Shown: positions 1 to 64,000 of the stretch, piece after piece
How positions within the stretch are numbered: the stretch's first letter is position 1
Layout of the letters: each line of letters opens with the position of its first letter
NCBI GenBank assembly: GCA_014905635.1
Contig: JABVCE010000005.1
Span: forward strand, 372,001-436,000
Source of the DNA: Scenedesmus sp. PABB004
Lineage: Eukaryota
Direction of reading: 5' to 3'
DNA length: 64,000 nucleotides
Position numbers and translations under genes: made by a program
Notes under the pieces: model-generated
What the model was told of the DNA's origin: nothing
What the model saw: only the letters and a program-made list of their open reading frames with translations
Database searches by the model: none

Positions 1-2737
1 ACGGCCCCACCCCCCAGGAGGCCGCGGTGAGCGCACCGCGCGGGCGCGGCCGTGGGGCGCGCCGCGGAGGCCCGCGCGCGCCGCGGCGGCGCGCAACCGC
101 CGCGCCCGCCGCCCGCGCAGCACAAGCGCGTCGCGTCGCTGCGCACGCGCACGGTGAGCACGGTGGCCATGATCGGCGGCTTCCTGGTCATGATCTACGC
201 CGGACACGTGCCGCTCGTGTTCCTCGTGCTGTCGCTGCAGGCGCGGCCGCCGCGCGGCCGCCGTTCCCGCCCCGCCGCCGCCGCCGCGCCGCCGCGCGCT
301 TCAACCCGCCAACGCCCCGGCGCGCGCCGTTTGTTTGACTGCGCGCCGCTTGGTGCGCGCCCGCGCAGTTCCTGATGGTCAAGGAGCTCTTCATGCTCGC
401 GCGCGTGGCGCAGAAGGACATGCGCCTCCCCGGCTTCCGCGCGCAGCAGTGGTACTTTTTCTTCGTCGCCACCTTCTACCTCTACCTCAGGCGCGCGCGC
501 TGTGTGGGAGGGGCGGGGGGGGGGGGGCTGCGTGGCGAGGGAGCAGGCAGCGCGCACGGACGGCGGCGGACGGGCGCGCGCGCCGCCGCCCCGCTCCCGG
601 CGCACACCCCCGGCGGCCCCGCGCACCCTCCCCCCCCAACACACACAGGTTCATCAAGAACAACCTGCTCGTCGAGCTCACCAGCAGCCGCTACAGCAGC
701 GCGCTCGCGTGGCTGCTGCGCCGCCACACGCTCGCGGCGTACTCGCTCTACATGGCCGGTGCGCGCTGCACAGCGCAGCGCGCCGCGCTGAACGCGCCGC
801 GGCGGCGCGCCCCACGCGGCGGCGGGCGCCCTGCGGCGAGCGCGCCCCACGGCGGCAGCCGCGCGGCAGCCCGGCAGCGGCAGCCCGGCAGCGGCAGCGC
901 GGCAGCGGCAGCGCGGCAGCGGCCGTGCAGGTGGCGGCGGCGGCCGGCGCGCCGCGCGGGCGCCGACTCGCCCCGCCCCCTCTCCCCTGCTCGCCCCCCT
1001 CACCTCATCCCTCTCCTCACCCCTCACCCCACCCCTCCCCAGGCTTTGTCATGTTTGTGCTGAGCCTGCAGCGCGGGAGCTACCTCTACCAGTTTGGGCA
1101 GTACGCGTGGACGCACATGATCCTGCTGACCGTGTTTGTGCCGAGCAGCTTCTTCGTGAGCAACATCTTCGAGGGCCTCATCTGGTTCCTCCTCCCCTCC
1201 GCGCTCATCATCACCAACGACATCATGGCCTACCTCGCAGGTGGTGGCCCGCGGCGCGGGGCGGGGCAGGGCGGCGGCGCGGGGCGGCGTGCGTGCGTGT
1301 GGGCGTGGGTGTGGGTGTGTGTGTGTGGGGGGGGGGGGGGGGGGCGTGTGGCGCAGGGCTGCGCGCGGCGGCGGCGGGCAGCCGCCGAGTGCGCCCGCCG
1401 CGCTGCCGCCACGCCACCGCCACCCACCGCGCGCCGCCGTCGCCGCAGGCTTTTTCTTCGGGCGCACGCCGCTGATCAAGCTGTCGCCCAAGAAGACCTG
1501 GGAGGGCTTCATCGGCGGCTGCGTGGGCACCATGGTCTGCGCCGCGGTGCTCGCAGACGCGCTGAGCCGCTTCGCCTGGATGACCTGCCCCCGCCAGGTG
1601 GGCGTGGCCGCGGCGCCCCGCGGGCGCCGCGCGGCCGCGGCGCCGCAGACCGCCCCGCGGCGGCGACGCGAGGCGAGGCGTGGCGGCCGCTGCGGCGCCG
1701 CTGACCGCGGCGGCGGGCCCCGCGCGGCGTGGCGCGGCGCGCGTGCAGGACCTGTCGCTGGGCCCGCTGTCCTGCACGCCCGACCCCATCTACTCACTTC
1801 ACACCTACACCCTCGCCGACGTGGCGGGCCACCTGCCGCCGGGCGCGGTCGAGGCCGCGCGCGCCGCCGCGGCGCAGCTGCCGGCGGGGCTGCCGGGCCG
1901 GCTCGGCGGGCTGACGCTGCGCTTCCGGCCGATCGCGCTGCACGCGATGGTCCTCGCCGTCTTCGCCTCCTTTGTCGCGCCGTTTGGTGCGCGCCGCGCG
2001 CCGCAGCGCCGCACCTCGCGCGGCCCGTGGCCACACACGCACGCACCCCCTCCCTCTCACCTCGCAGGCGGGTTCTTTGGCTCCGGCTTCAAGCGCGCCT
2101 TCAAGATGAAGGACTTTGGTGCGCGCCGCACCGCCCCCCGCCGCCGCCGCCACAGCAGCCCGCGGGGCACCCGCCCCGCGCGGCCGCGCCGCGCCGCGGC
2201 CTGATGGCACAGGCCCCGCGCCGCCGCGTGCGTGGCCGGCGCCGTCGCGCCGCCGCCGCCGCCGACGCCGCGCCCGCGCCGCCACCCCGCGCGCGCACGC
2301 GCCGTGCCGCGCCAGGCGACACCATCCCCGGGCACGGCGGCGTGACGGACCGCTTTGACTGCCAGATGATCATGGCCATGTTTGCGTACCTCTACTACTG
2401 GAACTTTGTGGCGCGCCCAGAGCTCACCGTCGGGGAGGTGCTTGAGGTGGGGCGCCGCGGCGGCAGCGGCGCAGGGCGGGGGCATGCGCGCAGCGGAGCG
2501 CGGCGCCGACGACCCCGCTGCATCGCGGCGCCGCGCCCGCAGGTCGCGCTGCGCCTGGAGGCGCCGCAGCTGCTGGAGCTGTGGGCCAAGCTCGGCAACG
2601 TGCTGCTGGGCGACGGCCTGCTGCCGGACAGCCTGGAGCCGGCGCTGACGAGCGCGCTGCAGGCCGCCAACGTGAGCGCCGCCGCCTACGCCGCGGCGCC
2701 GTGGGCGTTCATGCGCCAGCAGCACGCCGCGGTGTGA
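1..2737 (+). CDS. CDS1: Phosphatidate cytidylyltransferase (CDP-diacylglycerol synthase), 5'-partial, multi-exon
   Basis: Spliced exons 121-240, 369-490, 649-758, 1043-1240, 1449-1597, 1749-1986, 2068-2118, 2316-2446 and 2543-2737 give [24 protein letters not shown] and [29 protein letters not shown], the CTP_transf_1 signature. The start lies upstream of the window. Confidence 0.95.
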
Positions 2738-3228
2738 TTGGTGTCTGTCCGTGTCAGCGGGCCGAGCGGGGCAGGGCGAGGCAGGGCGGGGCGGGCGGGA
2801 CGCACGGGCGGCGAGCGCGGGGCGCGGTGCATCGATTTGCGGCGGCGGCAAATGTCGGGGGGTTCCGCCGCGGTAGGCGACGTCTGTGCAGGTGTTCGTG
2901 TTCGGTTGCGTTTCCGTTGTTGCAGCGCGCGCGCGCGCGCGCGCTCGAGGTGAGGCTGCATTCTTGCTCGCCGGCGCCCAGCCGGCGCAGCTTGCCGGCG
3001 GGCGCAAGCGCCCGGACTGCGACCGTCCGGCGCGTCGCCCGCCGTGCGGTCGGGGAGCGCTGCACTGCCGGCGTCGGCGGCGGCCGCGTGGCGCCGCCGC
3101 CGCCGCCGCCGCCGTCGCCGCCGCCGCGCGAGGCGGCGGGAGAGGCGGCGCGTCTCGGGCTCGCGCGTAACTCTGGGCCCGTCTCGCCGGGCGCGGGGGC
3201 CTCCGCAGCCCCCGCATCCCCACGCCGC

Positions 3229-6200
3229 TCACATGCGCGCGGCGATGAAGACGTCGCGCAACTGGTAGCGGGCCAGCAGCAGCGCGACCAGCCGCTCCGT
3301 CGCGGCGCTGTACATGAGCGCGCTGGCCGAGGCCCGCGGCGGCGGCGCGGGGGGCGCGGCGGGCGCCTGCAGCTGCACGGCCGCGGAGCCGTGCCCCGGC
3401 GCGCTGCTCGGGCCCGCGCCGCCGCCCGGCGCTCGGGCGGCTGCCTCGGCCGCCGCCGCCGCGACCGCCGACTCGACCTGCGCCGCCGACAGCGGCGCGC
3501 GCTGCAGCGGCGCGGCCACCTCGGGCGGGAGCATCGGGTACGCCATGCGCACCGCGCCCGCGCCGGTCACGCCTGGCGCCGCGCCCCCGGCGCGCGCCCC
3601 GCCGCGCCGCCGCAGGTCGCGGCCACAGCGGCGGCCGCCTTGGCGATGCCGGCGTAGAGGTCCCGGTCGGGGCAGAGGTGGAGCAGCAGGCCGCACGCGT
3701 CGACGCGCGCGCCGTCGTCGGTGCCGCCGGCACCGGCGCCGGCGCCGCCGTCGGCCGCCCCCGCAGCAGGGTCAGCGGGCGGCGGCTGCTCGAAGACGCG
3801 CCACAGCAGCGCCCTGAGCTGCCGGCAGCGCGCCTCCTCGCGCGCCGCCGCGGCGGCGGCCTCGCCGCCGGCCTCCCGCGCCGCGCGCGCCGCCTCGGGG
3901 CGCGGCTCAAACCACCAGGGGCCGAGGCCCTCAAACTCGGCCGCCGAGAGGCGGCCGTCGCCGTCGCCGTCGGCGGCGGCGAGCGCGGCCGCCTGCGCGG
4001 CGACCTGCGCGGGGGTGACGCCGGCGTGCAGCGCCGGCACGGCCGCGCCCGCGAGCGCCAGCAGCAGCTCGCGCCAGTCCAGGTAGCCGCTGCAGGCCGG
4101 GTCAAAGCCCGCCAGCGCGGCGGCCAGCCGCGCCGGGTCGACGTCCGTCCACGCCGGCGGCAGCAGCCCTGCGCGCGCTCGGGGCAGCGGAGCGGCATCT
4201 GCGGCGTCCGGCCCGCTGGGGCAGGCCTCGCGGCGACCGCGAGGCGCGCCAGCCCGCCGCGCCGGGCTCACCCTGAGCCGCGCCACGCAGCAGCAGCTCG
4301 GCCGCCTCGGCGACCGCGAGGAACCCGCCCGGCGCCGCGGCCGCGAGCGCGTCGGCCAGCGCGGCCAGCTGCCCGAGCGCGAGCACGCCGGGCGGCTCGG
4401 GCGGCGACGGCGGCCGGCGCGGCGGCGGGGCGGGCGGCGGCGGCAGCAGCAGCTGGCCCTCGTCAATGACGAGGCAGTCGTCCTGGGGCGCGCGGCGAGG
4501 CGGCGGCAGGCGGGCGGGCGCACGGTCAGCCTGGGACGTGGCGCGGCGGCGCGGCCCACGGGCCAGCCGCCGTTGCACCCCGCCGCCGCCAAACACACTC
4601 GCGCAGGCGCGCCCGCACCTCAAGGCGCAGGTCGTGCGGCAGCGGCGCGCCGCCCGCCGCCGCGGCCTTGGCCGCGCGCTCGAGCGCCGCGACGGCGCCG
4701 CACTCGGCGACGTAGCGCGCCTGCGCCCACTCGGCGAGCCGCGCGTGCGCGCCCGCGGTGAGGGCCACCAGCTCCTCCACCACCGCCACGGCCTTGGCGC
4801 CCAGCAGCGCGAGGCGGGCCTGCAGCAGCGCGACCTCGTCGGCCAGCGGGCCCTGCAGCTCCGCCGCCGCCGCCGCGAGCGCGGCGGGGTCGGGTAGGGC
4901 GGCGACCGCGGCCGAAGCCGCGGACGCGGCCGCCGCGGCCTCCTCGCTGCTCGCGGCGAGCTTGCTCGCGGCGGCCGCCGCCGCGCTGGGCCTGCCGGCG
5001 GCGCCGGCAGCGCCCGCGCCGGCGCCGCCGCGCGCCGCGCCCCCAACGCTCGGGCGGTGCGCAGCCGCCCCGGCGCCGCCGCCGCCGCCGGCCGCGGCTG
5101 CGGCGGCTGCGGCCGCGGCGGCGTTTGCGGCGACCGCGGCCGCCGCCGCGGCCGCCACCTTGCGGCCGGCCTCCTCCACCAGGGCGAGCGCGTTGGCGTG
5201 CGTCGCGGCCACCGCCGCGGACGCGGCCCGCAGCGCCGACGCGAGGCCCGGCAGGCGCTGCTGCAGCGCGGCCAGGTGCGCCGCCGCCGCGCCGCCGCCG
5301 CCGCCGCCGCCGCCGCCCGGGGCTTGGCCGCCGCGTCGGTGCGGCCGGGCTCCGCCGCCGCCAGCAGCGTGGGCAGCGGGCAGAGCGGCTTATCGGCGCC
5401 AGGCGGGCTGAAGATGCCGTGGGAGAGGTGGGCATAGTCATAGAGGAACGACGTGGTCGCCAGGAACCTGCGCGGGCGCCGCGGCGCAGGCGACGTCGGC
5501 CCGCGGCCGCGCAGGCGGCAGCCAGCCGCTGGCGGCCGCGCGCGCGCGCCGCGCTGCGGGCGAGCCCTCACCGGTCCAGCTCCACCTGCACGAGCGCGGT
5601 CAGGTGCTGCCCCAGCAGCGCGACGTGCTCCGCCGCCGCGCCGTCGCCGGCGAGGCGCAGCCGCGCGGCCTCGGCCTCCTCGTGCCGCGCGTCGCACACT
5701 CCCCACAGCGCGTCGCGCAGCTCCTCGCAGCGCAGCAGCAGCTCGCCCTGTGCGCGGGCGGGGGCGGCCGGACAGGTCGGGCGCGCCGTGCGCGCGCTGG
5801 CCGAGGCCAGCCCGACGGCCAGCGAGCCGCCGTGGCCAGCGCCTGCGCCCCCTCGCGCGCGCCTGCGTCTCCTTGGCGCGCCGCATGTCGGGCTCCACGG
5901 CGTTGAAGCGCACCAGGAAGGTCTGCACCAGCGCCTGCTTGCCGTCGGGGCGGCGCAGGAACGCGGCAAACCAGGCGCATCCCGCCGCCGCGTGGCCCAG
6001 CGCGGCACGGCGCGCGTCGCGGAGCCCCGCAAAGCCGCGCGCCATGCCGTCGACGTAGGCGCGCTCCAGCGCGGCCCACTCGGCCGCCAGCGGCGCCACG
6101 GCCGCCGCCGGCAGCGACGCGGGGCTGCGCAGCGCCAGCGCCCGCGCAGCGGCGCCGGGCGGGGCGCCGCCGCAGCCGGCCGCGTCGGCGGGTGGCGCGT

Positions 6201-9200
6201 CGGCGGCCGCCAACGCGGCCGTCAGCTGCGCCGCGCTCGGCACAGCGGCGTCGGCCGCGACCTGGGCCACGGCGCTCCACCTCTCCGCCTCGCCCACAAA
6301 CGCCTCGCTCAGCTGCTGCGCGGCGCCGGCCTTGCGCGCCGCGTCCAGCGCCGCCGCCGCGGCGGAGTCGGCCTCCGCGGCTGCACGAGGGGCGCGGCAG
6401 GCGGCGCGCGCGGGCGGTGAGGCGCGGTGCGCCGCGGGAGCGGGGCAGCTCAACGCGCCCGCCCCGGCCGCTCACCAGCCTTGCTCACGGCGGCCTGCGC
6501 GTCCGCCGACACAGCCGCGTCGCCCACCGCGCAGCGGATGCGCTGCACCGCCGCCGCAGCGCTCGCCGACGCGGCCCCCGCGCGCGCCGCGTGGCCGGCA
6601 GCGTCGGCGGCGGCGGCGCGGCACACCTGCCGCGCGGTCGCGTGGCCCGGGGGGCGTCAGCAGCAGTCGGCCCGCTGCGCAGCGGCTGCCGCTGACTCTC
6701 CGGGCCCGCCCAGCCTCTATCCAGAGGCACGCGCGCACCTTGAGCTGCTCCGCGCACTTGGCCGCCGCCTGGGCCTTGAGCACCTCTGCAGCCGCTGGGT
6801 CGGGGTTCTTGCCGCCGCCGAGCAGGGCCGCCGCCTGGATCTCCGCGCGCTTCGCCGCCAGCAGCTCGCGCGCCGCCGCCTCGGTGTGGGCCTGCGCCGC
6901 GCGCGCGGCGTCGCCCGCCTGCACGCGGCGGCGGCGGCGGCGGCGGCCGTCGGCGGTGGCGGCAGTCGGGGGCGTCAGGCGCGGCCCGCAGGCGCGGCAC
7001 GGCGACCGCCGCGCGCCGCCGGCCCTGCCACGCCGCGCCCGCCACGGCGCACCGCCTCTGCGCTGCCGCGCGCCCTCGCGGCCACGCCCGCCGCGGCGTC
7101 GGCCGCGTGCGCGGCGGCCTTGGCCCGGAGGATGCCGGCCGCCACGTCGCCCGCGCCCGCGAGCACCTCGCCGAGCTCCGCGCCGCCGTCCAGGGGGCGG
7201 CGCAGCGTGCAGAAGCGCGACAGCCACTCCGCGAGCGGTCCCGCGGCGGCGGCGTGCGACGCGAGGCGCGCCGCCGCCTGCGCGGCGTCGCCGTCGGGCG
7301 TGAGGCGCTCGGACAGGCCCGGCTCGTTGGCGGGCGGCGGGTCCAGGTCCAGGTGGTACACGCGCCCTGCGCGCCCGCGGTGCGGCCGCAGCGAGCGGGT
7401 CAGCAGCAGCAGCAGCAGCAGCGCACCGCGGCGGCAAGGATGCGGCCGGCCGCAGAATGGACCGGCGCCGCGCGCACCCGTGGCGGGGTCCAGCCGCCGC
7501 CCGAGCGCGCGCCGGACCGCGGCACCCTCGTCGGCGCAGCTCAGCAGCAGCACCGCGTCCAGCCCCGAGCGCAGCGGCCGCGCGAGCTGCGGCAGCGCGT
7601 CGGCCGGCGGCGGCGTGGCCAGAGACGCGCCCGCAACCAGCTCGCGCTCGGCCTCGGTGTCGAGCCCCGTCAGCGCGCGCTCCAGCAGCATGGCCTGCGC
7701 GGCCGTGGCCGGGAAGCCGTCGAGCACGAAACCCCGCCCCGCCCCGCCGGCCGCGAGGTGCGGCGGCAGCACGACGCCCGCGGCGCGCCGCCGCTGCCGC
7801 CGCTGCTGGATGGCGCGGCCTGCACGCCCGGCGCGCCGCCGGCGGTCGAGGGCTTGGCGCCGGGCGCGCCGCCGTCGGCCTTGCCGCCGGGCTTTGCCGC
7901 GCCGCTGCCGGACTTGCTCGGCTTTGGCTCCGGCGCGGCTGGCTCGGGCGGCGGCGGCGCGTACGTCGCGGCCGACTGCATGCCCGCCAGCAGCAGCTCC
8001 ACCAGCAGCTCGTCCGGCACCGCGCGCCCCGCCTCGAGCGCCGCCAGCACACGCCAGCCGAGCAGCACCTGCGTCGGCGGCTCAGGCTCCGGCGCGCGCG
8101 CGTCGGCCGCCAGCTCCTGCGCCTGCGCCTCGGGCTCCGCCGCCGGCGCCCAGGCCCGCGCCGCGGCCAGCGCGTCGGCGACCAGCTGCTCGGGCGCGAG
8201 GAGCTTGAGGCCGAAGCGCTGCGCCAGCGCGCGCGCCACGGACGACTTGCCGGCAAACGGCGCGCCCGCCTGCGGGCCAGGGCGCGGCGGTCGGGGAGTC
8301 AGGGTGGGCAGGCGACCGCTGCCGCGCTGGGGGCGCTCCGCAGCGCGCGCGGCAGGCGCGGTGCCGGCCGCACCACCGCGAGCTTGAGCGGCATGTGCCC
8401 GATGGCCGCCGCCGCCGCGCTCGGCGCCGCCGCGGCCTCCGCCGCCGCCGCCGCGGTGAGCAGCGCGCCGTCGGCGCCCGGCGCCGCCGCCGGCAGCTCC
8501 GCGGCGCCCTCCAGGCGCTGCGCCAGCGCCGCCAGCTCCGCCACGACGCGGCCGAGCGCGGCGTGCTGGCCGCCGCCGCCGCCGGCGCCGCCCGCCGCCG
8601 GCGCGCCGGGTGGTGCCTCAGCGCACGCCCACTCGCCCTGGCCGGCCAGGTAGTCTCGCAGCTCCGCCGCGTTCACGACCCGCCGCGCCGAGTCCTGCTC
8701 GCGCTCCGCGGGGCTGGCGGGCAACACCGGGGCGCCCAGCGCTGCGTCGCCTGCGGCAGCGGCGCGGCCGGCGGCGGCGCGGCGTCGCGGCCCGCCCGCG
8801 CGCTGCCGAGGCGGCCGTGGCGCCGCCATGTCGCCCGCCCGCCGCGCCCACCTGCGACGAAGAGGGCCAGCCACTCGCGCCAGTCGCGGCGCGGCACCGC
8901 CTGGCCGGCGCTCGCGGCGCGAAACTCGACGACGCGCTCCGCCAGCTGCACGAGCTGCCACGCGACCTCCGCGCCGAACGCGCGGCGCGCCGCCGCCTCG
9001 GCCGTGCGCCGCGCCGCCGCCTGCTCGCGCAGCGCGGCCAGCTCCGCCTCCGACTCGGCGGCGTGCTGGCCCTTGAGCGACCTGGGCGCGCGGCGCGGCG
9101 GCGGTGGACGGCCGGCGGTGCCAGGGCCGGCGCGACGCTCTTTGCAGGCCCCCCGCCCCGCCACGACGCGGCGCGCCTGTGCAGCTCCGCCTCGCGGCGC

Positions 9201-11054
9201 AGCGTGGCCTCCCAGTCGGCCTCGCGCTGCGCGGCGTACTGCTCCTCGCGCAGCCGCCGGTCCGCCTCCATCGCGGCCTGCCGCACGCCGGGCGCCCGCG
9301 TGGGCGGCGCGAGCCGCCACCGCGGCGCGCGCGACCTGGCCGCCGCCGCCGCGCGCGGGAGCGCACCTTTTCTTGGCGAACCTGCCACAGCCGCGCCGCG
9401 AGCCGCTGCTCCTCGGCGCTGCGCCGCTGGAGCACCTCCAGCAGCGCGTCGCTCTCCAGGCGCGCCTCGGCGGCCGCGCGCGCGGCCTGCTGCTCCACCA
9501 GCTGCCGCCGCCGCCGCACCTGTGCCGCGGGTCGGCAGCCGCGCGCCCGACGGCGACCTCGGCCCGCTGCACGCTGCGCGCGCTCGCGCGCCCGCGTGCG
9601 CCGTCGCAGCCCGCGCGGCGCCCGCACCTCGCGCTCCTTGCGCCCCGCCTCCTCCTCCGCTCGGCGCGCCTTGATCGCGGCAAGGTACTCGCCGCCGCTC
9701 TCCGCCAGCTTGGCGGCGGTCGGCGCAAACGCGCGGATGCGGCCCAGCGTGGCCGAGGCGCCCTCGCACGGGGGCGGTGGCGCGCCGTCGCCCGCGCCTG
9801 CGCGGGGGTGCGGGCGCGGGCGCGACTCCGCGCCAGCAGGCGCACGCACGCCCGCGCGCCGCCTGGCCTCGACCCGCCGCCACGCGCATGGCGGCGCCAG
9901 CGCGCCAGCGCACCGTCCTGCGCGCTGCCTGCCTCGGGCGCAGCGCCGAGGCGCCTGAGGGCCATCTCAAACGCCTCAATGCCCGCCGCCGCGTCGGCCG
10001 CGTCGGCCGCGCTCGCCGCGGCCGCCCGGTGCCGGCTCAGCTCTCCGAGCGCGAGCTCCACCCGGAGCTCCTGCCGCTCCGCGTCGTCCTGCGGGCGCGG
10101 CGGCCGCGGCGGCGGGCGCGCAGCCGGTCGGCCGTGGACGGTGCGTGGCAGCCGCGCGCTGCGCCGCGGCCGCGGCACGCCCCGCCCCCGCCGTCGCCGC
10201 GGCCAGCGCCGCGCGCGCCGCGCCGCGTGCCTGGTGCCGCAGCATCGCCGCGTGCACCGCCTTGTCGTGCTGCAGCCGCGCGGCGCGCTCCGTGCGGCCC
10301 GCCGCGAGCTTGCCCAGCTCGGCCGCGCGGAAGCGCGTGCGCGCGCCGTCGGCCGCCGCCGCGTCGGCCGCGGCCGCATCGGCCGCCACCGCCGCGAGGC
10401 GGCCCGCCTCGTCGGTGAAGCGCTGCAGGTACAGGCTCTCCATGAGAGCGTTGGGGCTCTGCGCCTGCTTGCGCAGCACGTCGTCGAAGAAGCGCCGCGC
10501 CCCCTCCTGGTGCGCCGCCTGCCCGCTCTTGAGCGCCTGCGCTTCCAGCAGGCCGCGCGTGGGCGACGACCGCACGGTGAGCTGCGCCGCCGCGCGGCCC
10601 GCGTGCTCCAGCGCCTGCGCGGGCGCGTGCGTGCGGGCGGCGTCGGCGGCGCCGGGCGCAGCACGGCGGGCGCAGGGCGGTCAGCGCGCTGGCCGCGCCG
10701 CGCCGCTGCGCGTGCCTGGAAGTCCTTGCCCCGCGCCGCGAGGGCCTGCTTGATGGCGTAGAGCGCCTGCGCCGCGAGGCCCGGCTGGCGCGCGATGATG
10801 CCCTGCGCCGTCGCCGGCGCGAGCGGGGCGCCGAGCTGCGCCAGCAGCGGCGCGAGCGTCGCAAAGTTGCCCCGCGCCGCGTCCGGCCGGCCGCTGTCGG
10901 GGAGACGCGCCAGCTCGGGGTCCAGCCCCGCCGCGGCGAGCAGGCGCCCGAACGCGGCGCCGCTCGCAAACGCGTCCTCCAGCGCCGACCCCGGTCCGGG
11001 GTCCGACCCCAGCTCCGCCAGCCACGCGCGCAGCAGCGGCTCGCCCGCGGCCAT
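3229..11054 (-). CDS. SPEF2: CPC1/SPEF2-like flagellar central-pair protein (CH domain, adenylate-kinase-like domain, EF-hands), about 20 exons, three apparent frameshifts; possibly a pseudogene
   Basis: N-terminal CH-like segment (LRAWL..EDAFASGAAFGRLL..AARGNFATLAPLL), coiled coil, P-loop GAPFAGKS, ADK motifs GFVLDGFP and RRALGRRLDPATG/RVYHLDLDPPP, KETQ/GELLLRCEELRDALW, EF-hand-like DPACSGYLDWRE and DGDGDGRLSAAEF. This is the domain order of CPC1/SPEF2. Confidence 0.85.
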
Positions 11055-11615
11055 GGCTCTTCAGGGGCGGCCCGGCCTCAGCCCTGCGCCAGGCAGGGCA
11101 TCGCGACGGCGCGGCGCGGCGCAGCCGCCGTTGACCGGGGCGAGTGCGTGACGTACGGTGCGCGAGCGGCGGCGGCGACTGGCGAGGCCGGCTCGCTGCG
11201 CCTGGGGAAGTGCGCGGCGGGGGGCGGGCCGGCGGCGGCGCGGGAGCAGCGGCGGCGGTGCCGGCCGCCAGAGCCCCGCAGTGACGGCCGCGCCGCCGCG
11301 AAGCAGCACGATCAGGCGCGCGCCCGGTCCCCGCGATCTCGTGTCAGCACGCCCGGCGCCGCAAGCCCGCCACAACTCCTCGACCAGGCCAGGGCGTGCC
11401 CGCAACGTGCTGCGTGCGGGCGCTCGCTGGCGGCCCGACAGCTGCGCGCCGCGAGTCGATCGCGTCTGTGTCGACGACGCGGCAGGCTCTCACGCGCCGC
11501 GCCGGGCCCCCGCGACGGCGCGTTGTGAGCCGGGCACCGGCGCCAGCAGTGCACTCGGCCGGGGAGCACCGCCCAGGCGCGCAGCGGGCGACTGCGACGC
11601 CCGTGAGCATCCCAC

Positions 11616-13967
11616 ATGCGCGCCCTGAGCACGCCGCAGCCCGCGGCCGGGGCGCGGCGGGGCGGCCAGGCCGGGGCGCAGCAGCAGGCCGCCCGCCAGG
11701 CAGCGAAGCGCTGCGTGGCGGCGCGCGTGATCCTGCAGAACGGCAGCAACGGCGCCCCCGGGCCCGCCGCCGGCGAGCCGAGCTTCGCGGCGCTGCGCGC
11801 GGGCGGCGGCGGCGGCGGCGGCCAGGCGCCGCCGCGGCCGCCGAGCCTCGCCGAGCCGGGCGTCGCCGACGTGCCCTACTGGGACCTCCTGGCGCACCCG
11901 GGCATCGACGACAGCATCGCGCGCGCCAAGTCGGCGAGCGACGCGGCCGTGCTGCGGCGCAAGGGGCACCTCAAGGAGCAGGACCGGCTGATCGAGTTCA
12001 TGCGAGACATGCACGACACCCACACCTGCGAGGAGGTCATGACCAAGATGGAGCGCTGGGTCTCGGTGCGCAGCGCCGCTAGGCGCGCGGCGCAGCGCGG
12101 CGCCGCGCAGCGCGGAGCCAGGGGCGGCCAGCGCGGAGCCAGGGGCGGCCTGGAGCGCCGGCGCGCCGCAGCCGGCGCGCCGCCTGACGCCGCCCGTGTG
12201 CCGCGCGCCCGCGCCCGCGCGGCGCAGGAGCACCGCAGCGACCCGCGGCGCAGCAAGCTGAAGCGCATCGTGCCCACGGTCGGCTCGTTCTTCACGCCGC
12301 TGCGCCTCGCCGACGCGTTCCGGGAGTATGACGCCTTCTTCCACCTCAGGCGCGACACCACAGCAAGCGCAGCGCGCTGGCGCGGCGCCCCAATGCAGCG
12401 CCCCGCACGCGGCGCCCCGCGCGCCCCGCGCGCGGCCCGCCCACGCCCACGCCCTGCCCGCGCCGCGCACGCCCCGGGGCCCCGTGCGCAGCCGGCGGAA
12501 GCACATCCCGCCCAACTTTGCGGAGCTGCGCCACATCCTCAACATCGCCCAGATCCACGCGTCCGCGGCGGCGCTCCGGCTTATCACCTTTGACGCCGAC
12601 GGCACGCTCTACGCCGACGGGCAGCACATGCAGCAGGACAACGAGATGATACAGCTCTTCATCAACCTCATGCGCTCCAACATCGACGTCGGCATCGTCA
12701 CCGCCGCGGGCTACCCGGGCGAGGCCGCCAAGTTTGAGTCGCGCATCCAGGGCCTGCTCGCCGCGTTTGCAAAGTACAAGCTCCCGCCGACGATCACCAA
12801 CCGGTGCGCGCCGCGCGGGCGGCGCGCGCCCGCCGCCCGCGCCCCGCCGCCCGCGGCCCCGCGGCCCCGCCGCCCACGGCCCCGCCGCCCGCCCGCCCGC
12901 CCGCCCGCCACTGCGCGCCCGCCCCAGGTTCCACCTGATGGGGGGCGAGTGCAACTACCTGCTGCGCGTCAACCACGGCAGCGGGCGGCTCGAGTTTGTG
13001 CCGGACGACGACTGGCAGACGCCCGAGATGCTCGCGTGGGAGGAGGAGGACATCAAGGTGCGCACGCACACACACGCGCCCCGGGGCTTAGCCCAGGGCT
13101 TGGCCCAGGGCTTGGCCCAGGGCTTGGCTCGGCCCAGGGCTGTGCGGGGCTGTTGCGGCTGCGCCGGCGGCCGGGGCGCGGGCTGCGAGGCTGCGGGCGG
13201 CGCCGGCGCGGCGGCAGCGCCGCGCGCGCCTGCCGACGCCGCCCGCCCGCGCGCCCGCCCGCCTGCGCGCCCCGCCGCGCCGCCCCGCGCCGCAGGAGCT
13301 GCTTGACGACGCGCAGACGCAGCTGACCGAGGGCGCGGCGCGGCTGTGCATGCCGGTGCAGCTCATCCGCAAGACGCGCAGCGTCGGCGTCGTGCCGACG
13401 GCGGCCACGATCTACGAGGTGCTCGAAGAGCTCGCCATCAGCGTGCAGACCAACCTCATCAGCAAGCTGCCCTTCTGCGCCTTCAACGGCGGCAACGACG
13501 TCTTCGTCGACGTCGGCAACAAGTCGATCGGCCTCGACGCGCTCATGCGCCACCTCGACTGCTACCCGCACGAGGCGCGCCGCCCCGCGGCGCGCCGCCC
13601 CGCGCGCGGGCAGAGCGCTGCCGCGGCGGGCGGGCGGGGCTGAGCGTCGCGCCGGCGCGCCGCGCGCCGCGCAGGTGCTGCACGTCGGCGACCGCTTCAG
13701 CGACACGGGCAACGACACCGCGACGCGCGACTGCTGCTCGATCGTGTGGGTGGCCAACCCCGAGGAGACCGGCTTCTTCGTCAAGATGCTGCTCAAGGCG
13801 CGGCGCTGGCGCTGCTGCTGCCGCTGGCGCTGCCGCGGTGCTGGCGGGGCGCGCCTGCCCGGCGGCGGGCCTGCCGCCGGCACGCGCCGACCGCCGCGTG
13901 CCGCGTGCCGCGCCCCGCGCGCGCGCAGGACATCAACAACCGCAAAACCATGCCCTACATCGAGTGA
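11616..13967 (+). CDS. ISN1: IMP-specific 5'-nucleotidase (ISN1 family, HAD fold) with transit-peptide-like N-terminus, 7 exons
   Basis: Motifs RRKGHLKEQDRLIEF, LITFDADGTLY (HAD motif I), IVTAAGYP, FHLMGGECNYL, PFCAFNGGNDVFVDVGNKSIG and LHVGDRFSDTGND. Stop TGA at 13965-13967. Confidence 0.9.
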
Positions 13968-14517
13968 GCCGCGCAGCAGCAGCGCCGGCGCCGGCGCGGC
14001 GCGACCCCCCCCCCCCCCCCCCCCCGCGACCCGCGCGCCGCAGCACGCAATCTGTCCGGGCTGGGCCACGCACTGCGGCGGCGAGTGTGTACAAAGTAGG
14101 CAGACGTGCGCAGAGGGGCGGTTCTGTACCACCAGGTCGGGCACGCAGCGGGTAGGGGCAGGGGTCCTGCGCTGGGCGTGTGACTTCCCCTACCCGCTGA
14201 CGGGCGAGCCGCGCCGCAGCCGAGGCTGCGAGCGCCGCCGCCAAGGCACCGCCGCGCCAGCGCGCGTGCGTGGACGTGGTGTGGCTCGCCGGCAGCGTCA
14301 GCAGCCGGCCGGCGCCTGCGCAGTCCGCGGCGGCGGCCCCGGCCGCGCGGCGCGCGCCCGTGCGTGCGTGCGTTTCACTGGGCCCCGCCGCCGCCCGCCG
14401 CGCACGCCCTGCGCCGCACGCCGGTGCCCGATGGACTGTGACGGCGTATCCTCCACCGCCGCGCCCCACGCCGCCAACGGCGCGCCCTGCTCGGCGGGAG
14501 CAGCAACCTCGCCCACG

Positions 14518-15040
14518 ATGGCGGCCGCGCCCGCGCAGGGGCTCGCGGCGTTCGATCCCAATCGCCTCAAGGCGCAGTTCGATGACTGGGTCAAGACGCA
14601 GCACCCGGGCGTCGAGGTCGCGGTCGCCACGCTGAGCAGCGCGGCGCAGGGCGTCTTCATCGGCTACCTGCTCGGCAGCTTCAGCGCAATGGACCCCAGC
14701 CAGGCCGCGGGCGGGGGCGCCAACCCCCAGGTCTCCGCCCAGCTGGCGGCGCTGCAGAAGGGCGGGCCCTGGGGCCAGGCGCGCAACCTGGGCGTGTTCA
14801 CGGGCGTGAACGCGGGCCTCTCCCTGGCCATCAAGAAGGCGCGCGGCGGCAAGGAGGACGTCTGGGGCTCGTGAGTCGGCGGCGCCGCCGCCGCCGCGCG
14901 GGCGCGGCCGCCGCTGCTGCCGAGCTGCCGCCGCTGCTGCCGCCGCCGCGGCGGGGCCGCATGCGTGCCGCCGGCGGCGGCCGCGCCCGGCGGCGGGCCG
15001 GGGCCGCGCGCCGGCCGCGCCGGCGCCCACGCCGCCGCCC

Positions 15041-15074
<34 letters not shown>

Positions 15075-15997
15075 GCAGCATGGGCGCCGCGTTTGGCGCG
15101 GGCGTGGCGTTCTCGCTCATTAGCGGCGTGCCCAACCCGCTGCAGAGCGCGTTCACCACGGGCGCCGCGTTTGCGGGTTTCAACGGCCTCTTCTACCAGG
15201 CACGCTCAGCGGCAGGGACCTGGCGGCGGGCAGCGGGGCGCAGGCAGCCAGGCGCAGGCCGCAGCGGGCACCGCCCTGGCGGCAGGCTCTGCTCGTCGGC
15301 AGGCGGCGGGCGGCAGGCGGCGGGCAGCGGGGTGCAGGCGGCGCGCGGCAGGCGGCGGCCGCCGCCGGCTGAGCGGCGCCGCCGCCGGCGCCGCCCCGCG
15401 CGCCGCCGCAGATCAGCCAAGCCTTCAAGCCGGACCACGACGACGTGGAGTACGCGCAGGGCAAGTACATGCTCATGACCCTGGGCCTGCAGGTACGACC
15501 GCCCAGGGGCCGGGCAGCGCAGCGGGGCGCAGCGGGGCGCGGCGGGCGGGCGGTGCCGCGTGCCGCGGCCGCCGTGCTGCAGACGCCGCCGCCGCGTCGG
15601 CACGCTGAGCCCCCGCCGGTCCGCGCCGCGCCGCGCCGCGCGCAGAAGTTTGAGGGCAACCTCAAGAAGGGCCAGCTCACGGACAACACGATCATGCTCT
15701 GGAACGACAGGTGCGCGCGACGCGCTGCCTGCTCCCACGCGCGGGGCCAGGAGCCAGCCGGCCGGGGCTTGTTGCGGCCGCGGCGCCGGCAGCTGGCCGC
15801 CCTGCACCTCACGCCGCCGCGCGCCGCCGCCGCCGCCGCGCCGCCGCAGCGCGCTGAGCGAAATCCGGATACCGGCGGGCCCGCGGCTGCTCATCCTGCA
15901 CCACCTCGACCGCTACCGCAACCCCTCGGCGATCCTCAAGCCCGCGCTGCCGCTGCCGCAGCCGCCCGCGCCCGTGGCCGCCGCGGGCGGCAAGTGA
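14518..15997 (+). CDS. Tim17/22/23 (PRAT) family protein with C-terminal SAM domain, HP30/Tric-like, 5 exons
   Basis: PWGQARNLGVFTGVNAGLSLAIKKARGGKED, MGAAFGAGVAFSLISG and SAM-like MLMTLGLQKFEGNLKKGQLTD..LSEIRIPAGPRLLILHHL. An alternative in-frame ATG lies at 14431. Confidence 0.88.
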
Positions 15998-16198
15998 GCG
16001 CACGGCGCCGGCGCCAGCGCGCGCGGCGGCGGGCTGGCTGCGGCAGGGCGCCGTGGGGCATAAGCTGGGCTGCAGCGGGCGGGCGGGGCTGCAGCGGGCG
16101 GGCGGGCGGGCGGGCGGCACTTTCGTCGGCAGCAGGCGCTGCCGCATTTTTGGCGGCCCCGCTCATCATGTTCAGGTGCCCGAGCGCCAGGGCGTGCG

Positions 16199-16203
16199 TG
16201 TAA
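16199..16203 (+). terminator. Green-algal poly(A) signal TGTAA (HP30-like gene)
   Basis: About 200 nt after the stop; UGUAA is the established chlorophyte signal. Confidence 0.7.
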
Positions 16204-16481
16204 CCAGCAAACGCGCTGCACCGTGAGCCGCGCTTGCATCAGGAAGACCACCGGGCCGGGCGCGGCGCGGGACGTCACCCGCGGCGGCGCGGCGCGCGGC
16301 CGCGGCGGCCATGCCCGCGAGATCCGCCGGCGCCGGCCCCCTGTCCGCACTCGCGCGCGCGGAGATCTCCCACGCAACGCAGCGCGAGCATCGCAGCGAC
16401 CGACGCGAGCTCCAACGCATAGCCCATTGGCGCCCCCTCGCTCGCCCGACCGCCGCGGCGCGCTTAGAGGTTCCCAGCAGC

Positions 16482-17947
16482 ATGCTCTGCCGCGGCGTGC
16501 GGCGGCCGGCCGGCCGCGCAGCAGCTGGCGGCGGCGGCGGCGGCGCAGCAGCGGCGGCGGCCCCGGCGCGGCCGCGCGGCAGCCGGCGGGCGGCCGCGGT
16601 GGTGTGCGCCGCGCAGGAGGGAAGCGGGTGCGTGCGGGCGTTGCCGTGAGCAGGCGGCCGGGCCGAGCAGCGAGCCCGGCGGCCCGCACGCCGGGCGCGT
16701 GGCCGGCCGAGCGCGCCGCGGCGCCCGCCGCCCTCTCTCTCCCTGGCGCAGCGACGTCTTTGCCGACATCAAGCGCATCGCCAAGAAGATCCAGGGCGCG
16801 CTGCCCATCGTGGGCCTCGTGTCGCGGCTGTCGGCGCCGGGCGGCGGCTTCGACGAGACGGTGCACCGCGCGCCGCGCGCCGCTCGGCGGCAGTCGACGC
16901 GGCCGAGCCAGCTCTCAGCGCCGCGCGGCTCACCTCACCCCCCCCCCCCCCCACACACACACACACGCCGCCGCAGTCGTACCCGGAGTTTTGCCGGTCC
17001 GTGTTTGACGCCGCCGACACGACCGTGCGCGAGGCGGTGGTCGGCCTGGAGCAGCGCCACGGCAGGGTGCGCGGCGCGCGGCGCACAGCGCAGCGCGGCG
17101 GCGCGCTGGCAGGCCGCGCCCCCCGCCGCCGCCGCGCCCGCGCGACGCCCGCCGCCGCGCCGCCGCCGCCGCGCGTGCGCGCTCGTGCCGCGCAGCTGGC
17201 GCAGAGCCGGTGGCTCTACATCATGCTCTGGATGGCCAAGCACGGCGCGGGGCTGGTGCCGCCCAAGAATGTCATCCTCGCAGCGCGCCGCCTGCGCGTC
17301 ACGTGCGCGCTGCCACCGCCGCCGCGGGCGCGCGCGGACTCAGCGCGCCGCCGTTCGCCTGCCCGCCCCTGCCCGCCTGAACACCACGCCCCGCTGCTCC
17401 GGCGCGCAGGCAGGACATCGAGATCGAGATGGACCGCTTTGAGCAGGCGCGCGACGCGGCGCTGGCCAAGTACCGAATGATGGCGCCGCCAAAGGTGCGA
17501 GCCGGCGGGCCGCCTGCCCGTGCTGGCGCCCGCGCCAGCCCCGCGCCGCGCTCGCCGCGCCCGGGACAGAGGGCCCGGCGGGGGGCGGGCGAGCGCGCCG
17601 CCCCCAGACCGCGCGCCGCGCCGCCGGCCGGCGCGCAGGGCAAGCTGAGCGACGCGCTGGACCTTGCGGTCGACGGCGTGGCCGTGCTCTGCCTCGGTGC
17701 GCCAAGCAGCGCTGCGGCAGCGGCGGCGCCCGGCGGCCGCCGGCCGCCGCCGCCGCCGCGCCCGCCAACCGCCGCGCCCGCCGACCGCCGCGCCGCGCTT
17801 GCAGGCCTGGGCGACGGCGCGGCGGTGTCTGCCGAGGACGCCGCGCTGCTCGAGCCCATCCTCCGCTACGTGTGGCCCGAGGCGAGCGCGGAGGACGCGG
17901 CGGCCAGCATAGCGGGGCGCGCCGGCCGCGTGTCGGCCTACACCTAG
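16482..17947 (+). CDS. PSA3: Photosystem I assembly factor PSA3-like, plastid-targeted, 7 exons
   Basis: Transit peptide, then KKIQGALPIVGLVSRLSAPGGG, YPEFCR, WMAKHGAGLV and RLRVTQDIEIEMDRF, matching my recollection of plant PSA3. Splice phases are consistent. Confidence 0.75.
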
Positions 17948-18072
17948 GTGTGCGGCGCGCTCGGGCTCGGCCATGGGCGCGCACGCCCGCTGCCACACAG
18001 CACGTGCTGTGCTGCGAGCGTCGGCGCCGCGGGGGACCCGTGGCCTGGGGGCTCGCGGCCGCGCGCGTCACG

Positions 18073-18077
18073 TGTAA
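18073..18077 (+). terminator. Poly(A) signal TGTAA (PSA3)
   Basis: About 125 nt after the stop. Confidence 0.7.
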
Positions 18078-18144
18078 CAGATGGCCACCACGTGCACGGC
18101 ACGGCCGCCGCCCCGCCCGCCCGCCTGCCCTCCCCCTGCCGCCG

Positions 18145-18594
18145 CTACTCCGCCATCTCCTCGCCGCCGCCGTCCACCGCCGCGATCGCCGCCGCCTGCG
18201 CCGCGGTCGGGCGCCGCTGCTTGGCGCCGCCCTTGCCGCGCCGGCCGGCCTTGAGCTTGGTGCCCTTGGCCGCGCCGGCGCCGGCGTCGGCCATGACCGC
18301 GTCGGCGCCGAGCGTGAGCGCCGCAGCCTCGGCGACGCGCTCCTTGTGCGCGGCGCGCCGCGCGGCCTTGGCGGTGCGCTTGCCAGAGCTCCGCTTCATC
18401 GCGGCCTTGTGCTTGGCCTCCAGCTGCGCCGCCTTGCGCTTCACGCGCGCCTTTTTCTTCTGCGGCGCGGGAGCGGCGGCAGCGGCCGCGGCGGCGGGCA
18501 TGAGCTCGGGCGCGCGCAGCAGGCGGCGGCGAGCTCGCGGCACGCGGGCGACCTTCTCTTTGTTGAAGCTCAGATGCTTGCCATTGAAGACCAT
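18145..18594 (-). CDS. Small intronless Lys/Arg-rich protein (149 aa), unknown function
   Basis: Clean ATG-TAG ORF with many AAG codons in a genome whose non-coding DNA is A-poor; basic NLS-like tracts and an acidic EEMAE end. Confidence 0.7.
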   Translation of the reverse strand: MVFNGKHLSFNKEKVARVPRARRRLLRAPELMPAAAAAAAAPAPQKKKARVKRKAAQLEAKHKAAMKRSSGKRTAKAARRAAHKERVAEAAALTLGADAVMADAGAGAAKGTKLKAGRRGKGGAKQRRPTAAQAAAIAAVDGGGEEMAE

Positions 18595-19082
18595 CGCGTC
18601 ACGACCGGGCGGTCTGCGGGCGAGCGTGCAGTGGTGCGCGAGCGTTCGCCGCTGCTGCGACCCCGTGCCGGCCGCCGTGCCCGCCGCCGCGTGGCGCGAG
18701 CAGCTGCTGCGCTCTCGCCACCGCCTGCGCTAGCTCGTGCGCCGGCGCCCGCTGCCCGTCGCGCCGCCAGCGCGCGTGGGCGGCGCGGCGGCTGGCGAGC
18801 GCAGCATCTGCTCCCCCGCCGCGCCGCGCCGCGCGGGTCCCTCACCGCCGCCGCGCCCGGGGATGCGCCTGAGCAGCTGTCCGAGCGCGCGGGGCGAAGC
18901 TGCGCCTCTCGGCTGGGCGGCGCGGAGCGGCGGCGCAAGCAGCGGCGGAGCAGCGGCGGCTGGCGGCGGCGGTGAGCGCACGGCGCTGCGGGAGCGAGAG
19001 AGCGCGTGGTGTGTGCGTCGCAGCGCGTGGGGCGCGCGGCCACGGCCGGTCGCAACACGCGGCCGGTCGCAACACGCGAGGT

Positions 19083-19087
19083 TTACA
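19083..19087 (-). terminator. Poly(A) signal TGTAA (MsrB)
   Basis: TTACA on the + strand, about 20 nt past the stop. Confidence 0.7.
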
Positions 19088-19108
19088 GCCGCGCCCCGGG
19101 GTGCGCGC

Positions 19109-19972
19109 TCACTCGTCGACCTTGTGCGGCAGCGGCTGGCCGTCGGGCACAAACTTGAGCGCCGCGGCGTTGATGCAGTAGCGCTTGCCCGTGGGGCGCG
19201 GCCCGTCGTCAAAGACGTGCCCGAGGTGGGCGCCGCTCTTGGCGCAGACGACCTCCACGCGCGGCATGTACGGGATCGAGCGGTCGACGATCTCAATCAC
19301 GTGCTCGCTGTCGATGGGCGCGAAGAACGACGGCCAGCCTGCGTTGGGGGGAGGCGCCGGAAAGTCAGCTGTCCGGCAGCGTGCGCGGCGCGCGCGGGCC
19401 GCGCCCTCTGCCGCGCTGCCCGCCGCCGCGTGCGCACCGGTGCCGGAGTTGAACTTTGCGTCGGACTTGAACAGCGGCAGCCCCCCGACCGCGCAGACGT
19501 ACGTGCCCTTGGCCTTGTGGTCCCACGGCAGCCCGTCGGCGGTCTTGCCCGTGAAGGCGCGCTCCGTGCCGGCCTCGAGCGCGACGTAGCGCTGAAAGTC
19601 GGTCAGCGACGCCGCCTCGGCCGCGCGCTGCTCGGGCGTGAGCGGCGTCACGTCAAAGCCGGAGCGCGAGACCTTGCGCGGCGTGGCGCCGTCGCCCGGC
19701 GCCCAGCCCGCGCGCGGCTTGGCGGCGGCGCTGCTCGACGACGCGCCCATGCCGCCAAAGAGCTTGCCCAGCAGCGCGCGCGGCGCGACCGCGGCGGTGC
19801 GGCCCCGGCTGGCGCCGCTGCTGCGCGACCGCGGCGGCGCGGCGGCGGCGCGCGTCGCCCTGCGCGCCGGCGGCGGTGGCAGGCGGGCGAGCGCTGGAGG
19901 CAGGCCACATGCGCTGGAGGCAGGCCTCTCCGCCCGGCGTGCCTCGCCCGCCCACCTCAGGGCAGCCTGCAT
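19109..19972 (-). CDS. MSRB: Peptide methionine-R-sulfoxide reductase MsrB, plastid-targeted, 3 exons
   Basis: GTERAFTG, KFNSGTGWPSF and GAHLGHVFDDGPRPTGKRYCIN. Introns at 19860-19955 and 19339-19437. Minus-strand TGTAA at 19083-19087. Confidence 0.95.
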   Translation of the reverse strand: MQAALRWAGEARRAERPASSACGLPPALARLPPPPARRATRAAAAPPRSRSSGASRGRTAAVAPRALLGKLFGGMGASSSSAAAKPRAGWAPGDGATPRKVSRSGFDVTPLTPEQRAAEAASLTDFQRYVALEAGTERAFTGKTADGLPWDHKAKGTYVCAVGGLPLFKSDAKFNSGTGAHAAAGSAAEGAARARRARCRTADFPAPPPNAGWPSFFAPIDSEHVIEIVDRSIPYMPRVEVVCAKSGAHLGHVFDDGPRPTGKRYCINAAALKFVPDGQPLPHKVDE

Positions 19973-20304
19973 GTGTAGCGCGGGCGTCCGGCGCGTGTGG
20001 CACCGGCGCGCTGAGCAGCGGCGGCGCGTGCGGCGTCCGGGAGGCTGGCTGGCTGCGCTGTACTGTGGGCCACTGGTGAGCGCGGGCCCGGAAGCGAAGG
20101 GCAGGCCCTGCGCCGTGCTTTTGTGGCGGCGACCGCCGGTCTGCCGCTGCTGCTTTGTCGCTCCACCCGCTCGCGCCGCCGTCATTGCAGGCGCGCGCTC
20201 CGACACTCCCAGCGCGCCGTGGCAGGGCGGCCGCGACTGCGCGCCCGGCCACTCGCCCGAGCGATGCCGACCCCACGCCTCAATTGAGCGCGCCCTACCG
20301 CGCC

Positions 20305-23300
20305 ATGCGGACGGCCGCACCGGGCGCCGCCGCGGCGGTGGCGCCCGAGCCCCCCGCGGCGCCGCGGCGCGGCGGGCAGCAGCATCCCCGCCGCGCGGCC
20401 GCCGGCGCGCTGCCGGGGAGGCTGGAGCTGTCGCGCGCCCTCCCCGCGCGGCCGTGCCAGGTGCGGGCCCGTCTCAGCGCGCTGCCGGCCCGCGCCGCCG
20501 TGCGGCGCCGCACGCGTGGCCGGCGGCGGCTCCGCTGCTCGCGCCGCCCGCCCACCCCCGCGCCCCGCCCGCCCCCAGGACCCGCCCTCCTACAGCGGCC
20601 TGCGCGACCAGCAGCGGCGGCCGCCGCCGGGCGAGGCGCAGTCGACGTCCGAGCAGCAGCAGCGGCGGCCGCTGCAGCGGCCGGCGTGGCCCCGGCCGGA
20701 GCAGGACGTGTGCAAGGCCGTCAGCCTGCGCCTGAAGCGCGCGGGGAGCGCGCAGGAGGTGCTGCGCGTCGTCGGCGACCATGGCGCGCGCTTCAACGAG
20801 GTGCGCCGCCCGCGGCGGGCACGGCGGCCGCGCTCGGGGCCGCGCGCTGCCAGCTCTCCGGTGCCGCGCGGCGGCGGCAGCGGCCGCGGCAGCACCTCAG
20901 CAGCGCACGTCGCCGCCGCCGCCGCCGACGCCTTCGCTCGCGCGCTGCGCGCCGCAGGTCAACACGGCGCTCGCGTTCGCGCAGCTCGCGCGGCAGCTGC
21001 GCTTCGACTCGGCCGATGGCCGCGCCGCCGCGCTGTCGCACCCCGCGTACGCGCAGCTCGCGCGCCTCGCGGCCGCGCAGGCGGGCGCGCTGAGCGCGCG
21101 GCAGGTCGCGATGGTGCTCACGGCGCTGGCCTGGACGAGCGCCGACGTGCACGCCGACAGCGCCGCCGCCGCCGCCGAGGCCGGCGGCGCGGCGGGCACG
21201 CCCGCTGCGCCGGCGGCGGCGCTGCCTGAGCTGCTCGCCGCGCGGCTGCAGCAGCTGCTGGACGGCAGCGAGCCGGAGGACACGTGCCACTGCCTCTGGG
21301 CGCTCACCAAGCTGGGGCAGCTGGGGTCGCCCGCGGGCGCGGCGCTGCTGGCGGCCGCGACGGCGCACGGCCTGGCGGTCGGGTGGGTGCACTCGTTGAC
21401 AGCCAAGCCCCTCAGCTCGCTGCTCTGGGTGCACGCCCAGGCGCACCTGCTGGCGGCGCAGGAGCAGCAGCAGCAGCTGCTGGGCGCCGCGCAGCGGCAG
21501 CTGCCGCGCCTGGTGTCGGCAGTCGTGGCGGAGGTCAGCCAGCAGGGCTTCCTTGCGACCTGGACGCCGCAGGAGCTCAGCATGCTGCTCTGGGGCTGCG
21601 CCGTCCTCGGGACGGGCGTGGCCGACGAAGCCGCGGGCGCGCCCAGCAGCGGCAGCGCCGGCGACGGCAGCCGGGCGGCGCTGCCGGCTCTGCCGGCGGC
21701 GGTGGTGCAGCAGGTGTGCGGCCTGGCGGCGCAGCAGGCGGTGCGCTTCACGCCGCAGGGCGTCGCCAACACCTGCTGGGCGCTCTCCAAGCTGCTGGCG
21801 CCGGACGGGGGCGGCGCCGCGGCGCGCGCCGCGGCGGCGGCGCTGGTCGGCGCGCTCGCGAGCGGCGCGGCGCCGCAGCTGGCTTACTACAAGCCCCAGG
21901 AGGTGGCCAACCTGCTGTCGGCGTGCGCGCGGCTGCGCGTGGCGCCGCGCGGCCTGACCGCGACGGTGGAGGCGTACGCGCACGGCCACGCACACAGCCT
22001 GGGCGCGCAGGACGCGGCGGAGCTGCTGGTCGGGCTGGTCCACCTGCGCGCGGCGCCGGCGCCGGCGCCGCTGCGCGCGCTGCTCCACCGGCTGCGCCTC
22101 GGCCGCGGCGACCTGCGGCCGTACCAGCTCGCGGCGTCGGCGTGGGCGTGCGTCAAGCTCGCGGGCGGCGCGGCGGGCGCCGCGGACGCGGCCGCGGCGC
22201 AGCTGCGGGACGAGTGCCTCGCGGCGGCGCAGCAGGTGCTGGCGCCGCTCGCGGGCAGCGGCGGCGAGGCCGAGGCGGCGTGGCAGCAGCTCGCCGCCGA
22301 CCCCAGCGGCCGGCCCCTGGTCATGCTGCTGTGGGCGGGCGCGGCGTGCTGCGAAGGCGCTGGCGAGCAGCCGGCGGCCGAGCAGCAGCGGCTCGTGGCC
22401 GCGCTGCTGCCGCGCCTGGAGCGCCAGGCGCGCGCGTGCACCCCAGACACCCTGGTGCAGGCGGCGTGCGCGCTGACGCGGCTGGCGCCGGCGGGCGAGG
22501 CGCAGCAGCAGCGCCTGCTGCAGCACGCCGTCGACGCGGTCGAGGCGCGCCTGCTGCCGGCGATGCCAGCGCTGCCCGCGCAGACGGCGGTGCTGGCGGC
22601 GTGGGCGCTGTGCCGGCTGCATCGGGCTCCAGGCGCCCGCGGCCGCGCGGCAGCGGTGCTCAGCGCCTGCTTGGACGCGCTCGCGGGCCGGCCGCAGCAG
22701 CAGCTGGCGGCCCTGCCTGGCCACGCCGTCGCGGCGCTGCTCTCGTGCTGCGCCACGGCGGGCGTGCCGCCCAGCGCGGGCGTGCTCGCGGGGCTGCTTG
22801 CCGCGGCCGAGCAGCAGGCGCCTCACACGCCCCCGCAGCAGCAGGCGCTGCTGCTGTGGTCGCTCGCGCGGCTGCCCCCGCTGCAGCGCGGCCTGCCGCA
22901 GCCGCTGGTGGCGCGGCAGGCGGCGCTGTCGCAGCAGCTCGGCGGCCAGCTCGCGCGCGCGCTCGAGGTGCAGCTCCTGCACCAGCAGGGCGGCGCGGGC
23001 GGCCCGGCCGGCGCGGGCCGCGCCCGGGCGGCGCCGCAGCCGCAGCAGCGCGGCGGCACAGGCGCCGCGTTGGGCGGTCGCGAGCTGGTGGCGCTCGCGG
23101 CGGCGTGCGCCGCGCAGCCCCAGCTGGCGCGGGGCGAGCTGGCGCTTGCGGTGGCCGAGGCGTGGCAGCTCGCGCTGGCGGAGCGCCTGGCGGCGCGGCG
23201 CCCGGTCAACATCGAGCAGTCGCTGCTGGTGCTCTGGGGCCTCGCCGGCAGCCAGGCGCCCGGGCTGCGCCCGCAGCTGCTGGACATGCTCCAGCAGCTG

Positions 23301-24506
23301 CTGCCGCTCGTGCAGCAGCGCCTCGCGGCGGCGGCGACGGCACAGCAGGGCGGAGCCGACGGCGTGGCGGTGCTCGCAGCGCGCCTGCTAGAGCGCCTGC
23401 GCTGCCAGCCGCCGGCGGCGCTGGCGGCGGCGCTGCGCGCGTCGCTCGGCGCCGCGCTGCCGCGCCTGAGCTTGCACCAGCTCGTGCTGGGCCTGCACGC
23501 GTTCGTCGCGCTGGGCCTGCCGGCGCCGCAGCTGGCCGCCGACGCGGCCGCGGAGGTGTTGCGGCGGCTCGCGGCGCCGCACGGCGGCGCGGGGCTGCCG
23601 TTTGACCTGCGCGTGATGCTGCTCTGGTCGCTGCTGGCCGCGCGCCACGCGGCGGGCCGCGACAGCGCCGCGTGCCAGCGCCTGCTCGCGCGGCTGGTCG
23701 CGGGCGTGGCGCCCGCGCCGGGCGACTCCCCCGCGCAGGAGCGGCGCTGGCGCCGCCAGGCGCGCCAGCTCGCGGCGCGGCCGCAGCTGCAGCAGCTGGC
23801 GGTGCAGAGCCTGGAGCTGCTGGCCACGCCGCGCTTCCGCGCGCTGCGCACGGCGCTGTGCAGCCGCGGCGGCGTCCGCCTGGACGAGCGCGCGCTCGTG
23901 CGGCGCCTGGCGCGCCTGTCTGAGCTGCTGCTCGCCGCGCCGGCGGGCGCTGCGCCCGGCCGGACGCGGCAGCGCGCGGAGCTGCTGGCGGGCGGGCCCG
24001 CGCGCGCGGCGCACCTGCTGGCCGAGCGCGCGGCGGCGGCGGGCGCGCAGGGCCCCGACGGCGACGAGCTGCAGGAGCTGGCGCGCCTGCTGCCGCTGTG
24101 GCTGCAGCAGCAGCTGCACGAGGCGGGCCTGCGCCGCGTGGCGGAGGAGCTCACGGCCGCGGGCGTGGCGCCGGGCCGGCTGCGCCTGCGGCGCCTCGCC
24201 AACGGCGACCCTGCACTGCTGCTCGCGCCCGCGCGGCGCGACGGTGCGGGCGTCGCGGTGGTGCTGGAGGCGGGCGCCGCCCGCGCCGCGGGCACCGGCC
24301 GGCCGCTGGGCCCCGCGCTCGCGCGCGATGCGGCGCTGGCGGCGGGCGGCCACGCCGTGTACGTGATGCCGCTGGCCGCCTGGCTGCCCGCGTGGGCGGC
24401 GGGCCGGCACGAGCGGGCGCGGGGCGACGACGAGGGCGGCGCCGATCCGGAGGCCGCGGCCGCGCTGCTGCAGGGGCTGCTGGCCGCGGCGGCGGCGCGT
24501 GCCTGA
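20305..24506 (+). CDS. Octotricopeptide-repeat (OPR) organellar RNA-binding protein with degenerate C-terminal RAP domain
   Basis: Exons 20305-20460, 20579-20800 and 20958-24506. Helical repeats include FTPQGVANTCWALSKL, YKPQEVANLLSACARL, WTPQELSMLLWGCAVL and EPEDTCHCLWALTKL. RAP-like tail PLGPALARDAALAAGGHAVYVMPLAAW. TGTAA at 24576. Confidence 0.8.
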
Positions 24507-24575
24507 CGCGCTGCTGCTGCTGCGCTGTACCATCACGTCTGGGCGTGCTCTGCAGGACGTTCGCGACACGCAGGA

Positions 24576-24580
24576 TGTAA
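24576..24580 (+). terminator. Poly(A) signal TGTAA (OPR gene)
   Basis: About 70 nt after the stop. Confidence 0.7.
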
Positions 24581-25001
24581 CGCAGGAAGGGCGTTGCAGC
24601 GCCCGCCATGCCAGCCCGCGCGGGCCGCCAGCACCCCGCCAAATCGGTCCGCGCCGGTGCCTCTGCGGCACCGCCCTGGCGCAAGCAAAGCAGAGAGAGA
24701 GAGAGCACGGCCGCCGCATCGGCGGCAGCCGGCATTTCTGCACGCGTCCGCCCCCTCATCGGAGCGCGCGCACGTCAGGCCCCACGCCCCCTCCCCCCGC
24801 CCGCGCCCGCAGTGCAACCGCCCCAACCGCCGCCGCGCCCCCGCGGCGCGCCCCGGCCGCCGCCGCGGCTCGCCGGCGCCACGCGCGCGCCGGGCCCGCC
24901 GGCGCGCCTGCGCCGGCGGCACCTGCGCCGGCCGCGCGGCGCGGCCGGGGCGCGCCTCCAGCTGCCGCTGCTGCTGCTGCCGCTGCTGCCGACGCCGGGG
25001 C

Positions 25002-25616
25002 CTAGTCCATGCGGCCCTTGAGCGTGCGCGCGACGACCTTGTCCTTGGTGATGACGTACACCACTGCGCCCCAGCCCGCCAGCGCGTCGCGGTCGATGCC
25101 GGAGAGGAGGCACTGGCTGGTGACCTCGAACAGCTCCTCCGCGCCCAGCCCCGGGCGCCACATGCTCTCGCACATGCCGAACAGCGACTCGCTGTTGGTG
25201 CCCGTCACGATGAAGTCCTTGGCCGTCTCCAGCGCCCCGATGGAGTCCATGCCGCAGATGTAGGGGCTGCCGTCGGGCTCGAGGCCGGCAACCACTGGCG
25301 ATGCAAAGTAGGGCCCGAAGCGCTTCTCGTACAGCATGGCGCTCAGCAGCGCGCCAAAGGTGGAGGGCTTGATGTCTCGCTCCTCCCGGAGCTTGTACAG
25401 GTTGTGCCGCATCACCAGGCGCTGGTGCAGCGTCTGCGTGTCCGACGCGAGCCCGCCCAGGCCGACGAAGAGCCGGTCGTGGATCTGGTAGACCTTCTTG
25501 TAGTCCGTGGTCATGGTCTGCAGCTGCACGCCGAAGCGGAGGTCGCTGCCGATGGCCACGCAGTCCGCGCCGGCCATGGCGATGATGGCCGATCCATTGT
25601 ACTCGAAAATGCTCAT
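25002..25616 (-). CDS. PBC1: 20S proteasome subunit beta type-3, intronless
   Basis: Full-length 204-aa ORF: MSIFEYNGSAIIAM..IGSDLRFGVQ..LYEKRFGPYF..DRDALAGWG..RTLKGRMD. Confidence 0.97.
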   Translation of the reverse strand: MSIFEYNGSAIIAMAGADCVAIGSDLRFGVQLQTMTTDYKKVYQIHDRLFVGLGGLASDTQTLHQRLVMRHNLYKLREERDIKPSTFGALLSAMLYEKRFGPYFASPVVAGLEPDGSPYICGMDSIGALETAKDFIVTGTNSESLFGMCESMWRPGLGAEELFEVTSQCLLSGIDRDALAGWGAVVYVITKDKVVARTLKGRMD

Positions 25617-25917
25617 GACGGCACGCCAGGCGCCGCTCGCCTGCGCCGGAAGCGCTGCCGGGACCGAGAGCGTGCGTGCTGGGGCGGCGGGGGACTGGCG
25701 GGCGGCCGGGGGCGGCCTCTCCTCATGCGCGGCGGCGCAGCGGCAGTCGGCCGGGCGGCGCGGCTTCCGCCGCCGCGCGTCACAACTGAACCCGCCGCCG
25801 CTGGGTTAAGCGGGGTTAAGCGGCGTCACGGCACCCCCGCCGCACACACAACGTCAACCGTCGCCCCTGCGCCCAGCGCCGGCAGTTGGCGCCAACCGCC
25901 GCTGCTGCGAGACGCGG

Positions 25918-28199
25918 CTAGCGCAGCAGGCGCAGCCCGGCGAGGCAGAAGAGCGCGGGCAGCTGGGAGGTGCTCTGGAAGTCGATGCGGTCGACCTGCG
26001 CCGGCAGCGCGCCGTCATAGTCGCAACGAAAGGCCCCCAGCGGCAGCGTGAACTCGGCCCAGCCGCCCGCGGCGCGCGCGGTCGGCGTGGCGTTGCCCGT
26101 GCGCAGCTCGGAGTTGCAGTACTGCGCGCGTGCGGCGCGCGGCGCGCGCGCAGGATCGGCGGCGGCGGCACACGGCGGGCGCCGCAGGTGGGTGGCCAGC
26201 CGCTGGCAGCGCAACAGGCAGGCGCAGCCAGACCTTCTTGAACTCAAAGCTCCAGATGAAAACCTTGAGGTCCACCAGCTGCGGCCGTGCGCACAGGCCG
26301 GCGGCGGCTGCTGTCAGACTCCGAGCGGCGGCTGAAAGGCCTGGCAAGCCTGGGCGGCAGGCCCGTCAGCGGCGCTGCCCGCCGCCGGCGCCGCCGCGCC
26401 CGCCCGCCCGCACCTGGCCCGCGGGCGTCGCGACGCGCGCCGCGTCCGCCGGGCGCGCGTCCGACTTGAGCCAGACCCGCACCGCGCGCACGTTGGCAAA
26501 GGGCTGCAGGCCCGGCAGGAAGCCCTGCACGACTGCGCGGCGGCGTTACGTGCGGTGGCGCAAGCTGCGGCCGCCCCGTGCCGCGCCGCGGCTCCGCGCA
26601 CCGTGCAGCGCTGCGCGGCCCACCGGCAAAGGAGAGCCCGCCACCCTCGCTCAGCTGCACGCACGTCGCCGCGCCGCCACCGGGCGCCGCGCCTGCGCGC
26701 CGCGCGCGCGCGGGGCGCCCGCCGCGTCGGCGGCGCGCCTCGGAGGCGCCCGCGCCCGCGCGCTGCTGAGCTCGAGCCGCGCCGCGCCACATGGTCACGC
26801 ACCCGGCACGGCGTAGCGCGAATACTTTGCAAAGTAGGGGAACCAGCTCCACCCGGGCATCGTGCCGTCGGGCCCGTAGATCGTGCCGCGGTCGATGTAC
26901 CCCGCGGCGGCGGGCGCGCCGGGCAGCGGCGCGGCGCTGCCGCAGTCGACCGGCCGCGCCTCGAGCATCACCTACCGCGCGGCGCCGGGCGGCGGCGCCG
27001 GCGGCGGCGGCGGTGTTGGCGCCTGCCAGTCGACTGCGCGACGCAGCGCTGGCGCCAGCGCCGGCCCCGACGCCGGCCGGCGCGCGCCTGCCCGAAGAGC
27101 GGGTGCGCCAGCTGCTCAAAGGCAAAGAAGCTCAGGTCGAAGTGGGCAATGCCTGCGCGGCGTGACGAGGGCGAGCGGCGAGCGGGTCGGCTGTGCTGGC
27201 GGCACGATAGGGGCCTGCCGCTGGCGCACGTGGCGGCGCGGCGCATCCGTCCGCGCGCGCGCTGGGCCGCCCACCTGCGGGGCCGCCGCAGCAGACCTGC
27301 TGGCGGCGGACCTCGCCGCCCGCCTTCACGCCGGGCGCGCCGTCAGGCAGCACCTGACCGGTGCGGCGGCCCGCGGGGCGGTGGCGGTGGCTCGGCCCCG
27401 CGCGGCCCCGGTCGACGGCGCGCGCGGCCGGCCGGCCTGGCAAGCAAGCGCGCCCCACGCGCGCGCGCGCCTGGCGGCAGGGGCAGGTGTCGATGATGCG
27501 CACGACAAGCTCGCGCCGCGGCTCCGCGCAGCGCGTGTACAGCAGGCCCTGCGCCTCGGCGGCGTTGCCGGGGAAGGGCCGGCCCTCCGAGTCGGTGGAG
27601 CGCGGGGAGATTGGGGGCAGGTAGATGAAGTCCGAGGAGTTGAGCCTCAGCGGCGCGCCCGCGTTGTCTGCGCGCACGGCGGGCGGGCGCGCGGGCGCGC
27701 GCTGCGCGCGCTGCGGGGCTGCGGGCCGCGCGCGGCGGCGCAGGGCGCACGAGCGCGGCCGCGGGCGCACCCAGGACCAGGCCCTCGCGGCAGCGCACGG
27801 CGTAGCACCGCCCGCAGCTGCCCGCGTAGTCGGCGTTGGCGTCGGCCGCGGCGGCCACCGCGTCGCTCCGGAACGGCACCTGGCCGTCCGAGTTGGTGAA
27901 GCCGCAGGAGCCGAACGCCAGCACGCCGAAGCTGCCCTCACCGCGCACGGCATCAAACGGCGCGGCGAAGCTCGACGGCGCGCTGCGGCGGCGGCGCACC
28001 GAGGCGCCGCGCGGCGCGGCGCGTAGGCGGCCGCTGGGCGCGCGCCGCGCCAGCGAGCGGGCGGCATCGGGGCGCGCCGCCCAGCCGCTCCGCACCCGTA
28101 GTATGTGGCGCGCGCAGGGCGCCACGCCTGCGCCAGCGCCGGCCGCGCCGCCGCGAGCAGCACTCCGCAGGCCAGCGACAGTGCCAGCGCGCGCGCCAT
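25918..28199 (-). CDS. Secreted expansin-like (DPBB/GH45-like) protein with C-terminal putative carbohydrate-binding jelly-roll domain, about 10 exons
   Basis: Signal peptide (MARALALSLACGVLLAAARPALA), then ARATYYG, GSCGF, GSCGRCYAVRC, VVRIIDTCPC, HFDLS and RPVDC. The C-terminus has GWSWFPY, GGGLSF and GWAEFTLPLGAF..VDRIDFQ. Confidence 0.8.
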
Positions 28200-28612
28200 G
28201 GTGGCTGGGGGCTGCGGGTGGGCGGGCGGACGGGCGGGGAGTGTGGCGGCTGCGCGGCGGCGGCGGCGGGCGAGCGACGAGCGCGCGTTGCGCTCGGCGG
28301 GTGCGGTTTTGTCTCCGTCACGAGCGCGCTCGCGGCGCCACGCCACGCAGCCCAAGGCACGCAGGCGACCGTGCCAAGGCGGCGCGGGCTGGCCGCCGGG
28401 CCCGCGGCCGCCGGCCGGCCCGCCCGCCCGAAGCGCAGCGGCGGCGGCGCGGCAAGTAACCGGGTTACGCCGCCCGGCCTCGCTCCCGTCCCACCCCGTC
28501 CACTTCTCCCGCACCGGCGCCACCTCACCGGGCCAATCAGCGTGCCCCTGGCCAGCTCGCAGGCGCTAGGCGCGCAGCATCACTCGCCGGGCGCAGCCCG
28601 CGCGCGAGCGCC

Positions 28613-31600
28613 ATGCGCTTCGGGCGCAGCAATGGTGGGCATGAGAAGAAACCCTTCAACCTTCGCACCGCGCTGGTGGGGGACTTCGACTACGGCTTCC
28701 TGTGCATGGTGCGCCGATGCACGTGGGCAGCCAGCGCCCAGCGCGCGCCTCCCGCGCCGGCTTGTGCCGCGTGCTCGCAATGCTCGTGCTGCGCGCCATC
28801 TACAGCCGCGGCGCCAGGCCAGGGCAGCGGGCGCGAGGGCTTCTTCTGCGCGGGCAACAGTGGGACGCCAGGCTCGCGCCCGCAGCAGCGCGCCTTGAGC
28901 CCGCCAAGGCCGCGCCCCTGACTCCCGCCGCTCCCCTGTCACTGCCGCCTCGCCCGCCGCTCGGCGCCGCCGCGGTCACCCGCGACGCTGCCGCGCCGCG
29001 CGCTGCCGCGCCGCGTCTCGCGCAGCCGCGCTGGCCGTTCTGCCGCAAGCCGGGCTCCAAGAACTCGGAGCCTCCCTTCTACGGCATCAACCAGTCGCTG
29101 GGCGTCCTCACCGCGCTCATCATGGGCCTGCAGCACGCGCTCGCGATGGCGGGCGGGCTGGTGACGCCGCCGCTGCTGGTGGGCATGCTCAGCGACGACC
29201 CCTTCACCAAGAGCTGTGAGCCGCGCACACGCACGCAGGCGGGCGGGCGGGCTGGCGGGCGGGCATCCCCAGCCGCGGGCGGGCCGGCGCGACGCGCGGC
29301 GCCCACATGTCGCGCGCCGACACGTCGCGCGCCGCCGCCGCCGCCGCCGCCCTGCGCTGCGCTGCCCGCAGACCTCATCCAGGCGTCGCTGCTCGTGTGC
29401 GGCATCACCACGTTCATCCAGGTCACGGGCTTTGACATCCCGCGCACGCCGTTCAAGTGGGGCAGCGGGCTGCTGAGCGTCATGGGCGTCAGCTTTGCCT
29501 CCGTGCCGCTCATGACGTCGGTGGTCAAGTCGCTCATTGTGAGCGCCGCGCCGCACGCAGGGGGCCCCAGCCCTGGCCACGCACGCGCGCCGCGCCGCGC
29601 CGCGCGGCCGGGGGCCCTAAACCCGAGCGCCGCGCCCGCCCGCCGCCGCCGCCGCCGCCGCCGCCGCGCGCCGCCCCGCAGGAGCAGGGCCACACGTTTG
29701 ACGAGGCGTTTGGCAAGATGCTCGGCACCGCCGCCATCTGCGCGGTCTGGCCCGTGCTGCTGTCATTCATGCCCTACAAGGTGCGCTGTGGGCGGCGTTT
29801 GTTCAATGGGGGCGAAATCACGGCCGCAGCGGGGCACGCGGGCACGGGGCGGAACGCGGCCTCCACGGCGGGTCCGCACCCGCCCCACACGCACGCACAC
29901 GCGCCGCTGCCGCCGCCGCCGCCGCGCAGGCGCTGCGCCGGACGTTCCCGCCCATCGTGACGGTGCGGCGCGGCGCGGGGCCGGCCGCCGCCGCCGCCGC
30001 CGCCAGCGGCTCCAGCCGCTGCCCGCGCCGCTGCTCTGCGCTGCCCACCACGCGCCTGCGCCACACCGCAGGGCGTCACAATCTTCCTCATCGGCGCAAA
30101 GCTCGTCGCGACCGGCTTCAAGGTGCGCCGCCGCCGCGCACGCCGCCAGCCGCGCCGCGCGAGCTGCTGGCGGCGCGCGGCCGCCGTGCAGCCGCGCAGC
30201 CGCGCGGCCACGCCACCGCAACGCCGCGCCGCGCCGCCGCGCCGCCCCACGCCCCGCGCCCTGCACCCTGCGCGCCCCGCCGCAGTACTGGGGCGGCGGC
30301 GTGTTCTGCGGCGAGAACTACAAGCACCTCCCCGCGCCCACGCTGGACTGCCTCATCCCGGGGCCCAACGGCACGACCGTGACGGCCCCGTGCTTCAATG
30401 CCAACATCGCTCCCATGTGCAGGGACAACGGCGAGGTCGTGCTGCCCTACGGCTCGGGGCCCTACGTCGGCATGGGCCTGCTGGTGCGCGCCGCGGCCAC
30501 TGCGCCGCGGCGCTCCGGGCTGGCGGGGGCGGGCTCCTCCGGCGGCCGCGCGCCGCTCCCCTGAACCCCGCCGCCCCCGCCGCCGGCCCCGCGGCACCTC
30601 CGTCCCATCTATTCATCCATCTGTCTGCAGGTATTCTTGAGCATCATCATCATCGAGATGTTTGGCTCCCCCTTCATGCGCAACGCGAGCCTCGTGCTCG
30701 CGCTCCTGATCGGCATCGCCGTCGCCGCCGCGGTGCGCGTCGACGGCAAGCGCTTCCTCACCGGCACCATTGTCCGCGCTGCGCCGCCGATCGTGTTCCT
30801 GTGGGTCAAGACCTTCCCGCTCGGTGCGCGTGCCGCGGGCTGGGCTGGGCGGCGGGGCTGGCCCATGGGCCAGCGCGCGTGCGGCGCGCCGCCGCGTCGG
30901 TTTGGCTGTGTTGACGCCGCCCGACCCTGTTGCGTGACGCCCAAACCCTGTCACGCGCACAGGGTTTTACCCGCCCGCGGTGCTGCCCTTCCTCATCGTC
31001 TTCAGCATCACCAGCGTGGAGACCGTCGGCGACGTCACCGCGACCGCTGAGCTCTCGCTGCTCGACGTCGACGACGAGGCCCACGTGCGCCGCATCCGCG
31101 GCGGTGAGCCGCGCGCGCGGCGGCAGGCTGGCGCAGCGGCGCGCTGCCCGCGCTGCCCGCGCCGCCTGCGCGCGCGCCGCCGCCAACGCGGCCTGCCCGC
31201 CGCCCGCGCCTGCACGACGGCAGGCATCCTGCACGACGGCATCAGCGGCGTCTTCTCCGCGCTCTCCGGCTCAATGCCGCTGACCACGTTTGCCCAGGCG
31301 CGCGCGCGCGCGCACGGCTGGCCGCCGCTGCAGCCTCCCCGCCGCGCGCCGGCCCTGGCCGTATCGCCCCGCGCGCCTGCTGACCGCGGCCGCAAATGTG
31401 TTCCAACGCGCCGCGCAGAACAACGGCGTCATCGCGCTGACGAATGTCGCTTCCCGCCAGGCGGGCTGGGCCGCGGCGGGCTGGCTGTTCCTGTGGGGCC
31501 TCATCGGCAAGTTTGGCGGCCTCGTGCTCACCATCCCGCACTGCGTGCTCGGCGGCGCCACGTCGTTCCTCTTTGCCTCTGTCGTCACCAGGTGCGCCGC

Positions 31601-32346
31601 GCGCCGCGCGCCGCGCCGCGCCGCCGTGCCGCGAGGCCGCGCACGCGCACGCGCTCGCGCCGCCCGCCGCCCACCACCCCACACCCACACAACACACAAC
31701 ACACACAGCGGCATCAAGATCCTCATGATGGGCGACGGCTTCACCCGCCGCAACCGCTTCATCGTCTCCTGCTCCCTCGCGTTCGGCCTCGGCGTGTCGT
31801 TTGTTCCGCAGTGGGCGACCAACGCGCTGTGGCCGGCCAACCCCGCGGCCAGCTCCGGCGCGGCGTCAGTGCGGCTCGCGATCCTGCTGGTGCTCGAGAC
31901 AGGTGAGCGGCCCGCTCACGGCGCACGCGGCGCGCGCCCGCACCACCCGCCGCCCGCGGCGCGGCCGGGCGAACGCCGCCGCCGCCGCCGCCGCGCCAGG
32001 GTTTTGCCTCGGCGCCATCGTGGCCTTCCTGCTCAACCTGGCCATCCCCAACGAGACGGCCGCCGCCATCCCCAAGCACGCGGACGCGGCCAGGCCGCGC
32101 CCCACCCGGGTGAGGCGCGCGCACGCGCGCGCGCGGGCGCGGCGAGCCGCCGCGCGGCGGGCACCGCGCTGCCCGTGCGCTGCCGCTGCGCCGCGGCGTG
32201 ATGCGAGCGGCTCGCGCGCTGCCCCGCACGCCCCGGGCGCGCAGGATGACGCCATGCCGCCGTACGGCGTCGACGACTCGGCCAAGGGCACCATGCTGGA
32301 CTCGCCCGACACCATGAGGATGGCCAAGGACGTGGAGGCCATCTGA
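28613..32346 (+). CDS. Uric acid/xanthine permease, NCS2/NAT family, UapA-like, about 14 exons
   Basis: LVGDFDYGFL, PPFYGINQ, GLQHALAM, GSGLLSVMGVSF, ETVGD, the NAT signature TTFAQNNGVIALTNVASR and FTRRNRFI. All splice phases join in frame. Confidence 0.93.
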
Positions 32347-33222
32347 CGTGGAGGCCATCTGACTGCCAAGGACGTGGAGGCCATCTGACGGCGACGCACC
32401 GATGATGGCGCCAGCGGGCGCGCCCGGCCCGCTGCGCGGGGTTCGGGCTGCGTCTTGTGTTGCTCCCCTGTGCACTGTGCACTGAAACTGGTGTGTGTGT
32501 GTGCACGCAGAGCCGGCTCGCCGCCTGGCGTCCCTGAATCCGGCTGGGTGGTGAGGACTTGCTGCGTGACGCATGTCGGAGATAGATCCAGCGCTTTGCC
32601 GGCGGCTCTGAGGCAGGCCGTGCCGACAGGACGAGCCACGTTCGTGACCCGTGTGCGCCAGTGAGCGAGTGATGTATAGCCCGGCGGCACTGCTGCCGGC
32701 TTGGCTTGTGTGTGCAAGCCACCCTGAGCACTCGTGTGCAATCAAGCGGCACTTGCGCTCGAGCGCGCGTGCCGCACCGCCACGCGCCACCCCCCCCCCC
32801 CCACACGCTGCGAGCCAAGGTTGTCTGCCGGCGCTCCAGCAGGCGGCTGGCTTGCAGCAGAGCTCGAGTCCCCGCCCGGCGGTGCCGGCGGGCCGCCGCC
32901 CGCGCGTGCACCGCTGCGCTGCGCCCCGGCGGAGCCGCTCCGGCTCAAAACCGCTGCTGCGCTCCCGCGGTCACCGCTGCCCCGCTGCGCCCACTCGCAC
33001 TCCCCAGCTCGCCGTAGCCGCTGTCCGTTTGCTCCGAGCTCAGCCGCGCACCTCTCCATCAGCTCCTGCCCCCGGCCGCTCCCGCCCCGCAGCAGCCCCC
33101 CGCGCCGGCGGATCAGGCGGCGCTCGGTCCGGCCTGGGTCGGGGTCCCGGCAGGCGGCGGCGACCGCGCGGCCCGCGGCGGCGACAGCAGCAGCGGCCGC
33201 GGCGGCCGGCCCGCGCGGCGCG

Positions 33223-34377
33223 ATGGCGGCGGCGCCGCGGGCGCGGCTGGACGAGGAGAACGAGATCGCCAAGGGCCGCGTGATCACGCTCACCTCCAAC
33301 ATCTCGCGCGGCGGCGCGCCGGCAAAGACGCTCGCGCAGCGCTGGCTCGCGTTTGTCGACGCCGCGCAAAACGGCTCGCCCGCGAGCGCGGAGGACGCGT
33401 ACTATCGCTTCCTCCTCGCCCTGGCCGACATGGAGCTGCTGGTGCGCGGCCGCGGCGGTGGCCGTGCGCGGCGGCGGCAGCAGCGGCACCGAGCGCCCCA
33501 CGCACCGCCGCCGCCGCTGCGCCGCTGCGCCGCCGCGCCGCAGGGGCGCAAGCTCGCGGCCACACAGGCGGCGAGCAGGCGGGAGCTGGAGACGTACGAG
33601 CACAAGCGGCAGGAGCTGGCGGCCAGCATAGCGACGGTGCGCGCCACGGCGCCGCGCGCCCGCCCGCGCGCGCGCCGGCCCCGCCCGCCCCGCCTGCCGC
33701 CCGACGCCGCGCCGCCCGACGCCGCGCCACCCGGCGCCGCGCCCGCGCGGCGCGCCGCGCGCGCCAGGCCAAGGAGGTCATCGAGGCCAAGAAGCAGCAG
33801 CTCGCAGAGGCGCGCCTGTGGCGGCAGCAGCAAGAGGAGTATGAGGTGCGGCGCCGGGGCGCGGCGGCCGGCAATCGGGCGGGGCAGGCTGCGGCCCCGG
33901 GCGCCGCCGCCGCCGCCGCCGCCGCGCGCCGCCGCCCGCCCGCCGCGCGGGCCTCAACACGCCGCCGCGCGCCGCCGCCGCGCGCCGCTGCCGCCGCGCA
34001 GGTGCTGCGGCGGGCCATCACCGCGGTCGCGCCGCGGCACGAGACGCAGGCGGCGATCGACGCGGTCGAGGGCGACATCGCCAGCATACGCGCGTCCATC
34101 GCCCGCCAGAACACCACGTTTGACGTGCGCGCCGCAGCGAGCCGGGGGAGGCGCGCCGCGCCAGCGCCCTGGCGTACGGCCGACCCCGCCGCCCCGCCCG
34201 CTGCCGCGCCGCCCCCAGGTGATCGCCAAGAAGTGCGCCGCGGTGAGGCACCAGGTGGAGGACCTGCTCAACTCCTTCCCGCGCGCCGACGGCGGCGCCG
34301 CGGCGCCGGGCGGCGGCGAGCCGGGCGGCAGCGCCGCCGGCGGCGGCGGCGCGGCGCCCATGGCCGTCGACGGCTGA
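33223..34377 (+). CDS. THOC7: THO complex subunit 7 (THOC7)-like, 5 exons
   Basis: DEENEIAKGRVI and coiled coil RRELETYEHKRQEL..IEAKKQQLAEARLWRQQQEEYEVLRRAITAVAPRHETQ, fitting the THOC7 pattern. Confidence 0.8.
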   Translation: MAAAPRARLDEENEIAKGRVITLTSNISRGGAPAKTLAQRWLAFVDAAQNGSPASAEDAYYRFLLALADMELLVRGRGGGRARRRQQRHRAPHAPPPPLRRCAAAPQGRKLAATQAASRRELETYEHKRQELAASIATVRATAPRARPRARRPRPPRLPPDAAPPDAAPPGAAPARRAARARPRRSSRPRSSSSQRRACGGSSKRSMRCGAGARRPAIGRGRLRPRAPPPPPPPRAAARPPRGPQHAAARRRRAPLPPRRCCGGPSPRSRRGTRRRRRSTRSRATSPAYARPSPARTPRLTCAPQRAGGGAPRQRPGVRPTPPPRPLPRRPQVIAKKCAAVRHQVEDLLNSFPRADGGAAAPGGGEPGGSAAGGGGAAPMAVDG

Positions 34378-34806
34378 GCGCGGCGCGGAGGTGCAAGCAG
34401 CGCGGGCTGGGGCGCGGGCGAGGAACGGCGACCGGGGAGCCCTGGGCCCCGCGACTGCTCCGCTCGCGCCGCTGCTGCTGCCCCGCCCGCGGCCGGCGCG
34501 CACCCAATCGCCTTTCTCGCTTCCGAGTGCCGGCCAGCGGCAGCAGCCGGCCAGGCACGCGGGCGGCAAGCCCACGCACGGCCAGCGGCCGGTGGCAGCA
34601 GCCCCACCGCGCGCCGCCTGGCCCGCGCCCGCACACACCCTGCCAGCAGGCCCGCCCGCCGCGCGTGGCCTGCGCGAGGGGCTTCAGTTGCTTGGCGCTG
34701 CTTCGCCCGTTCGGCGCCGACAGGCCCCCCCGGGCCCCCCGCGCCCGCTCCCCGTGCGGGCCGTCCGGCGGGCAGCCAGCCCTGACAGCGCTGGGGGGCG
34801 GCGGCG

Positions 34807-37226
34807 ATGGACTCGGACACAAAGAAGCTCATTCGGGCGGTGGTGCGCCCCCCCGCGCGCAGTCGCCGCGCCGCGGGCGCCCTGCTGGCCGGGACGGGCC
34901 GCCCCGCCGGCGGGCGGACCGCTCCGCCGAGCTGCGGCGCCCGCCGCCGAGCGCGCGCGCCGCCGCCGCCGCCCGCTGCCGCTGCCGCGCAGGTGCGCCG
35001 CGTGCACCCCGACCTCTTCACGGCGCACCCCTTTGAGCGGCAGCGCAACTCCGACAGCCTCAAGGCGCTCAACAGCTACGTGGAGCAGGTCGCGCGCGGC
35101 ATCACGCCGCGCAGCACGAGCGTCGAGTTTTGGGTCAAGGACGGCGAGCACCTCACGCGCATCGACGCGCTGCTCCCCTCCACCGGCTCGCTCGGCCCGC
35201 TCTTCTACGCCTTTGGGCTCATCACCGAGGAGGAGCTGCGCGCGGGCACGGGGCGGGAGGACGTGAGCGACACCAACTTCCTCGAGTGGCTGCGCGACAC
35301 CGTGTTTGAGGCCGTTAAGATTGCGGAGCAGCACGAGTCGCTCAAGCTGCGCATCCGCGAGAGCCGCGCCAACATCGAGCACAAGTACCAGCTCGCCTCG
35401 CTGCAGGCGCGCGCGTGCTCGCGCGGCGGCGACGCCGGCGGCGCGGCAGCAGCGCGCGCGCGCCGCGCGCCCCGCCCCGCCCCGCGCGCGCCCCGCCCCG
35501 CGCGTGCGGCGCCCGACGCCAGCCCCGCCCGCGCCGCGCCTGCGCCCCCGCCGCCGCGCCGCGCCGCGCGCAGGTCGGGTCTGAGTTTGCGGTCGGCCCG
35601 CTGGAGCAGCAGCGGCAGATCGAGGCGCTGCGCGTGCTCGACGCGGTGCTGTCGAGCCTGAGCGCGGAGCAGGGCATGTCGTTCGCCGGGCTCAACCTCC
35701 ACGTCTACCACCCAGACACCTGCCCGCTCGGCGCGTTTGGGCTGCACAACAACGAGGACCACGCGTTTGGGATGGGCGCGGGCAACCTCATGGCGAGCCA
35801 CGTCGCCGACGACGGCTGCCTGCACGTCGTGGCCGACCGGTGCGGCGCGCGCGCGCTGGCGGCGCGCGGCGGCGGCGGCAGCTCGAGCAGCGGCGGCAGC
35901 AGCGGAGGCGGCGGCGACGGCGGCGCGGCTGGGCGGCGCGCACAACGCCCGCCGCGCCGCGCCGCGCACGCAGGCTGGGGCTGCGCGAGGCGCTGCAGGC
36001 GATGGACCTGGAGCGCGCGCGCGTGCTGACCAAGGTGACCATGTTCTGGCTGAAGCGCGTGCGCGACCTCAGCCCCGTGCTGCGCGAGCTGCTGGGCGTG
36101 CAAAACGTGTGGTGCGACACGCGCACGGAGCAGAACAGCCAGAACTTTGTGCTGTGGGCGGGCTACATGCTCGAGCAGCGGTGAGGGGCGCGCCCGCCGG
36201 CGCACAAGGCAGCAGCGGCGCGAGCAGCGGCGCCCGCCCGCGCGCGCGCGCCGCCCGACCGCCGGCCCCCGCCCGCGCCGCAGGGACGAGGTCGCGCACG
36301 CGGTGGGGCACCGGCAGTTTACGTTCTCGCTGCTCGTCCACAGCGACGCGACCAGCCCCATGGTCGACTGGAGCCAGAACAGCTCCATCCTGCAGGTGCG
36401 GCGCCGGGCGCGCGCGCGCGGCGCGCGGCCGCGCAGCTGCGCCGATTGGCGCGCCGACCGCGCCGCTGACCGCGCCGCCGCCTGCACGCCGCCGCGCGCA
36501 CAGGTTCGCAGCGACTGCCCGCCGCGGCAGCTCGTCGAGTTCCTCGTCAGCGACAGCGGCGTGCAGGCGGACCAGGCCGCGGCGGCGGTGCAGGTCACCA
36601 AGAAGGAGGAGCAGGAGCTGCTGGAGCGCATCCGCCAGGAGTTTGGCGCGAAGCACGTCGTGCGCGTGTGCTCCATGTTTGAGTGCGACCGCGTGCTCGA
36701 CGGCGCGCGGCGGCTGCTCGAGTACGCGCCGACGATCAAGCAGAGCGTCGACCTCAGCGGCGCGAGCCTCGCGATCGACGACTGCTACGAGGTCTGGGGC
36801 TCCGGGTTCATCAGCATCCCCTACGACTTCACGCTGCAGGAGCTGCAGCCGCAGCTCATGAAGCTGCTCAGCGCCAAGGCCAGCGCCGGCGGCGCGGCGG
36901 GCGCGGGCGTGCCGCACGAGCAGGCGCGGCCCGTCGCGGCGGCGGCGCGCGGCGGCGGCGCGCCGGGGCCGGCGCGCGCGCGCGCTGCGGCCGGCCCGGG
37001 CGCAGCCGGCCGACCCGGCCTGCAGGGCGCGCCGCACCTGGGCTGGGCGCCGCGCGGCGGCGCGGCGCCGCGAGCGCAGCCGCAGCAGCAGCGCCCGCCC
37101 GGCGGCGGCGCGTGCGCCCGCAGCAGGCGGCGCTGCGCCGCTGCGGCGAGCGCGCTGCGCGGCGCGGCCGCCGCGCCCGGCCGCGCGCGGGCCGCGTGCG
37201 GCGCGCCGCGCCCGCTCGCGTTGTAG
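34807..37226 (+). CDS. DUF4460/TCAIM-like protein, 6 exons
   Basis: RRVHPDLFTAHPFERQRNSDSLKALNSY matches the DUF4460 N-terminus; C-terminal GFISIPYDF. The low-complexity tail makes the 3' end less certain. Confidence 0.75.
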
Positions 37227-37581
37227 CCGGCGCGGCGCGGCGGCTGTGCATGGCAGGTGTGCGGGGGGGTGGGAGGGCGCATTACGCCCGGCGCCGCAGC
37301 AGGCGGCGCGGCCCCGCCGGCGCGCGCATCCACAACTGGGCGGCACCGCAGCGCTCGCGCATGCTGGCGCGTTGCGGCGGCGGCGGCGCGCGCGTCGCCG
37401 CCGCCCGCCGCCGCGCCGCCTCGCGGCGCGCGCTCCTTGTACTTGTACGACGCCAGTGTTGACTCGCGTGTGCGTTTGTTGGTGAGCGTGTGGATGAGCC
37501 TCTCTTGCGTAGGTGCGCAGTCGCGCGGAGTGGCGGCCCCAGACAGGGCCCAGACGGGCGGCAGCCACCGCTCGCTGCGCG

Positions 37582-37586
37582 TGTAA
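37582..37586 (+). terminator. Poly(A) signal TGTAA (TCAIM-like gene)
   Basis: Lies between the stop at 37226 and the next ATG at 37722. Confidence 0.65.
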
Positions 37587-37721
37587 CGCGGCGGTCGGTC
37601 GGCGGTGCGCGACAGACCCCCTCCGTGCGCTGCTCCGAAACCTCTCAGCACCAGCCCTTTCCGCCCGCCCAACCGATCGCCCGCAGTGCGGCCCGGGGTG
37701 GTGGAGCAGCAGCATCAAACG

Positions 37722-38585
37722 ATGGGCGCCGCGCTCGCGTTCACGGGGCGCCTGCTGCTGGCGTCGCTCTTCCTGCTGTCAGGTGTGGTGGCGGCTGATC
37801 GCACACGCGCCACGACGGGGCGCGGCGGTGGCCGCCGCGGCAGCCGCCGCGCGCTGCTGCGCGGCGCAGCGCCGCGCCGCCGCGCCGCGCCGCTTCCGCG
37901 CCCGCCGAAACCGCGCCCGCGACGCCGCGGCCGCAGGCGCTATGAAGGTCGCGCAGCACGACGGCTCGGGCGGCCCGATCGTGGCGTACATGGCCCCGAA
38001 GATGGACGTCGCGCAGGCGAAGCTGCAGCAGCTGACCGGGCTGCCGCCGCCGCTCGACCGCGAGGTGTACCCGCTGCTCGCGTTCGCGGCGGGCTGCGCG
38101 GAGCTGCTGGGCGGCGTGCTCTTCACGCTCAACCTCAAGCTCGGCGCGGTGCTGCTGGTGCGGCGCACGCACGGGGCGCACGCAGGGCGCGCCCCGCCGC
38201 AGCCAGCAGGCGCGCGCCGCCGCCGCGCAGATGCTGTTCCTCGTGCCCACGACCGTGGTCATGCACAACTTCTGGGACCTGGAGCCGGGCAGCCCGGGGC
38301 ACCAAATCGAGTTCATCAACTTCATGAAGGTGTGCGTGTGTGTGTGTGTCTGTGTGTCTGTGCGTGCTGCGCCGCCGACACGGCCGCCGCCAGTGCTGCT
38401 GCCGCCGCCGACCGCGCAGCGCCGCCGGCGGCCGGGGCCGCGCGCCGACGCCGACACCGACGCTGCCACGCCCGCCCCGCGCCGCCGCGCGGCCGCAGAA
38501 CGTGTGCCTGCTGGGCGCGTTCCTCACGTTCTGCAACACGCCCGCGCGCGTCGTGCTGGCCGGGCGCAAGGCCAAGGCGCTCTGA
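37722..38585 (+). CDS. DoxX/SURF4-like (HR-like lesion-inducing) membrane protein, 4 exons
   Basis: GRLLLASLFLLSG, ELLGGVLF, FLVPTTVVMHNFW and FINFMKNVCLLGAFL. TGTAA begins at 38592, 6 nt after the stop. Confidence 0.85.
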
Positions 38586-38591
38586 GCTCGC

Positions 38592-38596
38592 TGTAA
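38592..38596 (+). terminator. Poly(A) signal TGTAA (DoxX-like gene)
   Basis: Immediately after the stop. Confidence 0.7.
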
Positions 38597-38744
38597 CGCA
38601 CTCCGCGAGGCACGGCCCGCGGCCGCGCTGTGACGTAGCGGTTGAGCACGCCGCTCGCTCCGCCGCCCACGCTGCTGCGGCGGCGCCCGGCTCCGCCCAC
38701 TCACGCGCCCCCCAACTCGCCTCCCCGCCCCCGTCCGCGCCACC

Positions 38745-40574
38745 ATGGCCGCCCTGGCCAACAAGAGCGCCCTGGTCGCGCGCCCCACGGTCAGGCCCTT
38801 CACGTCTCGCCGGGTGCGCGGGCGGCGACGTGCCGCGGCGCATTGGGTCGCCGCGAGCGCTGGCTCGGTCGCGGGGGACTGCGGACGCGCGGCGGCGCGG
38901 CAGCGCGCCTCGGGCGCTGCTGCTGTGCCCGCGAGCGCCACGCCGCGCGCAACAGGGGGCGCGCCGCGGGCCGGCCGCGCAATCACGCACGCGCCCAGCG
39001 TTGGCCGGCCCACTGCGCCACGCGCGCGGCCTGAGCCCCCGGCGCGGCGCGGACGCACCCGCAGGTGATGGCCGTGCGCGCGCAGGCGCTGAGCCAGGAC
39101 GAGCTCAAGAAGCAGGTGCGGGGCCTGATCCGGCGCCAGGCGCCGGCGCGGGCGCAATCAGGGGCGCTTGCGGCGAGCTGCGCGGGCAGCCGGCGCCGCG
39201 CAGCTGCAGCGCTGGCGCCGGCCGCCGCTCCGCGCGCTGCGGCGGCGGTCGGCGGCTGCCGCCGCAGTGCGCACCCCCTTGCCCTCCGGCGCACCTGCTG
39301 CGTCCCTGTCGCCGCCGCGCAGCGCGGCGCCTCTGCGGTGGCTCACGCCCGGGCGCCGGCCGCGCCCCCGCAGGCCGCCTGGAAGGCTGTCGAGTACGTC
39401 AAGAGCGGCATGGTCGTCGGCCTGGGCACCGGCTCCACCGCCGCCTTCGCGGGTGCGCCGCCCGCATCCGCCCGCATCCGCCCACGACCGCCCGCGCGCC
39501 CGCGGCCCCGTCGCCGCCGCCTCACGGTTGCCGCCTCATCACGGCTGCCGCCGCGCCGCCCCGCCGCACCAGTTGACCGCATCGGCCAGCTCATGAAGGA
39601 GGGCACCCTCACCAACATCATCGGCGTCCCCACCTCGGTGCGCACGTACGAGCAGGCCAAGGGCCTCGGCATCCCCCTCGCCACGCTCGACGAGCAGCCC
39701 AAGATCGACGTCGCGATCGACGGCGCGGACGAGGTCGACCCCAAGCTCGACGTGGTGCGCACACGCCGCCGCACCCGCCGCCGCTGTCGGCGGTGCGGCT
39801 GCCGTGGTGTGGGCGGTGGCGCCCGCGTGCCCCCCGGCGCGACCGCCGCCGCCGCCGCGGCGCGGCGCGCGCGCAGGTCAAGGGCCGCGGCGGCGCGCTG
39901 CTGCGCGAGAAGATGGTCGAGATGGCGAGCGCCAAGTTTGTGTGCATCGTCGACGACACCAAGCTCGTCGAGGGCCTCGGCGGCAGCAAGCTCGCGATGC
40001 CGGTGGAGATTGTGCAGTTCTGCCACAAGTACACGCTCGCGCGGTGAGAGAGGGAAAGGGCGCGCAGAGGGTCTCACGCAGCCCGCCAGCGCGCGCGCAG
40101 GCCCTGCTCGCTGTGCAGACGCCGCCCGGGGCGGGCACGGCCTCACGCCCGCGCCCCGCCGCGCGGCCGCAGGCTGGCGGCGCTGCCGGAGGTCGCGGGC
40201 TGCGAGGCCAAGCTGCGCATGGAGGGCGACAAGCCTTACGTGACCGACAACTCCAACTTCATCGTCGACCTCTACTTCCAGGTGGGGCGCCCCGCGCAGG
40301 CACAGCGCGGCACGCAGCGTGGTGGGGCCCGCGGCGGCGCGCAGAGCGGCGCGTGCTCTCACGTGCTCGCACGCGCCCAAGGCCGCGCGCTCACGCGCGC
40401 GGCGCGCGGCGCCGCCGCCCGTGCGGCGCGCAGACGCCGATCACGGACTCGCACGCGGCGAGCAAGGCGATCCTGGCGCTGGAGGGCGTGGTGGACCACG
40501 GGCTGTTCCTGGACATGGTCGACGTCTGCATCATCGCCGGCACGACCGGCGTGGAGGTCAAGGAGCGCAAGTGA
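38745..40574 (+). CDS. RPI1: Ribose-5-phosphate isomerase A, chloroplast, 7 exons
   Basis: Transit peptide, then SQDELKKQAAWKAV, GLGTGSTA, DGADEVD, KGRGGALLREK, PYVTDNSNFIVD and GVVDHGLF. Confidence 0.97.
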
Positions 40575-40835
40575 GCGGACGCGCCAGGCGGGCGGCGGAC
40601 GCGGGCGCGGGCGCAGCGCGGGCCGGGCCGGGGGCTGCGGAGCAGCTGCGCGAGCTGCTGCAGCGCCACGGCCGCCGCGGCGGCGCGGCCGGTAATCGGT
40701 GGACCGATTTGCACTCGGTCGTCACCGTGTCCTGCGCACGTCCGCCAGGCGACACGCGTGCTCTGCCTCGCGCTCCCTCCCGCTCGGGGCCGCCGCGCCG
40801 CATGTCGCAGCGGCGCCTGCGCGCGCCCCCTGTCG

Positions 40836-42200
40836 TCACAGCCCCTCGCGCTGCGCCGCGAGCCACGCCTCCTGCCGCGTCTGCCGCACCCGCCTGCTGC
40901 TGCGCCGGTTGCGCTGAAAGAACAGCGGCGCCTCTGGCGGCACCTCCGGCTGTCGCTCCGGCGGCTGCTGCGGCTGCGCCGGCGCCGGTGCCTGCTGCGC
41001 CAGCTGCACCTCCTGCTGCGCCGGCCCGGCCGCCTCGCGCGCGGCCTGAAGCAGCGCGGCGCGCCGCGCCACCACCTCGGCCGCCTGCCGCGCGCGCGCG
41101 GCGTCCGCCTCGGCGTCCGCCGCCGCGGCGTCGCGGGCCGCCGCAGCGGCGGCGCGGTCTGCCGCGCGCCAGCGCTTGCGCAGCTGCCGGCGCTCCGTGC
41201 CGTTGAGGCCCTGCAGCGCCGCGGTGCGCGCCAGCAGGCGGCGCGGCACGCGCAGCGTGACGCCCAGCTGCGCCAGCATCGCGCGCCGCTGCTCGCTCAG
41301 CTTGCGCTTGGCCAGCAGCCGCGCCTGCCGGTCCAGCCACCTGCGACGCGGCGCGCGGCGGGGCAAGGCGAGGCACGCGCGTGGGCGCGGCTGCGCCGGC
41401 CGCGGCGCTCGGCCTCGCCCGCCCCGCCCCGCGCAGCGCGCGCGGCCGCACCTGGCGACCACGCGCCAGTCGGTGGCGTCGGCGCGGCCGTGCCGCGGGT
41501 CGACGGCGGTGCTGCCGTGCAGGAGGCGGTATCGGCGCAGTTGGTGGTACGTGTGGTGCCACTTGGCGTCCTGGTCCGACACCTCCCACTCAAACCCCAG
41601 CTCGTTCAGCCTGCGCGGCCGGTGGCGCGGGCGTCAGGGGCGCACGGGCGTGAGGGGCGCGGCGGCGGGGGCTGCGGCGGGGCCGCCGGCCGGCCAGCCC
41701 CCGCGCCCTCACCGCTCCACCTTCCACGCCTCCAGCGCGCCGTCGCGGTGGGCCTTGCGTTGCGCGCGCACCCACGCGCCGAGCTCCGGCGCGTCGAAGC
41801 AGTGGCGTGGCACGTGCGCGCTCAGGTGCGCGGCGCGCCAGGCCGCCAGGCGGGCGAGCATGGCGTCAAACGCCATGCGCGACGGCCGCAGCCGGCGGCT
41901 TGGCATGGCCACCCCCTCCGGCGCCCCCCGGGGCGCGGCGGCATCGCGCACAGCGGCCGCGCCGTCGTCGCCAGCGCTGCCAGCGCCGAGCAGCGGCAGC
42001 GACACCACCGGCGCATGCGCCGCCTGCGCCAGCAGCTCCGCGAGCGTCGAGTCCACGCCGGCGTCGCCGCGGGCGGCCGCAACGGGACCGCGCGCCCGAG
42101 CAGCGGCAGCGGCGGGCCGCTGCCACGCTGCCGCTGCCGCCGCCGCGCGGCGCGCGGCCGATGCGACGGGCGGCGCGGTAGCGGCGGCGCTCAGGCGCAT
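40836..42200 (-). CDS. Helicase-associated (HA) repeat protein without a helicase domain, transit-peptide-like N-terminus, 3 exons
   Basis: FDAMLARLAAWRAAH..HVP..ELGAWVRAQRKAHRDGALEAWKVERLNELGFEW, then KWHHTYHQLRRYRLLHGSTAV..WLDRQ..LSEQRRAMLAQLG: two HA repeats. Confidence 0.8.
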
Positions 42201-42715
42201 GCGCGTTGCTGACTGGCGCGTGCGCAGTCGACGGCGCCGGGCGCCGAGCGCGGCACGCTGCCCGCGGCGGCGTCGCAGCGGCGCTGCTGGCGTTCGTGCT
42301 CCGGGGGAACGAGCTGTGTGTGATGGCGCGGGGATCGCGAGGGGGGCGAGATGCCAGCCGGGGAGCATCGCCGGGCGCTGGCGTTGCTCGAGGGCGCACG
42401 CCGGCGACGCAGCGCGGCAGGGCACGCCGCCGCCGCTGGCCAAGAGGCAGCCCTCTCCTCTGCCTGGACCGTGCCGCAGGGCAGGACGGCGTCGCGCGTC
42501 CTCCTCCCTCCAACGGCGCCGACAGCGGCTCGCACGCAGCACCCGGCCGCCCCAGCGCCGCTCCCGCTGCGCAGAGGGTCCGCCCGTGGCAGCCTGCACG
42601 CGCGAGAACGGGCGGCCCGAGCAGCAGCGGCCGCGAGCAGAGCAGCAGCGGCGCCGGCGCCGCCGCAGCGCCGGCCCCGGCGCGCGCGGCGGCAGCCTGC
42701 TGCGGCCCTGAGAAC

Positions 42716-44604
42716 ATGTCGTCGGTGGACATCGACCCGGGCTGGTACGAGGGCCAGCCTGAGACGTTCGAGCCAGACGCCGCGCCGGCCGGCGAGCCGC
42801 GCGCCGGCGCGGCAGTCGACGCGTCGCACGTGCCGACCGGTGCGGGCGCGGGCGCGGCCGCAGCGCGCCGGCCGCAGCGCGCCGGACGCGGCCGCTCACG
42901 ACGGCTGCGCCGCGCGCCGCAGTGCTCACCAAGCTGCGCAAGTGGGGGGACTATGCGGCGTTTGGCGAGCCGGTCGCGCCCTCGCGCTTCATCCCGATGT
43001 GCGGGCGCCGTGCGCAGGCCCGGGGCAGCGGCGGCGCGCCCGCCGAGCGCCGAGCGCCGAGCGCCGCGCCGCCCCCGCGCGCAGGAAGACGCCGCTCAGC
43101 ACAGACATCCTCGGCAGCTGGCAGCTCCCCGAGCCGCCCGCGCACTCGCTGACCGTGCGCGACCTGCTGGCGGCGCAGGCGGCCGCGGGGCGGCGCGTGG
43201 GGCTGGTGCTCGACCTGTCCAACCACGACTGCCTCTACACCGACGACATCCCACACGGCACGCGCCGCGCCGCGCCGCCGCCGCAGCGCCCGCACCGCGC
43301 GGGCGCGCTCGCCGGCGGCGGCGCACGACCCGCCGCGCGGCCCCACCGCGCCGGCGGCGCGCAACACCCGCCGCGACACCCGCCGCGCCGCAGACGTGCG
43401 CTACATCCACGTCCAGCTCGTCGCCAAGGAGCTGCCGCCGCGTGAGTTTGTGGCCGAGGTCGCCGCCGCGGCGCGCGCGTTCTGGGCCGAGTCGCCGGGC
43501 GAGTTCATCGCCGTGCACTGCGCGTACGGGTTCAACCGCACCGGCTTTGTGGTGTGCAGCTACCTGATCGAGCACTGCGGCCTGAGCGTGGACGAGGCGC
43601 TCGCGTCGTTTGCCGCGTCGCGGCCGCCGGGCGTGAAGCACGAGCGCTTCCGCGACGAGCTGCGCGCGCGCTACGGCGGCGGCGGCGGGCTGGGCCTGCC
43701 GCCGCTGCCGCCGCACGCGGCGCACGCGGCCGCGGGGCAGCAGCCGCCGGCGGACGCGTGCGGGCGGCAGCAGCCGCCGCCGCAGGGGCGGTGCGCCCGG
43801 TGCAGCAGCCCGCGGTGCGGCGGCGGCGGCGGCGGCTGCCAGCCGGCGGCTGACGGCGGGCAGCAGCAGCCTGCGGCGGGCGCGTGCGACGGCGGCGCGG
43901 CCGGCGGCGGCAGCAAAGGCCTGCCGCCGCCGGGGCCGCCGGCGCGCGGCCCCAGCGACGCGGCGGCGCGCGCGGCGATGGAGGGCAGCCCGCTGCCCCG
44001 CCTGCCGGCGCGCTGCTACTCGTCCGGCTCGGTCGGCGACAACAGCAGCATCGGCTGCAGCCCCGACCGCGACGGAGGCCTGGAGCTCATGCGCGGCGGG
44101 CGGGCGGGCTCGCCGCACGCGGCGCCGGCGGCGCGGCCGCAGGCGGAGCAGGCGCAGGCGCGCGAGCCGCCGCGCGGCGAGGCGCCCGAGTCGGGGTGCG
44201 GCGCGGACGAGGAGGAGGATTGCTTCACTCTGGAGCTCGGCAGCTCGGCGGGCGGCGGCGGCGGCTGCGACGGCCGCGCGTGCTGCGAGCAGCGGCTGGG
44301 CGACGCCGCAGAGCTGTCGCGCCTGGTGCAGGCGGTGCAGCAGCAGCGGCAGCTGGGCGGCCCCGCCGCGGCGGCGGCGCCGTCGCCGTCGCTCGCGGCC
44401 TGCCCCTGCGCCTGCCACAACGGCGCCACCGGCCGCGCGAGCAGCGACGACGGCGCGCAGGCGCCGCGGCTCAGCAGCGACTCGGGGCTCGGCCTCGGCC
44501 CCGGGCGCGACGCGCTGGAGAACGAGAGCTTCGGCAACAGCGTGGAGCTGCTCGACAGCCTGCGGCGCCTGCGCCACGCGAGCCCCGCCGACGGCGGCGC
44601 GTAG
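42716..44604 (+). CDS. Cysteine-based RNA 5'-phosphatase, DUSP11/PIR1-like (capping-enzyme triphosphatase fold, no guanylyltransferase), 4 exons
   Basis: RFIPMKTPL, GLVLDLSN, IAVHCAYGFNRTGFVVCSYL (CX5R motif) and FAASRPPGV, followed only by a low-complexity tail. Confidence 0.85.
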
Positions 44605-45031
44605 CGCGTGGAGAGGGGCAACCGGCGCGTGACCCAGGGCTTGCCGCGCGAAGAAGCGCCGCGCCGCCCGCGCCCGCCGCTACTCCAGCCGCCGCCCGCC
44701 TTGGGCCGCCCACCTTTCTCCGCCGCAGCAGCCCGTCCCCGGCGCCTGCTCCAGCGCGTGCTGCCGAGATCGCGAGCAGCAACAGCCGGAACGCCGCCAA
44801 GAGCGCAGGTGCGGGCGCAAAGCGAACCCGACGCTGGTGCCGTCGCCGGCGGGCTCGGCGCGGCGTGGCAGAGCGCGCGCCACGCTGGGGGTCGCGCAAC
44901 ATCGCGCCGACCGGCACCCCGCCCAGACCGCGGCGCGCATTGGCCGATCCTGGGCACCACCGGTCCTCTTAGTTGCCCTGCACTCAACGCGCCCCCGCCG
45001 GCCCCGTCCGGCCGCGCAGGGACGCCGCGAG

Positions 45032-46824
45032 ATGAAGGCGCAGCGCCAGCTCGCTGCCCGGGGCGCTGCCCGGCCCCTGCCTCGCCACGCAGCGCCGGTC
45101 CGCCCCGCGGGCGCGCCCCGCGGCGCACCGCGCGTGACGGCAGCGGCCAGCCGCGACGGCCAGGTGCGGCGGCGCGGCGCGCGCGGCGGCGCACGCCGGG
45201 GCGCGCGCCGAGCCGCGCCCGCCCGCCCGCGCCGCAGGAGCTCGCCCGCCGCGAGCTGCTGGCGGCGGTGGGCCTGCTGGGCGGCCTGGGCGCGGCCCAG
45301 GCGGCGCAGGCGGCCGACCCGTACGAGGAGCTGCGCAGCATCGCCGCGCAGCGCTCGGGCGGGAGCGGGTCGCTGCTGGACCAGTTTGATGCCACGCGCG
45401 GCCTCACCTCGGCGGGCAAGGCCGACCGCGGCATCCGCTCCAAGCTCGCGGCGGAGGCGTCCAACGCGCCCAAGGCGGCGGGCGGCTTCCGCTTCGGCGG
45501 CGGCGCCGCGTCGCCCAAGCCCGCGTCGCTGAGCCCGCGGGCCGCGCCCGCGGCGCCGGCGGCCAAGCCCTTCAGCCTGTTTGGCTCGGGCGGGCCCAAG
45601 CCCGCCGCCGCCAACGTGGCGGCCAAGCCCAAGGCGCCCGCCGCGCCCGCCGCGCCCAAGCCCGCGGGCGGCGCCGGCGGCGCCGTGCCGGCCCTCCCCG
45701 GCGGCCTGCTGGGCCCCATCGGCCAGGCCGCGGGCGTGCTGGGCCTGGTGGGCGTCGGCGCGAGCGTGGTGACCTCCGCCGCGACGAGCAACCGCAAGAA
45801 GGCCCGCAAGGGCGCGCCCGCCGCGCCGGCGGCGCCGTCGCCGGCGCCCGCGGCGTCGCCGGCGCCCGCCGCGCCCGCGACGCGCAAGGTGTCCGCCGGC
45901 GGCACCGGCCGCGTCGCCACGCCCGCGCCGCGCGCGCCGTCGGCGGCGGGCTCCCGCCCGGCCACGCCCGCCACGCGCAAGATCGTGAGCAAGGTGCCGG
46001 CCAAGGCCGGCGCCGTGTCGGGCGGCACGGTGAAGGACACGATCAAGCAGGCCCTGGTGAACGAGGACAACCCGAATGAGCCCACCGACTTTGCGGTCGC
46101 GGGGTGGCTGGGCTTTGCCGGCGTGCTCGCCGCATTCTTCCTCTTTGCCCTCCCCGCGCCCATCCCGAGCGGCGGCCCCGCCGAGGGCGGGCGGAGCGCC
46201 GACCCGCTCGTCGAGGCGGCGCGCGAGGCGGCCGTGACGCGCGGCGCGGCGAGCTACACGACGCCGCTGTTCAAGGCCGCGGGCGAGCCGAGCGAGCCGG
46301 AGCGCAGGACCATCGCCGCGACCAAGGCCGCGCCGGCGCCCGCCGCGGCGCCGGCGCCGGCGCCCGCCAAGCCCGCCGCGGCGCCCAAGCCCGCCGCGGC
46401 GCCTGAGGCGCCCGCGCCGGCCAAGGCGGCGCTGCAGGCGCGCGCGCCCGCGCCGGCGCCCGCGCCCGCGGCGCCCGCGCCCGCGGCGCCCAAGGCGGCG
46501 GCCCCCAAGGCGGCGGCGCCCGCGGCGGCCGCGGCCGCGGAGGGCGCCGCGCCCGCCAACCCGCTGCTGCTGCTCGGCGGCGGCCTGGCGGTGATCGTCG
46601 GCGCGATCGCGGTGGCCGGCGGCAACAAGGAGGGCGAGGCCGGCAGCGCAGCCGCCGGCGGCGCCGCCGCGGCACCCGCGGCGCCCGCGCCGGCGGCCGA
46701 CGCGACCGCCGCGGCCGCGGCGGCGAGCGCGGCCGTGGTTGAGACGGTCAACGCTGCCGCCTCGGCGTCCGGCGCGTCTGCGCCGGCCGAGGGCGCCGCC
46801 AACGGTGAGAGCGCGCAGCCCTGA
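45032..46824 (+). CDS. Uncharacterised Pro/Ala/Lys-rich thylakoid membrane protein, short isoform (572 aa)
   Basis: Exons 45032-45163 and 45238-46824. Transit peptide plus twin-Arg domain LARRELLAAVGLLGGLGAAQAAQA and three hydrophobic segments. TGTAA at 47280. Confidence 0.75.
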
Positions 46825-47279
46825 GGCGGGTGGCGCGCGGCAGCGAAGGGATGGGGGGGGGGGGGGCAGCAAACCCTGGGCTCGCCGCTGGCCCGCCCGC
46901 ACTTGGAGGGCTGCAGCCGGGACCGCCGAGTTTTGCTGTGCGCAATGCATCTGTCGGCGCGCGCGTGGGCGCTGCAGGCGCGCGTGCGTGCGCCGCCACA
47001 CCAGCGAGCCTGCCCGCAGGAGAGCAGCACTGAAATGGCCGCCGGCAGCGCCCGCCCGCGCTCGCTCGTGCGGAGCGCACTGCGGCGGCCAGTTTTGCGC
47101 GCGCGCAGCCGCGGCGTGGTGGTGGTGGTGTCGTGTTGTGTTGTGGACGCCGGCGCGCGCGGTGCAGCGGGCGCGGCTGCGAGCCCCGGGCTGGGCATGT
47201 GTGCTGGGGCCCTGCTCCTCCCCCGGGCGGCTGCAGGCCCCTGCCACACTGCCTGGCACGAGGCTTGCAGCCCGCCCGC

Positions 47280-47284
47280 TGTAA
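47280..47284 (+). terminator. Poly(A) signal TGTAA inside the putative alternative intron 46805-47454
   Basis: About 455 nt after the short-isoform stop, in UTR-like, T-richer sequence. Confidence 0.65.
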
Positions 47285-47454
47285 CACGCCGCCGCGTCTC
47301 CGTCGTCGTCCGCGCGCTCCCGCGCGGCACGCACCCACGCACGCGGCCGGCAGCACGCGGGGCGTGGTCGGGCGGGTGCGCTCGCCGTCTCGCGCTCCCG
47401 CTGCCCCCGGCCTCTGACATCCGCCCCGCTCTCACCCGCGCCGCCGCCACGCAG

Positions 47455-48186
47455 CCGCCGCCGCGCAGCCAGCGGCGGCCGACCTCGACCCGGGTGCGCA
47501 CGCCGCGCCCGCGCGCGGGGCGTCAGCACTGCTGTGGCGGCGGCGCATGGGGCCGGCGCGCCGGCTCCCCGGCGGCGCCGCCCGGGCGGCGCCGCCGCGA
47601 GCTCACGCCCGCCTGCGCGCCGCCCCGCCCCGCCCGCCCGCGCGCGCGCGCGCGCCCCGGCAGAGCGGCTGCGCAGCGTGTTTGAGGCGCTGCTGGCCAA
47701 CCCCGCGTCGCGCCAGCTCATGCGCAAGCTGCTCGACGGCGCGGGCATGGCGTTTGACGAGGCCGCGTTTGAGGAGCAGATCGCGGACAAGACCTACTTC
47801 TCCCTCGCCATCGCGCCCGTGCTGCGCCGCATGCCGCCGCAGAAGCTCGCGGTGCTCGCGGGCCTGCAGGTGCGCGCCGCGCCGCGCCGCGCCGCGCCGC
47901 GCCGCGCCGCGCCGCGCCGCGCCGCGCGCCCGCGCGGCACGCCACGGGCGCCGCGCAGCGCCCGACGCCGCCCGCGCGCCCGGGCGCGGCGGCGCAGGAC
48001 CCCGCCAAGCTGGACGAGCTCGTGCGCAGCGTCGCCGCGCTCGCCGCCGACGGCGGGCAGCTGGACGCGGTGACCGCGGAGCTGAGCGGCGACGTGCGCA
48101 ACACGGTGGAGAAGATTCGCGAGGGCGACCCGCTCGCCTCGGCCGGCGAGGAGGCGGGCGCGGCAGCGGGCGGCGAGAGCCGGTGA
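47455..48186 (+). CDS. Downstream coding exons (47455-47493, 47664-47869, 47998-48186), probably the alternative C-terminus of the 45032 gene
   Basis: They encode ordered helical sequence DLDPERLRSVFEALLANPASRQLMRKLL..LQDPAKLDELVRSV. An in-frame TGA at 47415 precedes them with no ATG, and the phase matches the donor at 46805. Confidence 0.7.
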
Positions 48187-48763
48187 GCTGCTTGCCTGTG
48201 GGTTGTTTGGTGTGCGGAGCGAGGGCTGGGACGCCCCCGCTGTGCGTGTCCGAGGGAGTGAGCGGCGGCGCGCGCCGATGTGATTGGCCTGCAGCCAGCC
48301 GCCGCTGCGCTCCGCTCCGGCCGCGCAGCCGCCGCCCGGAGGCAGGTGGCGCTGCAGCGATGGGTTTCTTTGACCGCGCGCCCGCGTTGGCCGGCAAAAC
48401 CCCGGCGGTCGAGCAGCAGCAAGCGCGACCAGGTCGGGCCTGACGCGCCCACAGCACGAGCAGGCGCGGAGCTGGCCGCCTCTTGCTCCCCACGCCCCAC
48501 CTCAGCCTTCCAAACCACGCGCGGAGCCCGCATCACGCCGGGCGCGCGCGAGTGACACCGGCCGCGTGCTGCCGCCCGCCACCCCCCCAGCCCGCCCACC
48601 CCACCGCGGCGGCCGCGTCCGTGCACGCAACGTCTCGAACCGAACGACGCGCCGGCTGCTGCGGCCTGCGGGCGACGTCAGCGCACGCGCGCGTCTGACA
48701 ACGGCCTGCAGCGCAGCCAGGATCCACGGGGCGCGCTGGCGCCGGCCAGCCGCCGTCGTGTCG

Positions 48764-50669
48764 ATGGTTCGACCTGCTGCGCTGCTCCGTGGGGCCGGCG
48801 CGGCCGCGGCGCTGCTGCTGCTGCTGCTGCTCGCCCCGACCGCGCGCGGCCACGGCATGGTGAGCGGCGCCCGCCGCTCCGCCCTGGGCCGAGGACGGGC
48901 GGACGCGCATGCGCCGGCCGTCGTGGCCGCCGCGGCCGCCGGCAGCCGCGCCGGTGACGCCGCCGTTTTTTACTGCTGCGCGCCGGGTGACCCGGTGTGT
49001 GCCGCCGCGCAGATCATCAAGCCCATGGCCCGCAACTACATGTCGTTCAAGTTTGACCCCATGGAGGTGCGCTCCTGGAGCCCGTCCGAGTGCAACGGCG
49101 GCGGCCCGAAGGTCGTGTCCGCCGGCCACACGCTGCAGTGGCCCGCGGGCCGGTTTGACCTCTGCGGCGAGGCGGCGAACAAGACGGCCAAGCGCTGGAA
49201 CTTTGCGCGCGAGCCGTCGGGTGCGCGGCGCGGCGGCGAGCGCGGCGCGGCGGCGCGCGGCAGGGCGGCGAGCGCGGCGCGGCGGCGCGCGGCAGGGCGG
49301 CGAGCGCGGCGGCGCGCGGCAGAGGCGCTCGCGTGCGGCCGCCGACGTGCCCGCGCCCCGCGCACGCGGCGCAGAGACGTACACGAGCGGGCAGGTCATC
49401 CAGGTGCACCAGCTGATCACGGCCAACCACGAGGGCCGCATGATCATGCGCGTCTGCCCCCTCAACGCGACGGCGGAGAACTACGACGCCGTCTGCACCA
49501 AGCTGCCCAGGTGCGGCCGCACGGGGGAGCGGCCGCCTGGCGGCAGCGCGGCGGCGGCTGAAGCACGGCGCCCCGCCGCGCGCCGCGCGGCGCGCCCACG
49601 CCCCGCCCCCGCCGGCCGCAGGGCGGGCTGCACGGGGCCGCACTGCGTGCACTGGACGCTGCCGCCGGGGCGGGGGCTCGACCGCAAGAAGCGCCCGCTG
49701 CTGCCCGGCTATACCGACAAGACCTTCACCTGGTACGTGCACGACAGCGCCGACGACTTTGACGGCGTGCCGACGTACGTCGTCAGCTACCAGCTGCCCC
49801 AGGGCTTTGCCTGCGAGCACTGCATCCTGCACTGGTACTGGCTCACCGGCAACACGTGCAACCCCGCGTGCGACGCGTCCGACCCGCTCTACCCCAACTG
49901 CGACCGCAACCGCATGGGCTACTGCGGCGAGAGCACGCGGCCGGAGAAGTACCCCGAGGAGTTTTGGAGCTGCAGCGACATCCGCATCGCCCTGGGCAGC
50001 GGTGGCGGCAGCAGCGCCAGCGGCGGCGGCAGCGGCAGCGGCGGCGGCAGCGGGAGCGGCGGCAGCAGCGGGAGCGGCGGCGGGGCGCGCGCCGCGGCAG
50101 CCGTGGCCGCACCCGCGTCGCCGCCACCGCCGTCGCAGCAGCAGGCGCAGCAGGCGCAGCAGGCGCAGCAGGCGCAGCAGACGCGGACGGCTGCATCGCA
50201 GTCCGGCAGCACGGCAGGGAGCCCCCCGCCGGCGGCGTCCTGGAGCGCGCCCTCGCCGCCGCCGGCGGCGTCCTGGAGCGCGCCGTCACCACCGCCGGCG
50301 GCGTCCTGGAGCGCGCCGTCGCCGCCGCCACCGGCGTCCTGGAGCGCGCCATCACCACCACCGGCGTCCTGGAGCGCGCCGTCGCCGCCACCGGCGGCGT
50401 CCTGGAGCGCGCCGTCACCACCGCCGCCGGCGTCCTGGAGCGCGCCCTCGCCGCCGCCGGCGGCGTCCTGGAGCGCGCCGTCACCACCGCCGCCGGCGTC
50501 CTGGAGCGCGCCGTCGCCGCCACCACCGGCGTCCTGGAGCGCGCCGTCGCCGCCACCGGCGTCCTGGAGCGCGCCGTCGCCGCCGCCGCCGGCGTCCTGG
50601 AGCGCGCCGTCGCCGCCGCCGGCCGCCTGGACTGCGCCGCCGCCGCCGCCGCCACCGCCGTCGGCATGA
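48764..50669 (+). CDS. Secreted lytic polysaccharide monooxygenase (AA15/AA10-like) with extensin-like tail, 4 exons
   Basis: Signal peptide ends ARG|H (His1 codon at 48851). Motifs HGMIIKPMARN, TANHEG (second His), LPQGFACEHCILHWYWLTGN and PEEFWSCSDI. Confidence 0.88.
50220..50640 (+). repeat. Coding tandem repeat of 30/33-bp units encoding SPPP(P/A)ASWSAP x12 plus one degenerate unit
   Basis: The core CGGCGTCCTGGAGCGCGCC is repeated in frame with synonymous variation. Confidence 0.95.
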
Positions 50670-51674
50670 TCACTGATCACGACCCGGCGGCTGGTGAGCT
50701 GGGCCGGCGCCCGGCGCCGGTGGCAGCACCCGCGCTGGTGCCAGGCTTGTCGGCCTCCCAGCTGCGCAGCGGCCTGCGCGGGCGATTCTATGTGCCAGTG
50801 AGTGATTACTGAGAGCGAGAGACACAGCCGACCCACAACAGTCGTTGCGCAGGCGGGCCAGCACCCGTCGTCGTCGCCACATCTCTTTGCAGACAGACTG
50901 ACAGACAGACTTGAACCTCGCGCCACGGCACCACCGCCGCGAGTGCGGGCGCACCAGGCAGCTGGCAGGCGCATGGCGCCACCACCACCCCTGGCACCCA
51001 GGCGCCAACCGAAGAAGGGACCTCTTGTCGATTCGCTGCCGGCGCGCACCCGGTATCGTGGGCGTTGGTTTTGACCGTGCGTGGCGACTCGGCGACTGCG
51101 CCCGCAACGCACGCGCGTGCTGCCCGGCTCTTGCCGGCAGGGCGTCGTGGAGGGCGGCGCGTGGGTGGCCGGCGTTGGTAGGCAGCAGCACTGCTGAGGG
51201 GCGCCGCACCTCGACACGCGGGTGCGCGCGCGGGGGTAGCAAGACTAGTGCGGCTGGTGACAGCGCGCACGCAGACGTGCGTGCCACAGTCTCAGCCCGT
51301 GAGCGTCCGACCCACCTGACTGCAGCGGCACACAGCGGTGTGTGCGGGCGGGCGTGGGCCTCAGCCTTCCAGGCTAGCCAATAAACGTGCGGGCGGGAGG
51401 CCCTCAGTGGTGGCCTCGGAACGGGGGACATGACCCACTCACCCGGGCGGCGGTGGCGGGTGACTGGGGGCGATGGGGGCGGGGGGCACCCGGTCCTTGC
51501 TGGGGCGGCGGTGGCGGCGGTAACACCCCGCGGCGCGGGTCTGGTGTTTCAATGCCGACCAAGCCTTGATCACAGTCAACAGGCCCCCGTATGGACACGC
51601 GGCGGCGCCCCGTGCCAGCCCAGCACCCCCCGCCCAACCCAGCCCGGGCGCCGCCACCGGCGCCTCGCGGCGCC

Positions 51675-53736
51675 TCACTGCGCCTCGACCTCGGCCGCGG
51701 CGCCGTGCGGCGGCGCGGGCGCGCCCTGCGCGCCGGCCTTGCGCGTGATGACGCCGGCGCGCATGCTCACGCTGTCGGCGAGCTGCATGAGCGCCAGGTG
51801 CAGCTGCGCGGGCGTCGCCGGCCGCAGCGCCGGCTCGGGCCCGCCGCCGCCGCCGCCGCCGGCCTGCTGGCGCTGCTTCTGCTCGTTGTAGGCCGCCGTG
51901 TACGCGGCGTGCAGCTCCGCGACGCTCACCGACGGCCGCGACTTGGTCAGCAGGTCTGCGCCGCGGCGCGGGGCGCGGCGCGGGCGGCGCGCGGCGCGTG
52001 GGCGGCCGGCGCGGAGCGGAGCTGCGGGCGGCCGCGCCGCCGCCGCCACCGCGCGCGTGCGGAGCCCGCGCGGGGCCCGCGGCCGCCCCGCCCAGCACGC
52101 GGCGGCGCACCGTCGAGCAGGCCGCGCAGGAAGGCCGGCAGCGCCTCGCTGAGGAATGTGCGCGTCGCGCTGCTGCCGCCGCCGGTGAGCAGGTTCATAT
52201 CGAGGCGGCCCTCCTCGTCCGCGGCGGCCACGCTCAGCGCGTCGTGCCACAGGCGGTACGCGGACCGCACGTCCTCCTCCGTCACCTGACGCGGCGCGCG
52301 GCGCGGTCAGCGCGGTCAGCGCGGCGCGCCCAGCGCGCGCGGCGCGGGCGCGTGCGCGCGGGCGGCGCGGGCGGCAGCGCGCGGGCGGCGGCGCGTGGGC
52401 GGCGGCGCGCGGCGCGGCGGCGCGCGGCGCGGCGGCGGCGCGCACCGTGTCGCGCAGGTGCATGCGCGCGAGGGCCTCGCTGATGCGTATCATCGCCTCC
52501 AGCTGGCGCGGCGTGGCCGACACGCGGCCCGCCTGCGGCGCGCGGCGCGGGCCCCCGCGTGAGCGGGCGTTCCTGCGGAGCGCCGCGCCTGCGGGACGCC
52601 ACGCCGCGCAGCGCTGCGCGGCGCACCCCCTCGTTGCGGCAGGAGCGGCGCAGCTCCTTGTAGCCCTCGATGAGCCGCGCCTCGGCCTCGGGCGCAAAGC
52701 TCGGCTTGACGCGCGCGCGCGCAAAGGCGATGAAGTCGCGCAGCTCCGACGCCGAGTAGGGCTGCGCGGGAGGGGGCGGCGCCAGCGCACGGCGTTGAGA
52801 GGCCGCGGCGCGGGCGCGGGCGCGAGCAACGGCGCGGGCGACGGCGCGGCGCACCGGCTGCGTGCTGGCGGGCACGTCGCGCCAGAAGAGGCTGATGAGG
52901 TGCTTTGCGAGGCGGCGGTCCTTGTCGGCGTCGCGGTTGTCCAGCACCTGCGGGGGGCGCGACGGCGGCGGCATTGCGCCGGCGTGCGCAGCGGCCCTGG
53001 TGCGCACACACAGCACGCACAGCACGCACAGCATGCACGCACACGGAGCACACAGAGCGCACAGAGCACACAGAGCACACACAGCACGCACCAGGTACAC
53101 GAGGTCAAAGCGGCTCAGCAGCGTGGGCGGCAGGTTGATGTTCTCAGCCAGCGTCAGCTCAGGCAGGTAGCTGCGGGCGCGGCGCGGCGCGGCACGGCGC
53201 GGCGGGGTGGGTGAGCGCGTTCGGGCCGGGGCGGGCGGCCGCTGGCTGGCGGCGGCGGCGGCGCACCGCGAGCCCTTGGGGTTGGCGCACGCGAGGATGG
53301 ACGTGCGCGCGTTGAGCTGGCTCACCAGGCCCGCCTTGGCCACCGACACGGTCTGCTGCTCCATCACCTGCGGCGGCGCGGCGCGGTGCGGCGCCCCGCG
53401 TGCTCTCGGCGCCCGCGCTGGCCCAGGCCAGACCGCGCGACCGCGGCCCCGCCGGGCGGATCTCTCGCCGCATCCGCGCCCCCTGCGCCCGCGCCACCGC
53501 GCGCCGCGCAGCGCCGCCGGGGCGCGCCGCACCTCGTGCAGCATCGCGCGCGCGCCGTCGCTCATCTTGTCAAACTCGTCGATGCAGCAGATTCCGCGGT
53601 CGCTCAGCACGAGCGCGCCGCTCTCGAGGACCATCTCGTTGGTCTCCGGGTCGCGCGTCACGTACGCGGTCAGGCCCACCGCGCTGCTGCCCTTGCCGCT
53701 CGTGTAGATGCCTGGGTTCAGGCGGCGGCCGGTCGC

Positions 53737-53806
<70 letters not shown>

Positions 53807-54886
53807 GTGGGTGCGCAGGAGGTGGGCGGCGACGCGTGCGCGCGAGCGGCGCGCGAGCGCGGCGGCGGGGTGCGGCGGGGCGCGGCGCGGCGGCGGCGCA
53901 CCGCGCGGCGCGACGTGGTGCACGAAGCCCAGCAGCTGCGACTTGGACACGCTGGGGTCGCCGACGACGAGGACGTTGATGTCGCCGCGGATGCCGCCCT
54001 TGCTGCTGCCGCCCGCGCTGTGCGGCGGCGGGTGCGGGCGCGGCCGCGGGCGCGGTGAGCCACGGGGCAGCACGGGAGCGTGTGGCCGTGTGCGTCCGTG
54101 CGCTGCGCGGCGCGGCGCCGCGCACGTGCTGGTCGAGTCGCCGCCGAGCGCGGCCGCGGTCGACTTGCTGACGCCGCCGAAGAGCTGGCAGAGCAGGCCC
54201 TTCTTGACGCTGTCCATGTCGATCACGCGCGGCGCGCAGCTCGCGATGAGCTTGGAAAAGTGCTCCGGGTCGGCCGCCATCGCCTGCCGCGGGCGGCGCG
54301 GCGCGGCGTGGGCGGGCGCGCGGCGTGCGCGCGCGCGTGCGCGGTGGTGGTGGTGGTGATGGTATGAACCCCGGGGCAGGCAGGCGCGCGCCTCACCCGG
54401 AAGCGCGCCTCCTTCTCCGCCAGCTCCGCGCGGCTCACGTTGCCGCCGGCAACGCCCTCGCCGCCCTGCGTTTGCGACGGCTCCGTGCCGAGGCCCTCCT
54501 GCGGCGCCGGCGCCGGCGGCGGCGGTGGCGTGGGCCACGCGCGCAGCTCTGCCACCTCGCCCACGCACACACGGCTCGCCGCCGCCGCCGCCACCGGCAT
54601 TGCCGCCGCCGCCGCCGCCGCACCTGGCTGTTTGCGCCGGCGGGGCCGCGGCGCGCGTACGCGCGCTCGCTGTCGTCCTTGGCCACGTGGACCACGTCCA
54701 GGTAGGTCTTGAACAGCGCGTGCGCGGCGCGCTGCCGCGGGTTGAGGCGCAGCCGCGTCGCGCGGAAGATGCCTGCGGGGCGCCGCGGCGCAGCCGGCGG
54801 CGGCACAGGTCACGCGCAGCGCAGCGCGGCGCCGGCGGCGGTGGCCGGGCGAGGGCTGGACGCACGGCGCGGCGCGCGCGCGGCAT

Positions 54887-54928
<42 letters not shown>

Positions 54929-56602
54929 CCAGCGGCGGGAGCAGGGCCTGTGGGCGGCGCACCGGTGATGGTGACCTTGTCGCCGGGCTTGGCGGCGTCG
55001 ACGTTGGTGTCAAACGCGTACATCAGCAGCGAGCGCGGCGTCTCGCCCTCGGGGATGTTGGAGGGGTCCTCCTGCATCTTCACCACCTGCGCAGCCAGCC
55101 GGCGGCGCGGCGCGGCGCGGAGGAGGGTGGGCGGGTGGGCGCCGCGGCCGGCGCGCGCGCGGCGCCCAGCAGCCACGGGCCCGCCGCGGCTGCCGCAGCC
55201 CCGCCCGGGCCCCAGCGCCAGCCGCGGCCCGCGGCTCCCACGCGGCCGCGCCTGGCGGTTGAGGAAACCGCAGCGGTTGGGCACCATGCGCAGCGTCGCC
55301 TTGGCGCCGCAGCCGCCGCACGCGCCGGGGACGCTCACGACGCCGCGGTCGACGATGTCGGACGCCTCGGCGCCGCACGACTCGCAGCGGAACACCGCCA
55401 GCCTGCGCGGCGCGCGCGCCGCGGTGTGAGGCCCCGCGCGGCGCCACGCCGCCCGCGCGCCGCCCGCGCGCTGCCGGCGCCGCCCTCCTCCTCACTCACC
55501 GCAGGTCTGGGATGATGCCGCCCGTGCGCGTGACCATGCCGCGCACGCTGACGAGGCTGTCGATGTCAATCGGGTCCAGGTCGCGGATCGCGCGCACGCT
55601 GTCCAGGTTGAACAGCCGCACCTGCAGGCGGCGCGGCGGCAGGCGGCGGCGGTGGCGCGCGCTCGGCGCCGCGCCGCCGCCGCGAGCGCGGCGGCCGGGG
55701 CCCCCCTGCACGGCTGCGACAGCAGCGCCGCGGCCCCGCGCCCCCGCGCCGCGCCTGCAGCTTGTCGTTGGGCGCGTCGAGCCCGAGCTCCGCGAGAAGG
55801 TCTGCCTGCTCGCCCGCGAGCGCGTTGACCGCATCGTCCCAGATGAGCATCATGTCCTCGGGGCTCTCCACGCTCGCCGCGAGCAGGCGCGGGCTGCTCG
55901 CCTTGACGTGCGCCGCGTCGACGTTGAGGCTGCTCACGCCGTCGCCGAGCACCTGCGTCGCGCGGCACGCGGCGCGGCCGCGGCGGCGCGCGCGGGCGGC
56001 GGGCGGCGTCACGGGCGGGCGTCACGGGCGGGCGGGGGCGGCGGCGCGCGTGCGCTGAGGCGTGCGCTGCGGCGGCGGAAGCGGCGCGCGCCTGGCGCAG
56101 GATGGCCACGTAGGTCGGCAGGCCGCCGCCGGGCTGGCTGGGCTCGACCTCGCCGCTCGCGGCCGCAGCCGGCGGCGCGGCGTGAAAGGTGGTGAGGAAG
56201 CGGCGCACCGCCGCCGCCATCTCGGCGTGCGTGTAGGTGGTGCCCCAGATGCGCCGCGTGGCGTCGAGGTCGGTGTCGGCCTGCGCGGGCGGCGCCGGCG
56301 GCGGCGTGTCGGTGTGACAGGCACGTCGGTGTGCACGCAGGCGCGCGGGCGTGCAGGCGTGGCGGCCGCCCGCCTCTGCGCCGTGGGCGCGGTGCGCTCG
56401 CCGCCGCGCGCTCACCGCCGAGGGAATGTAGCTGCTCGCGCGGCTGCGCATGCCGCCCACGCGCCCGGGCGTGCGCGCGACGCTGTCGGGCGCCATGCCG
56501 GGCGTGGGCAGCAGCCCGCTCGTGCCGCCGGGCGTGGCGCTCGGCAGCGGCGCGGCATCGCCGTTCTCGTTCGCGCCGGCGTCCGCCATGTCGTCGTCGC
56601 TG

Positions 56603-56641
<39 letters not shown>

Positions 56642-57088
56642 GCGGCGGCGGGCGCGCGGCGCGCGGCGCGGCGGGCGCCGCGCGCGGGCCGGCCGCTCGC
56701 CGCCTCCTTGTCGGTCGCGCCGGTCGCCTGCGAGTCCAGCATGGGCAGGTCCTCGTCCTGCACGTTGGAGGGGATGCTCGACAGCGGCGCCGACGCGCGG
56801 CGGCCTGCGGACGGCGGGGGCGGGGCGCGCGTGGGCCGTGCTCGCGGCCCGCGCGCTGGCGGCGCGGACCGCGCAGCGCGCGGCGCTCACCGCCGCTCCT
56901 GCCCCGGCCGGTGCTCTTCGCGCTGGCCGGCGAGAAGGGGGCGGAGGCGTCTGGCGCGGCGCGGGGGCGCGTGAGGGCGGCGCTGCGGCGGGGCGAGCGC
57001 CGCGAGCAGCGCGCAAGCACCGCCGCTGCCGCGCCCGCCGCTCACCGCCGGTGCGCCGCGTGGCGGGCGTGCCCTGGCTGTCGGCCAT
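51675..57088 (-). CDS. MCM4: DNA replication licensing factor MCM4, about 20 exons
   Basis: Zinc finger CESC..CGGC, MQEDPSNIPEGETP, RGDINVLVVGDPSVSKSQLL, YTSGKGSSAVGLTAYVTRDPET..LESGALVLSDRGICCIDEFDKM, LPPTLLSRFDL and ATPRQLE; S/TP-rich N-terminus. Confidence 0.95.
53738..53803 (+). repeat. (CGG)22 microsatellite in an MCM4 intron
   Basis: Read directly from the sequence. Confidence 0.9.
54888..54926 (+). repeat. (CAG)13 microsatellite in an MCM4 intron
   Basis: Read directly from the sequence. Confidence 0.9.
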
Positions 57089-57430
57089 GGCGGCGGCTGG
57101 CGGCTGTCTCGGGCGCTACCGCGTCGGCGCTGCGCGCCCGGAGGCGCGGGCGGGGGCTCGAGTGATGGGCGTGCGCGCCCGGCGCCCTGGCGGCAGTGGG
57201 CCGCGCGCGCTCGCGGGGAGGGCTTCGGCGCGCCGAGCGCGATCGGCCGGCGGCGCGAACCGGCGACGCGGACACGCGAGGCGCGCGTGCGCGGCGGGCG
57301 AGTGCGGGCGCGCGCGGGGAGGCGCTGCGGAGGGCCGTGCCGGCCGTGCGGTGCGCGGGAGCCTTTGATCACGTCCCAATCAGAGCTGGACTGCAGGGCC
57401 GCGACGGCTGGGCAGAAACCGAGCAAAAAA

Positions 57431-57465
57431 TTTGAACCCGGCGGGAGCGGGAGGCTCCCGCCGGG
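57431..57465. promoter_or_regulatory. Perfect 12-bp inverted repeat with E2F-like cores and adjacent TTTGAA, upstream of MCM4 and downstream of NSUN2
   Basis: Arms CCCGGCGGGAGC (57437-57448) and GCTCCCGCCGGG (57454-57465). The function is inferred. Confidence 0.45.
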
Positions 57466-57525
57466 AGCGCCGGTGCCGGGCGCACCGACCAGCAGCGCCG
57501 TCACACGCGCATCACAGCCCGACCC

Positions 57526-60500
57526 TCACGCGCCCGCGACCGGCACCGGGGCCGCCGGCACCGCGGGCGCGGCGTCCGCCGCCTTCGCCGCGGCGCGCGC
57601 CTGCGCGCCGCGCACCTTGTCGGCGAGCTGCTCGCACTCGTTCTTTGCCACCAGCACCGAGATGCTCGCGCGCGTGCGCCAGATGCTGATCGCGAGCGGC
57701 GCGTTGGCGGCGAGCCCGCCGCCGCCGTCCACCGTGGTCGCGAGCCCGAGCGCCGCCGCGTCGTCGTCGTGCAGCAGCGCGACGCCGCCGCCGCTCTCCA
57801 TGCCGCCCAGCTGCGCCACCACCGCGGGCGTGGTCAGCGGGTTGGCGGGCAGCTTCGCGTCGTCGCCGCCGCCCGCGGCGCCGGGCACGAGCAGCGGCAG
57901 GTTCTTCTCCGTGAGCAGGCGCAGGAAGTCGGCCGCGCCGAGACGCAGCACCTGCTTGGTCAGGTGCGGCAGCAGGAACGGCAGCCCCTCCTGCGCCGTG
58001 CGCGGCGGCGCGGCGCGGCGGCGCGGGCGTCAGCGGGGGGCGCTGGCTAGTCGGGACACACCAGCGCCCCGCGCGCCACAGCCGCGCGACACCGCGCGCC
58101 GTGCGCCGCCGCCGCCGCCGCCGCGCCTGTGCGATGCGGTACTGGCACTTGCCGCTCTCGCGGCCGCGCAGCTCGTGGCGCTCGAAGAGCTTCAGCCCCG
58201 TGGAGGGAATCTTGAGCGCCTCGCGCTTGTCCGCGAGCAGCAGCGCGAGCAGCGCGTCCGACACCTGCGCGCGCGCCGGCGCGGACGGCAGGCGGGGTTT
58301 GGACTTGGTGCCGGCCCGCCGCGCGCACCCGCGCCGGCGGCAGCGCCCTCACGTAGTAGAGGCGCTTTGGCAGCGCCGCCTCGAGGCTGCGCGTGATGAG
58401 GTGCGTCGCGAGGGGGAAGCTCGGCTCGACGCCGTAGAAGTCCACCAGCATCTGCAGCGAGGGAGGAGCAGGGGCGCGCGGCGCCGGGCGGCGGCGGCGG
58501 CGGGGCTCGCCCACACACGCAGGCAGCCGCGCCACGCCGCGGACCGTGGCGCGCCGCGCTGGCTGCCCGCGCGCCGGCAGCCCACCTGGATGATCGCCGG
58601 GTCCTCCACGGGCAGGATGGGGTCGACGCCGCGGAACCGCCCGCCGCCGCCGGCGCGGCCGCGCCCGCCGCCGCCGCGCACCCAGCTCGGCGTCCACGCG
58701 GGCCGCTCCTCGCCGCCCGCCGCGTCGGCGCCGCCGGCCGAGCCCGGGCCGGGGCCGGCGCCGCCGCCGGCGTCGCCGTCCAGCGCCATGCCGTCGCCGT
58801 CGCCACCGTCGCCGTCGTCGCCGGCGGCCTCCACGCCGTCCATGCCCTCCGCGGCGGCCGCGGCGTTCTCGGCCTCCTGCTCCTCCTCCTCTGCCTCTGC
58901 CTCGTCCGCCGCCGCGTCGCCGCCGTCCCCGCCGCCCGCGGCCGCCCCGGCGGCCTTGGCCGCGCGCGCCGCCGCTTTGCGCGCGAGCTGCTCCGCCTTG
59001 CGCGCCTCCTGCGCGTCGAAGCGGGCCTGCAGCTTGAAGTTGTCGGTGGCGGCCTCCTGCGCCATCGACGCGCGCGAGTGCGCCGCGGCGGCCGCCGCGT
59101 GCGCCGCGGCGGCCGCCTCGGCGTCGCCTGCCTCGAGCGCCGCGACCGCGCGGTCCGCGGCCTGGCGGGCGCGCGGCGGGCGGGGCGGGGCGGGCGCGTG
59201 AGATGGCAGGCCCCCGGCGCAGCTTTCCCCGCCCCTGGCCGCCCCGAACCCCGGGCCCTCCCCAGCCCTTCAGGGGTTCGGGGTTCAGGCGCCGCCCGCA
59301 CCTCGAGCGCGTACGCCGCCGCCTCGGCGGCGCCCGCGAGCGGGTCGGCGCCGTCCACGCGGATCAGCCTGCCGTCGCGGCCGGCGGGCATGATGCGCCC
59401 AAACCTGCGGCGGCCAGGCGGCCAGGCGGCCAGGCGGCCAGGCGGCCAGGCGGCCAGGCGGGCGGGCGGGCGGGGCCTCGGCCGCGGGGCCGCGGGGGCG
59501 CAGGGCGCGCGGCGCACGTGCACGTGCGCGGGCCCCGGCGGGCGGGCCGCGGCGTGCGCGGCGCGCGCACCTGTGGCCCATGCTGGGGTCCTGCAGGTCG
59601 GGCGTGGGCGCGACCTTGCGCAGCACCGCCACAAAGAAGCCGCCCGTGTCCTGCGGCGCGGCGGCGGCGCCCGCTGAGCTGGCTGCGCGCGGCGCGGCGC
59701 ACGGCGCGGGGCGGCGCAGCGCGGCTGGCGCGCGCGCCTGGTGGTGCGGCAGGATGCGCATGCAGCGCTCCAGCGGCAGCTTCTCCTTCTCGGGCGAGCT
59801 GAACATGCTGGGGTCCAGCTTGAACCCCACCTGCGGGGGCGTGTGTGCACACACATGTGCGCACGCGTGTGAGTGCGCGCGCGCGCGAGCGTGCGTGCGA
59901 ATGCGCGTGCGCATGGGGGGCACAGGGGCCCGCCGCGCGACGCTGACGGCGGCGCCCGCCGGCCACGCCCGCGCCCGCGCGCCCGCGCCCGTGTCGCGCC
60001 GCACCTTCTCCGCCTCCTCCCACGTGGAGTACCACTGGTGCTTGTCGCGCACGAGCCAGCGCCGCATGCCGGGGCAGCGGCGCAGCTCAGGCAGCTGGTC
60101 CGACACGTCCAGCAGCTCCAGCGCGCCGCCGGCGCGCAGCAGCAGCTCCGCAACGACCGCCTCGTCCTCGATCGGGTTGAAGGTGCACGTCGAGTAGACG
60201 AGGCGGCCCCCGACCTGCGCGCGCGCGCGGCAGCGGCGGCGGCGGCGGCGGCGGCGCCGTGCGCGCGGTGTCGGCCCGCCGGCCCCGCAGCGAGCGCGCC
60301 GGGACGGGCCGCGGCGGCGGCGGCGGCGGAGGCGGCGGCGGCGCGGCTCCGCCCGCGCACGCGCACGCGCACGCGCCTTGAGCAGGCGCACGGCGTGCAG
60401 CGCGATGCGCAGCTGCAGCGTGTGCAGGCCGTTGCCGTTGTTGACCGTCCAGCGGCGCCAGATGTCGGGCGCTTTGCGCATCGTGCCGTCGCCGCTGCAG

Positions 60501-62225
60501 GGCACGTCGCACAGGATGCGGTCAAACAGCATCACGTCGCCCTCGCCCTTGGCGCCGCTCGGCGGCGCCGCGCCGAGCGCCGCGGCGGCGGCGGCCGCCG
60601 CCGCGCCGGCGCTGCCCGGCGGCGGCCGCGCCGCCGCGGCGCCGGCGAGGCGCGGGAACTCCTGGCCGTTGTGGTTGGTGACCATGAGGCAGGGGCTGCA
60701 CATGCGCTTGGTCTGGTGCGTGAGCAGGTTGCAGCGCTGCGCGTCGGCGTCGTTCGCAATGACAAACCCCGCCGGCGTCAGCCCGCCCCCGCGCCCGGCC
60801 GCGTCGTCGTGCAGCATCTCCAGCAGCTGGAAGGTCTTGGACCCCGGCGCGGCGCACATGTCGAGCACCTGCGGCGGCGGCGGCGCACGGCCGTCGGCGG
60901 CTGGCGCGGGCCGCGCCGCGCCGCGCGCCGCTCGCGGGGCGCACCCTGTGGTGCGGCTGCACGTCCATGAAGAGCGGCGGGACCATGGAGACCGCCTCCT
61001 GCCGCGTGATGCTGCCGGCGTCGTTGGCCACCTTCATCCACCTGGCGCGCGAGTGTGACGCCGCGGCGCGCGGGTCGCGCCGCGCCGCGGCAGCGCGGCA
61101 GCACGTGCGCGCTGCCGCGGCCGCAGCGCGCGCCCGCGCGGCGGCGGCGGGTGCGGGTGCGGGCGCGCACTCGTGGATGGCGGAGAGCCAGGCGAGCTTG
61201 CGCAGCTGGTTGCGCGTGAAGTTCATGTGCCAGCCCAGGTTGGCCGGGTACCAGGGCAGCGGGCGCGGCGGGTCGACGAGCTCGCCGTCCAGCTGCGGCG
61301 CAGGCGCGCGCGCGGGCCGCGGCGGGGCGGGGCGGGCGTTGCTCGCTGCTCGCGCGGCGCGGCGCGCCCGCCACCGACGCTGCGTGCCCGCCGGCGCCGC
61401 GTGCCGGGCAGCCTCTGCCCCCCCCCCCCACACACACACACCCACACACCCACACACGCACCATGACCGGCCCCTCCCTGAAGTGCGCGAAGAAGTCAGA
61501 CTCCATCTTCTCACGCAGCTCCGCCGCATACCTGGCGGGCGGGGGCGGCGCGGTCGCTCGGCGAGGCGGCGACCAGCGAGCCAGCTGCCGCGACCGCGGC
61601 GGCCGCCGCAGCGCGCGCGGGCGCCGCAGCCGCAGCGCGCGCGGGCGCCGCAGCCGCAGCGCGCGCGGGCGCCGCAGCGCCGCCGCCGCGCCTGCCGCTG
61701 CCGTTGATGCGGAAGGTGATCGGCAGCGGCTTGCGCAGCGACTCCACAAACGCCTCCCACTCGCCGTCCGGCACGATGCCCTGCTTGCGCTGCGCGCCGG
61801 CGCGGCGCGGCAGCGAGCGGCGGGCGGCGCACGGCGGCGTGGGCCGGGGTGCTCGCGCGCTGCGTGCGGCGCGGCGGCTGCCGCCCTCGTCCCCTCTGCC
61901 CCGCCGCCGGCACCGCGGCCGCCGCAGGCGCTGCGAGCGGCGCACGTAATACTCCTCGAAGGCCGCGTTGTGCAGGTCGCCGGCCTCCAGGAACTTGTCG
62001 GCGCGGTGCGTGCGCGCCTCGTCCCACTTGTCGTCCCGCTTGTTCGCGCCGCCGTAGTCGCGGCGCAGCAGCCGGCCCTTGCGCTGGGGGGTTTGGCGGA
62101 CGGGGCGCCGCGCGGGAGGGTGAGCGCGGCGCGCCGCCGGCGCGCGGCGCCGGCGCGCGGGCCGCCGCCGCTGCTGCTGCCGGCGCCGCGCCGCGCACCC
62201 CGCCGCCGCGGCCGCCGCGCCCCAT
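57526..62225 (-). CDS. NSUN2: tRNA cytosine-C5 methyltransferase NSUN2/TRM4, about 16 exons
   Basis: PLPITFRING, GSITRQEAVSMVPP, VLDMCAAPGSKT, FDRILCDVPCSGDGTMRK, LVYSTCTFNPIEDEAVV and RILPHHQDTGGFFVA. Confidence 0.96.
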
Positions 62226-62633
62226 GGCGATGGCGCGTGAGTCTCGCGACCGCCCGGAGCGCCGGTGGCGGGGTTGGCGCGGCGCGCCGCCGGGCAGGCG
62301 CGTTGGCCGCCGGCTGCCGATGCAGGTGCTGCCCGCGCTGGCCGCTGCCGCGATAGCTGCTGGCTGCGGGCGCGTCGGTGAGGTCGGGGCGTTGGCCGCG
62401 CTCGGCCGCGACCGCGGGCGCGGCGGTTGCGGCCTAACCTGGGCGGCGCTTCTGCCGCCGGCACTTTGCGCGCCGGCCTGCCGCCGCAGCGCTCCGCCGC
62501 AGCGCTCCAGACCAGCGCCTCTCAGCAGCAGGAGGTGCAGCGTTGGCGGTGGTCACCAGGCGTGCAGCGCCAGCGGCGGCGCCTACGGCCACGCCAGCGG
62601 CGGCAGCAGCAGCGCGCGGCGCGAAGGCCGGCC

Positions 62634-63885
62634 ATGCAGCTCCAGCTGCCCCTCTGCCTCTCCAGCAGCTGTAGCATCACCTGCAGGGCGCAATTGCGGC
62701 AGGCGGTGCGGCCGCGCCGCGCGACCGGGCGGCGGCGAGCCGCGGCCGCCACCGCAGCGCGCGCCGCCGAGCAGCCGCCGGCGCAGGCGCAGCAGCCGCC
62801 GGCGCAGCCGCAGCAGGCGCAGGAGCGGGTGCCTCGGCGCGCCGCGCTGCTGGCGGGCCTGCTGGCCGCCGCCGGCGCGCGGCGGGCGTGCGGCGCGCAG
62901 CCGGGCGCGGCCGCGGCCTCGCAGCTGCAGGCGCCCCCAGCTGACGCGGCGGCGGGCGGCGGGGGCGCCGCGTTTTACGCGGCCTGGCCCTACGCCGTCC
63001 CTGGTGACATCCTGCCCTTCATCACCTCCCGCGCGGCGCCGGGGGACGTGCAGGGCGTGCTGGATGCCATGGACGCGTTCTCGGCCTACTACCCGTGAGT
63101 GGGGGGCGTGGGGGGCCCCCTGAGCCAGCCCTACGGCGGCGGCGGCCGCCGCGAGCTGCAGCACGGCGGCGCGCGTGCGACGGCGGCCGCGCTGCGCCCA
63201 CGGCCGCGCTGTGCTCACGCGCGCCGCGCACGCCGCCGCCGCGGCGCGCCGCAGGCAGTTTAGGATCGGGCCCGAGAAGGGCGCGCTGCTGGAGGCGGTG
63301 CTGGCCGAGGCGTCGCCGCGGCCGCGCGCCGCGCTGGAGCTGGGGACCTTCCTCGGCTACTCGGCGATGCGCACCGCGCGCGCGCTCGGGCCGGGCGGGT
63401 GGCTGATCTGCGTCGAGGCCAACCCCGCCAACGCCGCGGTCGCGCGCGAGCTGCTGCGCTACGTCGGCCTCGGCGGCCGCGTGACCGTGGTCGACGGCCT
63501 CGCGGCGGACGCGATCCCCCGCCTGCCCGCGCTGCTCGCCGCCCAAGCTGGGCTGCAGGCGGGCGAGGTTGCGCAGCCGGGCGGCCAGCAGGCGGCGGCG
63601 GCGGCGGCGGCGCAGGGCTTTGACTTTGTGTTCCTGGACCACGCCAAGGACTGCTACCTGCCAGACCTGGTAGCGCTCGAGGCCGCGGGACTCGTGCGGC
63701 GCGGCACGACGGTCGTGGCCGACAATGTGGTGTATCCGGGCGCGCCGGGCTACCTGGAGCACCTCGAGGTGGGCGGGCGCTACGCGACGCGCCTGCTGCC
63801 GGCCGCTTATGAGTATGACCAGCCGTGGCGGGAGGACTGGGAGCCGAAGCGTGACGCGCTCAGCGTCAGCGTCGCGCTGCAGTGA
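62634..63885 (+). CDS. Catechol O-methyltransferase-like Mg2+/SAM-dependent methyltransferase with bipartite-looking targeting peptide, 2 exons
   Basis: Intron 63095-63254. Motifs VLDAMDAF, IGPEKG, LELGTFLGYSA, FVFLDHAKDCYLPDL and VVADNVVYPGAP. Confidence 0.88.
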
Positions 63886-64000
63886 TGCGGCCGGACTGGG
63901 AGCCGCCGCGCTGACGCGCTGAGCGTCAGCGTCGCGCTGCGGTGAGCCGCCGCGTAACGCACCGAAAGCAGTGGCGCAGACCCCCAGCACGACGCCCGGT

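Follow-up and report, generated by a model that had tools for sequence, protein, structure and literature searches.

Does a single gene of a green alga supply two forms of a photosynthetic membrane protein, one with and one without a helical C-terminal domain, depending on whether an intron is spliced out or a stop codon and a poly(A) signal inside it are used? The question is raised by a locus in a window of 64,000 nt, the whole stretch of DNA that was analysed (Scenedesmus sp. PABB004, GCA_014905635.1, contig JABVCE010000005.1, positions 372,001-436,000, forward strand). The host genome is eukaryotic and intron-rich, with a size of 40 Mb and a GC content of approximately 79%. By resemblance of their translations, the neighbouring genes presumably encode a ribose-5-phosphate isomerase (38745-40574), a dual-specificity phosphatase (42716-44604), a secreted, Cys-rich, chitin-binding-like protein with Ser-Pro repeats (48762-50801) and an MCM helicase subunit (51675-57088). 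An Rfam search of 44600-48800 gave no match.

The spliced form joins five exons (132 + 1567 + 39 + 206 + 189 = 2133 nt) and encodes 710 aa with a single stop. Unspliced reading through the donor at 46805 yields 572 aa. The features of the gene, in window coordinates, are as follows.

45032-45163, + strand: exon 1, with the start codon ATG 45032 (translation, gene model)
45238-46804, + strand: exon 2, part common to both forms, with an Ala/Pro-rich body and three hydrophobic spans (translation, hydropathy, gene model)
46805-46810, + strand: phase-1 donor G/GTGAGA within the last codons of the short form (48th percentile)
46805-46824, + strand: tail of the short form and its stop, TGA 46822-46824
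46825-47300, + strand: putative 3' UTR of the short form; in the long form, this is the 5' portion of intron 2 (composition)
47280-47284, + strand: TGTAA (in TGTAAC), candidate poly(A) signal 456 nt past the stop
47414-47454, + strand: branch-site candidates CTGAC 47414 and CTCAC 47431, with a phase-1 acceptor (49th percentile)
47455-47493, + strand: exon 3, 39 nt, an Ala-rich linker with the start of the conserved domain at its end
47664-47869, + strand: exon 4, five-helix core of the C-terminal domain (predicted structure, homologs)
47998-48186, + strand: exon 5, the last one or more helices, followed by the long-form tail and stop

The preliminary description of this DNA had placed the start codon, the short-form stop, the donor, TGTAA, CTGAC and the acceptor (AG ending at 47454) at these very positions, and its phase match between donor and acceptor and its 710-aa frame with one stop were reproduced. 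As in a composite terminal exon, the donor at 46805 and the acceptor at 47454 are both credible and both in phase 1, and TGA 46822 past the donor is accompanied by an intronic TGTAA at 47280. Donor 46805 is the best GT site in 45240-47455 and of median strength. At the other end of the gene, the long-form stop overlaps a donor-like GTGAG (48183-48190, 50th percentile), which is probably just the stop because homologs end nearby.

A two-strand gene HMM was self-trained, without supervision, on 664 kb of the same genome. Its counts are estimates, since long introns are penalised and UTRs have no state of their own. Unprompted, the HMM recovered every exon boundary of the locus except donor 46805. 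There it closed the gene at 46824 and assigned a spurious 4-nt first exon at 47197 to the exons downstream. The long parse scored 10 log units below the split parse in this model, which holds no state for a UTR inside an intron. The 650-nt intron 2, earlier described as unusually long, indeed exceeds all 1366 other predicted introns (median 125 nt, maximum 480 nt, long introns being under-called). With the score of this site as threshold, 3 of 205 predicted terminal exons have a donor of such quality 3-30 nt ahead of the stop. Two further same-strand pairs may have been split by the HMM at long introns, near 343689 on the + strand (G000:C46) and near 606502 on the - strand (G000:C2); they have gaps of 565 and 672 nt and a donor near the stop, and lack TGTAA, which makes them useful as controls.

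These results bear on a plain alternative, namely that intron 2 is merely long and constitutively spliced. The 710-aa protein would then be the sole product made in any quantity, with the stop, TGTAA and composition as cryptic signals or coincidence. The normal strength of donor 46805 suits this explanation, as does the under-calling of long introns, of which the two other candidate splits may be examples and which biases the intron control set used below.

The long form is the better documented product. Searches with exon 4 found five homologs in one case and 21 in another, most of them single-exon fragments; P0024 and P0028, among the 21 matches, were set aside as chance hits to repeat proteins. 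The homologs with a named source, from Chromochloris zofingiensis and Flechtneria rotunda, indicate a chlorophyte green alga. Two homologs, P0015 (571 aa) and P0038 (572 aa), are each encoded by one ORF (the contigs measure 15 and 51 kb) and carry a transit-like N-terminus, a hydrophobic A-x-A signal, spans, the motif preceding span 2 and the C-terminal domain. A check of orthologue structures had been proposed, and in both proteins the sequence from signal to C-terminal domain forms one ORF without an intron at the intron-2 site. In P0016, span 3 and the domain share one uninterrupted ORF. The junction of exons 3 and 4 is crossed continuously by homologs. Against P0015 and P0038, the domain scored 238 and 244 (maxima of window-shuffled controls, 68 and 62) and the motif before span 2 scored 86 and 67 (shuffle maxima, 55 and 46), while two lumenal segments and span 3 did not score above the shuffled controls. 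No homolog of residues 245-355 of exon 2 was found at E<=1 among 2051 candidates. The ESM Atlas returned only leads below 0.9, with unnamed Chlorophyta clusters for exon 2 and nothing useful for the domain. A metagenome scan with the domain alignment produced 600 pattern matches, none of which was confirmed. A domain search of the alga's own genome detected no second copy, and as far as this search goes the locus appears to be single-copy.

Two observations concern the architecture of the family. In P0015, the segments corresponding to spans 1 and 3 (residues 159-172 and 407-425) resemble each other, which suggests growth by repetition of a linker-plus-span module. A conserved segment of 13 residues precedes the domain linker in the N-terminal parts of several relatives (P0005, P0006, P0029 and P0030), Chromochloris among them; it apparently lies at an exon start, loosely resembles domain helix 2, and is absent from the focal gene, P0015, P0016 and P0038.

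Coding selection extends upstream of ATG 47720, in exon 4. The 18 codons before ATG 47720 have a GC3 of 0.94 and score +10 in frame vs -18 in the other frames. Compared with L011, a 1292-nt contig of 57% GC that came from a degenerate motif scan and does not extend as far as the upstream exon, they show nine synonymous and three non-synonymous differences. These patterns show selection at the protein level ahead of ATG 47720, so translation must begin further upstream. An independent downstream gene starting at ATG 47720, which the preliminary description had named among the cases that would overturn it, would discard these 18 conserved, coding-biased codons. The spliced 710-aa form is, on the evidence of its homologs, the conserved and ancestral one.

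The wider form of that alternative is gene fission: the upstream gene would always end at 46824, and a downstream gene with a promoter near 47300 would start at ATG 47720, 47035 or 47197. The HMM splits the locus in this manner, and an annotation of Chromochloris from the 2017 era contains the domain as a lone gene model. A donor at 47376 inside intron 2 (score 5.35, 43rd percentile) comes close to 46805 in strength and, if spliced to the acceptor at 47454, would leave an intron of typical size (79 nt). However, the frame joined by 47376 contains no ATG, so use of this donor would do no more than alter a read-through UTR or a 5' UTR. It had been claimed that the downstream exons have no upstream ATG of their own. 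The in-frame TGA 47415 stands, being in frame with exon 3, but ATGs do occur in the intron at 46851, 46945, 47035 and 47197. Two intronic ATGs are able to join the downstream exons in frame and both score as non-coding, the first exons from 47035 and 47197 reaching -9 and -25. A start at 47720 would drop helix 1 together with the 18 codons, and the phase-matched donor 46805 is rare at such a position (3/205). Uninterrupted homologs and selected codons before 47720 make a separate downstream gene unlikely, and fission of the gene is regarded as very improbable. In a polycistronic locus, the downstream ORF is complete, has its own start codon and shares the mRNA. A locus of the type reported in PMC7896298 was rejected, as none of the start codons available to the downstream exons takes in their conserved coding part.

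The case for the short form rests on its putative 3' end. TGTAA at 47280 is the sole + strand occurrence in 44.5-49.2 kb, and shuffles of the intron gave a chance occurrence of 0.8-3.9%. The 664 kb contain 71 TGTAA, 41 of them after a sense stop (114 kb) and four in sense introns (188 kb), including this site; the others lie in sense CDS (5), antisense to CDS (16), antisense to an intron (1) or elsewhere between genes (4). The motif is thus approximately 22-fold denser after stops than in introns, and behaves as a poly(A) signal in this genome. All six other TGTAA of the window are found 7-356 nt after a predicted sense stop, and none of the 15 longest predicted introns contains one. A stop starting within 18 nt of the donor occurs in 2.4% of 327 phase-1 introns. 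On a cross-validated UTR-vs-intron score (AUC 0.89), 46825-47300 reached 0.041, a value attained by 2 of 33 introns of at least 300 nt, and 47300-47444 fell to -0.019. The earlier claim of a 3'UTR-like composition thus held, with a region above 31 of 33 long introns and a drop after TGTAA; this switch is generic in part, because UTR-likeness in introns of this genome is generally higher towards the 5' end than towards the 3' end. The locus was picked after the fact for these features. TGTAA follows the stop within 600 nt in 33 of 203 predicted genes (16-18%). The long-form stop itself is followed by none in 48187-48770, the sole one-mismatch variant being TGTGA at 48279. For Chlamydomonas, PMC4701671 reports UGUAA at a distance of 10-20 nt upstream of 58% of 3'-UTR sites; the far lower share in this alga means that it may use other signals. 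By analogy with Chlamydomonas, cleavage would occur approximately 10-20 nt after TGTAA, at about 47295-47305.

On the contig L011, a phase-1 acceptor precedes the same linker and a TGTAA lies upstream of it, with two more TGTAA in the next intron. By eye, L011:319-362 is a possible small Ala-rich exon (phase-2 acceptor to phase-1 donor) that starts at TGTAA. The upstream TGTAA was rejected as a conserved signal, given the 57% GC of the contig, the two additional copies and its possible position in the small exon.

Taken against the 664 kb, the putative internal 3' end looks non-random, and a real one is supported statistically. Constitutive splicing would have to accept the coincidence of three partly independent rare features (0.8-3.9%, 2.4%, 2/33) and a TGTAA where 0 of the 15 longest predicted introns has one. 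In its favour, every full-length homolog found has the domain. It is considered unlikely, while deserving to be kept in view. According to another alternative, both RNAs exist and the short one is leaky noise or tunes the gene down through an unstable protein or RNA, without being the message of a second functional protein. The tail at 46805-46821 scores -1.2 and has no coding signal, and the short form was not seen in the relatives found, P0015 and P0038 having no intron there. Against such leakage or attenuation, noise would not need 460 nt of UTR-like sequence that includes the poly(A) motif of this very genome, and the short protein would retain all targeting signals and spans; this explanation appears hardly probable. 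Of the two isoforms originally proposed, the 710-aa form is well supported by uninterrupted homologs and codon selection; the internal 3' end, from which the 572-aa product would follow, is supported statistically.

Composition and hydropathy fit the bipartite presequence and spans of a nucleus-encoded thylakoid membrane protein. The segments of the protein are the following.

Exon 1, + strand: transit-peptide-like N-terminus, residues 1-44, with 9 K+R vs 1 D+E (composition)
45238-45318, + strand: thylakoid-transfer-like signal, residues 45-71, with twin Arg, hydrophobic stretch and A-x-A (translation)
45718-45774, + strand: predicted span 1, residues 205-223, weak (hydropathy)
46003-46095, + strand: conserved motif before span 2 (residues 300-330); no other tested N-terminal segment was clearly above shuffles
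46096-46152, + strand: predicted span 2, residues 331-349 (hydropathy)
46564-46620, + strand: predicted span 3, residues 487-505 (hydropathy)

Residues 45-71 are what we take to be a thylakoid-transfer-like signal; the corresponding hydrophobic A-x-A signals of P0015 and P0038 have no twin Arg. The loop after span 1 contains 16 K+R vs 5 D+E. Counting spans from a lumen-targeting signal, we infer a lumenal N-terminus, a basic stromal loop after span 1 and a stromal C-terminus. With a weak span 1 and a non-basic segment (1 K+R vs 5 D+E) following span 3, the domain may instead be lumenal. The product is probably an uncharacterised thylakoid membrane protein; it may conceivably correspond to Chlamydomonas TEF10.

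The C-terminal extension had been described as a helical domain of approximately 145 aa with STI1/DP-like motifs. Its size was correct in that 144 residues replace six, but the conserved domain comprises only about 113 aa (residues 580-692). AlphaFold2 predicted five short helices for exon 4 (pLDDT 84, pTM 0.61) and, when the whole domain was modelled, one more helix, a long one (pLDDT 78, pTM 0.45). The suggested fold and profile comparison thus yielded a five-helix model and no significant match. The best structural match to the domain model had a Z of 3.7 and an rmsd of 4.7 over 57 aligned residues (model pTM 0.61). No significant match was obtained in PDB sequences or in four fold searches, and no STI1 structure appeared among the fold matches. 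Pfam gave no match for P0002 and P0003 (E<=1) or for P0030, P0015, P0016 and P0038 (E<=10). The STI1/DP domain (PF17830), a fold of five to six helices around a hydrophobic groove, is known from HOP and Tic40-type proteins, and the likeness consists of short helices with Asn-Pro and Asp-Pro turns. A genome-wide PF17830 search retrieved three other loci and not this one, and comparison of the domain with these STI1 domains gave a profile probability of 1.7% over 14 columns, using shallow profiles of eight and three rows. The label was not upheld: the domain should apparently not be filed as STI1, while a binding role is possible. On its sequence, it is a helical chlorophyte family without a Pfam or PDB match.

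In Chromochloris zofingiensis, the gene model Cz01g46130 (142 aa) consists of the same C-terminal domain alone and is 69% identical over exon 4; it occurs in no main text of the literature searched. It is absent from the 2021 table in supplement file 6 of PMC7896298, where the neighbour Cz01g46120 is predicted as chloroplast-targeted and scored C. Expression of Cz01g46130 vs Cz01g46120 was 56-69 vs 62-68, and both fell to approximately 1-4 under salt, in supplement file 12 of PMC7161124. The supplement of PMC11258321 lists the Cz01g46120 protein as 'lowest in TAG', in a row without name, function or a Chlamydomonas or Arabidopsis ortholog. If Cz01g46120 is the ortholog, as we infer, equal expression fits one transcript with little internal termination and a dominant long form. 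The equal co-expression of the two halves and the disappearance of the 142-aa model, as if merged, also speak for constitutive splicing.

Competition between splicing and intronic polyadenylation at a composite terminal exon, giving membrane proteins with and without the domain, is the reading favoured here with moderate confidence. As the homologs show, the gene ancestrally encodes a chloroplast and probably thylakoid protein with a transit peptide, a lumen-targeting signal, Ala/Pro-rich linkers, up to three spans and the helical C-terminal domain of approximately 113 aa. In this alga, the intron after span 3 also holds a stop, a putative 3' UTR of about 460 nt and the TGTAA signal. Where splicing of 46804 to 47455 comes first, the 710-aa protein would result. 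Where cleavage at about 47295-47305 wins, the 572-aa protein would be made, with the same targeting and spans and without the C-terminal domain. The protein may be a non-catalytic scaffold or spacer of photosynthetic membranes, in which the domain, missing from the short form, would serve to bind other proteins. A scaffold or spacer with a binding domain is the most likely role, as judged from the anatomy and, faintly, from the Chromochloris neighbour. A more far-reaching version is doubtful, in which light or stress regulates the choice between splicing and intronic polyadenylation and thereby switches the helical domain on a chlorophyte thylakoid scaffold, as a recent addition to an ancestral single-product gene that is possibly part-way to fission.

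Intronic polyadenylation at a composite terminal exon operates in IgM. Flt1/sFlt1 likewise shows a donor in the alternative last exon, a stop soon after it and a poly(A) signal in a long intron. Unlike the focal gene as proposed here, Flt1/sFlt1 and IgM yield secreted vs membrane forms. PMC9434269 describes spinach and tobacco APXII, with its stromal and thylakoid ascorbate peroxidase isoforms. The C-terminus of this chloroplast protein depends on splicing and on the poly(A) site chosen, and in one variant (sAPX-II) a stop is reached seven residues into an intron. The likeness lies in a nuclear gene for a chloroplast protein whose C-terminus is decided by 3'-terminal splicing and alternative polyadenylation. 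In APXII, however, alternative acceptors are used and the membrane anchor of an enzyme is added or removed; in the focal gene all spans would be kept, a soluble domain added or removed, and the donor itself used or read through. Intronic poly(A) sites of Chlamydomonas make up less than 1% and lack UGUAA in the available part of PMC4701671, while approximately 35% of intronic sites carried UGUAA in EST/454 data of another study. Chlamydomonas introns that contain poly(A) sites have greater lengths (PMC4025486, available part). None of the literature searched dealt with this gene, or with a thylakoid protein of these algae whose mRNA is polyadenylated within an intron. The locus probably represents a known kind of RNA processing, newly laid on an uncharacterised chlorophyte protein of the thylakoid type.

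Protein-changing poly(A) choices are reported to be rare in Chlamydomonas (PMC4701671), so a clean green-algal case would serve as a model of the competition between splicing and 3'-end formation under UGUAA. The proposed arrangement also accounts for the splitting of this gene by gene finders. Should the long form prove to be the sole product, what is left is a corrected annotation and a family of uncharacterised thylakoid proteins. The locus marks out a chlorophyte protein family so far unannotated, whose helical domain is without a match in Pfam or PDB, and if both forms are made, it would offer a natural comparison of the protein with and without this domain.
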